NCBI GenBank assembly: GCA_020635075.1
Contig: JACKAM010000002.1
Coordinates: 593,811 to 657,810, forward strand
Direction of reading: 5' to 3'
Length of the DNA: 64,000 nt
Origin: Pseudobdellovibrionaceae bacterium
Lineage (GTDB): Bacteria > Bdellovibrionota > Bdellovibrionia > Bdellovibrionales > UBA1609
Shown here: one piece after another, positions 1-64,000 of the stretch
Layout: each line of letters opens with the position of its first letter
How positions within the stretch are numbered: position 1 is the first letter of the stretch
Made by a program: the position numbers and the translations under genes
The notes under the pieces: model-generated
Database searches by the model: none
What the model was told of the DNA's origin: nothing
What the model saw: only the letters and a program-made list of their open reading frames with translations

Positions 1-1621
<1,621 letters not shown>

Positions 1622-1740
1622 TTATGCTGTGCGTAATAATTTTTGTATGTGGCTAAGATAGCTCAATTAGACTGAGGGATAAAGGGAGAAAAGGGAATGT
1701 TCCAGGTTTTCAGGGGTGAATTTCCCCACCAACAGCGAGC

Positions 1741-2013
1741 TCAGCCTTTGCCAATGAGAATCCAAACACCGACAGCAATGAAAAGACTACCACTCACCCA
1801 CTTGATGGCTCGTGGATCAAGTAATGTACCCAAGTACTTCCCGGCGATGACCCCCAATACCCCGGCCAAGGAGAGGGCCAGGACCACGGCAAGTAAGACA
1901 GAAAGCGTAGATCGGCTTCCGGCTGAGGCCGCCAGTGCTGCAAACTGGGTTTTATCCCCCATTTCAGCCAGAAAGATGGTGGCAAAGGTGGTGGCGAATA
2001 CTTTCCAATCCAT
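1741..2013 (-). CDS. UPF0016 (GDT1/TMEM165) family membrane protein, single-domain 90 aa
   Basis: The track ORF carries the family signature E-x-G-D-K-T (AEMGDKTQF) and is hydrophobic. An AGGAG sits upstream of the ATG. The gene lies 8 nt downstream of the permease stop. Confidence 0.8.
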   Translation of the reverse strand: MDWKVFATTFATIFLAEMGDKTQFAALAASAGSRSTLSVLLAVVLALSLAGVLGVIAGKYLGTLLDPRAIKWVSGSLFIAVGVWILIGKG

Positions 2014-2021
2014 AGAAACTC

Positions 2022-3299
2022 CTACTCACTCTCCTGTCCGTTACCCCTAGCTCTGATTCTGAAGAACCAAAAGGCCAGGGAGGCTAGTGTAAATATAAGC
2101 ACGCCACCAAGGATTGAAGCAACAGGCAGGCTCCAAGCCAAGGTCAGGCAGACTCCCAGACCAAGGTGAGCAAATAGCCTGGGGAACAGTCGCGACTGAG
2201 CTGACAACCTGAGTGCCGACCAGTTGGCAATGGCGTAATAGGTGAGGATCGCAAATGAGCTAAAGCCAATCGCAGACCGTAAATCGGCAAATCCAACAAC
2301 CACCGCCACAATCAGGCCAACAGCAACCTCGGCCCGATGGGGAATCTTGTACTTTGGATGAACAGCGCTAAAGACATGGGGCAAATCCCGATTATAGGAC
2401 ATAGCAAACATGGTTCGACTGATGCCAACAAGAAGTGACAACAAAACGCTCAGGGTTGCAACTGCAGCTCCAACACGAATGAGGGGACTAAGATGTGCGT
2501 AAGCTGTACGCTCAACAGCCAAAGCCAATGGCGCCCCACTGGCAATCAAGTCCTCGATTGGCAGGACAGACAACACAGTGGCTATCACTACTAAATACAG
2601 AACAAGAGTGATCGACAGAGCTGTTATGATTGCCCTGGGAATTGTGACTCTTGGATTGGTGACCTCTTCTCCCAATGTGGCAATTCGCGCATAACCAGCG
2701 AAGGCAAAAAACATAAATGCCGCTGCCTGCAGGATTCCCCCTATCCCGCCCCGCTCGGTCCAATTCATCAGTCGAACCACCTCCGGATTTCCACCCAACC
2801 AGGCGGCACCCACTGTTAATGCCAAAGTGATGAGGACCACGGCCACCATCAGTTTGGTAGCCGTCACCGTCTTTTTGACACCAAAATAATTGAGTGTCGT
2901 CAGGGTTAAAACGGTCAAGACAGCAACCACGTGTGGTGCTGAAGGGAACGCGTAGTGGGCAAACGCCAGGGCCATTGCTGTGCAACTGGCAGTCTTACCA
3001 ATGACAAAGCCAATTCCAGCCAAAAATCCCCAGTAGTGCCCCAATAGGTTGCGACCGTAGACGTAGGTCCCTCCTGATTCAGGATACTGGGCTGCGAGCT
3101 GCGCCATAGTTGTCGCATTCAAAAAAGCCGCAAGCCCCGCCAGCGCAACGGCTAAAATCAGGCCGCCACCAGCTGACACGGCCGCCGGCCCGGCAGCAGC
3201 AAAGATTCCCGCGCCAATCATGGATCCAAGTCCTAAAACAACCGCGTCTTTGGTTCCCAATCCGCGATGCAGCCGAGAGTTCGGGTTTTCTGATGTCAC
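2022..3299 (-). CDS. APC-family amino acid permease
   Basis: 436-aa track ORF, polytopic and hydrophobic, with the GSMIGAGIF motif typical of APC transporters. I moved the start to GTG at 3299 because AGGAGG lies 6 nt upstream. The longest ORF (to 3332) would overlap the upstream LysR gene. Confidence 0.85.
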   Translation of the reverse strand: MTSENPNSRLHRGLGTKDAVVLGLGSMIGAGIFAAAGPAAVSAGGGLILAVALAGLAAFLNATTMAQLAAQYPESGGTYVYGRNLLGHYWGFLAGIGFVIGKTASCTAMALAFAHYAFPSAPHVVAVLTVLTLTTLNYFGVKKTVTATKLMVAVVLITLALTVGAAWLGGNPEVVRLMNWTERGGIGGILQAAAFMFFAFAGYARIATLGEEVTNPRVTIPRAIITALSITLVLYLVVIATVLSVLPIEDLIASGAPLALAVERTAYAHLSPLIRVGAAVATLSVLLSLLVGISRTMFAMSYNRDLPHVFSAVHPKYKIPHRAEVAVGLIVAVVVGFADLRSAIGFSSFAILTYYAIANWSALRLSAQSRLFPRLFAHLGLGVCLTLAWSLPVASILGGVLIFTLASLAFWFFRIRARGNGQESE

Positions 3300-3309
3300 T
3301 CCAAGCCTC

Positions 3310-4119
3310 CTATCCTCCCTTGAGTATCTCAAGGCAGCGATTAAAACGATCCGTTCTGTGATCGGCTCGATAGACTAAGCATAATCGGGCGAGAAAGTAG
3401 CTCTTTCCCACTTGTTTTTTAAGACCGTTTCTCTGTGCCACATCTTCAGGAAGAATTGCCGCACCACCCAGATCCCGCGCCAGGATAGCTGCAAAGTCGT
3501 AGTCCTTGGCCGAAATCAGTCTTACTTCTTTGTTGCCAGGAAAGGTCTTGAGTATCGAGGCTGCAGAGATCAAATCGGGGTTGTACACCACAAAGGGCTC
3601 CGGGCGTGCGGACTCAGAAAAAAGAGCCACCTGTTCCTTTTTTAGATTTTTGATGACCAAATCCGGAAATGGCTGAGGGTTGGCCACAAAAGCGAGGTCC
3701 AATTCGTGGTTAAGAATCATACGCACAATACTGGGCGAGCGATCAAAAATGTATTCCACCTCTAATTGAGCGGAAGACCTTTGCAGCTCAGCTAATCGCT
3801 CTGTAAATTGACAAAGGACCGAATCGTGTCCGCCAACTCTGAGGTAACCCGTCAACTCGTCCGATCGACCAGCCCTTTCGGTTTTGTAACTCTCCCACAA
3901 CTGACCCTGCAGTTGAATCTGTTCATAAAGCCTTTTGCCTTCTTCAGTTGGGACCAAGCCTCGGTTGGAGCGCACAAAGAGCCGGGCCCCCATTTCATCC
4001 TCCAACTTACCCAGGATCTTCGATAGGGCGCCCTGATAGTTGTCTAAACGGTCTGCTGCCTTGGAGAGACTCTTCTCCTCAAAGATAACCAAGTACTTTT
4101 CAAATTCATGGCGCAGCAC
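3310..4119 (-). CDS. LysR-family transcriptional regulator
   Basis: N-terminal HTH (SLSKAADRLDNYQGALSKILGKLEDEMGARLFVR) plus a LysR substrate-binding-like C-terminal domain. Confidence 0.9.
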   Translation of the reverse strand: MLRHEFEKYLVIFEEKSLSKAADRLDNYQGALSKILGKLEDEMGARLFVRSNRGLVPTEEGKRLYEQIQLQGQLWESYKTERAGRSDELTGYLRVGGHDSVLCQFTERLAELQRSSAQLEVEYIFDRSPSIVRMILNHELDLAFVANPQPFPDLVIKNLKKEQVALFSESARPEPFVVYNPDLISAASILKTFPGNKEVRLISAKDYDFAAILARDLGGAAILPEDVAQRNGLKKQVGKSYFLARLCLVYRADHRTDRFNRCLEILKGG

Positions 4120-4239
4120 AAGGGCACTCCTGATATTCCATAGTTACATATCCAATATAATATCTATGCTATTCATGTATATCCAAAACCGGGCTATTCT
4201 GTGTGGGTTGAATGATCTTATTCCTAGGGGAGGAATGAC

Positions 4240-4602
4240 ATGTTAGCTAAGTTGTTAGGTTTTGTTTTAGTTGTAGGTACTCTAAGTGCCTGTGGTTCCG
4301 AGGGATCACATAAGCCGGTAGGTGACAACGGAGGGCAATCGGGAGCCAATCAGCCCGGTACCCCCACCCTGAGTTTTGCCCAGGATATTCTACCCGTCGT
4401 CCAGAATCGCTGTAGCCTTTGCCACTCTGCAGGATCGGGCCTGCCCTTTTGGGAAGACTACGATGTCATCGTGGCCAAGAAAGACCGAGTCCGACACCGG
4501 GTCTTTGTCAGTCAGGATATGCCTCGAGGCAACGCCACCGGCATGACCTTGGAAGAAAGAGATCTTGTCGCCACCTGGATCGACCAAGGGGCCCTACCCT
4601 AA
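4240..4602 (+). CDS. Lipoprotein with a single CXXCH haem-binding motif (planctomycete-type cytochrome c, PSCyt1-like domain)
   Basis: Lipobox LSAC. CSLCH motif followed by MPRGN...L...E...WIDQGA, which resembles the PSCyt1 pattern. Confidence 0.6.
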   Translation: MLAKLLGFVLVVGTLSACGSEGSHKPVGDNGGQSGANQPGTPTLSFAQDILPVVQNRCSLCHSAGSGLPFWEDYDVIVAKKDRVRHRVFVSQDMPRGNATGMTLEERDLVATWIDQGALP

Positions 4603-4658
4603 TTCTATTAACAAAGGCCTCGTTCTCTGGTAGCTCATGGAGCGAGAGCCACCAGAAT

Positions 4659-5066
4659 ATGAGGCATATCACGCGACAAACTTTTAATTTCTTTGGCTGG
4701 TTAGCATTTGGCCTGGGTGTCATCGGTGCTTTTTTGCCCCTTGTGCCCACCACCCCTTTTATGCTTTTGGCGGCTTACTTTTTCTCCAAAGGCTCTCCAC
4801 GGTTCTACAACTGGCTTATCAACCTGAAATATTTTGGCCCGCAGATAAAAGATTGGCGAGAACACGGTGTTATTGGCTCCAAGGCCAAAATCCTCGCCAA
4901 TATCGTTTTGCTCACATTGCTCGTTGGCTACCATTACTTTACCCAACTTCCCATGTGGATAAAAGTGTCAGTTACTGTGGTCTTTGTGGGTATCTTGACC
5001 TTTATCAACACTCGGCCAAGTAAAAAGAAGCCCGACAAAACTGGACAAGATTCAGTAGTTTCCTGA
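4659..5066 (+). CDS. DUF454 (YbaN) family inner-membrane protein
   Basis: An internal ATG at 4659 gives MRHITRQTFNFFGWLAFGLGVIGAFLPLVPTTPF..., the typical YbaN N-terminus. The longer track ORF (from 4419) overlaps the preceding gene in another frame. Confidence 0.75.
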   Translation: MRHITRQTFNFFGWLAFGLGVIGAFLPLVPTTPFMLLAAYFFSKGSPRFYNWLINLKYFGPQIKDWREHGVIGSKAKILANIVLLTLLVGYHYFTQLPMWIKVSVTVVFVGILTFINTRPSKKKPDKTGQDSVVS

Positions 5067-5342
5067 TTTGATTTTCTTTATTAACAGTTTGGCTTCGATC
5101 TTCGTGGCAGAATCTACTTTTCGCCAGTCCTGATTCTCAATGGCACCAATAATTGCGGTAAAGGCATTCAGGTTCAATCTTTCCGGATAGGCCTCGACAT
5201 ATCGAATGCAGACCTCTTCCCAGCCCATGTCGATCATTTCCTCAAGTGACAAAATACCTATTGAGGCAAGCTCATCGGCAGTCACTGGCCCGAGGTTTCT
5301 GGCATCGGCAATCGGAGTCAAAGATTTTCCTTTCATACCCAT
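5052..5342 (-). CDS. Stand-alone TfoX C-terminal (helix-hairpin-helix-like) domain protein
   Basis: NLGPVTADELASIGILSLEEM...NLNAFTAIIGAIENQDW follows the TfoX_C pattern. The gene lies 5 nt downstream of the radical SAM stop, and an AAGGGA overlaps that stop. Confidence 0.65.
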   Translation of the reverse strand: MGMKGKSLTPIADARNLGPVTADELASIGILSLEEMIDMGWEEVCIRYVEAYPERLNLNAFTAIIGAIENQDWRKVDSATKIEAKLLIKKIKSGNY

Positions 5343-5347
5343 ATCCC

Positions 5348-6253
5348 TTACAAATACTCAGGATTGATATTGGGATATTGTCCTTCAGGACACTGGGATA
5401 TCCACTGATCCAGCTGCTGAAGAATCGCCTGTTTATCTCTAGGAAGGGTTCCCGCAAGCGGGAACATATTCGAGACGTGATTGGCGCGAAAAATGATTTG
5501 CCCAGATTTGGGCTCAATTCCCCCAAGAATTTCTCTCATCTCCCCCAACAGAGCCTTGGTTGTGAGAGGTTCAATCTGACCCTTTTCAATGGACCGGGCA
5601 TAGGGTGTTTTTGGTACTGGAGTCGTCGACAAAAAGGAAAAGAACTGGGGGGCCATTTGACTGATGATGACTCCCGTATCCCGACAATGGACCGATGAAA
5701 GCTCTGTCCCACCTAAGCCCAACATCGCAATCACCGAAAGCTTCCACCCTGCTGATTTGATTTTGAGCCCGGCCTCAAGCATCTCTTCCGCTGTGTTGCC
5801 TTTTTTCACCAGTTCCAAAACCTCATCATTCCCCGACTCCATTCCCAGGTAGGCCATATTCAGTCCAAGGTCCGCCAACTGGCGAAGCTCAGCCTCTGAC
5901 TTATCCAGAATATTCTCTGCTGTTGCGTAGATCCCAAAACGACGAATGCCAGGAAAGCTCTTACGAAAATGCTCCAGGACTGGAACCAATACTTCCATGG
6001 GCGCCCCAAGAGCATCCCCATCACAGAGGAACACCTTACCTGACGGCCACATGTGGGCTCCCAGCTGCGCCTTTACCGAATCAATATCGGCCAGAATGTC
6101 ATTCAATGGGCGAACCCGGTACTTTTTGCTCTGGTACATGGCGCAGTAAGTGCATTTATTGTTCGAGCAACCGAGTGTCACCTGCATAAGCAGGCTATAT
6201 GCTTCAGACGGCGGGCGATACACTGGTGGTTCAAGGTTCAAAAGTAAGTTCAT
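5348..6253 (-). CDS. Radical SAM protein with non-canonical CX4CX2C cluster motif
   Basis: GCSNNKCTYCAMY near the N-terminus and a TIM-barrel-like length of 301 aa. The start ATG overlaps the stop of the upstream gene (ATGA at 6250-6253). Confidence 0.8.
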   Translation of the reverse strand: MNLLLNLEPPVYRPPSEAYSLLMQVTLGCSNNKCTYCAMYQSKKYRVRPLNDILADIDSVKAQLGAHMWPSGKVFLCDGDALGAPMEVLVPVLEHFRKSFPGIRRFGIYATAENILDKSEAELRQLADLGLNMAYLGMESGNDEVLELVKKGNTAEEMLEAGLKIKSAGWKLSVIAMLGLGGTELSSVHCRDTGVIISQMAPQFFSFLSTTPVPKTPYARSIEKGQIEPLTTKALLGEMREILGGIEPKSGQIIFRANHVSNMFPLAGTLPRDKQAILQQLDQWISQCPEGQYPNINPEYL

Positions 6254-6960
6254 ACTTTGCCCTTTAGGTACATTTGCCGCTTTCTCTCAGGAAACTTCTC
6301 AATCGCATAACGAAGCATGGTTCGAGGCATCGTCTTACAGTGCTTTTTCAAAAAGGCCTCAAGTCTCTTCACCTCTTTTTTCCCGGCCTCACGCAAGACC
6401 CATCCCACGGCCTTGTGAATCAGATCGTGTTCATCATGAAGGAGAACTTGAGCCAACTTGAAGGCATCGTCCAGATCACCATCTTTCACAAACCAGAGCG
6501 TCGATATGATGGCAACCCGCTTTGTCCATAAGCGCTCTGATTTGGCCCACTGGTAAAGGATCTTTCGATTCCTATTTTCCAAGTGCTGACCAACAATACG
6601 GGGGCAGGTGACATCAACCAGATCCCAGTTATTGATATAATTGAAGTGGTCAACATAGGTCTTGTAAAGACGCTCTCGTTCTTTGTCCGCCGAAGCCTTC
6701 TCGTATTTTTGAACCAAGATAATAAGACCCGCCATTCTCTCTTCGTGGTACTTGGACCTAATGACCCTCTTGGTTTCGGCGAGGCTCAGATCCTTGTACT
6801 CTTTGGCTACTTTCCGGCAGTCCGGCATGGTGATTCCGAGAAAAATATCTCCATAACCATACTCGCCTTTACCAGTCTTAAAAAAACTCTGATTTAGCTG
6901 TGCCCGCTTAAGGCTTGCAAATTGCCTGAGTCTCTTATGGATTTCGATGATGACCTCCAC
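6250..6960 (-). CDS. DNA alkylation repair protein family (AlkD/AlkC-like HEAT-repeat protein)
   Basis: Reads FFKTGKGEYGYGDIFLGI...NNWDLVD...IHKAVGWVLRE. Start set to GTG at 6960 (GGAGA upstream). The longest ORF reaches 7014, directly abutting the divergent MFS gene. Confidence 0.7.
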   Translation of the reverse strand: MEVIIEIHKRLRQFASLKRAQLNQSFFKTGKGEYGYGDIFLGITMPDCRKVAKEYKDLSLAETKRVIRSKYHEERMAGLIILVQKYEKASADKERERLYKTYVDHFNYINNWDLVDVTCPRIVGQHLENRNRKILYQWAKSERLWTKRVAIISTLWFVKDGDLDDAFKLAQVLLHDEHDLIHKAVGWVLREAGKKEVKRLEAFLKKHCKTMPRTMLRYAIEKFPERKRQMYLKGKV

Positions 6961-7019
6961 GAAAATAAATCTCCAGCCCGCCTCGACAATACTGCAACTT
7001 GGGATGATAATCATCCTTG

Positions 7020-8327
7020 ATGATTGACGCGCAAATTGTCAAATGGAGCCGACTTGAAGTCATTTTTTGGAGCTTGATGATTGGCTTGGGAGAGGCCTAC
7101 ATCGGCGCCTATGCCTTGGCTTGTGGCTTTTCCGAGAGATACGCAGGCCTTATAGCAACCATTCCCCTTGGAGCAGCCTCCCTGGCCCAATTGTTTGCTC
7201 CCAAGCTGCTGCGGCTCCTTAAGGGGCGAAGGCAGTTTGTCGTCGGCTGCGCCATTGCCCAGGCGATGACATTATTTCTTATCACAGGCCACGCCATTTT
7301 TGATCGTTCAAGCCCCACTCTATTGATCACCGTCCTCACGCTCTACTGGCTTTTTGGTCTGTCTGCAGGCCCTATATGGAATGCCTGGATCGTATCGATT
7401 ATCCCCAAAGAGCAAAGGGCTCATTTTTTCTCCAAGCGCGGACCCTATCATGAAATTTCGGTTCTCATCGGCCTGGTCATTTGCGGCTTTGCCCTGGATC
7501 GAACTCCAGATGTTCTCCTCGCTTTTTCGGTGACTTTTGTCCTGGCTGGCATCACCCGCCTGGTGTCAGCCTATTCCATGTCGCGTTTACCGGACGAGTC
7601 TTCCGCCGGTGCAATAAGGCTTGAGGCATCTAGTGACTGGGGTGCCTTCATAAAATGGTTGGCACAAAAGAAGGTCATGTGGATGATTCTTCTGATTGGC
7701 TTTCTCAATCTTGGCGTTTCTGTCGGCTCTCCTTTTTTTACACCCTTTATGCTCAAGCGCATGAAGCTCGACTATGATACCTACATGATGTTGATAGCCA
7801 TACCCTTTATTAGCCGAGCTATTGCCTATCAGTACTTCGAGCAAGTTATCCGGCGAGTGGGAGTGAAATCGGCACTCATTCCCTCAATGGTGATCATTGC
7901 ACTTACCCCATTTCTCTGGTCCCAGTTTCCCTATGTTGGAACAATTGTGGTCTTTCAGATTATCGCAGGAATCGCTTGGACAGGATTTGAATACAGTATT
8001 CTGATAAAACAGATTTCTGATTTTGGACAGGCTGAAAGATCAAGAGTTCTTACCTGGACGAACTTTGTCGTCGGGGCATGCAACATCTGTGGTGTGACGA
8101 TAGGATCTCAGTTGCTGGGACGAAGCCCCACTTCGGCAGATTACGCCCGGGTTTTTGAGATCTCCACAATGATGAGGCTCCTCCCCATCCTTGTGGTGTT
8201 CGTCATCGACTGGCAGGTATCTAGCCAATACATTAAACGATTCTATATTCGCTTTGTCGGCATTCGAGCCAACCGCGGCGCCGTCAGTAAACCTATCCTC
8301 TACGTGGATGAGGGAGGAGAGAAGTAA
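7020..8327 (+). CDS. MFS-type transporter
   Basis: About 435 aa with roughly 12 hydrophobic segments. The track ORF starts at TTG 7017. The adjacent ATG at 7020 is preferred. Confidence 0.7.
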   Translation: MIDAQIVKWSRLEVIFWSLMIGLGEAYIGAYALACGFSERYAGLIATIPLGAASLAQLFAPKLLRLLKGRRQFVVGCAIAQAMTLFLITGHAIFDRSSPTLLITVLTLYWLFGLSAGPIWNAWIVSIIPKEQRAHFFSKRGPYHEISVLIGLVICGFALDRTPDVLLAFSVTFVLAGITRLVSAYSMSRLPDESSAGAIRLEASSDWGAFIKWLAQKKVMWMILLIGFLNLGVSVGSPFFTPFMLKRMKLDYDTYMMLIAIPFISRAIAYQYFEQVIRRVGVKSALIPSMVIIALTPFLWSQFPYVGTIVVFQIIAGIAWTGFEYSILIKQISDFGQAERSRVLTWTNFVVGACNICGVTIGSQLLGRSPTSADYARVFEISTMMRLLPILVVFVIDWQVSSQYIKRFYIRFVGIRANRGAVSKPILYVDEGGEK

Positions 8328-8336
8328 AGCCTGCCA

Positions 8337-9560
8337 TTAAGCAGGCGACACATCTTCTGGTGGCGACGGAGGCGGCGTTTTGACCTTGCCCAACTTCTTA
8401 AGCTTGGGCTTTCTTCTCTTACGAGTTCTTTCAGGAATCAAATCCTTCATGGACTCAAGCTTCCCAAAACATAGAAGTTTGTCGTCAGCCTCAAGAACAC
8501 GCTCGGATTTTGGATTTGGTATGACTTTTCCCCCACGATGGAGAGTCAGCACATTGATATCCTTTTCTCTGAGGCCGGATTCAACAAGAGTCTTACCAAT
8601 GTACTCAGAACCACCAGGGATAAAGATCTCACTCACTCCGTATCCGCGACTAACGGTCAACCTTTGTCGAATATCAATCTCAGGGAAATCTACTTTCGCG
8701 GCAATGTAATCAACAATGGCACCGGCCACATCAAGCTTGGTACAGGCCTCAATGCCAGCAAGTCCCGGCGAAGAATTGACCTCCATGATCTGGGGTCCGT
8801 CGTGCCCCTCAAGCATGTCAACACCCGCAATTCCTAAACCCATAATCTGAGCCGCCCGGATAGCTGTTTCCTTATACTCATCACTTAGCTCGACAGCCTC
8901 GGTCGTACCACCACGATGGACGTTACTGCGAAACTCCTGGCCTTGGGCCACACGCCTCATCGCTGCAACCACCCGGTCACCAACAACAATGGCACGAATG
9001 TCTTTGCCTTTGCTTTCGGCAACAAATTTTTGAATGAGAATGTTCTGTTTTTGGCTTTGCAGAAGCTCAATGATCGATGTAGCCACTTCCTGAGTATGGG
9101 CCAAAAGAACACCAATTCCTTGGGTTCCCTCAATAAGCTTGATGATAATCGGCACCCCACCCACCCGGGCAATTGCGGGCAGGACATCTTTTTTATCGCG
9201 CACAAAAGCGGTTTGCGGAATGCCAATTTTGTGTTTACTAAGAATTTGTAAACTTCTTAATTTATCGCGGGAATTCAAAATTCCATCAGCTGAGTTCGCG
9301 CAAAAAACACCCATCTGCTGAAACTGCCGTGTCACTGCAGTTCCATAGTAGGTGATTGAGGCCCCAATTCGCGGGAGGACAGCATCGTAATGGCTTAAGC
9401 GTCGTTGCCCATAAAACAAATCTGGGTCTTCTTCTTCCAAATCGATGGCAAACTTCAAGGTATTAAGTACGCGAACTTGATGACCTCGGCTCTCACAGGC
9501 CTCTTTCAATCGCCTTGTACTATAGGTATTCGGTTCCCGCGATAGAATCGCCAGCTTCAT
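8337..9560 (-). CDS. rimK: RimK-type ATP-grasp alpha-L-glutamate ligase fused to a C-terminal TrkA_C (RCK_C)-like domain and a Lys/Pro-rich tail
   Basis: N-terminal 300 aa: MKLAILSREPNTYSTRRL...GVLL...EVNSSPG. Residues ~305-380 (IGKTLVESGLREKDINVLTLHRGGKVIPNP...LEADDKLLCFG) follow the TrkA_C pattern. Confidence 0.8.
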   Translation of the reverse strand: MKLAILSREPNTYSTRRLKEACESRGHQVRVLNTLKFAIDLEEEDPDLFYGQRRLSHYDAVLPRIGASITYYGTAVTRQFQQMGVFCANSADGILNSRDKLRSLQILSKHKIGIPQTAFVRDKKDVLPAIARVGGVPIIIKLIEGTQGIGVLLAHTQEVATSIIELLQSQKQNILIQKFVAESKGKDIRAIVVGDRVVAAMRRVAQGQEFRSNVHRGGTTEAVELSDEYKETAIRAAQIMGLGIAGVDMLEGHDGPQIMEVNSSPGLAGIEACTKLDVAGAIVDYIAAKVDFPEIDIRQRLTVSRGYGVSEIFIPGGSEYIGKTLVESGLREKDINVLTLHRGGKVIPNPKSERVLEADDKLLCFGKLESMKDLIPERTRKRRKPKLKKLGKVKTPPPSPPEDVSPA

Positions 9561-9687
9561 TTATCCTCCACGGCATGCAGAAATGTTCGATGTTCGCCCT
9601 GACCGCCCCAAAAATCGGGCCCGGTGATGATCGACCTAGGCATTGATCTTCCTATAGCGTCGGCACATAATCAAACGATCCCGCTAT

Positions 9688-10140
9688 ATGTCACGAAAGG
9701 ACCCCCATTTTATGTCCGCGACCCCGTTTTCTTATTCCCTGACTATCCGCGAAGCCCATTTGGACACCTTTGGACATGTAAATAACGCCACTTATTTGAG
9801 CCTCTTCGAAGAAGCCAGGTGGGAACTTGTTACACAAAGAGGCTATGGTCTGGATCAGGTCAGAAGCCGTCAGCATGGCCCGATTATTCTGGATGTCCAC
9901 CTGGAGTTTCGCAAGGAACTTAAGCTCCGGGAGAAGGTTTTGATCACCACCAAACTCCTGCATTACGAAAAAAGGGTCGGGCAGCTCTATCAGGAGATTG
10001 TTGCCGAAAGCAGTCCTGACTTAGTTTTTGCCAAGGCCACTTTTACCTTTGGCCTTTTTGACCTTAAGGCCCGCCGTCTCATCCCGCCAACCGATGCCTG
10101 GCTGTATGCCATTGGGGCAAAAGACTCCCTTTTAAAATGA
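9688..10140 (+). CDS. 4HBT/YbgC-type acyl-CoA thioesterase
   Basis: IREAHLDTFGHVNNATYLSLFEEARWE is the hot-dog thioesterase signature. An alternative start lies at ATG 9712. Confidence 0.8.
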   Translation: MSRKDPHFMSATPFSYSLTIREAHLDTFGHVNNATYLSLFEEARWELVTQRGYGLDQVRSRQHGPIILDVHLEFRKELKLREKVLITTKLLHYEKRVGQLYQEIVAESSPDLVFAKATFTFGLFDLKARRLIPPTDAWLYAIGAKDSLLK

Positions 10141-10683
10141 GGAGTTGGGGCCCTTGAGAAAATCCACTTCTTCGGGTGTGGATTCACGACCCAAAATTTG
10201 ATTACGGTGTGGGTAGCGTCCGAAGCGATCTATGATCGCCTTGTGTTTTAGCTCATAGTCCAGGCCGCCCTCCAAGCCCGGCTGACTAAAGAGCTTCACC
10301 GCCTCTTCATGAGCCTTGGGGTCCTCACTATGCATATAGGGCATATAGAGAAAATACCGCCGTCCAACTGGTAACAGATGGTCTTCTTTTGCCTCCACTG
10401 CCTGTTTTGCGCACTCAAGAGCCAGAATATCATAGGCAAATGCCTCAGGCGTGTCCCGGAACATGTTTCGCGAAAACTGATCAAGGACAATGACTTCTGC
10501 CAACCGCCCCACAGGTGACCGCCGCCAACCCATCAAGCTTTTCTGAGCCGCAGCCCGATGGACCTGGAGGAAGCGATTTTTGATCAAGTCATCAAGCTTT
10601 GGATCTTTGGTCCACCACTGTTTAGGACTAAGCTCCTCAAACCAAAAACTTAAAACCAAATTTAGATCGAACTCTTCACCCAT
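10132..10683 (-). CDS. DUF924 family protein
   Basis: FWF...WW.KD...D..I...F and DQFSRNMFR motifs. The start overlaps the PhnA stop (TAATG). Confidence 0.75.
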   Translation of the reverse strand: MGEEFDLNLVLSFWFEELSPKQWWTKDPKLDDLIKNRFLQVHRAAAQKSLMGWRRSPVGRLAEVIVLDQFSRNMFRDTPEAFAYDILALECAKQAVEAKEDHLLPVGRRYFLYMPYMHSEDPKAHEEAVKLFSQPGLEGGLDYELKHKAIIDRFGRYPHRNQILGRESTPEEVDFLKGPNSSF

Positions 10684-11030
10684 TAATCAGTTACCTTTTT
10701 CACAAACTGAGACTTCAGCTGCATATCACCAATACCCTTGATCTTGCAGTCGATATCATGGTCCCCATCGACCAGTCGAATTCCTTTGACCTTAGTTCCG
10801 ACTTTGACCACTAAAGAGGAACCTTTGACTTTCAGGTCCTTGATGACGGTAACCGTATCTCCATCTTGAAGAACATTGCCATGGGCATCCTTAACAACCT
10901 TCTCCTCTGAAACCTCTTCTGCTACGACCTGATCCGACCACTCATGACCGCATTCAGGACAAACAAAGAGTTCTCGGTCCAGGTAGGTGTACTCCGAATG
11001 ACACTTGGGGCAATTTGGCAATTCACTCAT
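10683..11030 (-). CDS. phnA: PhnA/YjdM zinc-ribbon protein
   Basis: [25 protein letters not shown] followed by the C-terminal SH3-like KVKG...IDCKI. Confidence 0.9.
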
Positions 11031-11110
11031 TGGCTATGGCTCCTTTTCTACAATTCATATATGCTGGCGAGGTTTCTGTCTAGGCTCGGGCGTTAATTGG
11101 ACTTGGGGAG

Positions 11111-11683
11111 GTGCGGGTGAAAAAAGGCGCGGCCATTACGTTGGGGAGTATCGCAGGCTTGTGGGTGGCCCTAACCCTCTTTGTGCAACTTCGCACGGTG
11201 GATTCTGTTAAAGTGCATGGTCCTGAGAACTTCCAAAGATCTATGTTAATCGCCTACCAGCCCGATCCTTTTTACCCTTTGGATAAAAAAATTGCCCAGG
11301 CCGTCACCCAGGAGTTTGTTGGCCGAGAGTGGCGGGTGGTGGTTGCAACTCACGGCTCCGCGAACTTTCCGTCCACGGACAAATTTGACCTCATTGTGGT
11401 TATTGCCAACACTTATAACTGGCGTCCAGACTGGAAGACAACATCCTGGATTTCCAAGTCAGATTTCAAGAACAAGAGGGTGGTCGCCTTTACCCTTGGT
11501 GCAGGCAGTACCGAATGGGCGCAGCTGGCACTCGAACAGGCGATCGCAGATTCCGGCGCCGATCTCATTACGAGCAAGACCTATTGGCTATTGCGACCAA
11601 ATGATGAGAACAAACTGGATCAAAAAAACAGCCAGGTTGCTGTTGATCTGGCCGTTCAGGAAATCAATCGCCTCTCTCTGTAG
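11111..11683 (+). CDS. Membrane-anchored hypothetical protein, possibly flavodoxin-like fold
   Basis: N-terminal TM helix. The body is an alternating beta/alpha pattern (VVVATHGS...LIVVIANTY...VVAFTLGAG). The function is not supported beyond this. Confidence 0.5.
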   Translation: MRVKKGAAITLGSIAGLWVALTLFVQLRTVDSVKVHGPENFQRSMLIAYQPDPFYPLDKKIAQAVTQEFVGREWRVVVATHGSANFPSTDKFDLIVVIANTYNWRPDWKTTSWISKSDFKNKRVVAFTLGAGSTEWAQLALEQAIADSGADLITSKTYWLLRPNDENKLDQKNSQVAVDLAVQEINRLSL

Positions 11684-11687
11684 TTAA

Positions 11688-12518
11688 CTATCCGAGAGCT
11701 CTTGAAATAATCTCCACAGGAGAAATGGTGCCAGCCGCAATATTCTGCACCATGTTTTGAATCCTCACTGGAGTGCTGGCACGCATGAGAGTGTGAAGAC
11801 CTAAGGGTGGCGGCCCATCAGCCTCCATCTTGGCCCTCATGTTCTTGAAAAATTCCATGGCTGATTCTTTTTGGTTGGCTTCTGTTACAACATCGAAGCC
11901 AGCCGCCTTTAAAGCCTCTTTGTACTGACGAGGAGAAGCGAGCTTGCAAATTTCCTGCTCTGAGGCCCAGGGCACAGGGTAGGTCATTTCGCCGGGCTGG
12001 ATCTGCATAACGTCGTAGACCCCAAAGACCCCCCCGGGCTTGAGAACTCTGTTGATCTCAGTGAACAACTTCTCTTTGTCTTCAATATTCATCCCCACAT
12101 GGAGCATATAGGCGCGATCAAAGCTGTTATCCTCAAAGGGAAGATCCAGGGCATTGCCGTGAACAAGATTCACCCGATTGTTCAATTTCACCCAAGAACA
12201 GAGTGAATTACCCGTAGCGATGTACTCTTCCGTTAGGTCCACGCCAGATACCTGGCAATTGAAAGTTTTGGCGACATATCGGGCAGCCCCTCCAAGTCCA
12301 CAACCGACATCAAGAACCCGACTGTCCTTTTGAACGCCCAGCTGCTTCAGCAGGCGATCAGTGGCCACCCTTCCGCCAATGTGGAATTCATCAACTGGAC
12401 CTAGGTCCTCCACGGTCACGGTTTCCAGGGTCTTGCCCAGCTTTTCAATTCCCGCCTGAATAGCCGCGAGCAGTGATCCATGTTGATAGTTCTGAGCTAC
12501 TTTCTGATCTGTAGACAC
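11688..12518 (-). CDS. Class I SAM-dependent methyltransferase
   Basis: Motif I VLDVGCGLGGAARY; motif post-I VSGVDL; LKPGGVF. Confidence 0.85.
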   Translation of the reverse strand: MSTDQKVAQNYQHGSLLAAIQAGIEKLGKTLETVTVEDLGPVDEFHIGGRVATDRLLKQLGVQKDSRVLDVGCGLGGAARYVAKTFNCQVSGVDLTEEYIATGNSLCSWVKLNNRVNLVHGNALDLPFEDNSFDRAYMLHVGMNIEDKEKLFTEINRVLKPGGVFGVYDVMQIQPGEMTYPVPWASEQEICKLASPRQYKEALKAAGFDVVTEANQKESAMEFFKNMRAKMEADGPPPLGLHTLMRASTPVRIQNMVQNIAAGTISPVEIISRALG

Positions 12519-12608
12519 ATCATCCCCCCTGGTGGTGAGATCCAGGATAACAGGTTCATGGATGATGTGGAGTAAAGAACTCCTTTATTATACCTTCAGG
12601 ACCCAGAC

Positions 12609-13415
12609 CTAGTCCGGCTGACTCCAAAATACCTCTGTTTGGTAATCGATGCGCACCACTCCGTTCGTTTGGTGCTTATCAAACAAGTCCTTCAGTTCTT
12701 TAATCATCAGCGGATATCCAGGATGGTCTTGGTTGGGAATGTAGGATGAAGAAACCAAACGCCCCTTAAATCCTTCAAAATCGAATTCTTGAAAATTTGC
12801 AAAAGTAGCTCGGCTCGGAGCCTGGCCAAAAAACTTGGTTACACTTTCGCCCGCACTGATGTTGCGGTGATTGATCTGCTCATAGTCTGTACTATGACGG
12901 ACAATCAGGTCTTCATAGGCCGCTGCGAACTCACCTTCAGTTTTCCTATCGTTCCAGACAAACATAATGTGTCCACCAGGTCTTAGAATCCTAGAAAACT
13001 CTTTGCCTGTTGCCTCGGGTTCAAACCAATGAAACGCTTGAGCTGCGGTGACCACTTCCACCGACCGAGATTCCAACCCCGTCGCCTCAGATGATCCCGA
13101 TATTGAATGAAAATTCTGGTAGTCATGGAGAAGCCTTTCAGCCGCCATACGCATCTCCTGATTAGGCTCGATCGCGTAGACCCGATTGCCGTTTTTCAAT
13201 AAGAGCTCAGAAAAAATACCCGTGCCCGATCCTACATCGGCTATCGAGTGGTGAGTCTCTAATCCCATCTCTTCCTGCATCAATTTTATAATTTCTGCCG
13301 GGTAACCTGGACGGTACTTAATGTAGTTTTCAACACGGTCAGAGAACCGACCGGTGGGATTGTGGCGATGACCTTCCATTTGCCTCCAAAAAGTTGTAGC
13401 CCATGTACTTGTCAC
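12609..13415 (-). CDS. Class I SAM-dependent methyltransferase
   Basis: Motif I IADVGSGTGIFSELL; YAIEPN; LRPGGHIMF. Confidence 0.85.
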   Translation of the reverse strand: MTSTWATTFWRQMEGHRHNPTGRFSDRVENYIKYRPGYPAEIIKLMQEEMGLETHHSIADVGSGTGIFSELLLKNGNRVYAIEPNQEMRMAAERLLHDYQNFHSISGSSEATGLESRSVEVVTAAQAFHWFEPEATGKEFSRILRPGGHIMFVWNDRKTEGEFAAAYEDLIVRHSTDYEQINHRNISAGESVTKFFGQAPSRATFANFQEFDFEGFKGRLVSSSYIPNQDHPGYPLMIKELKDLFDKHQTNGVVRIDYQTEVFWSQPD

Positions 13416-13460
13416 GGTTAGAAGAGCATTTTATTCTCTTTAGGGTCAAGCATAGGGAGT

Positions 13461-14186
13461 GTGCGTTCCAATCAGGCGGTGGACATGAACCCATTGATAA
13501 AGCTCATTAGCGCCGGTTTTGTTTTTGGCATCAAAGGCCTAAGCCTTGTGCTTTACAAAACCGAAGATCATTGGCTCACGCCAAAGGATCAAATTGACTG
13601 GGAAGACCTGCGCCTAGTCATTGCCCTCAACCACACCAGCCTGTTTGAACCTCTGTTTATTTCGGTCATTCCCAACTATCGTCTTTGGAGAGCCATTGAG
13701 CGATTGGTCGTTCCAATCGCGGATGTGACGATGAAACGCCCTTTGGTCGGCCGCCTATTCAAGTATTTTGTGCCCAATTGTATTCCCATTACCCGCAAGC
13801 GGGACGAGACTTGGGATCAGTACCTAAATCGGGCCCGGGACAAGAACTCGCTGATGTTTATTTTTCCGGAAGGACGCATGAAGCGCATCGATGGCCTGGA
13901 CAAACATGGCAACCCAATGAGTGTTAAGGGCGGCGTGGCCGATATTCTCGCAGAGTTGGATGGTGGAAAAATTCTCATTGCCTACTCTGGCGGACTCCAT
14001 CACGTCCAGGCACCCGGCCAGTCTGTTCCCAAAGTCTTTAAACGCATCAAGGTCGCCTTTGAGCAGCTGGATGTTCAGGAGTACAAGGCGTCGTTGGCCG
14101 CTGACGACGCCCATGATTTCCGCAAAAAAGTCATCGCTGACTTGGAAGACCGCATGCACCAACACTGCAAGGAGATTGAGTCGTGA
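13461..14186 (+). CDS. PlsC-like lysophospholipid acyltransferase family protein
   Basis: NHTSLFEP (HX4D/E-type block) and FPEGRM block. The start is uncertain (GTG 13461 or ATG 13485). Confidence 0.65.
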   Translation: MRSNQAVDMNPLIKLISAGFVFGIKGLSLVLYKTEDHWLTPKDQIDWEDLRLVIALNHTSLFEPLFISVIPNYRLWRAIERLVVPIADVTMKRPLVGRLFKYFVPNCIPITRKRDETWDQYLNRARDKNSLMFIFPEGRMKRIDGLDKHGNPMSVKGGVADILAELDGGKILIAYSGGLHHVQAPGQSVPKVFKRIKVAFEQLDVQEYKASLAADDAHDFRKKVIADLEDRMHQHCKEIES

Positions 14187-14512
14187 ACAGACAGCTATTT
14201 CTCATTTTCAGCCTTGTGGCTCTATTGCATGTACCTGTGGCGACCGGACAGATGGCCATTCGCATTGATCATGACGAGAACGACTGTGTCGACGGGTGGA
14301 TCTCAATGGATGTGAGGGTTCAGGTGGGCTTTGAGACCTTTGACTTCAATCCGTCTTGCAGCTTTAGCTTCAATGACAGTTTTGCAACAGAAGACGGCAT
14401 CCAGTGTGAGATCGCAGCAGGGATGTGCTCTGCCTTTTCACCTTACAACCGAATTGAAGTTTCATGTGAAGATGGCTCCAGCGACGGAGTCGATGTTAAA
14501 TGTCCAGACTAG
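14183..14512 (+). CDS. Small secreted Cys-rich hypothetical protein
   Basis: Signal-peptide-like N-terminus and 8 Cys. 4-nt overlap with the upstream gene. Confidence 0.5.
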   Translation: MNRQLFLIFSLVALLHVPVATGQMAIRIDHDENDCVDGWISMDVRVQVGFETFDFNPSCSFSFNDSFATEDGIQCEIAAGMCSAFSPYNRIEVSCEDGSSDGVDVKCPD

Positions 14513-14524
14513 GACTACACCGGC

Positions 14525-14869
14525 CTACTTCGATTGAGCCCCGGTGAAAGCCACTTCTGTACTGACATAGTAGCTGCCGCTGGGAGAATCACTAAAGCTG
14601 GCGATCTTGAGATCGAGGCGGTACTTCCCTTTTTGCTGCTGCTTTTTAAGTACGTGAAGTAACTTGTCGTAGGCGGCCTTGTCGTCCTTTACGATATCGA
14701 CCAAGAAGTAGGAATTGGCCGGCCCCTCTTTGAGTTGCATCATCACTTCGATACTGTCTTTTCCGGGGCTAACCTTAAGAACTTTGACATCGTCCAATTC
14801 CGCAGCCATGGCAACACCTGATAGGAAAAATAGGCCCACTAATAGCAGATTTAAAAAAGCACTTTTCAT
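14525..14869 (-). CDS. Secreted hypothetical protein
   Basis: An internal ATG at 14869 gives MKSAFLNLLLVGLFFLSGVAMAAE, a signal peptide. The longer track ORF overlaps the upstream gene. Confidence 0.5.
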   Translation of the reverse strand: MKSAFLNLLLVGLFFLSGVAMAAELDDVKVLKVSPGKDSIEVMMQLKEGPANSYFLVDIVKDDKAAYDKLLHVLKKQQQKGKYRLDLKIASFSDSPSGSYYVSTEVAFTGAQSK

Positions 14870-14880
14870 ATATTCATACC

Positions 14881-15591
14881 TCATCTTGAACCCTTTGCTC
14901 CGACACCACTTCCCTCGATCATCGGCCTGGCTATCCAACCCTTGCCCATGATAGCCCTCATAAGCTGATCCGCACCTGATACCTCCCTAAAGGTACACTT
15001 TGCACACGTAACATCAATTTGATCTTTCTTGTATTTATAGGGGTAAATGAACTCTTTAAAGTTGAAATCAGCGATTCCCTCTGCGTAAGCAATGACTTGA
15101 TAATCATTTTCAAGAGCTCCACGAATGCTTCTTTTAACGCAGGCGCCACCGTTGGCCCCGGTAATCAACAAGGTCCCGATGTCTTGTTCCTTCAGATGTT
15201 CCATCAGCGGGCCGCGAAATGAGTTCCGGGGGTCAAACATTCCATCACGGTCCTTTTGAAAGTACCTGACCCGCTTGTAGTCGCCAATGGCCTTCTTGAG
15301 AGCTGCGTTTGTGTCACCATAGTTTTCGTATTCCACCACCACGATAGGCAGCCCCAACTCTTTGGCTTTCTGGATCGCAACGACCTGACTGTCAATGATC
15401 TGATCCACCTTGGCTTGGTTTTCATCTGTTCCATGATTGCGGTTACGGGTAACAAACCTAGGCTGCATATCAATAATAACCAAGGCCGTTCCCTCGCCGC
15501 CTGCTATTGCTGTGGAGACGGCTATCGTCAACACCATCAAAAGGGAGAAACCCATCACCAGGATTTCTCTGTAAGCCTTAAATCTTTTCAA
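14881..15591 (-). CDS. Isochorismatase-family (cysteine) hydrolase with N-terminal signal peptide
   Basis: ALVIIDMQPRF and LLITGANGGACVKRS motifs. The N-terminus is hydrophobic (FSLLMVLTIAVSTAIAG). Confidence 0.75.
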   Translation of the reverse strand: MKRFKAYREILVMGFSLLMVLTIAVSTAIAGGEGTALVIIDMQPRFVTRNRNHGTDENQAKVDQIIDSQVVAIQKAKELGLPIVVVEYENYGDTNAALKKAIGDYKRVRYFQKDRDGMFDPRNSFRGPLMEHLKEQDIGTLLITGANGGACVKRSIRGALENDYQVIAYAEGIADFNFKEFIYPYKYKKDQIDVTCAKCTFREVSGADQLMRAIMGKGWIARPMIEGSGVGAKGSR

Positions 15592-15708
15592 ATGTATTCC
15601 CCCGGTCCAGGAGCCACTTGCAAACCCCTAAATTCTTAAAGAATTGTTCGGCTTTGCAGCCTGTAAATTTGAGGAAATCCATACCTAGGACTAGACCGCT
15701 TCTCTGAC

Positions 15709-16155
15709 TCAATCTTCGGACTCAGGCGCCGACGCCTCATCAAATTGGGCGGGATTCTTCCAGGCTCCTGTCGCCCTATCCACTTCAACACTGAACTCCC
15801 AATTTCCGGATCGGGAGTTCAGTTCAACAAAATAGCTCCCAGCCTTGGGCTGGACCTTGATATAGGCCTCCTTGTTTAAGGCCTCAAGACCGACGGAGTA
15901 ATCACCAAAACTGCTCTTTTCGAATTTGCCGTTTTTTCTGAAGCTTGCATCGATAAACTCGATCTCTTCGGCTGTAACTTGCGTGTTTTGCTTGGCGAGC
16001 TCGACGAAAAAGGCGTTCACTGGTGTCTCCACGGTTTTTTTGTCTTCGTGCTTACAGGCCAACCCCGTCACGAGGAAGAGAGCCAGGATTGTAGTTTTGA
16101 ATAATCGCCCTCTTCTCACTTGCACCTCTCGAAATCTAGTATAAGTTCTTCCCAT
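15709..16155 (-). CDS. Hypothetical lipoprotein
   Basis: ILALFLVTGLAC lipobox-like N-terminus. I recognise no family. Confidence 0.5.
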   Translation of the reverse strand: MGRTYTRFREVQVRRGRLFKTTILALFLVTGLACKHEDKKTVETPVNAFFVELAKQNTQVTAEEIEFIDASFRKNGKFEKSSFGDYSVGLEALNKEAYIKVQPKAGSYFVELNSRSGNWEFSVEVDRATGAWKNPAQFDEASAPESED

Positions 16156-16175
16156 GAAGTTACAAGGAGCAAGCC

Positions 16176-16703
16176 ATGAACCCTTGGCATGATGTCTCTC
16201 TCGGTTCTGATATCCCTCACGCCTTTCCCGCCATTATCGAAGTTCCAAAAGGATCTAAGAACAAGTATGAACTCGACAAAGAGACAGGGCTGATCCGCGT
16301 GGACAGAGTTTTGTTTAGCTCGGTTCAGTATCCGGCCAACTATGGTTTTATCCCAAAGACCTACTGTGAGGACAACGACCCTCTGGATGTTTTGGTACTG
16401 GGCCAGGAGCCGGTTTACCCGCTGACGATCTTAACAGCAAAGCCCATTGGTCTGATGAAGATGAGCGACCAAGGTGAGTCCGACGATAAAATTATTGCGG
16501 TTCACGCCAATGACCCTGAGTACGCTCATTACAGTTCGATCACAGAGCTTCCGCCTCATCGCATGGCAGAGGTAAAAAGGTTCTTTGAAGACTATAAGGC
16601 CTTAGAGCACAAAACCGTGGTGGTAGAGGAGTTTTTGGGTGCGACCCACGCGATCAAGAGCCTGGAGGCCGCCATTGAGTTGTATAAAAAGAAGTTTCCC
16701 TGA
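16176..16703 (+). CDS. ppa: Inorganic pyrophosphatase (family I)
   Basis: [18 protein letters not shown]...YPANYGFIP...DNDPLDVLV...DDKIIAV. Confidence 0.95.
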
Positions 16704-16720
16704 TCGTATGGCTTAAGCTT

Positions 16721-17104
16721 TTACTTAAGACAGTCGGGAAATTTCACATATCCCAGACAGCGACCGTAATGCTCGTAGGTGTCCTCGCGAAACAAAAACC
16801 CATTGGCATCCAACTTTTCCAGATCCACCATTCTCAGCGGCTGCACATCGTTGTACCAACTCCCCTTGGGCCCGGGCATGAGGTAGCAGGTTCCCTCTCC
16901 ACCCTGAGCAAGCGCCGCATTGGTGCAATAGAATCTCTCGCCAGCCAAGGTGCACACCAAAGTGGGGCTTATGCCCTCAGACGGAGAGACACACCTGAGG
17001 TTGGCGTAGGCGCCAGAGGCACCACCAACAGAGATCATTATCATAAGTATTTTCAATAGCTTATGGGCAAGGGGGCGTTTGAAGGAGCAAAAATTGTTCG
17101 ACAT
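16721..17104 (-). CDS. Secreted hypothetical protein
   Basis: An internal ATG at 17104 gives MSNNFCSFKRPLAHKLLKILMIMISVGGASGAYA, a signal peptide. Confidence 0.45.
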   Translation of the reverse strand: MSNNFCSFKRPLAHKLLKILMIMISVGGASGAYANLRCVSPSEGISPTLVCTLAGERFYCTNAALAQGGEGTCYLMPGPKGSWYNDVQPLRMVDLEKLDANGFLFREDTYEHYGRCLGYVKFPDCLK

Positions 17105-17229
17105 CTGTTCAACCTCTGGTTCACCAGGCTCAACCAGTTTTAGCTCTCCTGGATACAACTAGAGTTAACTCAATTTGAGTGCCAAGTCGGCGGTGTAGAT
17201 AGTCGCCGATGTCGCCCTAAAAATGAGCA

Positions 17230-18165
17230 TTAGGGCTCAGATATCGGCCTAGGATTGAAGATTAAATCTCCCGAGGAGGGAACATAGTCAGATCGAACCT
17301 CTCCGGACTCTTCGCTCAAGGCCTTCACGCCCAGTCGGGAAAATAGACCTGGAACACTCCAATACCTGTTGGTCCCTTTGTCAAAATAGTAAAGACTCAT
17401 GTGAAGATGGGGAACCAGACTGACTCCCGAATTGCCCACACGACCCAAATAATCTCCCACATTTATCGTAGATCCAACGACGACGGACTCAGGTATGGAG
17501 TTCCTTTTGAAGTGAAGAAGGTAGAGGTAGAAGTTCCCACCCAAATGGATACCCACGTAGTTGCCGTCTTGTCTCGCCGTAAACTCCCCGCCCTCTAATT
17601 TAGCTGGATTATCTGGCTGATTTCGAACCACCTCAACGACCTTGCCCTGCACCGGAGACCAAACCTTCTTGTTCCAGACAACAAAGTCGCTATTGCGGCG
17701 CCCGCTCCTCCGATAACTTAGCTTGGTCCGGGAATCGAGCTTCACCAGATCCCAGGCAAAATCCCCGAAACCACTTTCGTTATTGTGGTGGTGCTCCTTG
17801 TTGCCGTTGATGACATAGGCCTCTCCCTCCAGGGGTGAGCGGAGAATGGTCAGATTGTTCGCCTTCAAATACGAGTGGAAAGCCGCCACGTCTGCCTCAC
17901 CAGGTCTCGGCAAGTCCTCTCGCTTTTTTGCCTCAACGACACGCAAGGGCTGATCCGGGCGGGATGGATTAAATACGAGAGCAAAATAGCTGTCTTTGGA
18001 TCCCCACCACCAGTTCTTGGCCTCAACGACGTGAAGGACTCTCTCTGTTGAAGCGATATGGGGCTTGGCAACGGCCGGACGGCAGCGAAGAGCAGCACTA
18101 GCTGACCACTGGGCCAACATCCATAGAACTGCAAAGATAAGGAATCTCATTCTGCGAACCGACAT
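17230..18165 (-). CDS. M23 (LytM-type) metallopeptidase, secreted
   Basis: GNSGVSLVPHLHMSLYY (HxH block). The signal peptide reads from MSVRRMRFLIFAVLWMLAQWSASAA. Alternative starts lie at 18150 and 18243. Confidence 0.75.
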   Translation of the reverse strand: MSVRRMRFLIFAVLWMLAQWSASAALRCRPAVAKPHIASTERVLHVVEAKNWWWGSKDSYFALVFNPSRPDQPLRVVEAKKREDLPRPGEADVAAFHSYLKANNLTILRSPLEGEAYVINGNKEHHHNNESGFGDFAWDLVKLDSRTKLSYRRSGRRNSDFVVWNKKVWSPVQGKVVEVVRNQPDNPAKLEGGEFTARQDGNYVGIHLGGNFYLYLLHFKRNSIPESVVVGSTINVGDYLGRVGNSGVSLVPHLHMSLYYFDKGTNRYWSVPGLFSRLGVKALSEESGEVRSDYVPSSGDLIFNPRPISEP

Positions 18166-18370
18166 CGCTCCATCATTAAGCACATTCGGTGCCACTAGGC
18201 CACTACTCGCGCAAATAGTTGATTCCACCAGAAAAGTTTTCACCAGGTCAGGGCACCGCCTCCCCCCACCTCAATGCCAAGCTGGACTTACATTTTGGCC
18301 CGAAAATCCGATCTATGAAGGTGATGGGTTACTCGATACATGTTTCATTTTGCCCGCTTCAGGATTCGCC

Positions 18371-19366
18371 ATGTCCATAGGTCGAATGGGTAAGTACCAG
18401 CTTTTTGAGGTTCTCGGCACAGGCGGCATGGGTGAGGTCTACCTGGCCCGAAGTCAGGAAGCTGAATGTATTAGTAAGCTTGTAGCCCTCAAGAAAATTC
18501 GACCCGATCTCACGCAAAATGAAAAAATGAAGGCCTTGTTTCGTAGCGAGGCACTTATGGCCATTCGCCTCGATCACAGCAACATTGCCACCGTCTATGA
18601 ACTCGGAGTGGACCGCGACACCTTTTATTTGGTGATGGAATACGTGGGCGGTATTAGCCTTCGCGATTTGATGTCACGGCAAATGAAAGGTGAGATAGAT
18701 CTCCCTCCTGAGGTGGCTATTCATTTGGTGTTGGAAATTGGCAAGGCACTCTCTTACGCCCATCGCTTTGTTGATCCCGAAACTCAAGGTGCGGCCCCCG
18801 TGGTTCACCAGGACGTGAGTCCTCACAATGTCCTGTTGAATTTTGAGGGGGAAGTTAAACTGATAGATTTTGGCGTTGCCCGCATGGATGCCACCAGCCA
18901 GGCCTCCACCCTTAGTGGCGTCATGGGCAAGGTGGATTACATGAGCCCCGAGCAGGCTCAAGGCGGCATCGTCGACTCGACGACCGACATTTTTGCTCTT
19001 GGTTTACTGCTGTGGGAAATGCTCAGCGGCAAACGCTACTATGAGTGGGACTCACTCAAGACCATTCACAAAAAGCTTCTCAAAGGAGAGCCCGTCAAAG
19101 CGCTGGACAAGAAAGTCGTCGACCACCATAAATTGAATTACATTCTAGGCAAGATGTTAGCACCCAACTCGGGAAGCCGCTATCAAACCGCAGACGCTTT
19201 TTTGTTGGAGCTCCAAGAGTATTACCACACCACCCATCCCAAATACAGCCAGGCCCAATTGCGCCGCTCACTCAAAAAATTCTTCGCCCAAGAGCACCAG
19301 GCTCACCTGAGCCGTCTGCAGAAGCACAGCTATCACACAGACGAAAAACTCGAAAAGGCTGGTTGA
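18371..19366 (+). CDS. Ser/Thr protein kinase (Hanks type), kinase domain only
   Basis: ATG at 18371 gives MSIGRMGKYQLFEVLGTGGMGEVYLA...VALKKI...HQDVSPHNVLL...DFGVA...YMSPEQ. The longer track ORF (from 18065) runs antisense over the M23 gene. Confidence 0.85.
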   Translation: MSIGRMGKYQLFEVLGTGGMGEVYLARSQEAECISKLVALKKIRPDLTQNEKMKALFRSEALMAIRLDHSNIATVYELGVDRDTFYLVMEYVGGISLRDLMSRQMKGEIDLPPEVAIHLVLEIGKALSYAHRFVDPETQGAAPVVHQDVSPHNVLLNFEGEVKLIDFGVARMDATSQASTLSGVMGKVDYMSPEQAQGGIVDSTTDIFALGLLLWEMLSGKRYYEWDSLKTIHKKLLKGEPVKALDKKVVDHHKLNYILGKMLAPNSGSRYQTADAFLLELQEYYHTTHPKYSQAQLRRSLKKFFAQEHQAHLSRLQKHSYHTDEKLEKAG

Positions 19367-19391
19367 ATCGCTTTTACTGCGATCTCTGGCC

Positions 19392-19420
19392 CAAAAAAGA
19401 AGGCTCCCTAGGAGCCTTCT
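19392..19420 (-). terminator. Rho-independent terminator for the minus-strand lipoprotein gene
   Basis: A perfect 10-bp stem pairs AGAAGGCTCC (19398-19407) with GGAGCCTTCT (19411-19420), with a 3-nt loop. It is followed on the minus strand by T6 (complement of 19392-19397). Confidence 0.7.
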
Positions 19421-19465
19421 ACAACAATGGTTCTCTATTTGCTTTTTGTTCGGAGGAAGTCAGTT

Positions 19466-20425
19466 TTAGGGCTGACAGCGTCTGAGAATTTTTGTCAGCT
19501 GCCGGCCGTCGGCTTTAGTGATAGTGACTTTACCACAAAGGCCGGTATTGAAATCGTAGATCTTTTCTTTGGCAAAGTTCTCGCTGGAGAGTTGCTTAGT
19601 CAACTTGCCAGAGACTGGGCAGTCACAGTCTTTGCTAAAGGCTAAGTCTTCGTAAATGGCCTTGGAGTCCACCTTTAATATGTTGTGGTTCACCAAAATT
19701 GTTCCGCTTTGGATAACCAGGTCGCCGTTGGCCCTTGAGCCAAGGACAACTAGGTCGCTTTCAGTTTGCACTGACTGATCACCACGCACGCTCACTCCAT
19801 CTCGACGGATCACTTGCCGATGAAGGCCAGCGATTTCAAAGTTCCGCACGTTGGCTCCGAAAGTTGTCATCACACCACCACCAAGGGACTCACCTTTGTA
19901 GTTACTGTGATCAAGCGAATTCCACTTGATTTGGTATTCCCAAAAGTTATTCAACTTTGTGACGCCATCAGAGGTTCTGATAAGACTTCCCGACTGAGGC
20001 AAGTCGCCACCAGAAATCCAATCATTACAGGTGGCAGCACTGTCAAAGGCCAATAGGACCTGACCACTCAAGGTGAATTGATCCCAGAATCCAGCCGTAC
20101 AACTGCCGAAGTCAGCAACAATGGATTGACCATCGGCTGAAGATGAACAGTCTGGGGACCCAAGAGCAGGGGTATAGGGATGCTCTGAGCAATCAATGCC
20201 ACCACGCTTGAGCATAGGACTGATCTTTTGCAGACCACCTCCGCCGCCTTCGGCGAACTCTTGAGCGGCCTCTTCGTAGGCGCCGAGTGACATTTCAACA
20301 AAGTCTTCGTCTTCATCTCCCAACGTACCCACGCCGTTTTGAACCGGCTTTTGCGTACAGTTCATCAGGGCGAGGCTCATCAGAAGCACTATAGAATGCG
20401 TCCATATATTGGTAGCGGGTTTCAC
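19466..20425 (-). CDS. Hypothetical lipoprotein
   Basis: GTG at 20425 is preceded by AAGGAGA and gives (M)KPATNIWTHSIVLLMSLALMNC. I recognise no family. Confidence 0.55.
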   Translation of the reverse strand: MKPATNIWTHSIVLLMSLALMNCTQKPVQNGVGTLGDEDEDFVEMSLGAYEEAAQEFAEGGGGGLQKISPMLKRGGIDCSEHPYTPALGSPDCSSSADGQSIVADFGSCTAGFWDQFTLSGQVLLAFDSAATCNDWISGGDLPQSGSLIRTSDGVTKLNNFWEYQIKWNSLDHSNYKGESLGGGVMTTFGANVRNFEIAGLHRQVIRRDGVSVRGDQSVQTESDLVVLGSRANGDLVIQSGTILVNHNILKVDSKAIYEDLAFSKDCDCPVSGKLTKQLSSENFAKEKIYDFNTGLCGKVTITKADGRQLTKILRRCQP

Positions 20426-20502
20426 GGCTATCTCCTTTGGGTAAGCGTCCGTTGCAAGGGAAACCCCCAGGAGAGCCAAAAGTTGCGGCTATTTTCTTAA
20501 AT

Positions 20503-20778
20503 TTAATGGCATCTGACGGTGGCTGTATAGGTGTAGCAGGGGACGCCAAATAGGCTCGGGCTACATTTACCGCTAAGAACAACCCAGTTGGAGTAACCGC
20601 GCTGAGCGCATTTTTCAAAGGCATCGATTCTGAAGTTAGCTACAGCGGAGGCTTCGTGCCGCCAAGCCGAGGCTCGAAGCCACTCTGAAGTTCCACTTGC
20701 CGTAACAATGGAAGAGTTATTTGCCGAGCTGATTGCCGACAAAGCCAAAACACAAAAGACCAAAACAAGCTTTTTCAT
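20503..20778 (-). CDS. Small secreted Cys-containing hypothetical protein
   Basis: MKKLVLVFCVLALSAISSA signal peptide. Confidence 0.55.
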   Translation of the reverse strand: MKKLVLVFCVLALSAISSANNSSIVTASGTSEWLRASAWRHEASAVANFRIDAFEKCAQRGYSNWVVLSGKCSPSLFGVPCYTYTATVRCH

Positions 20779-20944
20779 TTGCGACCCCGATTTCTGCGGA
20801 AAACACTTTTCTCCTCTATAGATAAATTAATGCGCCCAATCAATGGGCCTTGAGAAGATTGCCCTGTTTGCGGGACCTTGCCCGGCCCAAAAAGGGACAT
20901 CTATTGAACACTAACCCATAGAAAACTCGCCCTTTTCTTAAAAT

Positions 20945-20968
20945 CCAAGGGTCCTCGAAAACCCTTGG
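20945..20968. repeat. Perfect 8-bp inverted repeat CCAAGGGT-N8-ACCCTTGG in the divergent intergenic region
   Basis: Read directly from the sequence. Confidence 0.9.
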
Positions 20969-21013
20969 AAATAGGGCAACTGGGCCTTCCATCGCGAAGA
21001 TCCGCCCCTGTTA

Positions 21014-21033
21014 TTGAACACAAAAGTGTTCAA
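21014..21033. promoter_or_regulatory. Perfect palindrome TTGAACAC-N4-GTGTTCAA about 90 bp upstream of the TIGR02147 gene; candidate operator
   Basis: Read directly from the sequence. An extra half-site TTGAACAC lies at 20904-20911. A regulatory role is inference. Confidence 0.35.
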
Positions 21034-21120
21034 AAATTCCCCCAAAAGTCCTCCTAACCATTGACCCCGTATCTATCCAAGGAAAATGATTCTCCCATCA
21101 CATGAACCGGGGGGTAAGCC

Positions 21121-21951
21121 ATGTGCAACTTGTACGAGTACATGGACTATAGGCAGTACCTGCAGGATTACTGTAGGGCACGCAAACAAAGTCATCCAAA
21201 TTTTACGATTCGTAGATTGTCTGAGGAAACCGGCTTCGGATCCACCTCTTATATCTCGATGGTGATAACGGGACAAAGAAACCTATCTCTTTCGGCAATT
21301 GCCAAACTCAACCACGGACTTAAGCACAAAAAGTCGCAAGCTCAGTACTTTGAATTCCTCGTCAGATACAATCAAACCAAAGAGCCTGAAGAAAGATCCC
21401 AGCTTTTGACTCAGCTCACCCGCTTGAGCAAGAGGAGTGGGGCCCCCAGCCGAACTCTCAAGCTCAATCAGTATCTGGTGTTTTCCAAATGGTACTTTTG
21501 GCTTATTCGCGAAATGATCCACCTGAAGGATTTTACCCTTTCCTCAACATGGATTTCCAAGCGAATCAGACAACGACTGAGTCAATCTGAGATTGAAAAG
21601 GCAGTTGATCTGCTTAGCCAGCTAGATTTAATTCGGGAAAAAGACGGCAGACTCTGGATTGATGACCCGAGCCTGGAAAGTGACTTCAATTTGCCGAGCT
21701 CTCTCATTAGGGACTTCCACTATCATATGATTACCCTTGCCCGCGAGGGTCTCCAGCTTCCCCGGGAAGCGAGACACTACGAAGCCCTGACGGTCGCAGT
21801 AAGTGAGACCGATATCCAGTACGTGAAGGAAAAGCTCTACGAATTTCGTGAATCCATTAACGAGTATTTGACCAAAAGCCTCAACGACAAAAGTCAGGTC
21901 TACCAACTGAATCTCAACTTTTTTCCGCTCACCCAGGGAGAAGAAAAATGA
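21121..21951 (+). CDS. TIGR02147/DUF4423 family protein (paralogue 1)
   Basis: YMDYRQYLQDYCRARKQSHPNFTIRRLSEETGFGSTSYISMVITGQRNLS is the characteristic N-terminus of this family. The C-terminus ends ...YQLNLNFFPLT. Confidence 0.75.
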   Translation: MCNLYEYMDYRQYLQDYCRARKQSHPNFTIRRLSEETGFGSTSYISMVITGQRNLSLSAIAKLNHGLKHKKSQAQYFEFLVRYNQTKEPEERSQLLTQLTRLSKRSGAPSRTLKLNQYLVFSKWYFWLIREMIHLKDFTLSSTWISKRIRQRLSQSEIEKAVDLLSQLDLIREKDGRLWIDDPSLESDFNLPSSLIRDFHYHMITLAREGLQLPREARHYEALTVAVSETDIQYVKEKLYEFRESINEYLTKSLNDKSQVYQLNLNFFPLTQGEEK

Positions 21952-23558
21952 AAAACATCTTCGGCATTTTGATCCTAATTTTGACTCCGATAACTGCTTG
22001 GGCCGTCGGCGGCGCCGGAGGAAATGATTTTCTTCGCTACAAACATCCAGTACATGGTTACAGCATCCAATACCCGGTATCCTGGGAGCTGGTTGAGACC
22101 TCTAGCAGCGAAACCGAATTTAACAGCCTTCCCTCATCTCTTCCAACCCCTGATGGATCCTTCCTAAAAATCACTGTTGTCGATGGCTACCAAGGTTCTC
22201 CCGAGGAATATGGCAGGGACTTTCTATGTGGCACCTGCGATTGGCTCAGAGCTTCTGTAAACAACCTAGTTGGAGTCAATCACACCGGCCAATGGACGTC
22301 CGGACCCTACGGTCTCAGGCGTGAAATGTTGGCGGTTCTTCAATTTAGCGGAAAACTCCTAGTGCTAAAGGCAGAGGTCAGTACTTCGCGCGGAGGAGCC
22401 GGAATTGTATCACTCATGATTGAATCTCTAAAAGAAGACTCTCAGCTTGGAAAGCAAGAGAGCTCCATCGACTGGGCAAGAATTGACAGCCCCCAATCTA
22501 CCGTGGGCGGGGCTGTACAAATTCGCCTCAAGGGAATCACTGATCTTGGAGGCTCCGGCAAGGTTGTCGGTCACTTTGCTGATCTCGACAGTAGAATGGA
22601 ATTTCGATTGCGGGGCTCGCTTCAACCTTCTGGCCATCCCATGGAGTATACTGGTGGATTGCCCCTTGGATTGATTCCTGCTGGCACCTATAAACTGGTA
22701 AGCCTTCGTCTGGAATCAGAAGTCGGCACCTTCCATCCCCAGGGTGGCTACTGGGTTGAGGTTTTAGATCCCTCGCGCCGGAGTCTGCCGTTTGCCCTCT
22801 GGACGATCACAAACCCTTCAAAGGTCATCGAAGTCAGAGTCGGCGAAGTTGCCAAGATTCCATTCGCGACCAACTTTCAGGCCAATGACTTCATCAGCGA
22901 AGGGAGCTGGCCGTTGACCTGGGAGTCGCCTCAGAATTTCTCTGTCGAAATACCTATTCCCGAAACTCTCCCGGAAGGCGAATACAAAATTCAGATTGCT
23001 GGAATGGAGAGGATCTTCGTCAACTACAAGCTGTTTCAGTTTCCAGGCCTGATTGCAGAACCCTTTAATGGTCCCGTGGTTGTCGGCTACAGGGATCTTA
23101 AAATCAAAGTCGTTAACCCAAATCGCTTGGACTCCCCCTTGAAAATCGTCGGTATTTCAGGGCCACGGGCACAGGTTCGCTGCGGCGATGATGTGGAGTT
23201 GCAGGTTGAGTTTAACCATTCCCCCGACAAGGTTTCCGTTTTTCTCCCAGATTCAGCTAGAAACCTCCAATCGGGTCTAGCGGTACGGCTGCCCATTAAA
23301 ACTCAAGTGGATGGGAATTTTCTCAGGCTATGGGCCGGTTCAAGCTGTTTTTCCACTCGTCCAATCGGGCCCACTGATATGGAACTTCGAGATCTTAAGA
23401 GCCATCAAAGGATAAAAGTGACTCTGTGGAAAAACAAAGTCTGGGCCGAAGGTTCAACTATCAACTACTTCGACGCGTTCGGAGAATTTGGCACGTTTGA
23501 CGTTTTCAACTTCCCTCAGGCGAATCCGGTTTACTTGGTTAGCCCGATTGAATGGTAA
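21948..23558 (+). CDS. Secreted hypothetical protein (536 aa)
   Basis: Signal peptide MKNIFGILILILTPITAWA. 4-nt overlap (ATGA) with the TIGR02147 gene. Confidence 0.65.
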   Translation: MKNIFGILILILTPITAWAVGGAGGNDFLRYKHPVHGYSIQYPVSWELVETSSSETEFNSLPSSLPTPDGSFLKITVVDGYQGSPEEYGRDFLCGTCDWLRASVNNLVGVNHTGQWTSGPYGLRREMLAVLQFSGKLLVLKAEVSTSRGGAGIVSLMIESLKEDSQLGKQESSIDWARIDSPQSTVGGAVQIRLKGITDLGGSGKVVGHFADLDSRMEFRLRGSLQPSGHPMEYTGGLPLGLIPAGTYKLVSLRLESEVGTFHPQGGYWVEVLDPSRRSLPFALWTITNPSKVIEVRVGEVAKIPFATNFQANDFISEGSWPLTWESPQNFSVEIPIPETLPEGEYKIQIAGMERIFVNYKLFQFPGLIAEPFNGPVVVGYRDLKIKVVNPNRLDSPLKIVGISGPRAQVRCGDDVELQVEFNHSPDKVSVFLPDSARNLQSGLAVRLPIKTQVDGNFLRLWAGSSCFSTRPIGPTDMELRDLKSHQRIKVTLWKNKVWAEGSTINYFDAFGEFGTFDVFNFPQANPVYLVSPIEW

Positions 23559-23577
23559 TTGGTTTTGGAGACGGCCC

Positions 23578-25602
23578 CTACTGACTGCCACCAATCTTGA
23601 AGTTCCTCAGCCTGGGCGAACTCCCCGGAATCCGGGACTCGAACCAGCCCTGAAGCTGAAAGTAGCGGCTGGTTTGATTAAGAGGCCCCATGTCTAGGGA
23701 AGGGAAGAGCATCGAAGAATTGACGAACTCTGACCAGAAGGTGGAGCTTGATCCGTCAAAGCCAATGAAGCTAGAGTTATCTGAACAATCAGACTGAGTA
23801 CACGCTCGAACCTGAAATTGCACACGGTAGGCTCCGCGCTTATAGAGATTTAAAACTTCGGCGTCAGCCATTTGGCGATTCCAAATGGCAAGCTCATCAA
23901 TCTGCCCCTCTAGAGGATTGGACACGGGAGTAACCGTACCGTCTCCACTGCCAATCGTCGAAGCCCCAATCGCCCAGGGTTCAAAATTGCCCGCCCCACC
24001 AGAAGATGCGTCCAGACCTCCGGAATAGGGGTCAGTGGCGAGCGGTTGACCGTCAACATAGAGCTTCATCCCCGCTGCGCCAAATGAGGCCGCTACGTGG
24101 TGCCAGCTGTTCAAAGACAAAGGGGTGCAATTGGTCGTAATGGTATTGTCGGCCGTACTCGACTGGATTCTGAGTCTTACTTCAGAGTTCGGAACAACCT
24201 TAAGATCAAAGTGTCCACCCGTATCAAAGCCGCTTGAATCTTTTGATACGATTCCATAAGTTCCGCCAGACCCAGTGACCTTAACCCACACGGAAACCGT
24301 CCCTTCACTTAAATCGAAATCAGAGTGATGAGGGATTTCCAGGTACTGAGTTCCATCAAATGCCATGGCCCCACCAAAGGCGCCTTGATTGCTCACCGTC
24401 GGACAGGTTCCCGTACATGAACCCGTGTGAACAGTGGAGGTTCCTCCAGAGTCGTCAACAAAGGTAGTGGGCGTTCCCGTCTCGTTGAGGTGATATAGAA
24501 GAACATTTCCCGTCATACTGACATTTCCGGAAGAATAACCGGTTTCAGTGGTTTGGTTGTTTGGGAGCTCTTTTCCATAGGGTGCCTCAGGCTCCCAACT
24601 CAGAATCTGCCAATTGAGACTACCGCCGGCATTGAGAACAGGCGAACGAAACTCACCGTAGAGCTTACCCTGCCTATCATATACGAGCTTGATTTCGCTG
24701 GCGGTCAGAGCCCTACTCCAAACAGAGGCCTCATCAAGCTTACCCTTCCAATAGCGAAGATCTCCCACACATCTTTTTCCGATATAAAGAGGCGAACCGT
24801 CATTAACCAGGCTTCCTGTCTGGCTAAGGGATGCAATCTTTTTGCCGTCCGCGTAGTAAACCATTTCGGAGCCATTGTAGGTTCCAGCAACGTGGGTCCA
24901 TTGCCCTTTGGTGATTGTTCCGACGTCCATTCTCTTGTAGCCACCGACTGTGGTTGTCGTGCGGAAGTTGAACTGTGCTCCATTATCGATTCCTAGCATA
25001 TAGGTCTCGTTATTCACACTCGGCCCTTTGCACAGGAGCGCAAGATCAGTCGTGACAGATGGATCAACCCATATCCAACCCATTACCGTTAGTTGATCAC
25101 CAGTAATTTCGATTTGTGCTGTGTTAGCCACCTCAATGTAGTCGTTCACGCCATCGAACACCATGCCGCGATCCACTTGGGCCGACTCACAGGTCAAAGT
25201 GGCATCACCATCTTTGCTTAGGCCTGGAGTTAAACCTAAAACATCCTGAACACTCGCGTTGTTACCGACCAATCCGTCTGAGCCCTGATCCAAGCGCCAG
25301 TAAGCCGCCAGACCGGTAGTGTTAATCCAAGAAGAGTTTAGGGGATAGCTACTGGGTATTGAGGGACTTTGTTCAAGACCGATCCAACCATCTAAGGCAT
25401 CGTAGGCAAGACCATCAGAACTTCCTTCAGATCCAGCGACAATTCCTGAAAGATTCAAATTAAAATGGGTGGTGATACTCGGGGGCAGCAGTGCATTGGG
25501 GTCACCACTAATTGACCCACTGATTTGGTTGTCCCCTAAACGACAACCAAGCATGAAGACCGAGATGGCCAATGTCCCTAAGAAAACGTACCGCTGAGAC
25601 AT
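23578..25602 (-). CDS. Lipoprotein with two LamG/concanavalin-A-like (Laminin_G_3) domains
   Basis: ATG at 25602 (GGAAGGA upstream) gives MSQRYVFLGTLAISVFMLGC. Two copies of the LamG_3 end motif are present: LDEASVWSRALTASEI and IDELAIWNRQMADAEV. Confidence 0.75.
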   Translation of the reverse strand: MSQRYVFLGTLAISVFMLGCRLGDNQISGSISGDPNALLPPSITTHFNLNLSGIVAGSEGSSDGLAYDALDGWIGLEQSPSIPSSYPLNSSWINTTGLAAYWRLDQGSDGLVGNNASVQDVLGLTPGLSKDGDATLTCESAQVDRGMVFDGVNDYIEVANTAQIEITGDQLTVMGWIWVDPSVTTDLALLCKGPSVNNETYMLGIDNGAQFNFRTTTTVGGYKRMDVGTITKGQWTHVAGTYNGSEMVYYADGKKIASLSQTGSLVNDGSPLYIGKRCVGDLRYWKGKLDEASVWSRALTASEIKLVYDRQGKLYGEFRSPVLNAGGSLNWQILSWEPEAPYGKELPNNQTTETGYSSGNVSMTGNVLLYHLNETGTPTTFVDDSGGTSTVHTGSCTGTCPTVSNQGAFGGAMAFDGTQYLEIPHHSDFDLSEGTVSVWVKVTGSGGTYGIVSKDSSGFDTGGHFDLKVVPNSEVRLRIQSSTADNTITTNCTPLSLNSWHHVAASFGAAGMKLYVDGQPLATDPYSGGLDASSGGAGNFEPWAIGASTIGSGDGTVTPVSNPLEGQIDELAIWNRQMADAEVLNLYKRGAYRVQFQVRACTQSDCSDNSSFIGFDGSSSTFWSEFVNSSMLFPSLDMGPLNQTSRYFQLQGWFESRIPGSSPRLRNFKIGGSQ

Positions 25603-25763
25603 GAAGTCCTTCCTATCAATATTATCGACTCCTGCCCCTCCCGAGAAAAGAGTCCACAGTACTTTCGACGAAATCTTAACGGAATTGCGGCTCAATCTGA
25701 GAAACTGAGCCATAAACGTTCCAGCTGGAGACTGGTCATTAGGTTGACTTTTTCGGGACAGTA

Positions 25764-25952
25764 TTACCGATAGGCCTTGTCCACCTCTTCTTTGATCAGG
25801 CGCCTCAGGCTTTCCATGCCAAAATCATCCAGGGCCCTACCGTTTTCAAAAAAGGTGGGCGTCCCGCGGACGTTAAGAATCCGCAGATGCTCAAATATCA
25901 ACTCGGGTTTGGAATCATGGTGGCTGCCCCACTGTGGTTGGTAATAAAACAA
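25764..25952 (-). pseudogene. Remnant of a DsbA/thioredoxin-fold gene (C-terminal ~60 codons only)
   Basis: GTPTFFENGRAL...LIKEEV is a DsbA-type C-terminus. An in-frame TAA lies 10 codons upstream of the track ORF start. No CXXC-containing N-terminal part is found in any frame upstream. Confidence 0.4.
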
Positions 25953-26133
25953 AAGCTCTAAAGCCTTCCAATGCCGATCTTAGCCTCGCCTCGGCTCTCT
26001 AGTTGACGTGCCTTGACTACAAGAATGGTCCGGAATCAGGACCTGGCCCACCCTTTGCTTTGGGACTATGCGGGTCCAATTTAAGGGTCTGGGTAGAGAC
26101 TAAAGATGTCGATGACATCGGCATACCTTAGAT

Positions 26134-27528
26134 ATGGAGCGAAAAATGTCACTTACTACAAAATCTGTCGGTTTCATCGTCACCGCTATGGCTGCCACAC
26201 TGTCTTTTACCGCAACCGGTAAGGGCCGCCTCCCAATTAGCAAAATGGATTTTCCAACAAAGGTCGTCAGCGTCGATTTCACCTCGGTGACCTCCCCTCG
26301 CTATGATCGGGATGGCATGAACGAATTCTTGATCGCTCCAATTTTGTCCTGTGCTAAGGACATTTCGGAGTTTTTACCCCGATCACGGGCTCTGTTTGAT
26401 CTCGCAAGCGTCCCGGCAGTCCAATCCTACTGCCAACCCATCCATGTAAGGGGGGCCACCGGTAAAATCTCCCTTGGTGCAGAAGAACTCACTACAGTTT
26501 ATCCAAACGGACAGCTCAGCGTTAAGGCTCCCATCGATGTCTTTGGTTCCGAGACCCACCTCGTGTTGGTGTGGCTCGAACTCAACAAATCAGCCGCTGC
26601 TGCCGGCACCATCGTCAACTGGGCTGCGAGTGAGGTTTTCAAAGTTGACTGGGGTTACAATGTTATCGGCTACCATTCTGTTCAGATTATTAACGATGAA
26701 AACAAGGGTCATCTGGCAATGAGCCCCACCTCCGAAGGTGTTGGCGAAGGTTCAGCTGTCGCTAGTTATACTATTCAGCCGTATGCAAAGGGCGAAATGG
26801 AAAAAACCGATCAGCTCACTTATGAACTGTTATCCCGGAAAACGAGTGTCGCTGACCTGCATGACTTTCGCAACCTTGGTTCTCCATCTGAGCAGATCGT
26901 TCACCTGGAAAAAATTGCCAAAGAAATCGGCAATGAGTTTGGACTGAAAATCTCATTAGGGACTTTGGACGCAGGGAACGTGGAAAAATGGCAAGGACGG
27001 GTTTATGGTCAACTGGCTCAGATTGAAGACGCCCTTTATACGACAAAAGAAAGACATCCAGATTTAAAGTGGTCCCCTAACACCAAGATCGTTGCCTTTG
27101 AAAACTGTGACATTAACCACCTCCCTTCTGACAAATCCAATCCAGTTATTTGCTTTACAACATTTGGAATGTGGCGAAATGCAATGGAACGAGTGGGGCA
27201 CCGCTCCTGGATTACTTCAGATGAGAACGACCTATTAGGACGTCAGTCTGAAGAATACTACTACTGCAGACGAGAAGCCGGAATCGGCTGCTTACTAATA
27301 GGCCTCACCTCGAACGTGGCCGACGTCGCCAACTACAGTCTCCAGTGGGGTGATTTGGCCCTAAGCCAGGTACAAGGCCTTTTCGACAGTGAACACGAGC
27401 CTTACTCCCGCAGCAACTACGACTACTCTATGTTTCAGGTTCTGCCTCAAAAGATCATTAAAGCAATGCGTGATGTCTCTTCGCCCGGCTATGATGGCAA
27501 GTTGATCAATTTAAAGGGCGGCAAGTAG
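26134..27528 (+). CDS. Secreted hypothetical protein (464 aa)
   Basis: N-terminal signal-like segment VGFIVTAMAATLSFTATG. I recognise no family. Confidence 0.6.
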   Translation: MERKMSLTTKSVGFIVTAMAATLSFTATGKGRLPISKMDFPTKVVSVDFTSVTSPRYDRDGMNEFLIAPILSCAKDISEFLPRSRALFDLASVPAVQSYCQPIHVRGATGKISLGAEELTTVYPNGQLSVKAPIDVFGSETHLVLVWLELNKSAAAAGTIVNWAASEVFKVDWGYNVIGYHSVQIINDENKGHLAMSPTSEGVGEGSAVASYTIQPYAKGEMEKTDQLTYELLSRKTSVADLHDFRNLGSPSEQIVHLEKIAKEIGNEFGLKISLGTLDAGNVEKWQGRVYGQLAQIEDALYTTKERHPDLKWSPNTKIVAFENCDINHLPSDKSNPVICFTTFGMWRNAMERVGHRSWITSDENDLLGRQSEEYYYCRREAGIGCLLIGLTSNVADVANYSLQWGDLALSQVQGLFDSEHEPYSRSNYDYSMFQVLPQKIIKAMRDVSSPGYDGKLINLKGGK

Positions 27529-27606
27529 TCGCTGCCTTACCCCCTGATTCTATCGACGGCAACTCGGCATTTGGAGTTGCCACCCAGATTTGGCACTAAA
27601 AAAAGA

Positions 27607-28866
27607 TTATTTTGACCCCGAGTACAGATATTCCAGGTCTTGGGGAGATAATTGTTTAGAAAGATCGATCGACCGCACCGTTCGGTCGGTCTGCTCATTG
27701 GTAATCGGACCGATCGCTAACAAGTCTGTTCTTGGATGGGCCAGCACATAGGCGTTGAGCATCTGATCAACGGTATAACTGGTTCCATATTTTTGATTAA
27801 ACACTTCAGTAAAAGTGACGACCCGATGCCATCGAGCTTCATTTTCGGATGTAAAGATCGAGTGGTAGACATTCTTCCAATAGGGGTCACCTTTAAGGAA
27901 TTTGTCATAAGCATGGGCCTTGGCGTTCTCCCACTGCGGGGCCGGCTTGTCCAAAATACTGAAGCCGCCAAGAGGAGAATAGGGCATGATTTTGATTCCT
28001 TTTTGGAAGTTGGGATCCATCATTTCTTGATGGGTGACTTGTACTCCCAAAGCATGGATGGATCTTTTGCTCATTTCAAACAAAGAAAAATAGGGGCTGT
28101 TAATAGTTGGGCGTATCAAGTTGGGCTGAGCTCGGCTGATCTGCACGGATTGGTCAACCCTATCCGCCACCCAGTTTGACCAACCCATCATCCACGCCTT
28201 GCTGCGGATTCGGCTATCTGACAGGGACTCCATGATTGTTTTGACTGGTGTTTTCTTCCGTTTGACTGGGTCAAATTCCACCGCATCACCGTCATCTCGG
28301 TGCATGAGATAAACAGTGACTTCGCCGTTGAGGTTATTAAGGGTGTGGCCCATCTCCTCACTCACCCGCTCAACAATTTGCCCAGAGTCGCCAAAAAGCC
28401 TACTGGCGTAGGTCCCAGCAGGATAGTCACCTTGCTTAATGAGGCTCAGAGCTTGCCTGAGCTCTGCCGAGTGGCTACCGGGTGGAAAATTTTGCGACCA
28501 AAACAGGTCGAAGGGAAATCCACCCTTTGAAAGGACGTAAATATCCTTTGAGGGATGTTGCTTTCGCCTTTGCTCTCTCCACTTGCCAAGGCGATACTCC
28601 ACACCGCCCACGTAGATAGGCGATGTATCAAAGAAGTTAATCCCTAAGTCGGCTGCGTGATCTAAAACTTCAAAAGCCTTGGCGTCGGAGTACTCGGGCC
28701 AACCTGGATGCACCCAACCGCCCTGAATCAAATGATCAGTACCCATAACCAAGCGGGAGAAGTTCTTACAGTCGTTCTCGGCCCGACAGATCTTCACATA
28801 CTCCATGGCCAAAGAGGCTGAGGAAACTAGTCCACTGAGGACCAAAGAAAACAAACGCAATCTCAT
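27607..28866 (-). CDS. Aldo/keto reductase family protein with signal peptide
   Basis: GINFFDTSPIYVGGVEYRLGKW. ATG at 28866 gives MRLRLFSLVLSGLVSSASLA. Confidence 0.75.
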   Translation of the reverse strand: MRLRLFSLVLSGLVSSASLAMEYVKICRAENDCKNFSRLVMGTDHLIQGGWVHPGWPEYSDAKAFEVLDHAADLGINFFDTSPIYVGGVEYRLGKWREQRRKQHPSKDIYVLSKGGFPFDLFWSQNFPPGSHSAELRQALSLIKQGDYPAGTYASRLFGDSGQIVERVSEEMGHTLNNLNGEVTVYLMHRDDGDAVEFDPVKRKKTPVKTIMESLSDSRIRSKAWMMGWSNWVADRVDQSVQISRAQPNLIRPTINSPYFSLFEMSKRSIHALGVQVTHQEMMDPNFQKGIKIMPYSPLGGFSILDKPAPQWENAKAHAYDKFLKGDPYWKNVYHSIFTSENEARWHRVVTFTEVFNQKYGTSYTVDQMLNAYVLAHPRTDLLAIGPITNEQTDRTVRSIDLSKQLSPQDLEYLYSGSK

Positions 28867-28966
28867 GATTAAACCCCGGTTGAAGTCACCCACTTAATGA
28901 GAGTAGATTTACTCCTAGTTCCCAAGCTCCGCAACAGGGCCCGTGACCGCTGAAAAAGTTATCGGC

Positions 28967-29905
28967 CTACTTGATCCAACTGATGGGATTTAACTCCGAT
29001 TTGTTGATTTCTAATTTGAACAGATCGGGACGGGAATAGTGACCACCAATATCCATGGATCTTCGGGCATCGATGACGGCGCCCAAATCATACTCGGAAT
29101 AGAGAATTCCTTTTTCCTTATTCATGGGGCCTGCAGCCTCGGGACCAAATGGCCGGTAGAGAACCGCATCGCCATTGGATAGCCAGTCTTCTGGATCAGG
29201 AAAGACTTCGTTTCTGTGGGGCACATCTTCGGGAATATCCTTTGCCTGAATCGCAGTTGAGCAACCTGCCACCCAACATCCACCCTCGCGGGCAATGTGT
29301 CTTAGAGTTCCCAACCATGATTCACCACAATCCCAAGTCGGAGCCAGATAAAGCTCAACGCCTTGGGCGTAAAGAGCGTAGCGGGACAAAGGCATATAGT
29401 TTTCCCAGCAGATCAGAGTGCCGATTTTACCTGCAGGAGTCTGAACAACGTTTAGTCCTCTGGCATCTCCCCAGCCCCAAACCATGCGCTCTGGATTGGT
29501 AGGGATCAATTTTCGATGTACGTTTAAGATATTACCCTCCGGACAAATGATCGCGTATGAGTTGTAAAGAGTTGATCCGCTGGCCTCGGAGTTGATTTCA
29601 TGAAAACCAACGGCCACAGTAATACCACTTTGTTTTGCTGCTCTTTGGATCCTGCCGAGCCCATCCTTGCCAAGGTCAACTGAGTTTTCAAATAGGCGAT
29701 GGTGAAGATCCTTGGATTTTCCCATATCCCCACCCGGCTTGAGACGCCAAACCCAGGATGGATACCCAGGCAAATAGGCTTCGGGAAACATCACCAAGTC
29801 CGCGCTATTGCGCGCAGACTCAGCTATCTGATCGCAGACCTGTTCTATGGTACGCGCGAGATTAAGCAACACTGGTGGACTTTGAACAATTGCTAGCTTC
29901 TTCAT
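28967..29905 (-). CDS. Nitrilase / carbon-nitrogen hydrolase family protein
   Basis: MKKLAIVQ...FPE...HRKL...GTLICWENYMP gives the Glu, Lys and Cys triad blocks. The gene lies 7 nt downstream of the methyltransferase stop. Confidence 0.85.
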   Translation of the reverse strand: MKKLAIVQSPPVLLNLARTIEQVCDQIAESARNSADLVMFPEAYLPGYPSWVWRLKPGGDMGKSKDLHHRLFENSVDLGKDGLGRIQRAAKQSGITVAVGFHEINSEASGSTLYNSYAIICPEGNILNVHRKLIPTNPERMVWGWGDARGLNVVQTPAGKIGTLICWENYMPLSRYALYAQGVELYLAPTWDCGESWLGTLRHIAREGGCWVAGCSTAIQAKDIPEDVPHRNEVFPDPEDWLSNGDAVLYRPFGPEAAGPMNKEKGILYSEYDLGAVIDARRSMDIGGHYSRPDLFKLEINKSELNPISWIK

Positions 29906-29912
29906 TTGGACC

Positions 29913-30776
29913 TCACTTTGTTCCCACAGCAACTAAGACTTCACAAGGTCCTTCAAATCGGCCACCCTGTTCGAACTGTCGCAGCTGATCTTCGATTTCC
30001 TGCCAAATATCATCTTTTTCCACGTCCGAAGCTGAGGATAACATTTGATGTAAGGCTCCAAATGACTCCTGTTCAAACTGCAAACACTCAGCTGCCGACG
30101 AAAGGCGCACAGGGGCATCAATGGCCACGACTTTTACGTCTTTAAAACCAGCATCGACAAAGGCCTTTTTAAGAACCTCTTTGTTTCCCAAACTAAAGGG
30201 ACCAGGTTGTCCGGGAAGTGGCGCGGGCAGATTTGCCCTTTTGCGAATAATCGATACCGGCAGGGAAAAGAAACCATTTTTTTCAGCAGTCGAGTAGACG
30301 ACCGCCCCAATCTTTCCACCTTCTTTGAGTTGCTTTCTCATACCTTGAAGCGCTTTTTGTTGGTCGGGAAAATATATAAGTCCCACTCTAGATATCACCG
30401 CATCAAAGAGTTCTGTCTCTAGTTCTGCCAGATGCTCACCGTCCATCTCCATCACATCGAGATTATTTAATCCCTCAAGACGAGCCGAAGACTTGGCAAA
30501 CTTAAGAATCTTAGGTGACAAGTCAGTTGCAAGGACATAACCCTCAGACCCTACCCTTTTGGCGGCGGCGACACTTTGCTCACCAGCTCCGGCAGCCACA
30601 TCCAAAACCCGCTTGCCCTCATTAAGATCACAGAGATCAAACATTGTTTGAGTCGCAGGGCCAAGCCATCTGGACAAGAGGGGTCCCCACCGGTGCCAGG
30701 CCTCAGCGGCTGAGTTCCATTGGGTTCGGGTGGTGGTTTTAAAGGCCTGGGGGTTAAAGGTATTAGGTGTGCTCAC
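29913..30776 (-). CDS. Class I SAM-dependent methyltransferase
   Basis: VLDVAAGAGEQS and LKEGGKIG. Start set to GTG at 30776 (AAGGAG 6 nt upstream). The longest ORF would overlap the divergent LysR gene. Confidence 0.8.
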   Translation of the reverse strand: MSTPNTFNPQAFKTTTRTQWNSAAEAWHRWGPLLSRWLGPATQTMFDLCDLNEGKRVLDVAAGAGEQSVAAAKRVGSEGYVLATDLSPKILKFAKSSARLEGLNNLDVMEMDGEHLAELETELFDAVISRVGLIYFPDQQKALQGMRKQLKEGGKIGAVVYSTAEKNGFFSLPVSIIRKRANLPAPLPGQPGPFSLGNKEVLKKAFVDAGFKDVKVVAIDAPVRLSSAAECLQFEQESFGALHQMLSSASDVEKDDIWQEIEDQLRQFEQGGRFEGPCEVLVAVGTK

Positions 30777-30893
30777 TTTTGATCTCCTTTGTTCGTTAGC
30801 GACTTTCCCAGTATAAGCTGTTGATTTTTGCTGACAATTGGCCAAATATCGAAAGCAGATGTGCATTTTTGCACAAAAATGGGCGGATTATCG

Positions 30894-31751
30894 ATGCAAT
30901 GGGACGATCTAAGGTTTTTTCTCGCCGTAGCTAAGACAGGCTCGATCAGCTCAGGGGCCCGGAAGCTGGATGTTCAACATTCCACAGTTTCACGCCGTAT
31001 TCGTGCCCTGGAGCAACGACTTAAGACTAGGCTCTTGGAGCGGATACAAGGCGGGTATGAACTCACTCCGGCCGGAGAGCAGCTAAAGGCCATCGCTCAA
31101 CGAATTGAAAATGAGATTTTTGAAGTCGACCAGGTATTGGATGACGAGATCAAACTCTCTGGTCCTCTTCGGGTGGCAACTCTGAATAACGTGGCCTCAA
31201 CTGTTTTGATGCCTATCTTTAAAGAATTCTGTGAAAAACACCCCGATGTGGAGTTACACATCAACGTGTCTAATCAATACCTGAGCCTCTATCAACGTGA
31301 AGCTGATGTCGCGATTCGCCTAACCAATGAACCACCAGACACCCTGATTGGGACTCGACTGGTGACCGTCGCCTCAGCGGTCTATGGCAACAAAGAGTAC
31401 CTTAAGCAATGCAAACAGGCTGGCCATGATCCGGAATGGATCGGCGTCACCTGCTGCAACTTCCACAAAACGTGGACCAAGCGTGAGTGTGGCAACCGCA
31501 CTTTTAACTTCTACAGTGACGACACCATTCTCACCCTGGCCTCGATTCGTGAAGGCATGGGGCTTAGTTTTCTTCCCTGCTTTATGGGCGACAGCGATCC
31601 CCAGCTTGAGCGATTCATGGAACCAAACTCCGATGACGAAATTGGCCTTTGGCTTCTCTATCATCCGGATCTAAAAAACACCGTCAAAATCAGGGAATTT
31701 AAAAGTTTTATGGAGAGCGAGATCCAAAATTACAAACACCTGTTTGCTTAG
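30894..31751 (+). CDS. LysR-family transcriptional regulator
   Basis: ATG at 30894 gives MQWDDLRFFLAVAKTGSISSGARKLDVQHSTVSRRIRALE. Confidence 0.9.
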   Translation: MQWDDLRFFLAVAKTGSISSGARKLDVQHSTVSRRIRALEQRLKTRLLERIQGGYELTPAGEQLKAIAQRIENEIFEVDQVLDDEIKLSGPLRVATLNNVASTVLMPIFKEFCEKHPDVELHINVSNQYLSLYQREADVAIRLTNEPPDTLIGTRLVTVASAVYGNKEYLKQCKQAGHDPEWIGVTCCNFHKTWTKRECGNRTFNFYSDDTILTLASIREGMGLSFLPCFMGDSDPQLERFMEPNSDDEIGLWLLYHPDLKNTVKIREFKSFMESEIQNYKHLFA

Positions 31752-32179
31752 CCTAAACCCAAAGGCTCCATGCCGGTGTCACCGCCATACTTGGGAAGAT
31801 CATCTCTGCAATCGAGCCACTTGACGCGATCACTATAGTAAACGTGAGCCTTGGCTTGCTCCGCCATCTCTTGATCTACTGAGGCTCTAGTAAAATGAAC
31901 TTCCCCGGGCCAGTTTGTAGAGCGAAAAAACAATTGGCTGCCACAGATACTACAAAATTGGCGCTCGGCCTCCATGGTAGATTTATAACAGGTGAGCTGG
32001 TCAGCACCGGAGATCATTTGAAACTGCTCCGCCTCTGACTTCACGCCACACCAGGTAACAAAGGCTGCACCATGGGCCCGCCTGCAAATGGAGCAGTGAT
32101 CGTGGGCCACAAACTTGATGGGGCCTTGTACTTTATATTTAACAGCACCGCAAAGACAGCCCCCAGTATATTCATTCAT
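31748..32179 (-). CDS. GFA (glutathione-dependent formaldehyde-activating / CENP-V) family protein
   Basis: GGCLCGAVKY...CHCSICRR...FCSICGS. Confidence 0.85.
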   Translation of the reverse strand: MNEYTGGCLCGAVKYKVQGPIKFVAHDHCSICRRAHGAAFVTWCGVKSEAEQFQMISGADQLTCYKSTMEAERQFCSICGSQLFFRSTNWPGEVHFTRASVDQEMAEQAKAHVYYSDRVKWLDCRDDLPKYGGDTGMEPLGLG

Positions 32180-32736
32180 TTTTTTACTTCTCGTTTCAGT
32201 TTTGAAAAAACCAAAGTGTCACGAAACCTGCCATTTTCGGCAGAGTCTTCTCTAAGAGTTCCATCGAGATGGTAATCAAGTCGCCTGGGAACTCCGGCTG
32301 ACTTCAGATTGAGCGAAGAACAGCGGATTTCAACACGATTAAAGCCAATCTGAAAGCAGATGGTTTCCAATGCCTGTACCGCCGCCGACATGAGCCCCTG
32401 GCCTTCGAACTTTCCCAAGATCCAATAACCAATTTCACATTTGGCATTTTCCCAGGAGATCGAGTGAAGGCCGACATTGCCAATGTACTCCCCACTACCC
32501 AGCTTAAAGATGCTGTAATCGAACAAAGTGCCTTCGGCCCACTTCTCGTGAGTCATTTTTATGTAACCAATTTCGTCCTCAAGGGTCTGCGTGTACTCAA
32601 CCCAGGGCAAAAACTCGCCCAATCGGGCCCTATCGGAATCCACGTACTCAAACATTGTTTGAGCCGTTTCCAAAGAGTGCCTTCTGAGCGCAACTCTTTC
32701 GGCCACAATTTCTTCCGGAAGTTTCCGAACTTTCAT
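32176..32736 (-). CDS. GNAT-family N-acetyltransferase (RimJ/RimL-like)
   Basis: IGYWILGKFEGQGLMSAAV...RVEIRCSSLNLKS...GF. Confidence 0.85.
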   Translation of the reverse strand: MKVRKLPEEIVAERVALRRHSLETAQTMFEYVDSDRARLGEFLPWVEYTQTLEDEIGYIKMTHEKWAEGTLFDYSIFKLGSGEYIGNVGLHSISWENAKCEIGYWILGKFEGQGLMSAAVQALETICFQIGFNRVEIRCSSLNLKSAGVPRRLDYHLDGTLREDSAENGRFRDTLVFSKLKREVKK

Positions 32737-32762
32737 GCCACAAATCCTGTAGGGTGCCTATC

Positions 32763-33248
32763 TCACTTCACGAAGTGAGCCTCCCAGGGTCCAATGCCTG
32801 TGATCTGCATCACTGTTGGTTCAAGCGCCCATACAATATGCACAGCATCTCGCTTGTTAATGTAGTAGTCTCCGGGGCCAAATTTTTGGGCGGTTTCAAG
32901 TGTTGCGTCCACCCCAAAGCCGACGGCAGCCTTGCCACTCAAAAGAGTCACGCGTTCGTCTTTCGGGTGGGTGTGGGCCGGCATCACAAATGACTTTCCG
33001 AGCCTAAAGCGCACCGTGAACATATCGGGCTTCTTGGGATGCCCCTCCAAAACAAACATTTCGCAATCTTTGGGCAAATTCGGAGGACAGGGCTTCCACT
33101 TGATCTCGCCCTCAATCACCCGATGTTGAATCACACCCTCAGGGAAATCGACCACACCAATCGTCTTATGGGCACACCCCGTCACCAACAAGGCCAACAA
33201 CAAACCCGCTAAATATCTCACTTGGACCTCTCCCCTAAAATTGAACAA
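32763..33248 (-). CDS. Cupin-domain lipoprotein
   Basis: Lipobox LVTGC. Cupin-like MPAHTHPKDERVTLLSG. Confidence 0.6.
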   Translation of the reverse strand: MFNFRGEVQVRYLAGLLLALLVTGCAHKTIGVVDFPEGVIQHRVIEGEIKWKPCPPNLPKDCEMFVLEGHPKKPDMFTVRFRLGKSFVMPAHTHPKDERVTLLSGKAAVGFGVDATLETAQKFGPGDYYINKRDAVHIVWALEPTVMQITGIGPWEAHFVK

Positions 33249-33336
33249 TTGGACTCGATTGTGTATCTGGGAACTTTGTCAGGTCAAGCGACGTCGCCCG
33301 GCACCCACAGAGAACTCATTGATTCGATCACGCCGC

Positions 33337-33786
33337 CTAACTCCGCTTTAGCTGCTGAATAATGCGATCCAATTGCGACAAAAACTGGGAACGATCCGTC
33401 TTCGTCATAGCACTGGGTCCCGTTCCCTTGGACCCCAAATCACGGAGGTGAATATTGAGGTCGCGCTGAGCCAGAGCCGAGCCAATGTTCTCCTCATCCA
33501 ATTCCCGGCCTTTAGGTCCCAAAACCCGAGCCTTCTTCTCGATGCATCTCTGAGCTAATAAAATGTCCGAGGTCACCAGAATGTCTTTCTCTTGGATATT
33601 CTCAGCAATCCAGTCGTCGGCGGCATCAAAGCCACCGGAAACCACTTCCATTTGAATGTTTGGATCTAGAGGTATGTTGATATACTGGTTGGCTACGACA
33701 AAGATTTTGAGCCCATAACGTCCCGCTACCTTATAGGTTTCTTCCTTAACTGCACAGCCATCCGCATCAATGAAGACGTCTAACAA
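33337..33786 (-). CDS. YaiI/YqxD (UPF0178, DUF188) family protein
   Basis: FIDADGCAVKEE...VVAN...VSGGFDAADDWI...DILVTSDILLA. Confidence 0.8.
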   Translation of the reverse strand: MLDVFIDADGCAVKEETYKVAGRYGLKIFVVANQYINIPLDPNIQMEVVSGGFDAADDWIAENIQEKDILVTSDILLAQRCIEKKARVLGPKGRELDEENIGSALAQRDLNIHLRDLGSKGTGPSAMTKTDRSQFLSQLDRIIQQLKRS

Positions 33787-33891
33787 TTAGCCCTCCTTGG
33801 GTGCCAATGTGTTTTTTTAAAGGCAATTTGGACTCATCTTAGGCCCGACAGCGGATGTTGGCAACCACCTGTCTAGGGATTGGCCAGGTCT

Positions 33892-34749
33892 CTAGCCCCG
33901 CGATTTGGTCAGGGGGAAGAACTGAATATTCAGCTGGTAGATGCCATCTCCCCTCTCATCATCAAGGAGATCCAAAAACTTATCTTCGAACTCGTTGATG
34001 AGCTCCTTCGCCCTCTCAATTTGCCTTTCTGAAAACGCCAGGGTAACGCCCTTAATTGCGCGGCGATCAATACTAACCTCACGAACAGATTTTTTGGCAT
34101 TCTCCATCATTTGTTCGTGAAATCGCTTGATTCCCTCGTCCACCACCTCTGATGTGGTTTCCACATTGGAAGCACTCACCCGAAGACGACCCAGAGAGTC
34201 TCTATAGATCAAACCCAGTTCAAGAAGGCTGGTGAGGGTTTCCATCGCAACTTCGGGTGCAATCCTGACCTGTAGACGTCCAGCAATCCAATAGGGATTT
34301 TCCTGAAATTCGGGGAGACGAACCAGCTCTCTAATTGCAAAGTGATACCAGTTCGACGTTGCAAAGAATGTTTTTGAATCTAGTAGGCTATAACCATTGT
34401 ATAGGCTCTTTTTCTCCATTTTTTCCATGAGCAGAACTGACAAACGAGGGTTGTCGGTCAGCTTCTGCAGGCGCACCAGATCAAAAAAATAATCTCGCTC
34501 GCTCTGGCTAAAGTCGAAGTAATCAGCCAACTTCTCAACAAACTTCGGGCCCGGCAGCCTTTGCCCACGAACTACCATCGTCAGGGCTGAAGTGCTAGCC
34601 AAGCCAAGCTCTTTTGACCAAGCCGTATAGCTCCAAGATGGATCATGAAGTTTGACCTCTTCAAAGTGGCACCTGAGGAACTCCCTAAGATCTTTAAATG
34701 AGAACACTCTGTTTTGTTGAGGCTGTACCCCTGTGTTTTTTATATCCAT
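33892..34749 (-). CDS. TIGR02147/DUF4423 family protein (paralogue 2)
   Basis: FSFKDLREFLRCHFEEVKLHDPSWSYTAWSKELGLASTSALTMVVRGQRLP, ending ...YQLNIQFFPLT. Both ends align with paralogue 1. Start set at ATG 34749; the longest ORF starts at 34815. Confidence 0.7.
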   Translation of the reverse strand: MDIKNTGVQPQQNRVFSFKDLREFLRCHFEEVKLHDPSWSYTAWSKELGLASTSALTMVVRGQRLPGPKFVEKLADYFDFSQSERDYFFDLVRLQKLTDNPRLSVLLMEKMEKKSLYNGYSLLDSKTFFATSNWYHFAIRELVRLPEFQENPYWIAGRLQVRIAPEVAMETLTSLLELGLIYRDSLGRLRVSASNVETTSEVVDEGIKRFHEQMMENAKKSVREVSIDRRAIKGVTLAFSERQIERAKELINEFEDKFLDLLDDERGDGIYQLNIQFFPLTKSRG

Positions 34750-34930
34750 ACTCGTCTCAAAACAAAAAGCCCAATCGATGGAGGTGTTTCTTAACCTCAC
34801 CAGAAGAGGCCTCAAAAAAGTCCTGGCTATGGAAGTAACGATTCACATCTCGCACTATGTGTACGTCGCAACTGTCGGTTTGCCAAATCCCACCAATTTC
34901 CTGCCGACAGACCCTGTCCCATAGCCACTC

Positions 34931-36127
34931 ATGAATCATCAAAAAAGAATACTGCTGGGGCTGGTCTTCCCGAAGATTCATAACCATTGTTCTCGGGTAG
35001 TAGTACTGAATTTGTGCGATTTTGGGCGGGACACTCCCCCAGATCGTACGAATCTCACGCCGAACCGCCTGGTAAAGAAACTTCTTCAGGGCGGTGGTGG
35101 TTCCAACCGCAGTTTTGGTGGCCGCGGGGGACAAAGGGGACCCAGTTCCACCGGCGATTCATCTAATGGCATTGATTCCCCAGGCCCATCGACTAACCCT
35201 CCCGTGGCCGTCGCCGGTGGTGGCAATGCGACAACAGACGACTCATCGTCCTCCTCGAGTAGCTCCGCCAGTAGTGGTTCAAGCTCTTCTACAAATGATC
35301 AGGAGCCAGTGGGACAGGCGACTTCGAATTTGTGGTGGCTAACCGACGTGGAGAAAATTCTGACCTTGGATTATTCAGACCCTGATGGTGACGAAGCCTC
35401 CGAGTGTCAGGTGCAAAGCCTGTCCAACTTGGTCGAGTCCACGGCCTGCTCTTGTCTGGCTGGCATTTGCACAGTTGGATTGACTAGTACTCCCGGCTAC
35501 AGCGGGATGGCCTCGTTTGAATTTTCTGTGGTAACCAACTCTCTGGAAAGTGAATTCGTCGCCAATTCCGTGGAGCTCATACTGGCGGGCGGGCCTTTTC
35601 CAGGGACGTTTGAAGACCCATTAAACGCATTAAATTATTCATTCAGTGCCGGAAGCCTTAATTGGAGTTCTGACTGGATTGAGAGCGGTGAGGCCGATGG
35701 AGCCATGGCGGGCATTGTTCAGATCAACAACAAAGCCGGTCCCGGGCCCGTTGAGTGTAGCTCGGGTAACTGCCTGCGTATTGGCGATAATAGCCTCTCT
35801 GTCACTGGCACCTATAGTCTAGAACGAAAGATGAATCTCATTGGCGCAAGCACTGCCAGCCTGGGCTTTGACTGGCGCCGAGATAGCGCTTTTGGCTATC
35901 TGTCGGCTTCGGACTTTCAAGTTGAGATTTCCAAAGACAATGGTGTGACCTGGACAACCATTTTTATTGTCTTGTCAGGGGGCTCAGATGGCTCAATGAC
36001 CACAGAAAGCATCGACATCTCCAACTAGATTTCACCCTACACAATTATTCGCTTTTCCACTGGAAGCCCGGGGTTAATTGACGGCTACATTTACTTTGAC
36101 GATGTCGTGGTTACCGCACTGCCCTAG
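34931..36127 (+). pseudogene. Adhesin-like secreted protein gene with an in-frame TAG (36026-36028) and an unresolved 5' end
   Basis: Gly/Ser-rich linker, then a Cys-containing Ig/cadherin-like module (LDYSDPDGDEASEC...CSCLAGICTV), then a jelly-roll-like C-terminal domain. The same frame continues after the TAG as ISPYTIIRFSTGSPGLIDGYIYFDDVVVTALP, ending at TAG 36125-36127. No signal peptide is seen in any frame upstream. Confidence 0.55.
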
Positions 36128-36129
36128 GC

Positions 36130-37854
36130 CTAGGCAGCGAACGAGGTTTTTGAATCGTTTGATCCACTATCTCTCGGTAGACTGACGACAAAACAGGTAT
36201 TGGGGCAGGCATGATCTAAGAAGATCTCCCCGTTGTGGTTTTCGATAATTCCTTTGGAAATACTCATTCCAAGGCCCGTCCCCTGACCAACATCTTTGGT
36301 GGTGAAAAAAGGCTGAAAGATCTTCTCGGCAATCTCTGGTTGGATACCCGAGCCGCTGTCGATCACTCGAATTTGAACCCGACTGGCATCTGCTAGGATT
36401 TGAAGCTCAATCCATTTCTCCGGCAAGCTCCCTATGGCATCCGCCGCATTGACCAACAAGTTGAGGAGAACCTGGGATAGCTGAGTTCCCTGTCCCCTTA
36501 CAAGTATGGGAACCTCCGGCGAGGTGTATCGCAATTCAATTCCGCCGTCTCGAAGTCGGTGCTTACAGAACTGCAGGGTGTCCCGGATCACCTGGATAAT
36601 GTCAACCTCATCAAGAGTGTCGGTATCGTCCTCGCGGGCAAAACTTAAAAGCCCACGAATGATATCAGCGATTCTTCCGGTGGTTTTATCGATCTGTTCC
36701 GCAATGGATCGGACTGTTTCTCCCTCTTTGGACTTGATCTGCTTAGAGGTGTCGTAAAGCTCATCGACATCCAGCTGAATCACCGCCAAAGGGTTATTGA
36801 TCTCATGAGCAATACCACTGGCCATTTCACCAAGCGCCGCCATCTTTGCCGACGACACAATCTGTGCCTGCTGATCCAGAATACGCCTTTGTTGATCGTA
36901 TCTTTCTGTCACGTCGGAGAAGGAAACAATAAATGCCGCCTTGCCAGTGAAGTGCCTGGGGGGCAAGGGATGGGAGTTCAACTGAAGCCAATTCAGTGGC
37001 GAAGATCCGCCAATCTCATAGCCAAATACGTAATTCTTAAGGATCATGTTTTTGGAAACGAGTGGGCCCATCTTGCTCTCTGGGAATGAACACAGAGATT
37101 TGTCTTCACGAACAATGACCGAAAACACCTGGTCAATACTGGTGTTTTTAAACTCCTCTGTTGTGAGATTTAAAAACTTCTCCGCACTGCGGTTATGGAG
37201 AATAACTTTTCCATTGGCGGTACAAACCAAAATGGCTTCACCAAGATGACCCAGGAGGTACTTGTGAAGCACCTCGCTGGTTTCGACCACCTCCTCAACC
37301 TGGGCCTTCCGGCGAAACAGGGAGGAGGACAAGACAATGAGGCCCAAGACAGCCACATAAAGCCCAAAGAAGGACCAGTTCCTGTCAAAAAGGGATCCAA
37401 TGAGGCGGCCCTCTTCATCTCCCGATGCTTCTTGAACGGCATTGGCTTTTTCTGACAACATGAGGCTTAGATTCTGCAGCGCCACCAGGCGTTTGTTAAA
37501 ATCATCTGGGTCCAAACTGGGCTTATTCTTGATATCTGCCAAGACCTCAAGCCCATCCACCTCCCCTTCTGAGTCCCTAAGTCTCTCTTCGATGTAGGTG
37601 GCCATTTCTGCAATTTGATCCTGGGGAATGTTGGCAGTTTTGCTGTGATTGAGGACCAGTAAAGTGATGAGCTTTTCTACGAGTGATTGAGTCGAGAGAT
37701 GCTTTTGCACCTGGCCCCGATACTCAAAGGCCTGTGTCAGTGAGTCCAGGACCCCTTGCTGATTCTGGCGATTGGCGTGCACAAGCCATCCAAGGCCCGA
37801 CAGGACCATTGTCGCAAAAAATACGGAAATAATGTTCGCTTTGCGCACATTCAT
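36130..37854 (-). CDS. Sensor histidine kinase (TM, PAS-like, HisKA and HATPase_c domains)
   Basis: H-box GEMASGIAHEINNPL, N-box LLNLLVNAADA, G-boxes DSGSGI and GTGLGMS. Confidence 0.9.
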   Translation of the reverse strand: MNVRKANIISVFFATMVLSGLGWLVHANRQNQQGVLDSLTQAFEYRGQVQKHLSTQSLVEKLITLLVLNHSKTANIPQDQIAEMATYIEERLRDSEGEVDGLEVLADIKNKPSLDPDDFNKRLVALQNLSLMLSEKANAVQEASGDEEGRLIGSLFDRNWSFFGLYVAVLGLIVLSSSLFRRKAQVEEVVETSEVLHKYLLGHLGEAILVCTANGKVILHNRSAEKFLNLTTEEFKNTSIDQVFSVIVREDKSLCSFPESKMGPLVSKNMILKNYVFGYEIGGSSPLNWLQLNSHPLPPRHFTGKAAFIVSFSDVTERYDQQRRILDQQAQIVSSAKMAALGEMASGIAHEINNPLAVIQLDVDELYDTSKQIKSKEGETVRSIAEQIDKTTGRIADIIRGLLSFAREDDTDTLDEVDIIQVIRDTLQFCKHRLRDGGIELRYTSPEVPILVRGQGTQLSQVLLNLLVNAADAIGSLPEKWIELQILADASRVQIRVIDSGSGIQPEIAEKIFQPFFTTKDVGQGTGLGMSISKGIIENHNGEIFLDHACPNTCFVVSLPRDSGSNDSKTSFAA

Positions 37855-38039
37855 GGTTTCGTTTCGGACGAAAACAAAACAATGTTGAATTAGTTGACGT
37901 GTGAGATGCCTATCAAATCTTTTTTAGACTGCAGATGGGCAACAGGGTGGAATTCCCCTCAATCCAGATAGCCATTTGCATCCAAAAAAGTAGATAGGCA
38001 CCCGAGCCCTGGCCAGCTCCCCGACTTTGCGATAGGCTT

Positions 38040-38573
38040 GTGTCTATGAAAAAAGTCTTAATTGCCATTGGCGCGCTTGTTTTGGTTTTAGTCGTAGGTG
38101 GATTGTTTTTGCCCAACAAATACACGGCCTCTGCGACTTATGAGTTCAAACATTCCAAGGAGAGACTTCACGGCCTCATTGGAAACCTGGAAACTTGGCG
38201 GGAGTGGGGCCCGTGGATGGAAGACGATCCGGGAATGAAGATCGAACTGATTGGCCCAAGTGGAGTGGGCGCCAAGCAAATTTGGACCAGCCGCAAGGCG
38301 GGCAACGGAAGTCTGACCTTTACGAAATGGGACCCTGAAAGTGGAATCACCTACGACCTGGAGTTTGATGGCTGGCCCCGAGCCACCGCCGGGTTTGAGT
38401 ACCAGGATATTGAAGGCGGAGTTCGCGTCCACTGGTCAATGGACGGCAAGGTCGCAGTCCCAGTCATCGGCGGATACCTAGCCTTGTTCTTTAAGAAGAT
38501 GATCTCTTCCTCATTCGAGCAGGGGCTTAAGAACATCGACAACGTACTGAGCAAGAATGAGAACAACAACTGA
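38040..38573 (+). CDS. SRPBCC (polyketide cyclase/dehydrase-like) family protein with N-terminal TM anchor
   Basis: MKKVLIAIGALVLVLVVGG, followed by a length and W/E-rich pattern typical of Polyketide_cyc2. Confidence 0.6.
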   Translation: MSMKKVLIAIGALVLVLVVGGLFLPNKYTASATYEFKHSKERLHGLIGNLETWREWGPWMEDDPGMKIELIGPSGVGAKQIWTSRKAGNGSLTFTKWDPESGITYDLEFDGWPRATAGFEYQDIEGGVRVHWSMDGKVAVPVIGGYLALFFKKMISSSFEQGLKNIDNVLSKNENNN

Positions 38574-38747
38574 CAGTCGGGCTTTCAATCCATCTTTCCT
38601 GGTGATTCTCCAAGCGTAACACAAATCTGAAGTAGGGTGAAGACCCGGGGACTCGAAATCCCGAGCATCCATTGACCATCGCATCCAAAAGGGATGATAG
38701 ACACCTAAACCATGGCACTTCGACTCGACTTCAACTAAGATTCGCCT

Positions 38748-40025
38748 GTGCACGTCCTTAATGAATCTCACATTTTGCTGTTTCTGCTTCAGGTATCGGT
38801 GTTGCTGGCCCTGGCCCGCACTCTAGGAGTGTTGTGTGAAGAGGTGCGCATTCCGGCAATTGCTGGAGAAATCATTGCCGGTGTGCTTTTAGGCCCTACA
38901 GTATTTGGCCGGATCGCACCCGAAGCACAGACTTGGCTTTTTCCCCATGACAACATCCAAAACACCATGTTGGAAACCGTCTCCTGGTTAGGCGTGTTTT
39001 TCCTCTTACTGGCATCGGGCTTTCATGTAAACGTCAGGCAGGCTTTGCGAAGCGGAACCACGGCCCTTTCCATTGGCATCATCGGTGTATTAGTTCCTAT
39101 AGGAATTGGCGTGATCAGCTTCTGGGGACTAGATCCAAGTTATCACGGCCAAGGCGCGAGTGGGCTTTCGTTTACCCTCTTTTTGTCGGTAGCGGGCTCC
39201 ATTACAGCCATCTCTGTTGTCGCCCGGGCACTTGGCGACCTGGGGCTGGCTGGCTCCAAGGAAGGCGGCCTGGCCTTATCTGCCTGTGCGGTTAACGATC
39301 TCTTCGGCTGGCTTTTGTTCACCGTGGTTATTTCACTCTCGACTGGTGATGCCATCGACTTTATTCATTTGGTCACGACCTTTCTGTCGACCTTGGGATT
39401 TGTTGCCATTTGTATCGCTGTGGGTGCTCCCACGATCAGTGCCGCTGCTCGCATCATTCATCGCACATCCCTTCCAGATGAGATGGCTTTTCAAACCCTC
39501 ATTGTCAGCGCTGGCCTGCTGTGTGGAGCCGTGACTCAGTGGCTGGGTATTCACGCAATTTTAGGGTTTTTCTTAGCCGGCACCATGGTTGGTAGTGCTA
39601 AAGGCGTTGGCGATCAAATGCGCCAGAGCTTTTCAGATACCGTACATGCCGTGTTTGTTCCGCTGTTTTTCGCCACCATCGGGCTCAATATTGATTTTGT
39701 CACCGGGATGGAATTTGGAATTACCGCCTTGTTCATGGCCGTGGCCGTAGGGGGCAAATTCATCGGCGCCTGGATCGGAGCCCTCCTTGGCAAACTCGAC
39801 AATTCCCGCTCAGTGCTGATGGGCCTGGTGTTTGTTCCCGGTGGAGCCATGGAGATTGTTGTCGGAGCCCTGGCGATGGAACTACAACTCATTGATCAGC
39901 GCGTATTCGTGGCCATCGTATTTGCAGCCCTCGCCTCAAGCATCATTGCAGGACCTGCGGTCAGCGCATGGGCCCACCGACTGGGTATCGGCAAAGCATC
40001 TGCTGCCCAGCCCAGTCCCAACTAG
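38748..40025 (+). CDS. Cation:proton antiporter (CPA2/Kef-NapA type)
   Basis: IPAIAGEIIAGVLLGP...NDLFGWLLF...FVPLFFATIGL, polytopic, 425 aa. Confidence 0.85.
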   Translation: MHVLNESHILLFLLQVSVLLALARTLGVLCEEVRIPAIAGEIIAGVLLGPTVFGRIAPEAQTWLFPHDNIQNTMLETVSWLGVFFLLLASGFHVNVRQALRSGTTALSIGIIGVLVPIGIGVISFWGLDPSYHGQGASGLSFTLFLSVAGSITAISVVARALGDLGLAGSKEGGLALSACAVNDLFGWLLFTVVISLSTGDAIDFIHLVTTFLSTLGFVAICIAVGAPTISAAARIIHRTSLPDEMAFQTLIVSAGLLCGAVTQWLGIHAILGFFLAGTMVGSAKGVGDQMRQSFSDTVHAVFVPLFFATIGLNIDFVTGMEFGITALFMAVAVGGKFIGAWIGALLGKLDNSRSVLMGLVFVPGGAMEIVVGALAMELQLIDQRVFVAIVFAALASSIIAGPAVSAWAHRLGIGKASAAQPSPN

Positions 40026-40372
40026 TTCCAGGGCTTTAACTGAATGACACCAAAATAGAAGTATTCCCTGAGAACGATATCAGGCTTGAAGTGGCAGTAG
40101 GCTTTAAAGACCCGACTTGGAGTTACCTCTGATACAACATCAAAGACAGCGTTCTGGCACTTCTCTAAGGTGGCCTTTTTCTCTCCGGCCTCTTTGGTCG
40201 AAAAAGTCATCTTCACAATAGGAAGACCTTCAATAATCGGAAAGTCGGCCGAGCCCTTATCTCGTTCATGATAAACGGGGATTTCACCGGGACCAGCATA
40301 GGTGACTGCTCCAACCTTGGGCACTAACAAACCAATAACTATAAGTGTGCTAATTATTTTGATCGTTTCCAT
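40022..40372 (-). CDS. Small secreted hypothetical protein
   Basis: An internal ATG at 40372 gives METIKIISTLIVIGLLVPKVGA. The upstream part of the 220-aa track ORF overlaps the S8 gene and its terminator. Confidence 0.5.
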   Translation of the reverse strand: METIKIISTLIVIGLLVPKVGAVTYAGPGEIPVYHERDKGSADFPIIEGLPIVKMTFSTKEAGEKKATLEKCQNAVFDVVSEVTPSRVFKAYCHFKPDIVLREYFYFGVIQLKPWN

Positions 40373-40481
40373 ATGAAATCCTACCTGGTTGATCATCCAT
40401 GGGCCAGACCTATTTTTAGACGGAGCATGATGGCGCTCCATGAGCGCGACACTTTCGGTTAGGTGCCTAACCCAGCCAAAT

Positions 40482-40509
40482 AAAAAAGCGCCTCTATAAA
40501 GAAGCGCTT
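40482..40509 (-). terminator. Rho-independent terminator after the S8 peptidase gene
   Basis: The stem pairs AAGCGC (40486-40491) with GCGCTT (40504-40509) around a 12-nt loop. A T-run follows on the minus strand. Confidence 0.55.
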
Positions 40510-40559
40510 TTGTTTTAAGCCCCACCAACAAGTGAGGCTCGGTGTTTATCTGTGTTCGA

Positions 40560-42056
40560 TTACTTACAAAATGGAGCGTCGGGCATGATCTGGCAGAGAG
40601 CTTCACAAAGAGCGGGATCGCCGAGAGGACAATCGCCTCCTCCACCACCGCCGCCGCCACCGCCACCGGAGGACTGGCCGACATAGATCTTGTAAGAAGA
40701 GGCCTGGTTGCCGTTAGCGTCTTTCACAGAGACGGTGGTTTCACCCTTTGCCACACCAGTCAGCATACCGCTCGCATCGATAGTTGCGACCCCAGTGTCT
40801 GAGCTAGCGAAGGTCAAAGGTGCTACGCCGTTTCTGGCCGAGAAGGCAAGTTTGTCGCCAACTGCAAGAGTTTCTGCGAAGGGAACAACATACATCTTTT
40901 TGTCTAGCAGAGCTGTCATTGCCGCTCCGGCATCCACACGGCAGTCACAAGCTGTTTCAATGCCGACCTTGGCTGCTGTTGACTGAATCAGTGAGCGAAC
41001 CTCAACACCGGTCATGGTGGGGTCCTGAGCCAAAAGCAGAGCCACAACTCCGGACACCAATGGCGTTGCCATGGAAGTTCCGGATAGGTTGCCGTATTTG
41101 TTGTTGGGAAGGGTGCTCATAATGCCTTCACCTGGAGCCGCTACGTCCACCGTGTGCTTACCGTAGTTGGACCAACTGGGCTTTTTGTCACCCTCTCCAC
41201 TGGCTGCAACCGAGATCATGTTGGGCGTGTTGGCATTGGCTGGGAACACATCTGTACGATCGTTAGACTTCCCATCATTGGCGGCCGCCACCACAAAAAT
41301 GACTCCAGCCTTGTCAGCTCTTTCCACTGCTTCAATAAGTGGCTTCGCCTGAGACCTGGGAACTGCGGCTCCCCAGCTGGCAGAAATCACGCGAGCTCCC
41401 TTTTCGATGGCGTAGTCAATGGACTTGATCCCCGCCATAAGGTCTCCACCGCCATCGGCGCCAAGAAAACGAATCGGCATAACCGAGACTTCAGGGCTCA
41501 GACCGATAATTCCCCCGTCAGCCAGGCCAGATGCGCCTAAGCTTCCTGTACAGTGAGTACCGTGTCCGGGGTTGCGGCCAACGATGTCCATTGGATCATT
41601 GTCGTTATCTTTAAAGTCATAACCAGGAATCATATTGGCCCGGAGAGATTCGTGATTGTAATCCACACCGGTGTCAATGACGGCAACAATCACGTTCTTG
41701 CTACCTCTGTTGCCGGCCTTTTGCCAAGCTTGCTCAGCGTTTACCTTAACGTTGGCCCATTGTTTTTTAAGAGCCATGGGTTCAACCGGAGTGGTGATCG
41801 CGCGAAGCTTGAAGTTCTTCACCACATACTCAACGTTGCTGTTCTGTCTGAGAAGTTTTAGAGCCTCTTGCTCTTGAGAGTCTTCAATATTAACTTTCGT
41901 CAGCCCGGCAACGGAGTGAGTCTCCATCACACTGAGTCCCACCAGGTTTGAGAACGTCATCATTTTCTGAGACTTCTGCTTCACAATGTATTCGCCCGCC
42001 AACGATCCGCTAGCGAAAAAAAGTGCTATCACTGCCAAAATCAATCTTTGATTCAT
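40560..42056 (-). CDS. Secreted S8 (subtilisin-like) serine peptidase with Ig-like (Big_2-type) domain, Gly11 linker and 4-Cys C-terminal tail
   Basis: VAVIDTGVD (Asp), HGTHCTG (His) and GTSMATP (Ser) catalytic blocks. Signal peptide MNQRLILAVIALFFASGSLA. The C-terminus is SSG11DCPLGDPALCEALCQIMPDAPFCK. Confidence 0.9.
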   Translation of the reverse strand: MNQRLILAVIALFFASGSLAGEYIVKQKSQKMMTFSNLVGLSVMETHSVAGLTKVNIEDSQEQEALKLLRQNSNVEYVVKNFKLRAITTPVEPMALKKQWANVKVNAEQAWQKAGNRGSKNVIVAVIDTGVDYNHESLRANMIPGYDFKDNDNDPMDIVGRNPGHGTHCTGSLGASGLADGGIIGLSPEVSVMPIRFLGADGGGDLMAGIKSIDYAIEKGARVISASWGAAVPRSQAKPLIEAVERADKAGVIFVVAAANDGKSNDRTDVFPANANTPNMISVAASGEGDKKPSWSNYGKHTVDVAAPGEGIMSTLPNNKYGNLSGTSMATPLVSGVVALLLAQDPTMTGVEVRSLIQSTAAKVGIETACDCRVDAGAAMTALLDKKMYVVPFAETLAVGDKLAFSARNGVAPLTFASSDTGVATIDASGMLTGVAKGETTVSVKDANGNQASSYKIYVGQSSGGGGGGGGGGGDCPLGDPALCEALCQIMPDAPFCK

Positions 42057-42321
42057 AATCCACCCTCCTTAGTGGTTCCAAAATGGGAACACCTGATCCA
42101 ACCATGGTCCAGCGTCCTTCGCCAAATTTTTTGTGATAAACCCCTGAAGTAAGGTGCGCGTCGGGTCCTTGGTCCGTATCACCAGTGATACAACCTAGAC
42201 CTTTTTTGCCCGAACCTAGCCTGACGTCTAGGTCGTGAGTTGAGGTGCCACCCCCAGACCAAGTGTTTTTGAAAATTGAATTTGAAGAGGCTTTGTCCGG
42301 ATGTTGCCGCCTAATTAGGTT

Positions 42322-43365
42322 TTATCCTCGATTTAGCTCTGCCGTGCTTAGTCCCCGTTTTATCATGAATTCTATCGCATCATTTGCATTAATATGTTCA
42401 ATTTCGATTTCCGGGTGAGAATCTTTGAAAACCCTGAAAACCTCATCGACAAAGGCTTGCCCTACGGCGCTTATGCCTTTGAAATCCAAAATCACGTGGT
42501 TGAATTTTTCAATTCCTTTTAGAATTCTTTTTGCCTGAGATCGAGAGACAAACCGTTCATCACCCAACTTACTAAATTGAACCAATATATGAGTTTTGTC
42601 GAAGGCTTTGGTTTCGGGGTTTTGATAGTGATCGAAAATATCTTGAAGGTCTCTTTTTGAGTTCTTCATTATCTCCATTGTGACTATCGTGCCTTTACCC
42701 TTAGAATTTTCCCGATCCTCAATAAACCAATCATCCTGGGAGTTATCCCTAACATACAATAGGCCGTTCGAATATATCGTGAAGACATCAAAAGCTCTGG
42801 AACTAAAAAAGATTCCTTCACCACTGTGGTAGTCGGGAGCCGTCGTAAATTTTCCTTTGATCAAATGTAGAACGGACTCTCTGATGTCCTCCAGGTTTAA
42901 ATATTCCTGAATTTTTCTAAACACGCCAATTCCGTCGTCTGTAATTGTGAGCTCGATTTTTTCAGCATCAACTCCGACATCTACCTTGATTTTTTTGCCC
43001 TCTGAGTGATCTACGGCATTATTAAAGATCTCCCCAAAGCCATAGTAGCAGATGTCTTCAACTCCTTTGTCTATGCCCTTAAATGTCGACGATAAGCTAT
43101 CATCCCAGACTTTGTGCTCTTCGGGATGCTCTACTATTTTGAACACAAGCTCCTTGTTGAGAGCTCCCGCGAGGTAGTACCTTGCCCCCCTTTTTGCTCC
43201 CGTCTTTATCAGCTTTTCATTGTTGATGAGTGTATTGATGTGCCTGTGAACCGTCGTCCTCGTGACGCCAAACTTTCTTTCGACCACCTCAACCAGGTCA
43301 GAGGGATGTTGCGCAACTGACGTCAGGATAAACTCTCTAATTTTCTCAGCCCTGTCTTTACCCAC
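42322..43365 (-). CDS. Orphan fusion protein: N-terminal winged-helix HTH + GHKL (SpoIIAB-like) ATPase + C-terminal STAS-like DUF4325
   Basis: HTH-like GVTRTTVHRHINTLINNEKLIKTG. N-box EIFNNAVDHS, G1 DDGIGV, G2 GEGIFF. DUF4325-like VILDFKGISAVGQAFVDEVFRVF. The gene is AT-rich. Confidence 0.7.
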   Translation of the reverse strand: MGKDRAEKIREFILTSVAQHPSDLVEVVERKFGVTRTTVHRHINTLINNEKLIKTGAKRGARYYLAGALNKELVFKIVEHPEEHKVWDDSLSSTFKGIDKGVEDICYYGFGEIFNNAVDHSEGKKIKVDVGVDAEKIELTITDDGIGVFRKIQEYLNLEDIRESVLHLIKGKFTTAPDYHSGEGIFFSSRAFDVFTIYSNGLLYVRDNSQDDWFIEDRENSKGKGTIVTMEIMKNSKRDLQDIFDHYQNPETKAFDKTHILVQFSKLGDERFVSRSQAKRILKGIEKFNHVILDFKGISAVGQAFVDEVFRVFKDSHPEIEIEHINANDAIEFMIKRGLSTAELNRG

Positions 43366-43816
43366 TGACTCAGTCCTTTTATCGGTTTTGTAACTATCGA
43401 TACTCTCATTTATAACGGTCTAGACCACTTTTATCAACTAGTTATTTAAATTTTAAGACCTAGTTTTAAATATATGGTAACTGTCCGTGTGAGTATTTAT
43501 AACTATCTGCTCATCGGCGACCCGGCAGCATCCAGTCAGGCCGATTAAACCCCCAAAAGCCATCCTCAATAGTACATAAAATATTGGAATTATGTATTTT
43601 TTCCAGATTTCGCCACCGATTGGCCATTCAAAGAGCGATCACAAACAAAGGCTGGGATCGAGGTGTCAGATTTAACACTATATGGATAGATATAAACAAC
43701 TAGTTCTATAGGTCAAGCCCCCCCTTGCTCAAAAAGGCCCGACTGCCATGCCCAGTTTAAGCGGGGGGCACCACTCCCCTTCTCCGCCTGGAGCCAGGCG
43801 CCTAACGTCTTATGAC

Positions 43817-44446
43817 CTAGCAGCCTCGATAAGTTGTGTGGTTTTTGCAGAGCGGGACTAGTTCACCTTTTTCATTGCGCTTGTAAAGACCATAGTTGTC
43901 GGTCAGCTTTCCCTGTTCGTTGCCAATAAAGTACACTTCCCCGTCAGCCATAAAGGCGCTTGTCGGCACAACTCGAAAGTCATCCTCCCAGCCAATCTGG
44001 TCGCCGTAATAATTGAATTGCCAAGTCAGCAAGAAGTTCCCACATGCTCCAAAGAACTTGCGAACCTTTTGCCCTGCTGGTTCACTTCTAGAGATCATAA
44101 CGTCCTTAGGTCTCAGGCTAACTAGAGCCTCCTTTGCCCCACCAATTGAACGCCGGTCCAGGATCTCCGCATCGGGAATGCTTGTATTGTCTTCAGGCAG
44201 CCAAATTTTTTGATCGCCAGCCTTCTCACCTTCTTCTTTTGGAGGGCCACCAATCCTCCATAGACCCTCGGCCACCATTACCGTTGGGTGAGTGTGCCAG
44301 TGCCCTATATCGGACACCGGCCTCAAGGGTCGAACAATAAGATATCGCATCGTGATCTTCTCATTCCCAACCCTTAAGTCAGAAGGATCGTGAACCTCCA
44401 AGCGGCCAACTAAGTCTGCATAGGTAACTGACCCGACCCCCTCAAA
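43817..44446 (-). pseudogene. Cupin-like hypothetical gene, 3' portion, interrupted by IS3 insertion
   Basis: The track ORF starts only at a GTG inside the IS3 left terminal repeat. A GHWHTHP cupin-like motif is present. The 5' portion is found in frame beyond the IS (47209-47298). Confidence 0.55.
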
Positions 44447-44483
44447 CTTGACCACCTAGAGTCGAGCGATTAGAGGAGGGTAT

Positions 44484-44768
44484 ATGGGAAAACGAGGCAA
44501 AAGATACACATCAGAACAGATCATCACCAAGCTTCGGGAGGCTGAAGTCCTGCAAAGTCAGGGTGCCTCTCAGGCACGGATCTGCAAGCAGCTAGGCGTT
44601 GCTGTGGACACATACATCCGTTGGCGAAAAGAGTACGGCGGGATGCGAGTCGATCAAGCTAAACGCCTGAAAGACCTGGAAAAAGAGAATCAGCGTCTTA
44701 AAAAGCTAGTTGCAGATCTCGCTCTCGACAAGGCAATGCTCGAAGAGGTTAACAAGGGAAACTTCTGA
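44484..44768 (+). CDS. IS3-family transposase OrfA (HTH)
   Basis: KRYTSEQIITKLREAEV...ICKQLGV...YIRWRKEYGGM...LKDLEKENQRLKKLVADL. Confidence 0.9.
   Translation: MGKRGKRYTSEQIITKLREAEVLQSQGASQARICKQLGVAVDTYIRWRKEYGGMRVDQAKRLKDLEKENQRLKKLVADLALDKAMLEEVNKGNF
44756..44762 (+). other. Candidate -1 programmed frameshift heptamer G_GGA_AAC joining OrfA to OrfB
   Basis: An X_XXY_YYZ heptamer in the correct phase of OrfA (codons AAG GGA AAC). The orfB frame is -1 and open from here. Confidence 0.5.
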
Positions 44769-44797
44769 GCCCGGCGCGGAAGAGGCAGGCAGCGGCA

Positions 44798-45322
44798 ATG
44801 CTTGTTGAGCGCTTCTCCACTTCTGAACGTCGGGCCTGTAAGGTTTTGGGACTTCATCGCAATACAAAGCGCTACCAGCCAAAAGAAGATAGGGTGAACC
44901 GTGAGGTCACCCCCAGGATCATCCACTATGCCGGTGAATATGGCCGCTATGGATACAAGCGAGTGACTGCCCTAGTTCGCGCCGAAGGCTTCAAGATCAA
45001 TCACAAAAGAGTTTATCGCATTTGGCGACAGGAAGGCCTTAAGGTCCCGGAAAAACAGCCAAAACGAAGTCGTCTGTGGTTCAACGATGGCTCCTGCATT
45101 AGGAAACGGCCCGAGTACAAGAACCATGTCTGGTCCTACGACTTTGTTCACGACTACACCTATGACGGAAGGCCCATAAAGATGCTCACAATCCTCGACG
45201 AGTTTTCCCGTGAAAGCCTCGCCATTGTTGTAAACCGGAAACTTAACTCACTCGATGTGTTAGAAACACTTGCAGATCTTTTTGTTCAGCGAGGAGTGCC
45301 AAAGTACATTCGATCAGATAAC
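44798..45322 (+). pseudogene. IS3 transposase OrfB, N-terminal part (interrupted after ...KYIRSDN)
   Basis: HTH_21/rve start: ACKVLGLHRNTKRY...HVWSYDFV...ILDEFSRE. The conserved SDNGPEF block is split at 45322/45323. Confidence 0.85.
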
Positions 45323-46910
45323 GTACTAAATGAGATGGCAAGTTAAAAGTTTAGACAAAGCTCCGCCGTTTGCGGCATCCATTCCGCGAAGAATTCAGAA
45401 ATCATATCTCACCCGGCTTCCGAACCTGAATGAAAAATGCTTCTACCATAGTGACACAAGGTCGGATGTTATCCGCCTTCACTGTACTTAAAACGAAGTT
45501 TAATCTCAGCCGGAAGACCCAAGCATTGTCTACGAGGTCGGTTTATGAGACCGCCTCCACGGCCCGTTGTGAGCGGGTTTTTCCGGTGAGCACAGGCTCG
45601 TAAAATGGCCTGTAAATAGTTTGTTCCTTTATCAATTTAAAAATAACTCGTGCCAGCTTTGCGGTCACAGCAGTGTATGCGCGCCGCTTTAGATCGCTAT
45701 TGGTGGGGTCTGCTTTGACATAGCGATTAAATTTGTCTCTGAAAGTGTTCTCGCGTAGCCGAAGCGCGACTGTTGCCGCAATCCAAAGCGCTGACCTGAG
45801 TCGAGCGTTTCCCCGTTTGGAAATTGAAGATCGTCCTCGAAAAAGACCAGATTGTTGAGTAGAAAGATCTAGGCCGCAGAATTTTAAAAACTGCTTCTCG
45901 TGATGAAAACGTCGAAGATCTCCAGCTTCCGCTAATATAGTAAGCGCGATGATTGGGCCAATGCCGGGAACTGATCGAAGTATCTGGTAGTCGCGATTGT
46001 CTTTTAACTTTTTGTGAGCGATCTTCTCGAGCTCATCTCGCTTTTTGCAAAGCCTCAGATGTTCTTCGAGCATCATTCGAAACATCTGGACAACATTTGA
46101 CTCCAAAGAAACGGGAACTCCGATGCTTGACCGAGCACACTCATAGAAGTCGGCGAGGATCTCGCCTTTCCCCTGTTTTGATGATAGCAATGCTCGAGCC
46201 GAATCAACGAAGGTCGATCTTTCAATCGCGGTCACTGCAGCGGGTGTGGGATATACTGAAAGCAAACGGCCGAACCATCCGGCACGACTTGAACCAAAGA
46301 ACTTCTCTGCCTCAGGAAAATAGATGGGCAGGTAGTGATTAAGAATACTGTGTTGAAGTCTCGTCTTCCGCAAGGAGATCTGAAAGTGAGAATTTGAAAG
46401 CTCTTGGAGATCATTATTGCCTCGAAGAACTGGGTCATGAAATACAGTTGAGATATGATTACGCAGAAGATGAATCATCACTTGAGCATCTTTTGGGTCA
46501 TTTTTGTCCCAAGTACTGTGGAGCGCTTCTCTCGTTCGTGCAACGGCAAGCGACGATATTAGCCGAACATCGAAGCCTGAAGTTTGTAGGTAGTAAGCAA
46601 TCGCTCGGTGGTAGTCAGCTGTAGGTTCGAAACCAATCGTGCATGGCAAAGAAAACCCTCGTAAGCGGTCAGCCAGGTCATCAAAATCCTCCCGACAGTT
46701 GCGTACGGTTAAGCGCAGACGTCGCCCCTCGGGGGTCTCGATGAGAATGTCATGCTTGTACTTGGCTATATCTATTGCTACCAAAACCTTTAAATCCTGA
46801 TTAGACTGTTGTTGCATTATTTAAAGCTCCTCTTCGTTGAATTTGCGTTGTAAGCAAACCAAGTTTACGTGGAGGAGCCCTTCCTGACTACTTGCATCTT
46901 GAGGTACTAC
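45323..46910 (-). mobile_element. IS110-family insertion sequence nested in IS3 orfB
   Basis: Removing exactly 45323-46910 rejoins orfB in frame (..RSDN|GPEF..). AC is present at both junctions (45321-45322 and 46909-46910). There are no long terminal IRs, as expected for IS110. The non-coding ends measure 93 nt (5') and 220 nt (3'). Confidence 0.85.
45543..46817 (-). CDS. IS110-family (DEDD) transposase/recombinase
   Basis: VAIDIAKYKH...GFEPTADYH...DKNDPKDA (DEDD_Tnp_IS110). C-terminal LRSVPGIGPIIALTILAEAGDLRRF...SGLFRGRSSISKRGNARLR (Transposase_20). Confidence 0.9.
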   Translation of the reverse strand: MQQQSNQDLKVLVAIDIAKYKHDILIETPEGRRLRLTVRNCREDFDDLADRLRGFSLPCTIGFEPTADYHRAIAYYLQTSGFDVRLISSLAVARTREALHSTWDKNDPKDAQVMIHLLRNHISTVFHDPVLRGNNDLQELSNSHFQISLRKTRLQHSILNHYLPIYFPEAEKFFGSSRAGWFGRLLSVYPTPAAVTAIERSTFVDSARALLSSKQGKGEILADFYECARSSIGVPVSLESNVVQMFRMMLEEHLRLCKKRDELEKIAHKKLKDNRDYQILRSVPGIGPIIALTILAEAGDLRRFHHEKQFLKFCGLDLSTQQSGLFRGRSSISKRGNARLRSALWIAATVALRLRENTFRDKFNRYVKADPTNSDLKRRAYTAVTAKLARVIFKLIKEQTIYRPFYEPVLTGKTRSQRAVEAVS

Positions 46911-47186
46911 GGTCCGGAATTTATTGCCAAGAGGTTGCAGGACTGGTTCCAAAAACTTAGCGTCAGTCCATTGTTTATAACTCCGGGAAGCCCGTGGGAA
47001 AACGGATACATAGAATCGTTTAACGGCAGGCTGCGCGACGAGCTTTTAAACGGCGAGCTGTTTTATACCTTGAAGGAGGCTCAAGTTTTGATTGAAAAAT
47101 GGCGAAGGAATTACAACACTGTTAGGCCTCATAGCAGCCTAGGTTACAGACCACCAGCTCCTGAGGCATTAACACTTGCTATGTAA
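46911..47186 (+). pseudogene. IS3 transposase OrfB, C-terminal part
   Basis: [12 protein letters not shown]...[21 protein letters not shown]...[15 protein letters not shown]. Confidence 0.85.
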
Positions 47187-47208
47187 ACCGCTCGACTGTA
47201 TGTGGTGC

Positions 47209-47298
47209 AAAGAGTGGGGTCCGGTCACCTTTAGTCACAGGGACTAATAGCATATCTAGAAGAACGTCTAGGTTTACTTGTGCATCTGGAGTTACCAT
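47209..47298 (-). pseudogene. 5' fragment (30 codons) of the IS3-interrupted cupin-like gene
   Basis: Minus-strand ATG at 47298 reads MVTPDAQVNLDVLLDMLLVPVTKGDRTPLF. Its last codon TTT (47209-47211) equals the TTT at 44444-44446, and the two halves join in frame. Confidence 0.45.
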
Positions 47299-47427
47299 AA
47301 CTCATTTTCGGAAATGCTAATTGGAAAGTCATATGCAGTTGTCGGAAATATTGGAGATAAGCCTCGTAAAATTTGCCTGACTTTTGGCCGATAGCTTAGT
47401 GTTAAGGAACCATTTTTAGGAGCAACA

Positions 47428-48345
47428 GTGGCAATACCCAGCTTTAGATCATTTTTAAGACCCGTCCTTGAAATCATGGCAGAGATAAACGAAGTTTCTA
47501 ATCCGAGGGCAAAGCTGGTTCCTATTGTAAAAGAGAAGATGGGCTTTAGCGATGAGGAAGCCGCTGAAAGGTTGGAGTCTGGCGGTAATAGACTTCAAAA
47601 TCGTGTTGGATGGGCGTTAACCTACCTTAAGAAATCTGGGCTAATCGAGTCACCAAAAAGAGGCGTGGCCACAATCACTGAGTCTGGACGTAATTTTCTT
47701 AACGAGCATGACGGCCCGATCTCACCAAAAGATCTCGAAGTATTTCCTGGTTATTTGGAGTTTAAAGCGGGAAATAAAAACAACGAAAAAAATGGCTCAG
47801 CTGAACCTGAAACAGATATTGATGAAATCGATCCAGAAGAAAAAATTAATATGGGCTTCAAAGAAATTAAAAACTCTGTGATTGATGAACTTCAAGAGAA
47901 GCTACTTGAGCTTACCCCCACGCAGTTTGAAGAACTCGTATTGAATCTCATTCAGGCCCTAGGCTATGGCATTCAAACAGGGAAAATCGAGCACACAGGC
48001 GGTTCTGGCGACTTTGGGATTGATGGCATTGTCCACTTAGACAAACTTGGCCTCGACAAGATATACCTTCAGGCTAAAAGATATAAACCATCCAATAAAA
48101 TCAGCAGCTCCGAGATTCAAAAGTTTTTTGGAGCCTTAAAAGGAAGACATGCTTCTAAAGGGATCTTCCTTACTACATCCTCATATCAACCGAGTGCCCT
48201 GGAATACGCTCAAACTGTCTCCGATACACTGGTTTTACTTGATGGCCGCCAAATAGCCGAGCACATGATCGATGCAAAAGTGGGCGTATCTGCAAAGAGA
48301 AAAATCATAATCCCTGAGATAGACAACGACTATTTCGATAACTAA
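47428..48345 (+). CDS. mrr: Mrr-family type IV (modification-dependent) restriction endonuclease
   Basis: Mrr_N: IPSFRSFLRPVLEIM...LQNRVGWALTYLKKSGLIE. Mrr_cat: FEELVLNLIQALGY...GGSGDFGIDGIV...IYLQAKRY. Confidence 0.9.
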   Translation: MAIPSFRSFLRPVLEIMAEINEVSNPRAKLVPIVKEKMGFSDEEAAERLESGGNRLQNRVGWALTYLKKSGLIESPKRGVATITESGRNFLNEHDGPISPKDLEVFPGYLEFKAGNKNNEKNGSAEPETDIDEIDPEEKINMGFKEIKNSVIDELQEKLLELTPTQFEELVLNLIQALGYGIQTGKIEHTGGSGDFGIDGIVHLDKLGLDKIYLQAKRYKPSNKISSSEIQKFFGALKGRHASKGIFLTTSSYQPSALEYAQTVSDTLVLLDGRQIAEHMIDAKVGVSAKRKIIIPEIDNDYFDN

Positions 48346-48494
48346 AAGTTCAGTCAGCACACTCATAAGTTATTGATATCTCTAGAATTTCAAATTTTCT
48401 TTACCCAGGCGGTTGGCCCCTAAAACAGTGAGACTTGCATCTTGAGTCATGGTGCGCCATAACCCGGTCTGAGACCGGAAAAGGAGCACACAAG

Positions 48495-48758
48495 ATGAAG
48501 AAGAGGTACACAGAAGAACAGACAATTGCGGCGGTTAAAAGGCTTGAAGCCGGCATGTCGGCAAAAGAGCTCAGCCGAGAATTGGGCGTCAGCCAGCAGA
48601 CCCTCTACCACTGGAAGAAGAAGTTTGGCGGCATGGACGTATCGGAGGCTAGGCGCTTGAAGGAGCTTGAGGCTGAGAACGCAAAGCTTAAGCGCATTGT
48701 GGCCGACCAGGCCTTAGATATCGTCATGCTCAAGGATGTGAACTCAAAAAAGTGGTAA
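48495..48758 (+). CDS. IS3-family transposase OrfA
   Basis: AAGGAG at 48481-48486. MKKRYTEEQTIAAVKRLEAGMSAKELSRELGVSQQTLYHWKKKFGGM...LEAENAKLKRIVADQ. Confidence 0.9.
   Translation: MKKRYTEEQTIAAVKRLEAGMSAKELSRELGVSQQTLYHWKKKFGGMDVSEARRLKELEAENAKLKRIVADQALDIVMLKDVNSKKW
48746..48752 (+). other. A_AAA_AAG -1 programmed frameshift site (OrfA to OrfAB)
   Basis: The canonical IS3 slippery heptamer, in phase (codons TCA AAA AAG) and 4 nt before the OrfA stop. orfB is in the -1 frame. Confidence 0.7.
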
Positions 48759-49579
48759 GGCCCAGTGAGAGCCGGGCCGAGGCGAAGTACTTGGTGAACA
48801 AGTACAGTAAGCCTGTGGCCCGTATTTGCCGTCTTCTGGGCCTGTCCGTGTCGACATACAACTATCAAGAGAAGGCCAAAGATGATGGACCTATTCGAGA
48901 GAAGTTTGAATCTCTTGTTGAAGACCATCGAAGGTTTGGACATCCAAGACTTTTTGTAATGATGAAGCGAGACATGCCTGGGGTAAACCACAAGCGCACA
49001 CGAAGGATCTATAGAGAAATGGGACTACAAATAGGTCGAAGAAAAAGGAAAAAACTTGGCAGTCGTGGGCGACTGCCAGCAACCACTGCGTCGGCACCCA
49101 ACGAGATCTGGGCCATTGATTTTATGTTCGATTACATCGAGTCAGGTCGAAGACTCAAGGTGCTTACAACAGTTGACGAATTTGCCAAGGAGTCGCCCGG
49201 AATACTTGTAGACCATTCTATACGCGGCGTGGACGTCACAGCTTTTCTGGATCATCTAGCATGTGGTAATTATCCGAAAGTCATTCGCATCGATCAGGGT
49301 ACAGAGTTTACGTCTCGCGCAATGCTCGACTGGGCGTACAGGCACGGGATCACTCTTGAATTCACCAGAGTTCGAAAGCCTAATCAGATTATCGAATCAT
49401 TCAACTCTCGTGTAAGAGACGAGTGCCTCAATGAGCACGCATTTTTTAGCCTAGAGGATGCCAGGCAAAAGATCGATGCCTGGCACTGGAAGTACAACAA
49501 CATCAATCCGCATTCGGCATTGGGGATGAAATCTCCAGTGGAGTTTGCAAAAGAACGGGAAAGTATGTTAGCAAGTTAA
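48752..49579 (+). CDS. IS3-family transposase OrfB (rve integrase core; expressed as an OrfAB fusion)
   Basis: NEIWAIDFM...TVDEFAKE...IRIDQGTEFTS...NQIIESFNSRVRDECLN...NNINPHSALG (DDE). Confidence 0.9.
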   Translation: MVRPSESRAEAKYLVNKYSKPVARICRLLGLSVSTYNYQEKAKDDGPIREKFESLVEDHRRFGHPRLFVMMKRDMPGVNHKRTRRIYREMGLQIGRRKRKKLGSRGRLPATTASAPNEIWAIDFMFDYIESGRRLKVLTTVDEFAKESPGILVDHSIRGVDVTAFLDHLACGNYPKVIRIDQGTEFTSRAMLDWAYRHGITLEFTRVRKPNQIIESFNSRVRDECLNEHAFFSLEDARQKIDAWHWKYNNINPHSALGMKSPVEFAKERESMLAS

Positions 49580-49802
49580 CGCCACCTGACTCAGGATTTT
49601 TGACTCACAGAATCTTGGGCCAACCGCCAATGTGCCCGATTTATCCTGTGGTACCCCCGGGTATCTTGAAAACTGGAGAATTGCGCTCCTTTGGGTTCAC
49701 GGAGGGCTGCCGCATAAGCGTTACTCATTTTACAAAACAAAAACAGACAACTCCCGCCCTTTGAACAGTTAAATTTTAGTCCAGGAATCCGATACGGTTT
49801 TT

Positions 49803-50432
49803 ATGAGTGAAGTGGCTAAAATTTCAAAAACACAAGAACTACTATTTTCTCACCTTGATAGAGTCAGAAAATCTATTGGTGAAATTAAGATCGGCAGTCC
49901 AGAGCAGTTCCCCTATGGGTGGCGTAAAGCAGCTAAAGGAAGAACGGTGTGGCGTATTCTAGAAGAGTGCTTAAACCAAAAGCTAGAAACTTCCAACACA
50001 GGGGAGTCAATTTTTACTCCTGCTGATTCTGAAGTGGGCGTATTCGACTTTCATGCAAACTTCGCCTCTGAAAATTGCGAAGGCTTTGTGAATATAAAGT
50101 CAGCAACCAAAGGCAGAAAGAATAGCAAAGACGATTTGAGTAAAGCCATCAGGCTTATCGAGTTTTATCAACAGAATCCAAATGCTCACATCTTTATTGC
50201 AACTTTTGAAATAGAATTCCTAGATGATATGAAAATTGCTTTACCATCGTGTTATGTGATGCCGTTAGCTTGGATACCTGACGTCTATGTTAACCCAAGC
50301 AACAATGGGAACTTACAATCAGCAAAGTACAAAGACTTAGACTTGGCGGTTAAACGCACAAATCAAGAGTTTTATGATGAGTTAGTGAAGGCAAATGAGG
50401 TAGCAATTCAAAAGAAGCGTAAAAAGAGCTAA
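49803..50432 (+). CDS. Hypothetical protein; candidate restriction endonuclease partner of the adjacent methyltransferase
   Basis: 209 aa, AT-rich, convergent with the MTase and overlapping it by 4 nt. There is a possible PD...(D/E)xK-like arrangement (TPADSE...EGFVNIKS). I recognise no family, so the function rests on position only. Confidence 0.4.
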   Translation: MSEVAKISKTQELLFSHLDRVRKSIGEIKIGSPEQFPYGWRKAAKGRTVWRILEECLNQKLETSNTGESIFTPADSEVGVFDFHANFASENCEGFVNIKSATKGRKNSKDDLSKAIRLIEFYQQNPNAHIFIATFEIEFLDDMKIALPSCYVMPLAWIPDVYVNPSNNGNLQSAKYKDLDLAVKRTNQEFYDELVKANEVAIQKKRKKS

Positions 50433-52084
50433 ACAAGAATTTCCCTAATTCGATTATTAAATGATTTATTATCTATTTCCCCGCACAATAGACTTCGATA
50501 TACCTCAGAAAGGTTTTTTGTCAGTATCTCATCATCCTCAAAATTCGGGCAAGGTATGCTTTGAACGTCTCTAGGCTCAAACTTGTTTAGCCCATCGCCC
50601 AACTTACGAATATTTTGCCTTACAAGCCCAGCCGCAACATCAGACATCAAAAATGCACAAACCGCATCAAGTAATTCCTGAGGGTGATTGCCTTTAAGAA
50701 ATAAACCATGAAAACAAGTGAGATTTGCTACTTTCGCTCCGTTAGATATCACTTTCACAGAATCCCGAAAAAACGTACCGATCAATGCAGGGGCTATTTT
50801 AATGTTTTCCATGCTATACCAGGGAGTTCTTCTCGCAGGCAGATATTTTTTGTCTACCCCTAAACTTAATCCATGCTCAATGTAAGCAGCAACTCTTGGG
50901 TCCTTAGAATCTTTCTCCTTCAAATCAAGTACATAAACTGGTTTGTCGTTAGATTCGATTTGCTCAACTAATTTATCAGTTAGCTGAAGTCCACTAATAT
51001 GCGTACTTTTTGTTATGCATAATTGGAAATATTTAGGGTTTAGATCCCACTCTTTGATTTTTGATTTGTCGAAAATATAAAAATTATTAGCTCCAGTAGC
51101 AAGACCTCTACTACATCTAACAAAGTCGCCAATTTTTCGAGTAAAACTATCGTTTAATTTAACTTCAGTTCCTATCAAATTCCACTTGGACTCGGCCGGA
51201 AGTTTGTCATATTCGATTGTGCTAAATATCTTTTCTAGTCCCTTTGCATCCCCTTTTTTGTGGTTCTGCAGAGATGAAAACAGCTTGCTCCAATCATCAT
51301 TACAATTGATCCTATAGTACCTTAAATTAGAAGATTTAGTTTTTTCAAATAAGACAAGACAGCTAGTAGTAATGGCACTGTCAAACAAATTTAGATTCGA
51401 ATCGAAAAACACAAAGCGAATATCAATGCCTAGCTTCTTCATGTAGGCTTTGATTGGCGTACCATAGTCGGTATTGAGAAACTCTTTCGGAATTATGAAT
51501 GCTCCTCGTCCACCGTCTTTGATCTTGTCTAGAACCTTTATCAAAAAGAAATTATAGAGATTTGTCATTGAGGAAATTTTAGCCCCAACAACTTTGGAAA
51601 AGTGATCTCTCTTTTCTTGTGACAAGCGAGATACTTTGTAAATGATGTAGGGCGGATTACTGATAGCTCTATCAAACTCAGGGAGTGAGGCGTCTATAAA
51701 ATCTTGCCCTAGTATTTCTATATTATTGAATGCACCAAGCCTCTCAAGTAGGTCCTGAGACCTTAACCTGAGCTCTCCATCTACCTCATAGCATATCAAT
51801 TTTTTATACTGACCTTCAAAATGTTGATTTATTGCCCATTCGAAAACACCTAATCCTGAGCCTGGATCTATAATTATCGAATCAGAGGAGGGTGACAGCC
51901 ATAAAGCTAAGGCTTCAGCTATCTCTGGTGGAGTAAAAAATTGCCCATAGTTTTTTAGGTGATCCTTATCTCTTGTAGAGTAGTAAGAGGAATATTCTCC
52001 AGTTATTTGATTCGTGAATAAGTTATTTTCCTCTAACAAGCACCCCTCCAAGATTGGCTTGAACATTACTAAAAAAAGAGACAA
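50429..52084 (-). CDS. N6-adenine DNA methyltransferase (gamma class, Eco57I/TaqI-like) with C-terminal target-recognition domain
   Basis: GQFFTPPEIA, motif I IIDPGSGLGVF and motif IV SNPPYI. The track ORF starts at TTG 52084. The first ATG is at 52066, so the start is uncertain. Confidence 0.85.
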   Translation of the reverse strand: MSLFLVMFKPILEGCLLEENNLFTNQITGEYSSYYSTRDKDHLKNYGQFFTPPEIAEALALWLSPSSDSIIIDPGSGLGVFEWAINQHFEGQYKKLICYEVDGELRLRSQDLLERLGAFNNIEILGQDFIDASLPEFDRAISNPPYIIYKVSRLSQEKRDHFSKVVGAKISSMTNLYNFFLIKVLDKIKDGGRGAFIIPKEFLNTDYGTPIKAYMKKLGIDIRFVFFDSNLNLFDSAITTSCLVLFEKTKSSNLRYYRINCNDDWSKLFSSLQNHKKGDAKGLEKIFSTIEYDKLPAESKWNLIGTEVKLNDSFTRKIGDFVRCSRGLATGANNFYIFDKSKIKEWDLNPKYFQLCITKSTHISGLQLTDKLVEQIESNDKPVYVLDLKEKDSKDPRVAAYIEHGLSLGVDKKYLPARRTPWYSMENIKIAPALIGTFFRDSVKVISNGAKVANLTCFHGLFLKGNHPQELLDAVCAFLMSDVAAGLVRQNIRKLGDGLNKFEPRDVQSIPCPNFEDDEILTKNLSEVYRSLLCGEIDNKSFNNRIREILV

Positions 52085-52115
52085 TGGTCACGGTCATATT
52101 GAATTTCCGCATACC

Positions 52116-52149
52116 GGACATGTCCCACTGGTGTCCCAAAAATGTCCCA
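52116..52149. promoter_or_regulatory. Operator-like array: palindrome GGACATGTCC followed by TGTCCCA x3 at exact 11-bp spacing
   Basis: TGTCCCA sits at 52121-52127, 52132-52138 and 52143-52149. The palindrome spans 52116-52125. The array lies 32-65 bp upstream of the MTase TTG start. A regulatory role is inference. Confidence 0.4.
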
Positions 52150-52347
52150 CCTAGAATGATATCCAGTGATGTACGGTGATATTCAAGAAATCCGCCCCTG
52201 ATAACCCATTGAAAGTAGTTATTAGGGCTCTTCCCGGTTAAGGGTGGGAAACGCGGCGTTAAAGGCATAAAAAAAGGAACCATCTAATTCCTCTCAGTTT
52301 TAAGGTTTGAGTTGCGAAACAAAAACTTTAAACAAAAAGGATCTTCG

Positions 52348-53541
52348 ATGGCTCCTATTCATTCTCGTGTATCACACTTTGTGCTCTCACCTGAACTAAA
52401 ACTCACTGATCATCGCTTTTTAGGGCGTTTCCAGACCATTTTTGACGTGCATAAAGAATCCTCATTCGAAGTCTGCCCTAAATGCGCTACCAAATCCTTC
52501 TCCGTCCACGATCGCAGGTGGGTCAAAATCAAAGATGCACCCATCAGAGGAAATGGAATCCTCCTCAGAATTCGAAAACGACGCTTTAGGTGCCCCGCTT
52601 GCAAGGCCGTGTTCACTGAACCCGTCGGACTTGTTCAGAAAGGCTACAGGACCACGAGACGATTTAGAAAAAACCTGGCTTGGTCCTGCAACAACCTCCT
52701 TGATCTCAAACGCGTCCAAAAAGCCCACAAATGCTCCGCCTGGCTCGTTTACAAGGTCTTCTATGAACAACTCGAGCTAGAACACAGAAAAATCAAAAAC
52801 GACCCCTGGCCAAAAACCATTGGCATCGATGAACACACCTTCAAACGCAATAAAAACAAGGGGTACAGAGAGTTCGCAACTGTCCTCGTCGACTACAATC
52901 ACAGACGAATCAAAGAAGTCGTGCACGGAAAAACTGCTGCTGGACTTCAACGGGATCTCTACCATATACAGGGGCGAGAAAACGTCCGTAACGTCGTCCT
53001 CGACCTCTGTGACCCATTTAAAAAGTTCGCCAAAGAACACTTCCCAAATGCTCGCATCGTCGCCGACAAGTTCCATGTGCTCAGAATTCTAAACCCAGCC
53101 ATCAATAAAAGAAGAACCTCCATCACGGGCGATAAAAGATCCAATCCCGTTAGAAAACTCCTACTTAGAAACGGATTTAAACTCGAGTACTTCGAAAGAA
53201 AAGCCCTCTGGAAATGGCTCGATCAAAACCCTGACGTCAAAGAAGTCTACTTCTACAAAGAAGCACTTCATCAGCTCTACCGCACCAAAGGCTACCACAA
53301 GGCATCCAGAGCCCTCACAAGGCTTACTGATGAAATGGCCCACTCAAATCTACCCGAAATTAAAACCCTAAGGAAAACCCTCATGAAGTGGAGAAATGAA
53401 ATCCTGAACTACTTTATAACACGACTTACCAACGCAAGAACCGAAGGCTTTAATAACCTCGCAAAGCTTTACCAGAAGAGGGCTTTCGGATATAAGAACT
53501 TCGAAAATTACCGACTCAGACTCTTAAATGCAGGTATTTAG
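52348..53541 (+). CDS. ISL3-family transposase
   Basis: zf-ISL3: CPKCATKSFSVHDRRWVKIKD...RFRCPACKAVF. DDE_Tnp_ISL3: IGIDEHTF...VLDLCDPFKK...ADKFHVL...NARTEGFNN. Start at ATG 52348 (AAGGA upstream); the track start is TTG 52312. The element ends are not securely identified. Confidence 0.9.
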   Translation: MAPIHSRVSHFVLSPELKLTDHRFLGRFQTIFDVHKESSFEVCPKCATKSFSVHDRRWVKIKDAPIRGNGILLRIRKRRFRCPACKAVFTEPVGLVQKGYRTTRRFRKNLAWSCNNLLDLKRVQKAHKCSAWLVYKVFYEQLELEHRKIKNDPWPKTIGIDEHTFKRNKNKGYREFATVLVDYNHRRIKEVVHGKTAAGLQRDLYHIQGRENVRNVVLDLCDPFKKFAKEHFPNARIVADKFHVLRILNPAINKRRTSITGDKRSNPVRKLLLRNGFKLEYFERKALWKWLDQNPDVKEVYFYKEALHQLYRTKGYHKASRALTRLTDEMAHSNLPEIKTLRKTLMKWRNEILNYFITRLTNARTEGFNNLAKLYQKRAFGYKNFENYRLRLLNAGI

Positions 53542-53573
53542 AGGGTTTTAGACGCACTTCCACCATCTACCGA

Positions 53574-53597
53574 GTAGAACCGTAGAACCGTAGAACC
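53574..53597. repeat. Tandem octamer GTAGAACC x3
   Basis: Read directly from the sequence, downstream of the ISL3 transposase stop. Confidence 0.9.
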
Positions 53598-53652
53598 GAA
53601 ATTACTTAATTAACAATACTCTCGCAGTTAATGCGGCGAGAGGCGCATAATT

Positions 53653-53666
53653 TGGTGGAGGCGGTG
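53653..53666 (-). repeat. 14-nt exact direct repeat of the tmRNA 3' terminus (TGGTGGAGGCGGTG); att-like scar
   Basis: Identical to 54587-54600 and in the same orientation. The flanking bases partly resemble the T-loop (ATTCGATC versus GGAATCGAAC). Confidence 0.6.
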
Positions 53667-53733
53667 ATTCGATCATAAGTTGTTGAATTCACTGCCTCTA
53701 AACTCCAATCAACTACAAATTACTACATGTGAG

Positions 53734-54552
53734 TCAACCACAGCCTTCAGTTTGCTTCGGATTAGACATCCTAATGATTACCAATCCACCCCGAACTACT
53801 ATTGCAGAGACTATAGCCCCAATCACCAGATCAGGAATATTGCTCTGAAAAAAGTAGACCAAAATACCTGAAACAATGACTCCAGAGTTCACAATAACGT
53901 CATTAGCTGAAAATATCCAGCTTGCCTTCATGTGGACTTCACCATCTTTGTGCTTATGAATGAGTGCTAGGCACCAAACATTTGCAATCAAAGCGATGAT
54001 AGAAATGGAGATCATGTAACTAGATAGTGGTTCACTTCCGAAGTAGAGCTTTCTGGCAACTTCTAAAAGGCATAAAACACCTAAAGAAATTTGCAAAACT
54101 CCGCTTAAGTATGCCGCCTGATTCTTTACTTTCAGGCTTCTTCCCACAGCATAGAGGCTCACACCGTAAACTAGAGAGTCTGCTAACATATCTAATCCAT
54201 CTGCGACCAGCCCAGTGGATTCAGCATATAAACCAACAAAAACCTCTACGAAAAACATCGTAAGATTGATTCCAAGGAGATATTTGAGAGTTTTGGCTTC
54301 AACACTAGACTTTGCATCTGGAACATCAGCAATCTCTATTGCAGATGAGGACAAAACCTCACCTGGCAAAGAAATGCTCTCCAATCCATTAATTATCATT
54401 GCCTCATCACAATCATGATAGAAGGTCACAGCCCTTTCCTGAAGATCAAACTCCATTCGGGATTGTGGACTGGTTCTTTCCATCATGCCCTCGATCATCT
54501 TGATCTCTGAAGGGCAGTCCATTTTGGCAATTCTAATTACGGTTTTTTTCAT
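53734..54552 (-). CDS. Cation diffusion facilitator (CzcD-like) transporter with N-terminal HMA-like MDCPSE domain
   Basis: IRIAKMDCPSEIKMIEGMM, then TM helices with AESTGLVADGLDMLADS (CDF signature region) and HKHKDGEVHM. Confidence 0.8.
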   Translation of the reverse strand: MKKTVIRIAKMDCPSEIKMIEGMMERTSPQSRMEFDLQERAVTFYHDCDEAMIINGLESISLPGEVLSSSAIEIADVPDAKSSVEAKTLKYLLGINLTMFFVEVFVGLYAESTGLVADGLDMLADSLVYGVSLYAVGRSLKVKNQAAYLSGVLQISLGVLCLLEVARKLYFGSEPLSSYMISISIIALIANVWCLALIHKHKDGEVHMKASWIFSANDVIVNSGVIVSGILVYFFQSNIPDLVIGAIVSAIVVRGGLVIIRMSNPKQTEGCG

Positions 54553-54562
54553 CCTGCCTATC

Positions 54563-54581
54563 CTGGGAATCGAACCAGGGT
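54563..54581 (-). repeat. Isolated T-arm-like sequence (CCCTGGTTCGATTCCCAGG) 6 nt beyond the tmRNA CCA end
   Basis: Shares the 12-mer GGGAATCGAACC (plus strand) with the tmRNA T-arm 27 nt away. There are no acceptor or anticodon arms, so it is not a tRNA gene. Confidence 0.6.
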
Positions 54582-54586
54582 TATTG

Positions 54587-54938
54587 TGGTGGAGGCGGTG
54601 GGAATCGAACCCACGTCCGCAAGCGATTCACATTAAGGCGCTACATGCTTAGTCGATATTTTTAGAGGAACCACAGAGCTTCTACCGACAAAATATCTAC
54701 GGTCCCTCCCCCAGATTGTTTAAGTGAGTGGCCCTGGAGAAAACAACCAATCACCGAGGTAACTACAGTTACACCTTCCAAATAGCGTTACCAACTACCT
54801 GGTCGACGTGCAGCTTAATTAAGCTGCAAATGCATAGTTGTCGTTAGCAACTATAGGTTGCTCGTTTTTAACGAGGTCCACGAGCGCCCCGGCATGCTCC
54901 CTAAGCTTCACTACCCACGTCGAAGCCATGTCGCCCCC
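54587..54938 (-). ncRNA. ssrA: tmRNA (SsrA), 352 nt, tag peptide ANDNYAFAA
   Basis: 5' GGGGGCGACATGGCTTCGACGTGGG and 3' GGACGTGGGTTCGATTCCCACCGCCTCCACCA (tRNA-Ala-like acceptor and T-arm). The tag ORF is GCT AAC GAC AAC TAT GCA TTT GCA GCT TAA at 54848-54819. Confidence 0.95.
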
Positions 54939-55133
54939 ATATAGGTTTTGATACTTAAAGACTCTTATTTGTAACACAAAGGCCTGGCTTTTGTCGAGAG
55001 GGCAGTTCTAAGGTCGCGGAATAAGGGGGTATTCATCAATTATATTGGCGGGCGTAGGAGCGCAACTTTACCCTGTGGGCTGGGTTTCTTCTAATGTTTG
55101 CACCCAATCTGTCACTTAAAAAAGGGAGTCTGT

Positions 55134-55499
55134 ATGTTCACTCGTTATTTGGTTCTGGCTGCGGCCATTTGTCTTTTGTCCCCACTGGCCTCGGCGGAAA
55201 AGTTCCGTGAAGCCTGTAAAGAGGATATCAAAACCTTTTGTACCGATAAGGGCATTAAGCCTGGTGGCGGGAGAATCCTGTCGTGTTTGAAGGCCCAAGA
55301 GGCTAACTTGTCCTCGGGTTGTTCTGCAGCTATGGCTGAGGGAAAACAAAAAATGAAGGACTGGCATGCAGCCTGTAAGGGTGACATTCAAACTCACTGC
55401 AAGGGCATTCCTCCCGGCAAAGGCCGCATCCTTTCTTGTCTTAAAACCAAAGAGGACAGCCTGACCTCTGAGTGCAAAACAGCCATGTCGAGTCGGTGA
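55134..55499 (+). CDS. Secreted cysteine-rich repeat protein (two repeats)
   Basis: AAGGGAG RBS and signal peptide MFTRYLVLAAAICLLSPLASA. The unit C..DI..FC......G.GRILSCLK......LS..C is repeated. Confidence 0.7.
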   Translation: MFTRYLVLAAAICLLSPLASAEKFREACKEDIKTFCTDKGIKPGGGRILSCLKAQEANLSSGCSAAMAEGKQKMKDWHAACKGDIQTHCKGIPPGKGRILSCLKTKEDSLTSECKTAMSSR

Positions 55500-56743
55500 T
55501 GAAAATCGATATCCGAAAATCTCGCAGACCGCGCACGAACTGTGGCGCGGATTTGCTCTTCTGTTTTGTCGCCTTAACTTTGCCACTCAACCTGGCCTGC
55601 ACACCAAGCTTTTCGCCTAGAGTGGTCGAGACGCAGACCGGTGATGACCTTCATCTCGGGGGCTCCTCGCAAGACCCCCTTGAGATCCTTGAGGTCGACC
55701 CGGACCAGGCCCCGCCTGGTCTCGAATCCGAGTTGATTGAGATCGCAATGGAGAAGGTTGACCCCTCACTCCAAAGACAAGATTCAACGCCAAGTCTTGT
55801 GCTTGGAGTTGTGACCAGGGACTTCTCCCATGTTTACTCGCTGGGCGCCTCTCCCCAAGGTGTGCGCCCGAATATGAGAAGTCTCTACCCCATCAGCTCG
55901 GTTTCCAAAATGCTCACGGGATTGATTGCAACTACGGCTATAAAACAGGGACTCCTCTCTGGAGAGACACTAGTCTCGTCGGTGATTCGCCCTGAGTTAG
56001 CCGGTCTACTTGATTCACGACTCACCATTGATCATCTGCTCAGCCATTATGGTGGCTTCGAAGCCATGCCCAAGAATTTAGATAGCGGTGTCCCCTTGAG
56101 TCCTGCCTTTGGCTATTCAATGGAAGACCTAGGGGCATGCCTGGAATCCCTTTGCCCAAGAATAGGGCTGCCTGGAGAGAAGTACCAATATTCCAATCTG
56201 GGGCTTGGCCTTCTGGGAGTGGCGCTTGAAGACCACCTAGGTGCCGCCGATTACTCTGAGTTACTCACTCTCTGGTTAACAGATCCTTTCGGCATGAACG
56301 ACACCGTACTTAGTAGACACATCCTAACGATCGATCCAAATCAACAACGCCTTATCTCGGGAATTGGACAAGGTGGTCAGGATGTCGATCCGGCCCAGAT
56401 GGGGGTTTTGTCAGGCGCAGGCGAAGTCGTCACCACCGCTTACGACATGGTTTTGTTACTTCAATCCCTGGTGTTTGCGGAATCAGGGTCTTCAGCAGAC
56501 TTGGCTACCCGGGAGATCGCCTCAATCAACAACACCCACGCCATGGCCGCAGGCTTTGATATCTCCAAAGATCGCCCCTATGTTCTCTACTACAAAGGCG
56601 GAAGCCAACCTGGTTATGCGTCATTCATTGTTTGGTCTCCCGAGCTAGGAGCTGGACTTGTCCTTTTATCCAATAGGGGGAGCTTCTCTTCACACACCAA
56701 AGATCTCTCGTTCCGTCTCATCGACAGAATCGCCAGCGAGTAG
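55499..56743 (+). CDS. Beta-lactamase-family (class C-like) serine hydrolase
   Basis: SVSKMLTG (S-x-x-K). YSNLGLGLLG (Y-x-N region). The start overlaps the previous stop (TGATG). Confidence 0.8.
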   Translation: MKIDIRKSRRPRTNCGADLLFCFVALTLPLNLACTPSFSPRVVETQTGDDLHLGGSSQDPLEILEVDPDQAPPGLESELIEIAMEKVDPSLQRQDSTPSLVLGVVTRDFSHVYSLGASPQGVRPNMRSLYPISSVSKMLTGLIATTAIKQGLLSGETLVSSVIRPELAGLLDSRLTIDHLLSHYGGFEAMPKNLDSGVPLSPAFGYSMEDLGACLESLCPRIGLPGEKYQYSNLGLGLLGVALEDHLGAADYSELLTLWLTDPFGMNDTVLSRHILTIDPNQQRLISGIGQGGQDVDPAQMGVLSGAGEVVTTAYDMVLLLQSLVFAESGSSADLATREIASINNTHAMAAGFDISKDRPYVLYYKGGSQPGYASFIVWSPELGAGLVLLSNRGSFSSHTKDLSFRLIDRIASE

Positions 56744-56959
56744 CTAGGGCCCAGGCTTGCAATTTTTCTGGGCCATGGATTTTTTCCCCTTTGAAAGTTT
56801 GACCATTCTACATTTCTGACTGGGGCGGTGGATCAAGCCGCCCCTTGTGCGTTAACTGTACTGAAAAGTGTACGGTTATGGGGGCTATTGCCTGCAGGGT
56901 CTGTCTCGACCCAAAGGGCTTAGGCCCAGTCGAAATTTCAACAAACAAAGGGGTTTTCT

Positions 56960-57322
56960 ATGTCTCAATTTATGCGCGTTTTGTCAGCCGCATTGATTTT
57001 GGTTTTTGCCACGGCTTCGTTTGCAGCCATTAATCCTCAGTCGGTGGTCGCTGAAGATGTGGCCACAGCGGGTAAGCTTGATGAAAAACTGACCGGCCTG
57101 GGTCAGCTGGATCTGGAACAACTGATTAATCAAGACACAGTGGAAGATATCTTCCGCACGCCTGCCGGTGGAGAGAAGATGCAAACGGCTTCACTTTGGA
57201 CTTGCCGGGCTCACACCTACTGCCGCAATGGTCGACGAATGTTGAGTGACCGTCACCTTTTGGTATTGCTGAGCGTCCGAAAATCGCACAGATTTGCCTG
57301 TTCGGACGCTCTCTACAGCTGA
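56960..57322 (+). CDS. Small secreted hypothetical protein (3' end doubtful)
   Basis: Signal peptide MSQFMRVLSAALILVFATASFA. The last ~25 codons run through the inverted repeat and hairpin of the adjacent Y1-transposase unit and may not be genuine coding sequence. Confidence 0.35.
   Translation: MSQFMRVLSAALILVFATASFAAINPQSVVAEDVATAGKLDEKLTGLGQLDLEQLINQDTVEDIFRTPAGGEKMQTASLWTCRAHTYCRNGRRMLSDRHLLVLLSVRKSHRFACSDALYS
57241..57268. repeat. Left 28-bp inverted repeat (REP-like) of the Y1-transposase unit
   Basis: GTTGAGTGACCGTCACCTTTTGGTATTG matches the reverse complement of 58021-58048 at 24/28. It contains the palindrome GTGAC-C-GTCAC. Confidence 0.85.
57271..57311. repeat. Perfect 11-bp-stem hairpin (GAGCGTCCGAA ... 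TTCGGACGCTC, 19-nt loop)
   Basis: Read directly from the sequence. It lies between the left repeat and the transposase start. Confidence 0.9.
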
Positions 57323-57349
57323 CATGGCGGGTGGGGATCGGCACATCGG

Positions 57350-58036
57350 TTGCTGGGCATATCTGACGTGTCTAGAAAGAGCGTCATCTACACCTGTGAC
57401 CACCCCTATCATGTTTCTGCCCGATTCAATAATCGAGAGTGGCTAGAAATCCCGATGAGCTATGCCTTCGGGATTTACGGTAACATCCTGTCAGAAAGTA
57501 TTGATAGGTATCACATCCATCTTCACGCTTTTGTGCTCATGAACAACCACTTCCACATGATCGTATCTACCCCAGAAAGCAACATTGGAAACTTCCTGAA
57601 ATACTTTATGACTAAAACCTCAAAGGGCATTGCCAACAGATCCCAGAGAATCAACCACATCTATGGCGGAAGAAATCACAAATCTCTCATCGACAACTCG
57701 GTCTACTATGCTCACTGCTTGAAATATGTCCTTCGTAACCCCGTCAAGGCTGGCGTATGCACCAAAGTGGAGGACTACCCATGGTCCTCTATTTCAAAGA
57801 AGGGAAACAAAATCTGCCGCCTCATAACACCACTATCTCTTGGCCATGAAGAGCACCTACCGACAAGCACCAAAGAGAGAATCTCCTGGTTTAATGTCCC
57901 TCCTCCAGCAGAAGTGGATCGAGTGATTTCCCAAGCCTGCAAAAGATCCATCTTCAAACCCAAAACCGACCACCTCACCAAAAAACACCCCAACCTATTC
58001 GCCCACCTCCCGACCCCACGCAGTACCAAAAAGTGA
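57350..58036 (+). CDS. IS200-like Y1 (HUH) transposase family protein, RAYT-like
   Basis: HLHAFVLMNNHFHMIV (HUH). YAHCLKYVLRNPVKAGV...DYPWSS (Tyr region). Confidence 0.75.
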   Translation: MLGISDVSRKSVIYTCDHPYHVSARFNNREWLEIPMSYAFGIYGNILSESIDRYHIHLHAFVLMNNHFHMIVSTPESNIGNFLKYFMTKTSKGIANRSQRINHIYGGRNHKSLIDNSVYYAHCLKYVLRNPVKAGVCTKVEDYPWSSISKKGNKICRLITPLSLGHEEHLPTSTKERISWFNVPPPAEVDRVISQACKRSIFKPKTDHLTKKHPNLFAHLPTPRSTKK

Positions 58037-58048
58037 CGGTCACCTAAC
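58021..58048. repeat. Right 28-bp inverted repeat of the Y1-transposase unit
   Basis: CAGTACCAAAAAGTGACGGTCACCTAAC. It overlaps the transposase stop codon (58034-58036). Confidence 0.85.
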
Positions 58049-58050
58049 TA

Positions 58051-58284
58051 TTAAAATGGGGCCGTTTCAGAGTTTTGAGCCTGTTCCTGTTTACGATCTT
58101 GCAGTTGAATGACGTAGCGTTGGTTTGGCAGTAGGTAGAGTTCAAAGCTCAGAGATTCACCAGAACGAGATGGCCATGCACGGCCCACTCTGTTCCAGGC
58201 GGTTTTCTTTTCTACTTGTCCGTTGACTCTTGTTTCATATTCTTTAGCGACAATAACGTCGAAAAATTTTGTACTCATGTTCAT
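58051..58284 (-). CDS. Small hypothetical protein (77 aa), weakly DUF736-like
   Basis: GGAAGGA RBS and an ATG at 58284. ...KKTAWNRVGRAWPSRSGESLSFELYLLP loosely resembles the DUF736 core. Low confidence on family. Confidence 0.4.
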   Translation of the reverse strand: MNMSTKFFDVIVAKEYETRVNGQVEKKTAWNRVGRAWPSRSGESLSFELYLLPNQRYVIQLQDRKQEQAQNSETAPF

Positions 58285-58383
58285 TTCCTTCCCTTTGTGG
58301 TTGATATATAAAATCTGGCGTAAGTGAGTTTGGTAAAGTAAGTTCGCCAATTGACCAGAGGTAAAAGTCGTAGCAATCGAGAA

Positions 58384-58623
58384 TCACAAGACACCTCTGG
58401 AAACGACTCCATAGGAGTAGTCGCCCAGAGCATCCCCACGCATGATTCGTTCATTTTCTATTTGGTTCTGACGAGCCTTCTTTGATCCTCTAAACTCAAT
58501 GTCTCGCCAAGCCAGATATCCGATGTCTTGCTCAGGTGAAAAATTGCAGTTTATGCAATGTGCGTGCGTTTCAAGTAGTTCATAACTTTGATCCCCGCAG
58601 CGGGGACATTTATTGAAATACAT
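58384..58623 (-). CDS. Small zinc-ribbon hypothetical protein
   Basis: CPRCGDQ...CINC, 79 aa. Confidence 0.5.
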   Translation of the reverse strand: MYFNKCPRCGDQSYELLETHAHCINCNFSPEQDIGYLAWRDIEFRGSKKARQNQIENERIMRGDALGDYSYGVVSRGVL

Positions 58624-58936
58624 TTGCTACCCCTTTCTTGAGCGCCAATCCATTCAGCGCCTTTCACTTATTTAAGTTGCAAGAAAGTGGGCAAGTTGTG
58701 CCAAGTTGGTGTCCGTCTGTAACAGCATAGAATTGCGATTGAATTTTAAGTGCATTCAAAAAATGGAACTTTTAAAATGACTAGATAGTTTCAATAATGA
58801 ACATTCTGGTGGAACAAGAGATGGTTCATTTTCGGGACTTTGGAATTTCAGAACAAAATACTTAGATCTTAGGCACATATTAGGTGCGGAGCATCAAGCC
58901 CCATCACACGGATTGCCAATCAACAGTGTTTAAGAA

Positions 58937-59350
58937 ATGCTTCAAAAGGTTTTGATATTCTCATTAACTTTGATAAGTTACTTGCCAATGAGAATCTTTT
59001 TATTGGTTTATTTCACATTTTCAATTCTGGTAGACCCTTGGGTCGATAGTAAGCCTAGTGATATAGAAACGCACAATGAAATCCAAGTAGCGTCAACCCA
59101 GAGCCAAACAGTTAGTACAGAGGGAAGCCAAGCTTTAGATATTCAACAAAAACAAGAATCCCATCATCACAATGATTGTCCAGAAAGTTGTCCAGAACAC
59201 ACATGCCATCTCGGACATTGTGGGTTTTTAGTTGGTGACCGAATGTCAACTATTCCACCGGCTTCCAATGAACAGTTTAGTGAATACCGTCAATTTGCCC
59301 CCAGTGGACCAGTCTTCGGAATTAAAAGACCTCCTAAATTTAATGCGTAA
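58937..59350 (+). CDS. Membrane-anchored Cys/His-motif protein, first gene of the metal-efflux cluster
   Basis: N-terminal TM segment and HHHNDCPESCPEHTCHLGHCGF. It is positioned like the small accessory ORFs of czc/cus-type operons. Confidence 0.5.
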   Translation: MLQKVLIFSLTLISYLPMRIFLLVYFTFSILVDPWVDSKPSDIETHNEIQVASTQSQTVSTEGSQALDIQQKQESHHHNDCPESCPEHTCHLGHCGFLVGDRMSTIPPASNEQFSEYRQFAPSGPVFGIKRPPKFNA

Positions 59351-59404
59351 ATCCGCATAAAAATAATTTGCACAATTAAATATTTAAAATTTAGGGAGGA
59401 CTTT

Positions 59405-59572
59405 ATGAAGTCTATATTATCAATTTGCGTTTTAGCATTTATTTTGAGTGCATGCTCAACCTCGCAATCAAGGCGTGATCCAAATTGCGCTAAAAATAGT
59501 GACAAGAAATGCGAAAGCTCTACAACTAAATCTTCTCACGATCACTCGAATCATGTGAGAGAGCGTCCATAA
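59405..59572 (+). CDS. Small lipoprotein (55 aa), below the ORF-track cutoff
   Basis: GGGAGG RBS 7 nt upstream. MKSILSICVLAFILSAC lipobox. C-terminal SSHDHSNH. The stop lies 10 nt before the OMF start. Confidence 0.5.
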   Translation: MKSILSICVLAFILSACSTSQSRRDPNCAKNSDKKCESSTTKSSHDHSNHVRERP

Positions 59573-59582
59573 GGAGAGAAAT

Positions 59583-60814
59583 ATGAGACTTAAGCTATTC
59601 ATAGGGCTAATTACCCTGCTTTTGTCACACCTTTCTTTTGCACAGGAGGGAGCTATTAGCTCCTCCTGTCAAAAGCCAGGGGATAAAAACAAACTATTTT
59701 GGTGCTTAGTAAAAAGTAAACCTGAAGTAAGACTCCAAGAAGTTGACGTTAAAGTTCGTGACAACGCCATATCTGAGGCAGCTCAGATGTTGAACCCCGA
59801 ACTAGAGATTGAATCCATTGACAATAAAGCAGGTGGGCTAACAAGCGAAGTAACGTTGAAGCACACTTTTGAGTTGGGAGGAAAACGTGGCTCAAGAGAA
59901 CAGGTCGCTATGGCTGAAAAAGGAATTTCTGAAACGAGACATTTAGCGGAATTGGAAGAAGCTTCTAGAGAATTCGCTGTTAAAATTTTCAGACTTAGAC
60001 AAATTAATACTGAACTTGAACTTGCCACTGAAAATCTTGAAACCTTTAGAGGCATACAACGGCAATATAAGAAGTTAGGCAGGCTTAACCCAGAGCAATC
60101 CGTTTCGGTCTCTGTATTTGAAATCGCAGAGCAGGAAACAGAATTAAAGAAAGAGGCATTATCTCTCAAGAAAAAAAACCAAATTTTGAGTGAGTTTCAG
60201 TCAATACTTGGAAGTGGATTTGCATTAAACGAAAAACTGCTGCCAGACTTACGATCCGATTGGCCTAATATAAATGTTGATGAGATTAAAAACTCAACCC
60301 ATTTGAATCTCAAAAAGAAGTAGATTTAGCGTCAGCAAAATATGGATTAGCAAAATCTGAATCCTGGCCTGACCTTTCAATTGGACCGAAGATTGAGCAA
60401 ACCACAGGAGACGTAAACGAGACCACATTTGGGGTAGCGCTAAGTTTACCTCTCCCTATTCTTAGCCTAAATGGTGGAGGTAGGGCAAAGGCGTCCAGTG
60501 AGCTTCAAAAAGCTGAGTTACAAAGAAAATTAATCTCAAATCGACTGGAACAATACAAAAACTTTCTTTTAAGTTCATATCTTTCGTCTTCAAAGATAGT
60601 CCAAAAGTCAGTTAAACGAGCAAATATTCAAAAACGTCATAAAAATCTCCATACTCTTTTAAATAGAGGAGTTGTGAACTCAGCTCTTGTTATTGAGATG
60701 CACCGAGAGGTGTTTGAGTTTTATGAAGGCTTGCACGAGCACGAACTCAAGGCCATTGATGCGCTTTGGAGACTATACGCTCTCAAGGGCACATTACTAA
60801 AAGAGGAGATTTAA
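59583..60814 (+). pseudogene. TolC/CzcC-family outer-membrane factor, reading frame broken once (or a sequencing error)
   Basis: Frame 1 covers 59583-60323 and frame 2 is open from 60291 to TAA at 60812-60814. Frame 2 reads ...KLNPFESQKEVDLASAKYGLAKSESWPDLSIGPKIE..., the second OMF repeat. The shift is most simply placed in the A5 run at 60288-60292. Confidence 0.75.
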
Positions 60815-60817
60815 ACT

Positions 60818-61471
60818 GTGAAAAATTTTATTACAATAGTTGCAATTCTAACAATGGGTACATTTTCTTGCTACTCTATAGCTGAAGATGGACACGATCA
60901 TGACCATAAATCCGAGAGACACGAATCAGGCCATGACAGAGATCACGACCATAAGAATGAAAATCATGACGAACACGAGCATGAAGAAGAGGAAGATGAA
61001 AAGCATGGGCATCATGGGGATAAGGAAAATCGCGACAGCCATGAAGGACATAACGATCACGACGATCATGGATCTGAGGACTCCCATGGACACGGGCATG
61101 GTGAAGAATCCTTTGGCGAGGGAAAAGCCATTACTGCCGTATTTAATGAGGGGGAGAAATTTAAGCTCTCAATTGAATCAGAAAAACTGCTTGGAATTAA
61201 AACCTCACCACTTGAACTAGCTGGTGGTAGCAAATACAAAATTTCAAACGAATCTCTTGTTCGGTATCAGAACCATTTAGGTGTTTTTGTTAAAAAAGAT
61301 GGCTGGTTTGTTCTTATTAAATTGGAAAAAGCTCAACCTAAAGAAAACTATTTTGTTATTGAATCAACTGAACTGAACAAGGGTGAACAAATTGTAAATT
61401 CAGGAGTTTCACTTTTAAGAGTGGCTCACCTTCAGGCATCTGGTCAAGGTGGCAAAGGCCATGCCCACTAA
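60818..61471 (+). CDS. Very short (217 aa) His/Asp/Glu-rich periplasmic adaptor-like protein in the MFP position
   Basis: GTG start with AGGAG upstream, and a signal peptide. A region of about 75 aa is rich in H, D and E. This is followed by MFP-like N-terminal (FKLSIESEKLLGIKTSPLE) and C-terminal (GVFVKKDGWFVLIKLEKAQPKENYFVIES.ELNKGEQIVNSGVSLL) segments, with no room for lipoyl or hairpin domains. Confidence 0.6.
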   Translation: MKNFITIVAILTMGTFSCYSIAEDGHDHDHKSERHESGHDRDHDHKNENHDEHEHEEEEDEKHGHHGDKENRDSHEGHNDHDDHGSEDSHGHGHGEESFGEGKAITAVFNEGEKFKLSIESEKLLGIKTSPLELAGGSKYKISNESLVRYQNHLGVFVKKDGWFVLIKLEKAQPKENYFVIESTELNKGEQIVNSGVSLLRVAHLQASGQGGKGHAH

Positions 61472-61482
61472 GGAGTTGAACA

Positions 61483-64000
61483 ATGTTAAATAAACTAATT
61501 AAAACTGCGATTTATAATAAAGGTCTCACCTTCACACTCACTCTAGTGGCAATTTTTGCGGGATGGATGTCGTTTCAGACTCTACCCATTGATGCCGTTC
61601 CAGACATTACAAATGTACAAGTTCAGGTGAATACTGCTGTAGAGGGCTTAATTCCTGAAGAAATTGAAAAGTTCATTACCTACCCAGTTGAGAGTGAAAT
61701 GGGAGGAATTCCCGATGTGGATGAAATTCGTTCGATCACACGTTTTGGACTCTCTCAAGTGACAATTATCTTTGAAGAAGGAACGGATATTTATAGAGCC
61801 AGACAGCTTGTATCCGAAAAACTTCAGTCTATAAAAGATGATCTGCCAGGAGGGGTGCAACCCAAACTCGGACCAATCACGACTGGCTTAGGAGAAATTT
61901 ACTTTTACGCATTAGAGGCAAAAAAAGAAGCCCAAGGGCAAGAGCGACTCGAACAGCTTATGGAGCTAAGAGCCATTAACGAATGGTTGATAAAGCCACG
62001 GCTACTTACTGTTAAAGGAGTTGCCGAAGTCAATGCCATTGGTGGTTATGAAAAACAGTATTTCGTAAAACCCCGCCTAAAGGATTTGTCAAAGTATGGT
62101 ATCCACTTACATGAAGTCGTCGAAGCCATTGAAAGAAATAACCGCAATACGGGTGGTGGTTACATCCAACAAACGGCTGAACAGCTTTTAATTCAAGCTA
62201 CAGGATTAGTTCGTTCTCCAAAAGATATCGAAGACATCGTTATTAAGAAGTTGCCGAATTTTAGAACCGTTACTGTCGGTGACATTGCAGCGGTTGCTCT
62301 TGATCGAGAGTTAAGAACAGGTGCTGCACTTGTTAATGGACAAGAGAGCATCATAGGCACTGCTCTAATGCTTTTAGGAGAAAATAGTCGAACTGTTGCT
62401 CTTGATATTGAAGATAAAATCAAGGAAATCAAAAAAAGTATTCCTGACTGGGTGAAGCTTGAAACAATCTACAACAGGTCAGAGTTAGTCAACAGCACTT
62501 TAGGAACCGTAGAAAAAAACCTACTTTTCGGTGCCTTCTTAGTTGCCTTGATACTTCTTATTATCATCGGTAATTTCCGTGTTGCTATTATTACGGCGAT
62601 TACTATTCCTCTTTCGCTTCTAACTACGTTCATACTTATGCGCTATTTCAATGTGTCCGGTAACTTAATGAGCCTTGGAGCATTAGATTTTGGAATTATT
62701 ATTGATGGGGCTGTTATCGTTATGGATAACTGTGTTCGATTTGTTTCAAAGAAGGCCAAAGAACATGGTCGACCCTTATCTCGTGAGGAAATCAAGAAGG
62801 CGGTTCTTGAAGCGACCATAGAGATTCGCTCTGCCGCAGGTTTCGGGCAAATGATTATTATCGTAGTATTTCTTCCAATCTTTGCTCTAACAGGTGTTGA
62901 GGCAAAAATGTTTGTGCCTATGGCAGCCGCATTTTGCTTTGCCCTAGGGTCGGCTTTCATTTTTTCTTTCACTACAATACCAGCACTTGCGGCAAATTTT
63001 TTATCAGGAAATGCTTCTAGCAAGCAACCTTGGATCATGACTCAGATAGAGAAGGTTTATAACCCAATCATTCATGCTGCTCTAAAGATGAAACTCGCTA
63101 TTGTTGGGGTTGGTGTTGGAGCTATCGCTGCTGGCATAATTTTATTTTCTTTTTTAGGGTCAGATTTTTTGCCCCAATTAGATGAAGGGTCCATTGCTGT
63201 TCAGTTTGTCAGACCAACAAACATCAGCATAGATCAATCTGTTGAAATGCAAAAACTTTCTGAAAAAGTAATTTTAGAGTTTCCAGAAGTGAGCCGGGTT
63301 CTTTCTAGAATCGGAACCGCAGAGGTGGCAACCGATCCTATGGGGCCAAATCTCTCTGATACTTATATTTTACTAAAGGAGAAAACCAAATGGCCATTAC
63401 AAGATGGTCGCAAGAGAACAAAAAATGGACTTATCGCTGATATCAAAGAAAAATTAGAGTCACTCATTCCTGGGCAGACTCTTATATTTTCTCAGCCAAT
63501 TCAGTTGAGATTCAACGAGCTTTTAGAAGGAGTACGTGCAGACGTGGCCTTAAAAGTTTTTGGTGAAGACATGGATCAAATAACCGAAGTAGCTGCTCAA
63601 GCCGCACAAATTGTGGGTCGTATTCAAGGTGTTGGTGAGGCCGAGGAAGAAACTAAAGGCAAGTCCCCTGTATTAAGAATAAACCCCATTAATTCAGAGC
63701 TTCAACGCTTGGGATTGGCCAAGGAAAATGTTCTTTCTACGGTGGAAACTGCAATTGGAGGTACAGAGGCCGGTAGCTTGTACGAAGGAGTAATGAGATT
63801 TCCAATCGTTGTACGTCTGAATGAGAATGACCGCTCAAGCTTGGCTTCAATTAAAGAAGTTCCCGTTGGCGTTGGCGAAAACTTTACGATCCCCATTAAG
63901 GATTTAGCTGAAGTCAAAATTGAAGAAACCTTTAGCGATATCCGAAGGGAGTCCTCCAAAAAACGAGCCGCCGTTCTTGTCAATGTTAGAGGCAGGGATA
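61483..64000 (+). CDS. Heavy-metal-efflux RND pump (CzcA/CusA family), N-terminal ~839 codons, continues beyond window
   Basis: Not in the track because it runs off the window. AGGAG RBS. MLNKLIKTAIYNKGLTFTLTLV...LPIDAVPDITNVQVQV...GALDFGIIIDGAVIVMDN... is open to position 64000. Confidence 0.9.
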   Translation, partial: MLNKLIKTAIYNKGLTFTLTLVAIFAGWMSFQTLPIDAVPDITNVQVQVNTAVEGLIPEEIEKFITYPVESEMGGIPDVDEIRSITRFGLSQVTIIFEEGTDIYRARQLVSEKLQSIKDDLPGGVQPKLGPITTGLGEIYFYALEAKKEAQGQERLEQLMELRAINEWLIKPRLLTVKGVAEVNAIGGYEKQYFVKPRLKDLSKYGIHLHEVVEAIERNNRNTGGGYIQQTAEQLLIQATGLVRSPKDIEDIVIKKLPNFRTVTVGDIAAVALDRELRTGAALVNGQESIIGTALMLLGENSRTVALDIEDKIKEIKKSIPDWVKLETIYNRSELVNSTLGTVEKNLLFGAFLVALILLIIIGNFRVAIITAITIPLSLLTTFILMRYFNVSGNLMSLGALDFGIIIDGAVIVMDNCVRFVSKKAKEHGRPLSREEIKKAVLEATIEIRSAAGFGQMIIIVVFLPIFALTGVEAKMFVPMAAAFCFALGSAFIFSFTTIPALAANFLSGNASSKQPWIMTQIEKVYNPIIHAALKMKLAIVGVGVGAIAAGIILFSFLGSDFLPQLDEGSIAVQFVRPTNISIDQSVEMQKLSEKVILEFPEVSRVLSRIGTAEVATDPMGPNLSDTYILLKEKTKWPLQDGRKRTKNGLIADIKEKLESLIPGQTLIFSQPIQLRFNELLEGVRADVALKVFGEDMDQITEVAAQAAQIVGRIQGVGEAEEETKGKSPVLRINPINSELQRLGLAKENVLSTVETAIGGTEAGSLYEGVMRFPIVVRLNENDRSSLASIKEVPVGVGENFTIPIKDLAEVKIEETFSDIRRESSKKRAAVLVNVRGRD

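Follow-up and report, generated by a model that had tools for sequence, protein, structure and literature searches.

GHKL kinases paired with STAS-domain proteins were, to our knowledge, long known solely as anti-sigma partner switches. In 2026, immune operons and a toxin were found to be under the control of such pairs upon DNA damage (PMC13373217). VapK-VapS-VapC (VapKSC) is a toxin-antitoxin system in which the kinase VapK phosphorylates the antitoxin VapS at the acceptor Ser48, and which protected against one phage by ~2 logs (Chambers et al., EMBO J 2026; PMC13373217). CapK (HTH-STAS-GHKL) and CapS (STAS-wHTH) are encoded by adjacent genes, capK then capS, before an immune operon; single-stranded DNA activates the kinase of this pair, and the pair is autoregulated, with the repressor CapS binding its own promoter at palindromes (PMC13373217). 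Here we analyse a gene that joins the same building blocks, HTH, GHKL kinase and STAS, in one polypeptide, and that lies in a 64-kb stretch of DNA (the window, meaning this whole stretch).

An earlier note on this DNA had placed at 42322-43365 a gene for a 347-aa protein combining a winged-helix-like N-terminus, a SpoIIAB-type ATPase and a C-terminal STAS-like DUF4325, and had put it forward as a candidate undescribed single-gene module. The ORF list returned exactly that ORF on the minus strand (GTG start codon at 43365-43363, stop codon at 42322-42324), and we found no publication on a wHTH-GHKL-STAS(DUF4325) architecture in the literature. Full-length homologues of ~345 aa share roughly 50% identity with the product, and an ENA metagenome contig encodes a protein identical to it. 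The gene, its domains in order from the N-terminus, and the 3' flank are as follows:

42322..43365, minus strand: gene for the 347-aa wHTH-GHKL-STAS(DUF4325) protein (ORF list, full-length homologues of ~345 aa)
43168..43365, minus strand: N-terminal winged helix-turn-helix, residues 1-66 (weak Pfam HTH match, AF2, HTH matches of relatives)
42661..43134, minus strand: GHKL (Bergerat) ATPase/kinase domain, residues ~78-235 (HATPase_c, Foldseek, conservation)
42550..42660, minus strand: low-confidence linker, residues ~236-272 (AF2 pLDDT 50-64)
42325..42549, minus strand: C-terminal STAS-like DUF4325 domain, residues 273-347 (Pfam, domain model, hhalign register, conservation)
42057..42321, no strand: 265-bp intergenic region preceding an S8 protease gene, with CTAG at 42195, 42216 and 42228

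Pfam, the AF2 model and structural matches all bear out the three-part architecture. At the N-terminus, the Pfam HTH match (residues 13-48, IclR/MarR type) is weak and below the cut-off (E ~2e-3); a winged helix is nonetheless supported, because AF2 models residues 3-65 as three helices plus a beta wing (pLDDT ~90) and relatives give stronger HTH_24/MarR_2 matches (E ~6e-6). The recognition helix is R36-T-T-V-H-R-H42. A Z-DNA-binding (Z-alpha) winged helix was considered and rejected: the profile matches PKZ Z-alpha domains only weakly (E 4e-3), and we treat this as generic wHTH similarity because the positions of the ADAR1 Z-alpha contacts, Asn173 and Tyr177, correspond in a by-eye alignment to His40 and Asn44 of the 347-aa protein. 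The central domain matches HATPase_c over residues 110-230 (E 3.8e-7, 31 bits versus a cut-off of 26.4), and its fold agrees with the SpoIIAB assignment, the best PDB matches in Foldseek being the SpoIIAB chains 1til, 1l0o and 1tid (E ~5e-5, TM 0.72 on target). The motifs EIFNNAVDHS, DDGIGV and GEGIFF named in the earlier note are all found in the translation. The N box (E112..N116..H120-S121), G1 (D143-x-G-x-G147) and G2 (G182-E-G184) boxes are intact, the lid reads K170-G-K-x-T174, and every GHKL motif residue shows 95% or higher conservation across 120 family members; judged by its sequence, the domain keeps all residues needed for binding ATP and Mg2+. At the C-terminus, DUF4325 (PF14213) is matched over residues 277-331 (E 8.9e-15, 54.6 bits versus a gathering cut-off of 23), and the top structural matches of the domain modelled alone (pLDDT 82) are all STAS domains (prestin STAS, RsbS, SLC26, stressosome and YchM), with probabilities of 0.97-0.99 and TM ~0.55-0.6 but E-values of only ~1e-2.

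The protein had been read as a partner-switching kinase and its STAS-type partner fused to a DNA-binding domain. The GHKL/STAS pairing stands and is shared with VapKSC: VapS matches DUF4325 (E 2.7e-17), the Pfam family of the C-terminal domain here, and the N box of the GHKL kinase VapK likewise reads E-x-x-x-N-x-x-[D/E]-H-S. What does not stand is the phospho-substrate. The DUF4325 domain carries invariant S274-R-S276 and G302-Q303, and in the hhalign register the near-invariant Q303 aligns with the VapS phospho-acceptor Ser48; position 302 is Gly in 118/120 family members, 303 Gln in 115/120 and 304 Ala or Gly in 119/120, a phosphorylatable Ser/Thr thus being absent from the N-terminus of STAS helix 2 both at Q303 and at its two flanking positions. 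With Gln303 at the Ser48 position the domain cannot serve as a substrate in the canonical way, and a canonical fusion of kinase and phospho-substrate is therefore ruled out. VapKSC further differs in comprising three genes, including the PIN toxin VapC, whereas the family studied here has one gene and no PIN gene among its neighbours (82 non-redundant genome loci and 144 scanned genes), and in that VapK lacks a wHTH but bears a STAS domain of its own at the N-terminus. The GHKL domain resembles CapK and VapK weakly (hhalign E 1.6e-3, probability 16%, for CapK; E 8.7e-3, probability 5%, for VapK). Compared with CapK-CapS, the domain order is wHTH-GHKL-STAS on one gene instead of HTH-STAS-GHKL plus STAS-wHTH on two, CapS Ser54 has no Ser/Thr counterpart, the predicted sites are direct repeats where those of CapS are palindromic, and no conserved gene or operon lies downstream, unlike the immune operon behind capK-capS. 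Membership of CapS itself in DUF4325 was suggested by a by-eye alignment but detected by neither Pfam nor hhalign, and was discarded. With SpoIIAB-SpoIIAA and RsbW-RsbV the protein shares a GHKL domain whose best structural match is SpoIIAB and a partner of STAS fold, but here the partners are covalently fused and joined to a DNA-binding domain, the start of STAS helix 2 lacks a phosphorylatable serine, and neither a sigma factor nor a PP2C phosphatase is conserved nearby at the 82 loci. A single SpoIIE-type phosphatase occurs near one family copy.

The gene had also been described as AT-rich and monocistronic, with flanks of about 260 and 450 bp. Its GC content is 0.42 (at 42-43 kb) versus ~0.50 upstream, it is solitary and has no conserved neighbour at the 82 loci, and the gaps measure 265 bp on the 3' side (42057-42321) and 451 bp on the 5' side (43366-43816). 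CTAG, which is under-represented across the 64-kb window (119 observed versus 248 expected), occurs seven times in the two flanks and not at all in ORF 42322-43365. No recognised element was found in 42057..42321, where a terminator-like site was sought on the minus strand without success. The CTAG-rich 5' flank, as the earlier note overlooked, is a conserved array of putative binding-site repeats:

43387..43505, minus strand: six direct repeats (iterons), proposed operator overlapping the promoter (PWM, exact matches, homologous arrays)
43496-43505, minus strand: repeat unit TAGTTATAAA
43474-43483, minus strand: repeat unit CAGTTACCAT
43453-43462, minus strand: repeat unit TAGGTCTTAA, weak
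43461-43470, plus strand: inverted copy TAGTTTTAAA, overlapping the weak unit TAGGTCTTAA
43431-43440, minus strand: repeat unit TAGTTGATAA, weak
43409-43418, minus strand: repeat unit CCGTTATAAA
43387-43396, minus strand: repeat unit TAGTTACAAA
43671..43702, minus strand: possible distal degenerate repeat pair, 22 bp apart (weak, may be chance)
43693-43702 and 43671-43680, minus strand: distal repeats TAGTTGTTTA and TAGTGTTAAA, respectively
43687-43696, plus strand: inverted near-match TAGATATAAA at the distal pair

Start-to-start spacing in the array is 22, 21, 22, 22 and 22 bp, and the last unit ends 21 nt before the start codon. When the whole window was scored with a PWM derived from 11 loci other than this one, the two best scores and the periodic-score maximum all fell in the 5' flank of the gene, although negative scores were obtained for two of the six units; TAGTTAYAAA has just two exact matches in 64 kb, both inside the array. 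The distal pair scores low (-1.9 and 4.5 bits) and includes a one-mismatch match. No second repeat array was found when the PWM was run across the window.

Homologous repeat arrays precede the genes of relatives, at most loci with repeats at about -72, -50 and -28 (spacing 21-22 bp). The 8-mer TTGACAAT is present in 41/83 upstream regions compared with 0/80 downstream regions and none of the shuffled controls, and at least three periodic copies occur in 58/129 upstream regions versus 12/360 random controls. Moreover, the repeat co-varies with the recognition helix: across loci that are phylogenetically non-independent, and with about a third to half of those in each helix class lacking a periodic repeat by a simple test, helix xTTVHRH goes with GTTAYAA at 9/17 loci and with TTGACAA at none, RQAVxxH with TTGACAA at 25/47 and with GTTAYAA at none, RQRAHxY with TTTACA at 8/10 and xQAV(N/H)NH with CCTTTAA at 4/4. 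In a blind metagenome scan, three successive copies of GTTGACAAT N12-13 were matched at 120 loci; many matches were simple tandem repeats whose spacers were identical, and these were set aside. Among the iteron-type arrays having room downstream, 67 of 76 (88%) were followed immediately by a family gene, with a median of 29 nt from the last core to the gene. Given this placement together with the co-variation of repeat and helix, binding of the protein to its own promoter is most likely, and repression of that promoter is probable.

Our preferred reading, which we consider reasonably probable, is that the protein is an autoregulated, single-polypeptide relative of the CapK-CapS and VapK-VapS GHKL-kinase/STAS switches; its elements, namely DNA binding, repression, ATP use and GHKL-STAS contact, are all ones that we infer. 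On strong comparative grounds, the winged helix would bind the 9-10-bp repeats that recur every 21-22 bp, all in the orientation of the gene, just before the start codon. The repeats resemble sigma-70 -35 and -10 hexamers (TTGACA, TATAAT, GACAAT), and one may serve as -35 and the next as -10, with a spacer of 17-18 bp; since they would double as promoter hexamers, the bound protein should block RNA polymerase, which would hold it at a low, self-set level. The DUF4325 STAS domain would face the GHKL ATP site much as in SpoIIAA-SpoIIAB and in the predicted VapS-VapK complex, and with Gln303 in place of the acceptor serine it would act as a built-in, non-phosphorylatable partner (pseudo-substrate or sensor lid) that may dock in cis, or else in trans with the protomer next in a head-to-tail array. 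By analogy with CapK/VapK, a signal, possibly single-stranded DNA or DNA damage, may alter the ATP-dependent GHKL-STAS contact and so cause release from DNA, upon which synthesis of the protein would rise and the kinase-like domain would be freed for a target encoded elsewhere. A gene that regulated solely itself would have no selectable function, and some further output must therefore exist; the candidates sought, a second array in the window and a common gene behind orphan arrays (those with no family gene behind them), yielded none.

The window protein is a family member and not a one-off fusion. The family is uniform (~345 aa), with more than 6000 90% clusters and 1078 50% clusters at E<=1e-30, and its members are scattered over many phyla, bacteria with very small genomes included, and the culturable Methylotuvimicrobium buryatense 5G is among the carriers; at least 537 matches among 185,579 species genomes, from Nitrospinota to CPR to Acidobacteria, form a patchy pattern typical of accessory genes. 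Longer members were inspected for informative fusions and gave none, their extensions carrying no Pfam domain; the RHS-repeat N-terminus of one is probably a gene-call fusion.

A patchy distribution is also what would be expected if the gene were a single-gene abortive-infection or fused toxin-antitoxin module, which we regard as unlikely. The GHKL domain would then be a toxic kinase or an anti-sigma-like sequestering domain and the linked STAS its antitoxin; the wHTH would keep expression low, and a phage product or DNA damage would displace the STAS, whereupon growth would stop. VapS, from the same Pfam family, is the antitoxin of a phage-protective system, and tight autorepression is usual in toxin-antitoxin modules. 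Moreover, the neighbours from which a defence sensor/effector or island switch had been proposed are real: Pfam finds an IS3-type element split by IS110 (44484-47186), an Mrr gene (47428-48345), a second IS3-type integrase (48752-49579), an Eco57I-like N6 methylase of restriction-modification type (50429-52084) and an ISL3 transposase (52312-53541). A minority of family copies are carried by prophages or integrative elements; 51 loci are found on IMG/VR contigs in the vicinity of integrases, repressors and phage genes, one copy is at a prophage edge, and the neighbours include one RepA_N protein. Yet tabulation of the 82 genome loci shows mostly housekeeping neighbours and no enrichment of defence or mobile genes, an outcome that the earlier note had named as refuting its proposal, and no neighbouring gene family recurs there beyond local synteny. 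A conserved small or downstream partner gene was likewise sought and rejected by BLAST clustering of +/-5 genes, which systematically covered ORFs of 80 aa or longer. The 144 genes within two genes of a family gene match 171 Pfam families, housekeeping ones leading and no integrase or transposase among the top 25; PADLOC models match at most two of these genes each, those matching two all being SNF2-type helicase models; and some copies stand between housekeeping genes, e.g. lgt and U32 peptidase. The 347-aa protein itself has no significant match in PADLOC-DB v2 (the best are wHTH parts of CARF, Csa3 and SoFic, E >=1.4e-3), and tblastn found the gene in none of 50,697 GenBank phages and 72,556 plasmids (PLSDB). 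Since neighbours are mostly housekeeping, PADLOC is negative and plasmid and GenBank phage copies are absent, only the context of the window speaks for defence; association with defence islands, rejected as a general property, holds just for the window and the minority of prophage-borne copies, and a phage-defence role for the family is not supported.

A more elaborate scheme, to which we give quite little credence, takes the ~1.5-kb unit of array plus pseudo-substrate STAS gene as a self-contained, horizontally spreading one-protein switch of an as yet undescribed kind that would form a head-to-tail, ATP-controlled nucleoprotein filament and halt growth on a signal. Protomers would be aligned on the 21-22-bp repeats by GHKL(n)-STAS(n+1) contacts, and upon stress or infection, signalled for example by single-stranded DNA, the filament would disassemble and set free an active kinase or anti-sigma-like domain to stop growth. 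If true, this would be the single-gene fused counterpart of CapKS/VapKSC immunity, and the many private helix/repeat specificities would prevent cross-talk between co-resident copies.

Decidedly improbable, in our estimate, is an ordinary one-component transcription factor whose wHTH would control a dispersed regulon with the same repeats and whose GHKL-STAS part would sense ATP/ADP (energy state) or a small ligand, with no kinase output. Proteins with a wHTH acting on direct repeats are common as activators or repressors, e.g. OmpR/PhoB and LytTR types, and AgrA-type sites, with a 9-bp core and a 12-13-bp spacer, match the repeat geometry of the family; many copies do stand among housekeeping genes, and nine iteron-type metagenome arrays have no family gene downstream. 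These orphan arrays, however, share no common downstream gene, and at least one is apparently disrupted by an IS; 88% of blind-found iteron-type arrays directly precede a family gene, the window has no second array, and patchy horizontal spread combined with numerous private specificities is more in keeping with a self-contained cassette than with a host regulon. Barely credible is mobile-element maintenance, with the repeats as origin or partition iterons and the protein as initiator or site-binding ATPase of a (formerly) mobile element: 3-7 direct repeats with ~21-22-bp periodicity beside a wHTH gene do recall the classical iteron plasmids (the pSC101, R6K and F replicons, with their wHTH Rep gene behind repeats spaced 22 bp), and some copies lie on integrative elements, one with the RepA_N neighbour, but the protein has neither a receiver domain nor Rep_3 or WH1-WH2 similarity, no PLSDB plasmid has the gene, chromosomal copies between housekeeping genes have only ~1.5 kb of private DNA, and the repeats reach ~30 nt from the start codon and resemble promoter hexamers.

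As an autoregulated single-polypeptide switch, the family, with its 1078 50%-identity clusters in many phyla, would add to GHKL/STAS pairing a third form that consists of one polypeptide, and the change from Ser to Gln at the acceptor site raises the question of how a non-phosphorylatable STAS works. The direct repeats spaced 21-22 bp ahead of family genes are new in the present analysis, and the repeat/helix pairs provide an experimental handle: they predict both the binding sites and the residues that would switch specificity, and they can be put into reporter fusions. The same pairs also make up a natural collection of putative repressor-operator pairs that appear to be orthogonal.

ORF calling, Pfam and AlphaFold2 confirmed that one 347-aa polypeptide combines the HTH, GHKL ATPase and DUF4325 parts that the earlier note had read from the DNA. 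Pfam placed DUF4325 ('STAS-like') at residues 277–331 (E 8.9e-15) and HATPase_c, scoring over its curated cut-off, at residues 110–230, with weak matches to HTH models at residues 13–48; in NCBIfam the protein matched histidine-kinase and anti-sigma models in fragments only, and PADLOC had no significant match to it. In the AlphaFold2 model (alignment of 26 family sequences, mean pLDDT 81.7), three N-terminal helices and a wing are followed by an alpha/beta GHKL core, a poorly predicted linker and a separate C-terminal alpha/beta domain. A SpoIIAB-type ATPase had been proposed, and SpoIIAB chains were indeed the top PDB matches of the model in Foldseek (E about 5e-5, TM 0.72 target-normalised). 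The C-terminal 96 residues, modelled separately (pLDDT 82), matched the STAS domains of prestin, RsbS, SLC26 transporters, the stressosome and YchM with probability 0.97–0.99, at an E of just ~1e-2.

Features at and around the gene (window positions)
40560-42056, minus strand: S8 subtilase with Big_2 domain, downstream of the window gene on the same strand
42322..43365, minus strand: wHTH-GHKL-STAS gene, 347 aa, GTG start (ORF calling)
43505, 43483, 43462, 43440, 43418, 43396, minus strand: starts of six repeat units (read from sequence)
43817-44455, minus strand: putative 212-aa ORF directly upstream of the repeat array, same strand as the window gene
44484-47186: IS3-family element split by an IS110-family insertion (Pfam)
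44484-44768: IS3 orfA (HTH_Tnp_1)
44798-45346 and 46869-47186: orfB-like ORF of the IS3, in two pieces
45543-46817, minus strand: IS110 transposase
within 47428-53541: Mrr (Mrr_N + Mrr_cat), second IS3-type integrase, 209-aa ORF, methylase, ISL3 transposase
49803-50432: 209-aa ORF, in 4-bp convergent overlap with the 3' end of the methylase gene
50429-52084: Eco57I-like N6 methylase gene

Flanks of 265 and 451 bp, and a local GC of 0.42 versus about 0.50, are in line with the ~260 and 450 bp and the AT-richness first described; the neighbours then named are real, and Pfam shows them to be a split IS3 with IS110 inside, Mrr, an Eco57I-like methylase and an ISL3. Pfam gave no match for the 209-aa ORF, nor for the 212-aa ORF at E<=1e-3. 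The subtilase, with 13 consecutive glycines and a C-terminal tail rich in Cys, is not conserved beside family homologues.

The family is large and uncharacterised in the searchable literature: the earlier note gave no established function, and a full-text search (including DUF4325 and PF14213) found no paper on the HTH + GHKL + STAS/DUF4325 architecture. A word-indexed search yielded >6000 matches to the window protein, the best 120 of which are 336–374 aa long, cover 96–100% of the query, fall to ~50% identity past a few close relatives and carry only the source names 'DUF4325 domain-containing protein' or 'anti-sigma regulatory factor (Ser/Thr protein kinase)'. Profile searching of 1.84 billion 50%-identity representatives gave 1078 proteins at E<=1e-30, nearly all of 340–360 aa and matching end to end, and at least 537 copies turned up when a single genome was scanned for each species, with carriers in Nitrospinota, Bdellovibrionales, Coxiella/Legionellales, other Gammaproteobacteria, Patescibacteria, Chloroflexota, Cyanobacteria, Planctomycetota, Acidobacteriota and others. 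One representative, P0136 (684 aa), is extended at its N-terminus by 326 aa that contain an RHS-repeat match; gene calling has probably fused it to a fragment of an Rhs gene lying upstream. Among 120 non-identical members (30–100% identity to the window protein), conservation of at least 95% was found in the N box (E112, N115, N116, H120, S121), G1 (D143, G145, G147), the lid (K170-G-K172-x-T174), the G2 region (H180, G182-E-G184) and the STAS domain (S274-R-S276, G302-Q303). The window copy has every one of these residues and therefore looks intact, and its GHKL motif set supports a predicted ATP-competent domain.

Counting k-mers in the 300 nt upstream of 83 family loci revealed TTGACAAT in 41 of the 83 upstream regions versus 0/80 downstream regions and no shuffled control. 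Mapping gave two to seven GTT[G/T]ACAAT copies, gene-oriented throughout, spaced 21–22 bp and usually at about −72, −50 and −28 relative to the start codon; since spacers vary from copy to copy, these are iteron-like sites rather than plain tandem repeats. The subfamily nearest the window has (A/C)TAGTTA(T/C)AA(T/A) at the same 21–22-bp spacing. A de novo periodicity test (9-mer, <=2 mismatches, spacing 20–23) found at least three periodic copies in 58/129 upstream regions versus 12/360 random 220-nt controls. The six window units are spaced 22, 21, 22, 22 and 22 bp, the last ending 21 nt before the GTG start. With a PWM from 39 units of 11 other loci, window excluded, the two top scores on both strands of the 64 kb were at 43506 (16.9 bits) and 43397 (15.2 bits), the only exact TAGTTAYAAA matches, and the five-unit periodic score was maximal at the array (32.5; 99.99th percentile, 22.8). 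Units 3 and 4 are degenerate (PWM score <0), and an inverted near-copy overlaps unit 3. These ACTAGTT-type repeats account for the CTAG-rich 5' flank remarked on from the sequence, CTAG occurring at half its expected frequency in the window. The 3' flank has three CTAG sites in 34 bp (42195-42228: CCTAGAC, GCTAGGT, TCTAGGT), with neither 22-bp spacing nor a repeat-PWM match.

The recognition helix (residues 36–42) and the repeat co-vary, in loci whose counts are not phylogenetically independent; helix/repeat classes are spread across phyla, the remainder of the protein being conserved.

Recognition-helix classes, repeats and loci with periodic copies
xTTVHRH: GTTA[TC]AA, 9/17 loci; TTGACAA or TTTACA in none
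RQRAHxY: TTTACA[AG], 8/10 loci
RQAVxxH: TTGACAA, 25/47 loci; GTTAYAA in none
xQAV(N/H)NH: CCTTT[AC]A, 4/4 loci
RMTxxRH: ACATGTTA, 2/2 loci

The four xQAV(N/H)NH loci (L042, L043, L071, L040) have an upstream element of quite another kind, in which two direct TCCTTTAAGAAAA units are accompanied by an inverted TTCTTAAAGGAT immediately ahead of the start codon, and the RMTxxRH pair (L014, L025) repeats with a palindromic core, AACATGTTA(T/C)AA. A blind scan of 241 million metagenome records for GTTGACAAT N12-13 GTTGACAAT N12-13 GTTGACAA yielded 120 loci. Where spacers were non-identical and at least 300 nt lay downstream, a family gene directly followed 67 of 76 arrays, a median of 29 nt past the last core; the nine orphan arrays had no common downstream gene. 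One orphan array (L239, 39-89; iteron-type, three GTTGACAAT) has an IS5-like transposase on the opposite strand in its place, suggesting a disrupted cassette. Near-identical-spacer arrays of the scan were mostly unrelated tandem repeats. Exact GTTGACAAT tandem repeats with 11-, 21- or 22-bp units and identical spacers are numerous in metagenomes (L139, L152, L163, L170, L220, L253 and others), unrelated to the family and in some cases within ORFs.

The repeats resemble sigma-70 hexamers (TTGACA; TATAAT/GACAAT), and the 21–22-bp spacing lets one unit be the −35 and the next the −10 element, with a 17–18-bp spacer. Because units could double as promoter elements, occupied repeats should exclude RNA polymerase. 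Together, the sequence data support a match between the wHTH and a periodic array of operators at the gene's own promoter, which the window protein most likely binds and probably represses.

The earlier note had suggested a role in defence or as an island switch, a reading unsupported beyond this window. ORFs were called within ±10 kb of 82 non-redundant genome loci, and genes up to five away clustered by BLASTP; no neighbour family recurs except local synteny in a few Nitrospinota genomes, the family gene is usually bordered by intergenic gaps on either side and its neighbours are not defence-enriched. The 144 genes within two of it hold 171 different Pfam families, each in at most three proteins, most commonly ALAD, sigma-54 activators and AAA ATPases; ResIII was hit by three proteins and SNF2 by two. 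No integrase or transposase is among their top 25 families, and no PADLOC model matches more than two proteins, those reaching two all being SNF2-type helicase models. One copy lies between lgt and a U32 peptidase gene on a 2.7-Mb chromosome, another between ceramidase and flavoprotein genes, and another at a prophage end, adjoining the portal gene. Tblastn against 50,697 phage records of GenBank and against 72,556 plasmids found no copy; IMG/VR gave 51 additional, more divergent copies (30–42% identity), whose neighbours include HTH_3 repressors, tyrosine and serine recombinases, S24 peptidases, transposases and a few structural or lysis genes. From these surveys, the family is a patchy accessory gene, at times carried by integrative elements, and defence islands are not its general setting, the outcome that the earlier note had named as refuting its reading. 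STAS phosphorylation in partner-switching systems is reset by PP2C phosphatases; in a single case, one planctomycete-like MAG (L004 11680-12945, L005 3872-5137), the family gene has a prophage portal gene on one side and, 570 bp downstream, a GAF-SpoIIE (PP2C) phosphatase gene on the other.

CapK is an ssDNA-activated HTH-STAS-GHKL kinase that phosphorylates Ser54 of the STAS-wHTH repressor CapS, de-repressing immune operons, and VapK (STAS-GHKL) phosphorylates Ser48 of the STAS antitoxin VapS, freeing the PIN toxin VapC (Chambers et al., EMBO J 2026, PMC13373217). Using the sequences in its supplementary files, we found VapS to be a clear DUF4325 protein (E 2.7e-17), CapS being detected as such by neither Pfam nor hhalign. 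Window KGIEKFNHVILDFKGISAVGQAFVD and VapS RHLESKDEVILDFSNVKMFASPFFN align ungapped in hhalign (E 1e-3), which puts Gln303 opposite VapS Ser48 and supports a VapS-type STAS domain whose canonical site would not be phosphorylatable. The earlier picture of a kinase fused to its STAS partner and a DNA-binding domain thus holds in outline but not as to the substrate. The family profile aligned weakly with the GHKL domains of CapK (E 1.6e-3) and VapK (E 8.7e-3), and the N-box form E-x-x-x-N-x-x-[D/E]-H-S is common to all three. The kinds of parts are alike, but the window protein carries all of them on one chain, in the order wHTH-GHKL-STAS rather than HTH-STAS-GHKL as in CapK, lacks the acceptor serine of CapS and VapS, and has direct-repeat rather than palindromic operators and neither an operon nor a toxin beside it. 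It belongs to none of the CapKS, VapKSC and SpoIIAB/AA systems, and by analogy plausibly works like them.

We propose that the STAS face (S274, S276, G302, Q303) would meet the GHKL ATP lid, its own or a neighbouring protomer's on a head-to-tail array, and that ATP together with an input signal (ssDNA or DNA damage, by analogy) would change this contact, whereupon DNA binding would be lost and the freed GHKL domain could act on a target whose gene lies elsewhere. Autoregulation by itself cannot be what the gene is selected for. A fused kinase-toxin/STAS-antitoxin gene for abortive infection, which the VapS-like STAS domain recalls and the neighbour surveys do not favour, is unlikely; an ordinary transcription factor that senses ATP and controls a dispersed regulon, set beside arrays found mostly at the family's own genes, is more doubtful still. 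An iteron-type maintenance function, suggested by the form of the repeats and set beside the lack of plasmid copies, is very improbable. The family is a new variant of the recently defined CapKS/VapKSC kind of GHKL-kinase/STAS switch, and it now has a concrete, testable predicted operator code.
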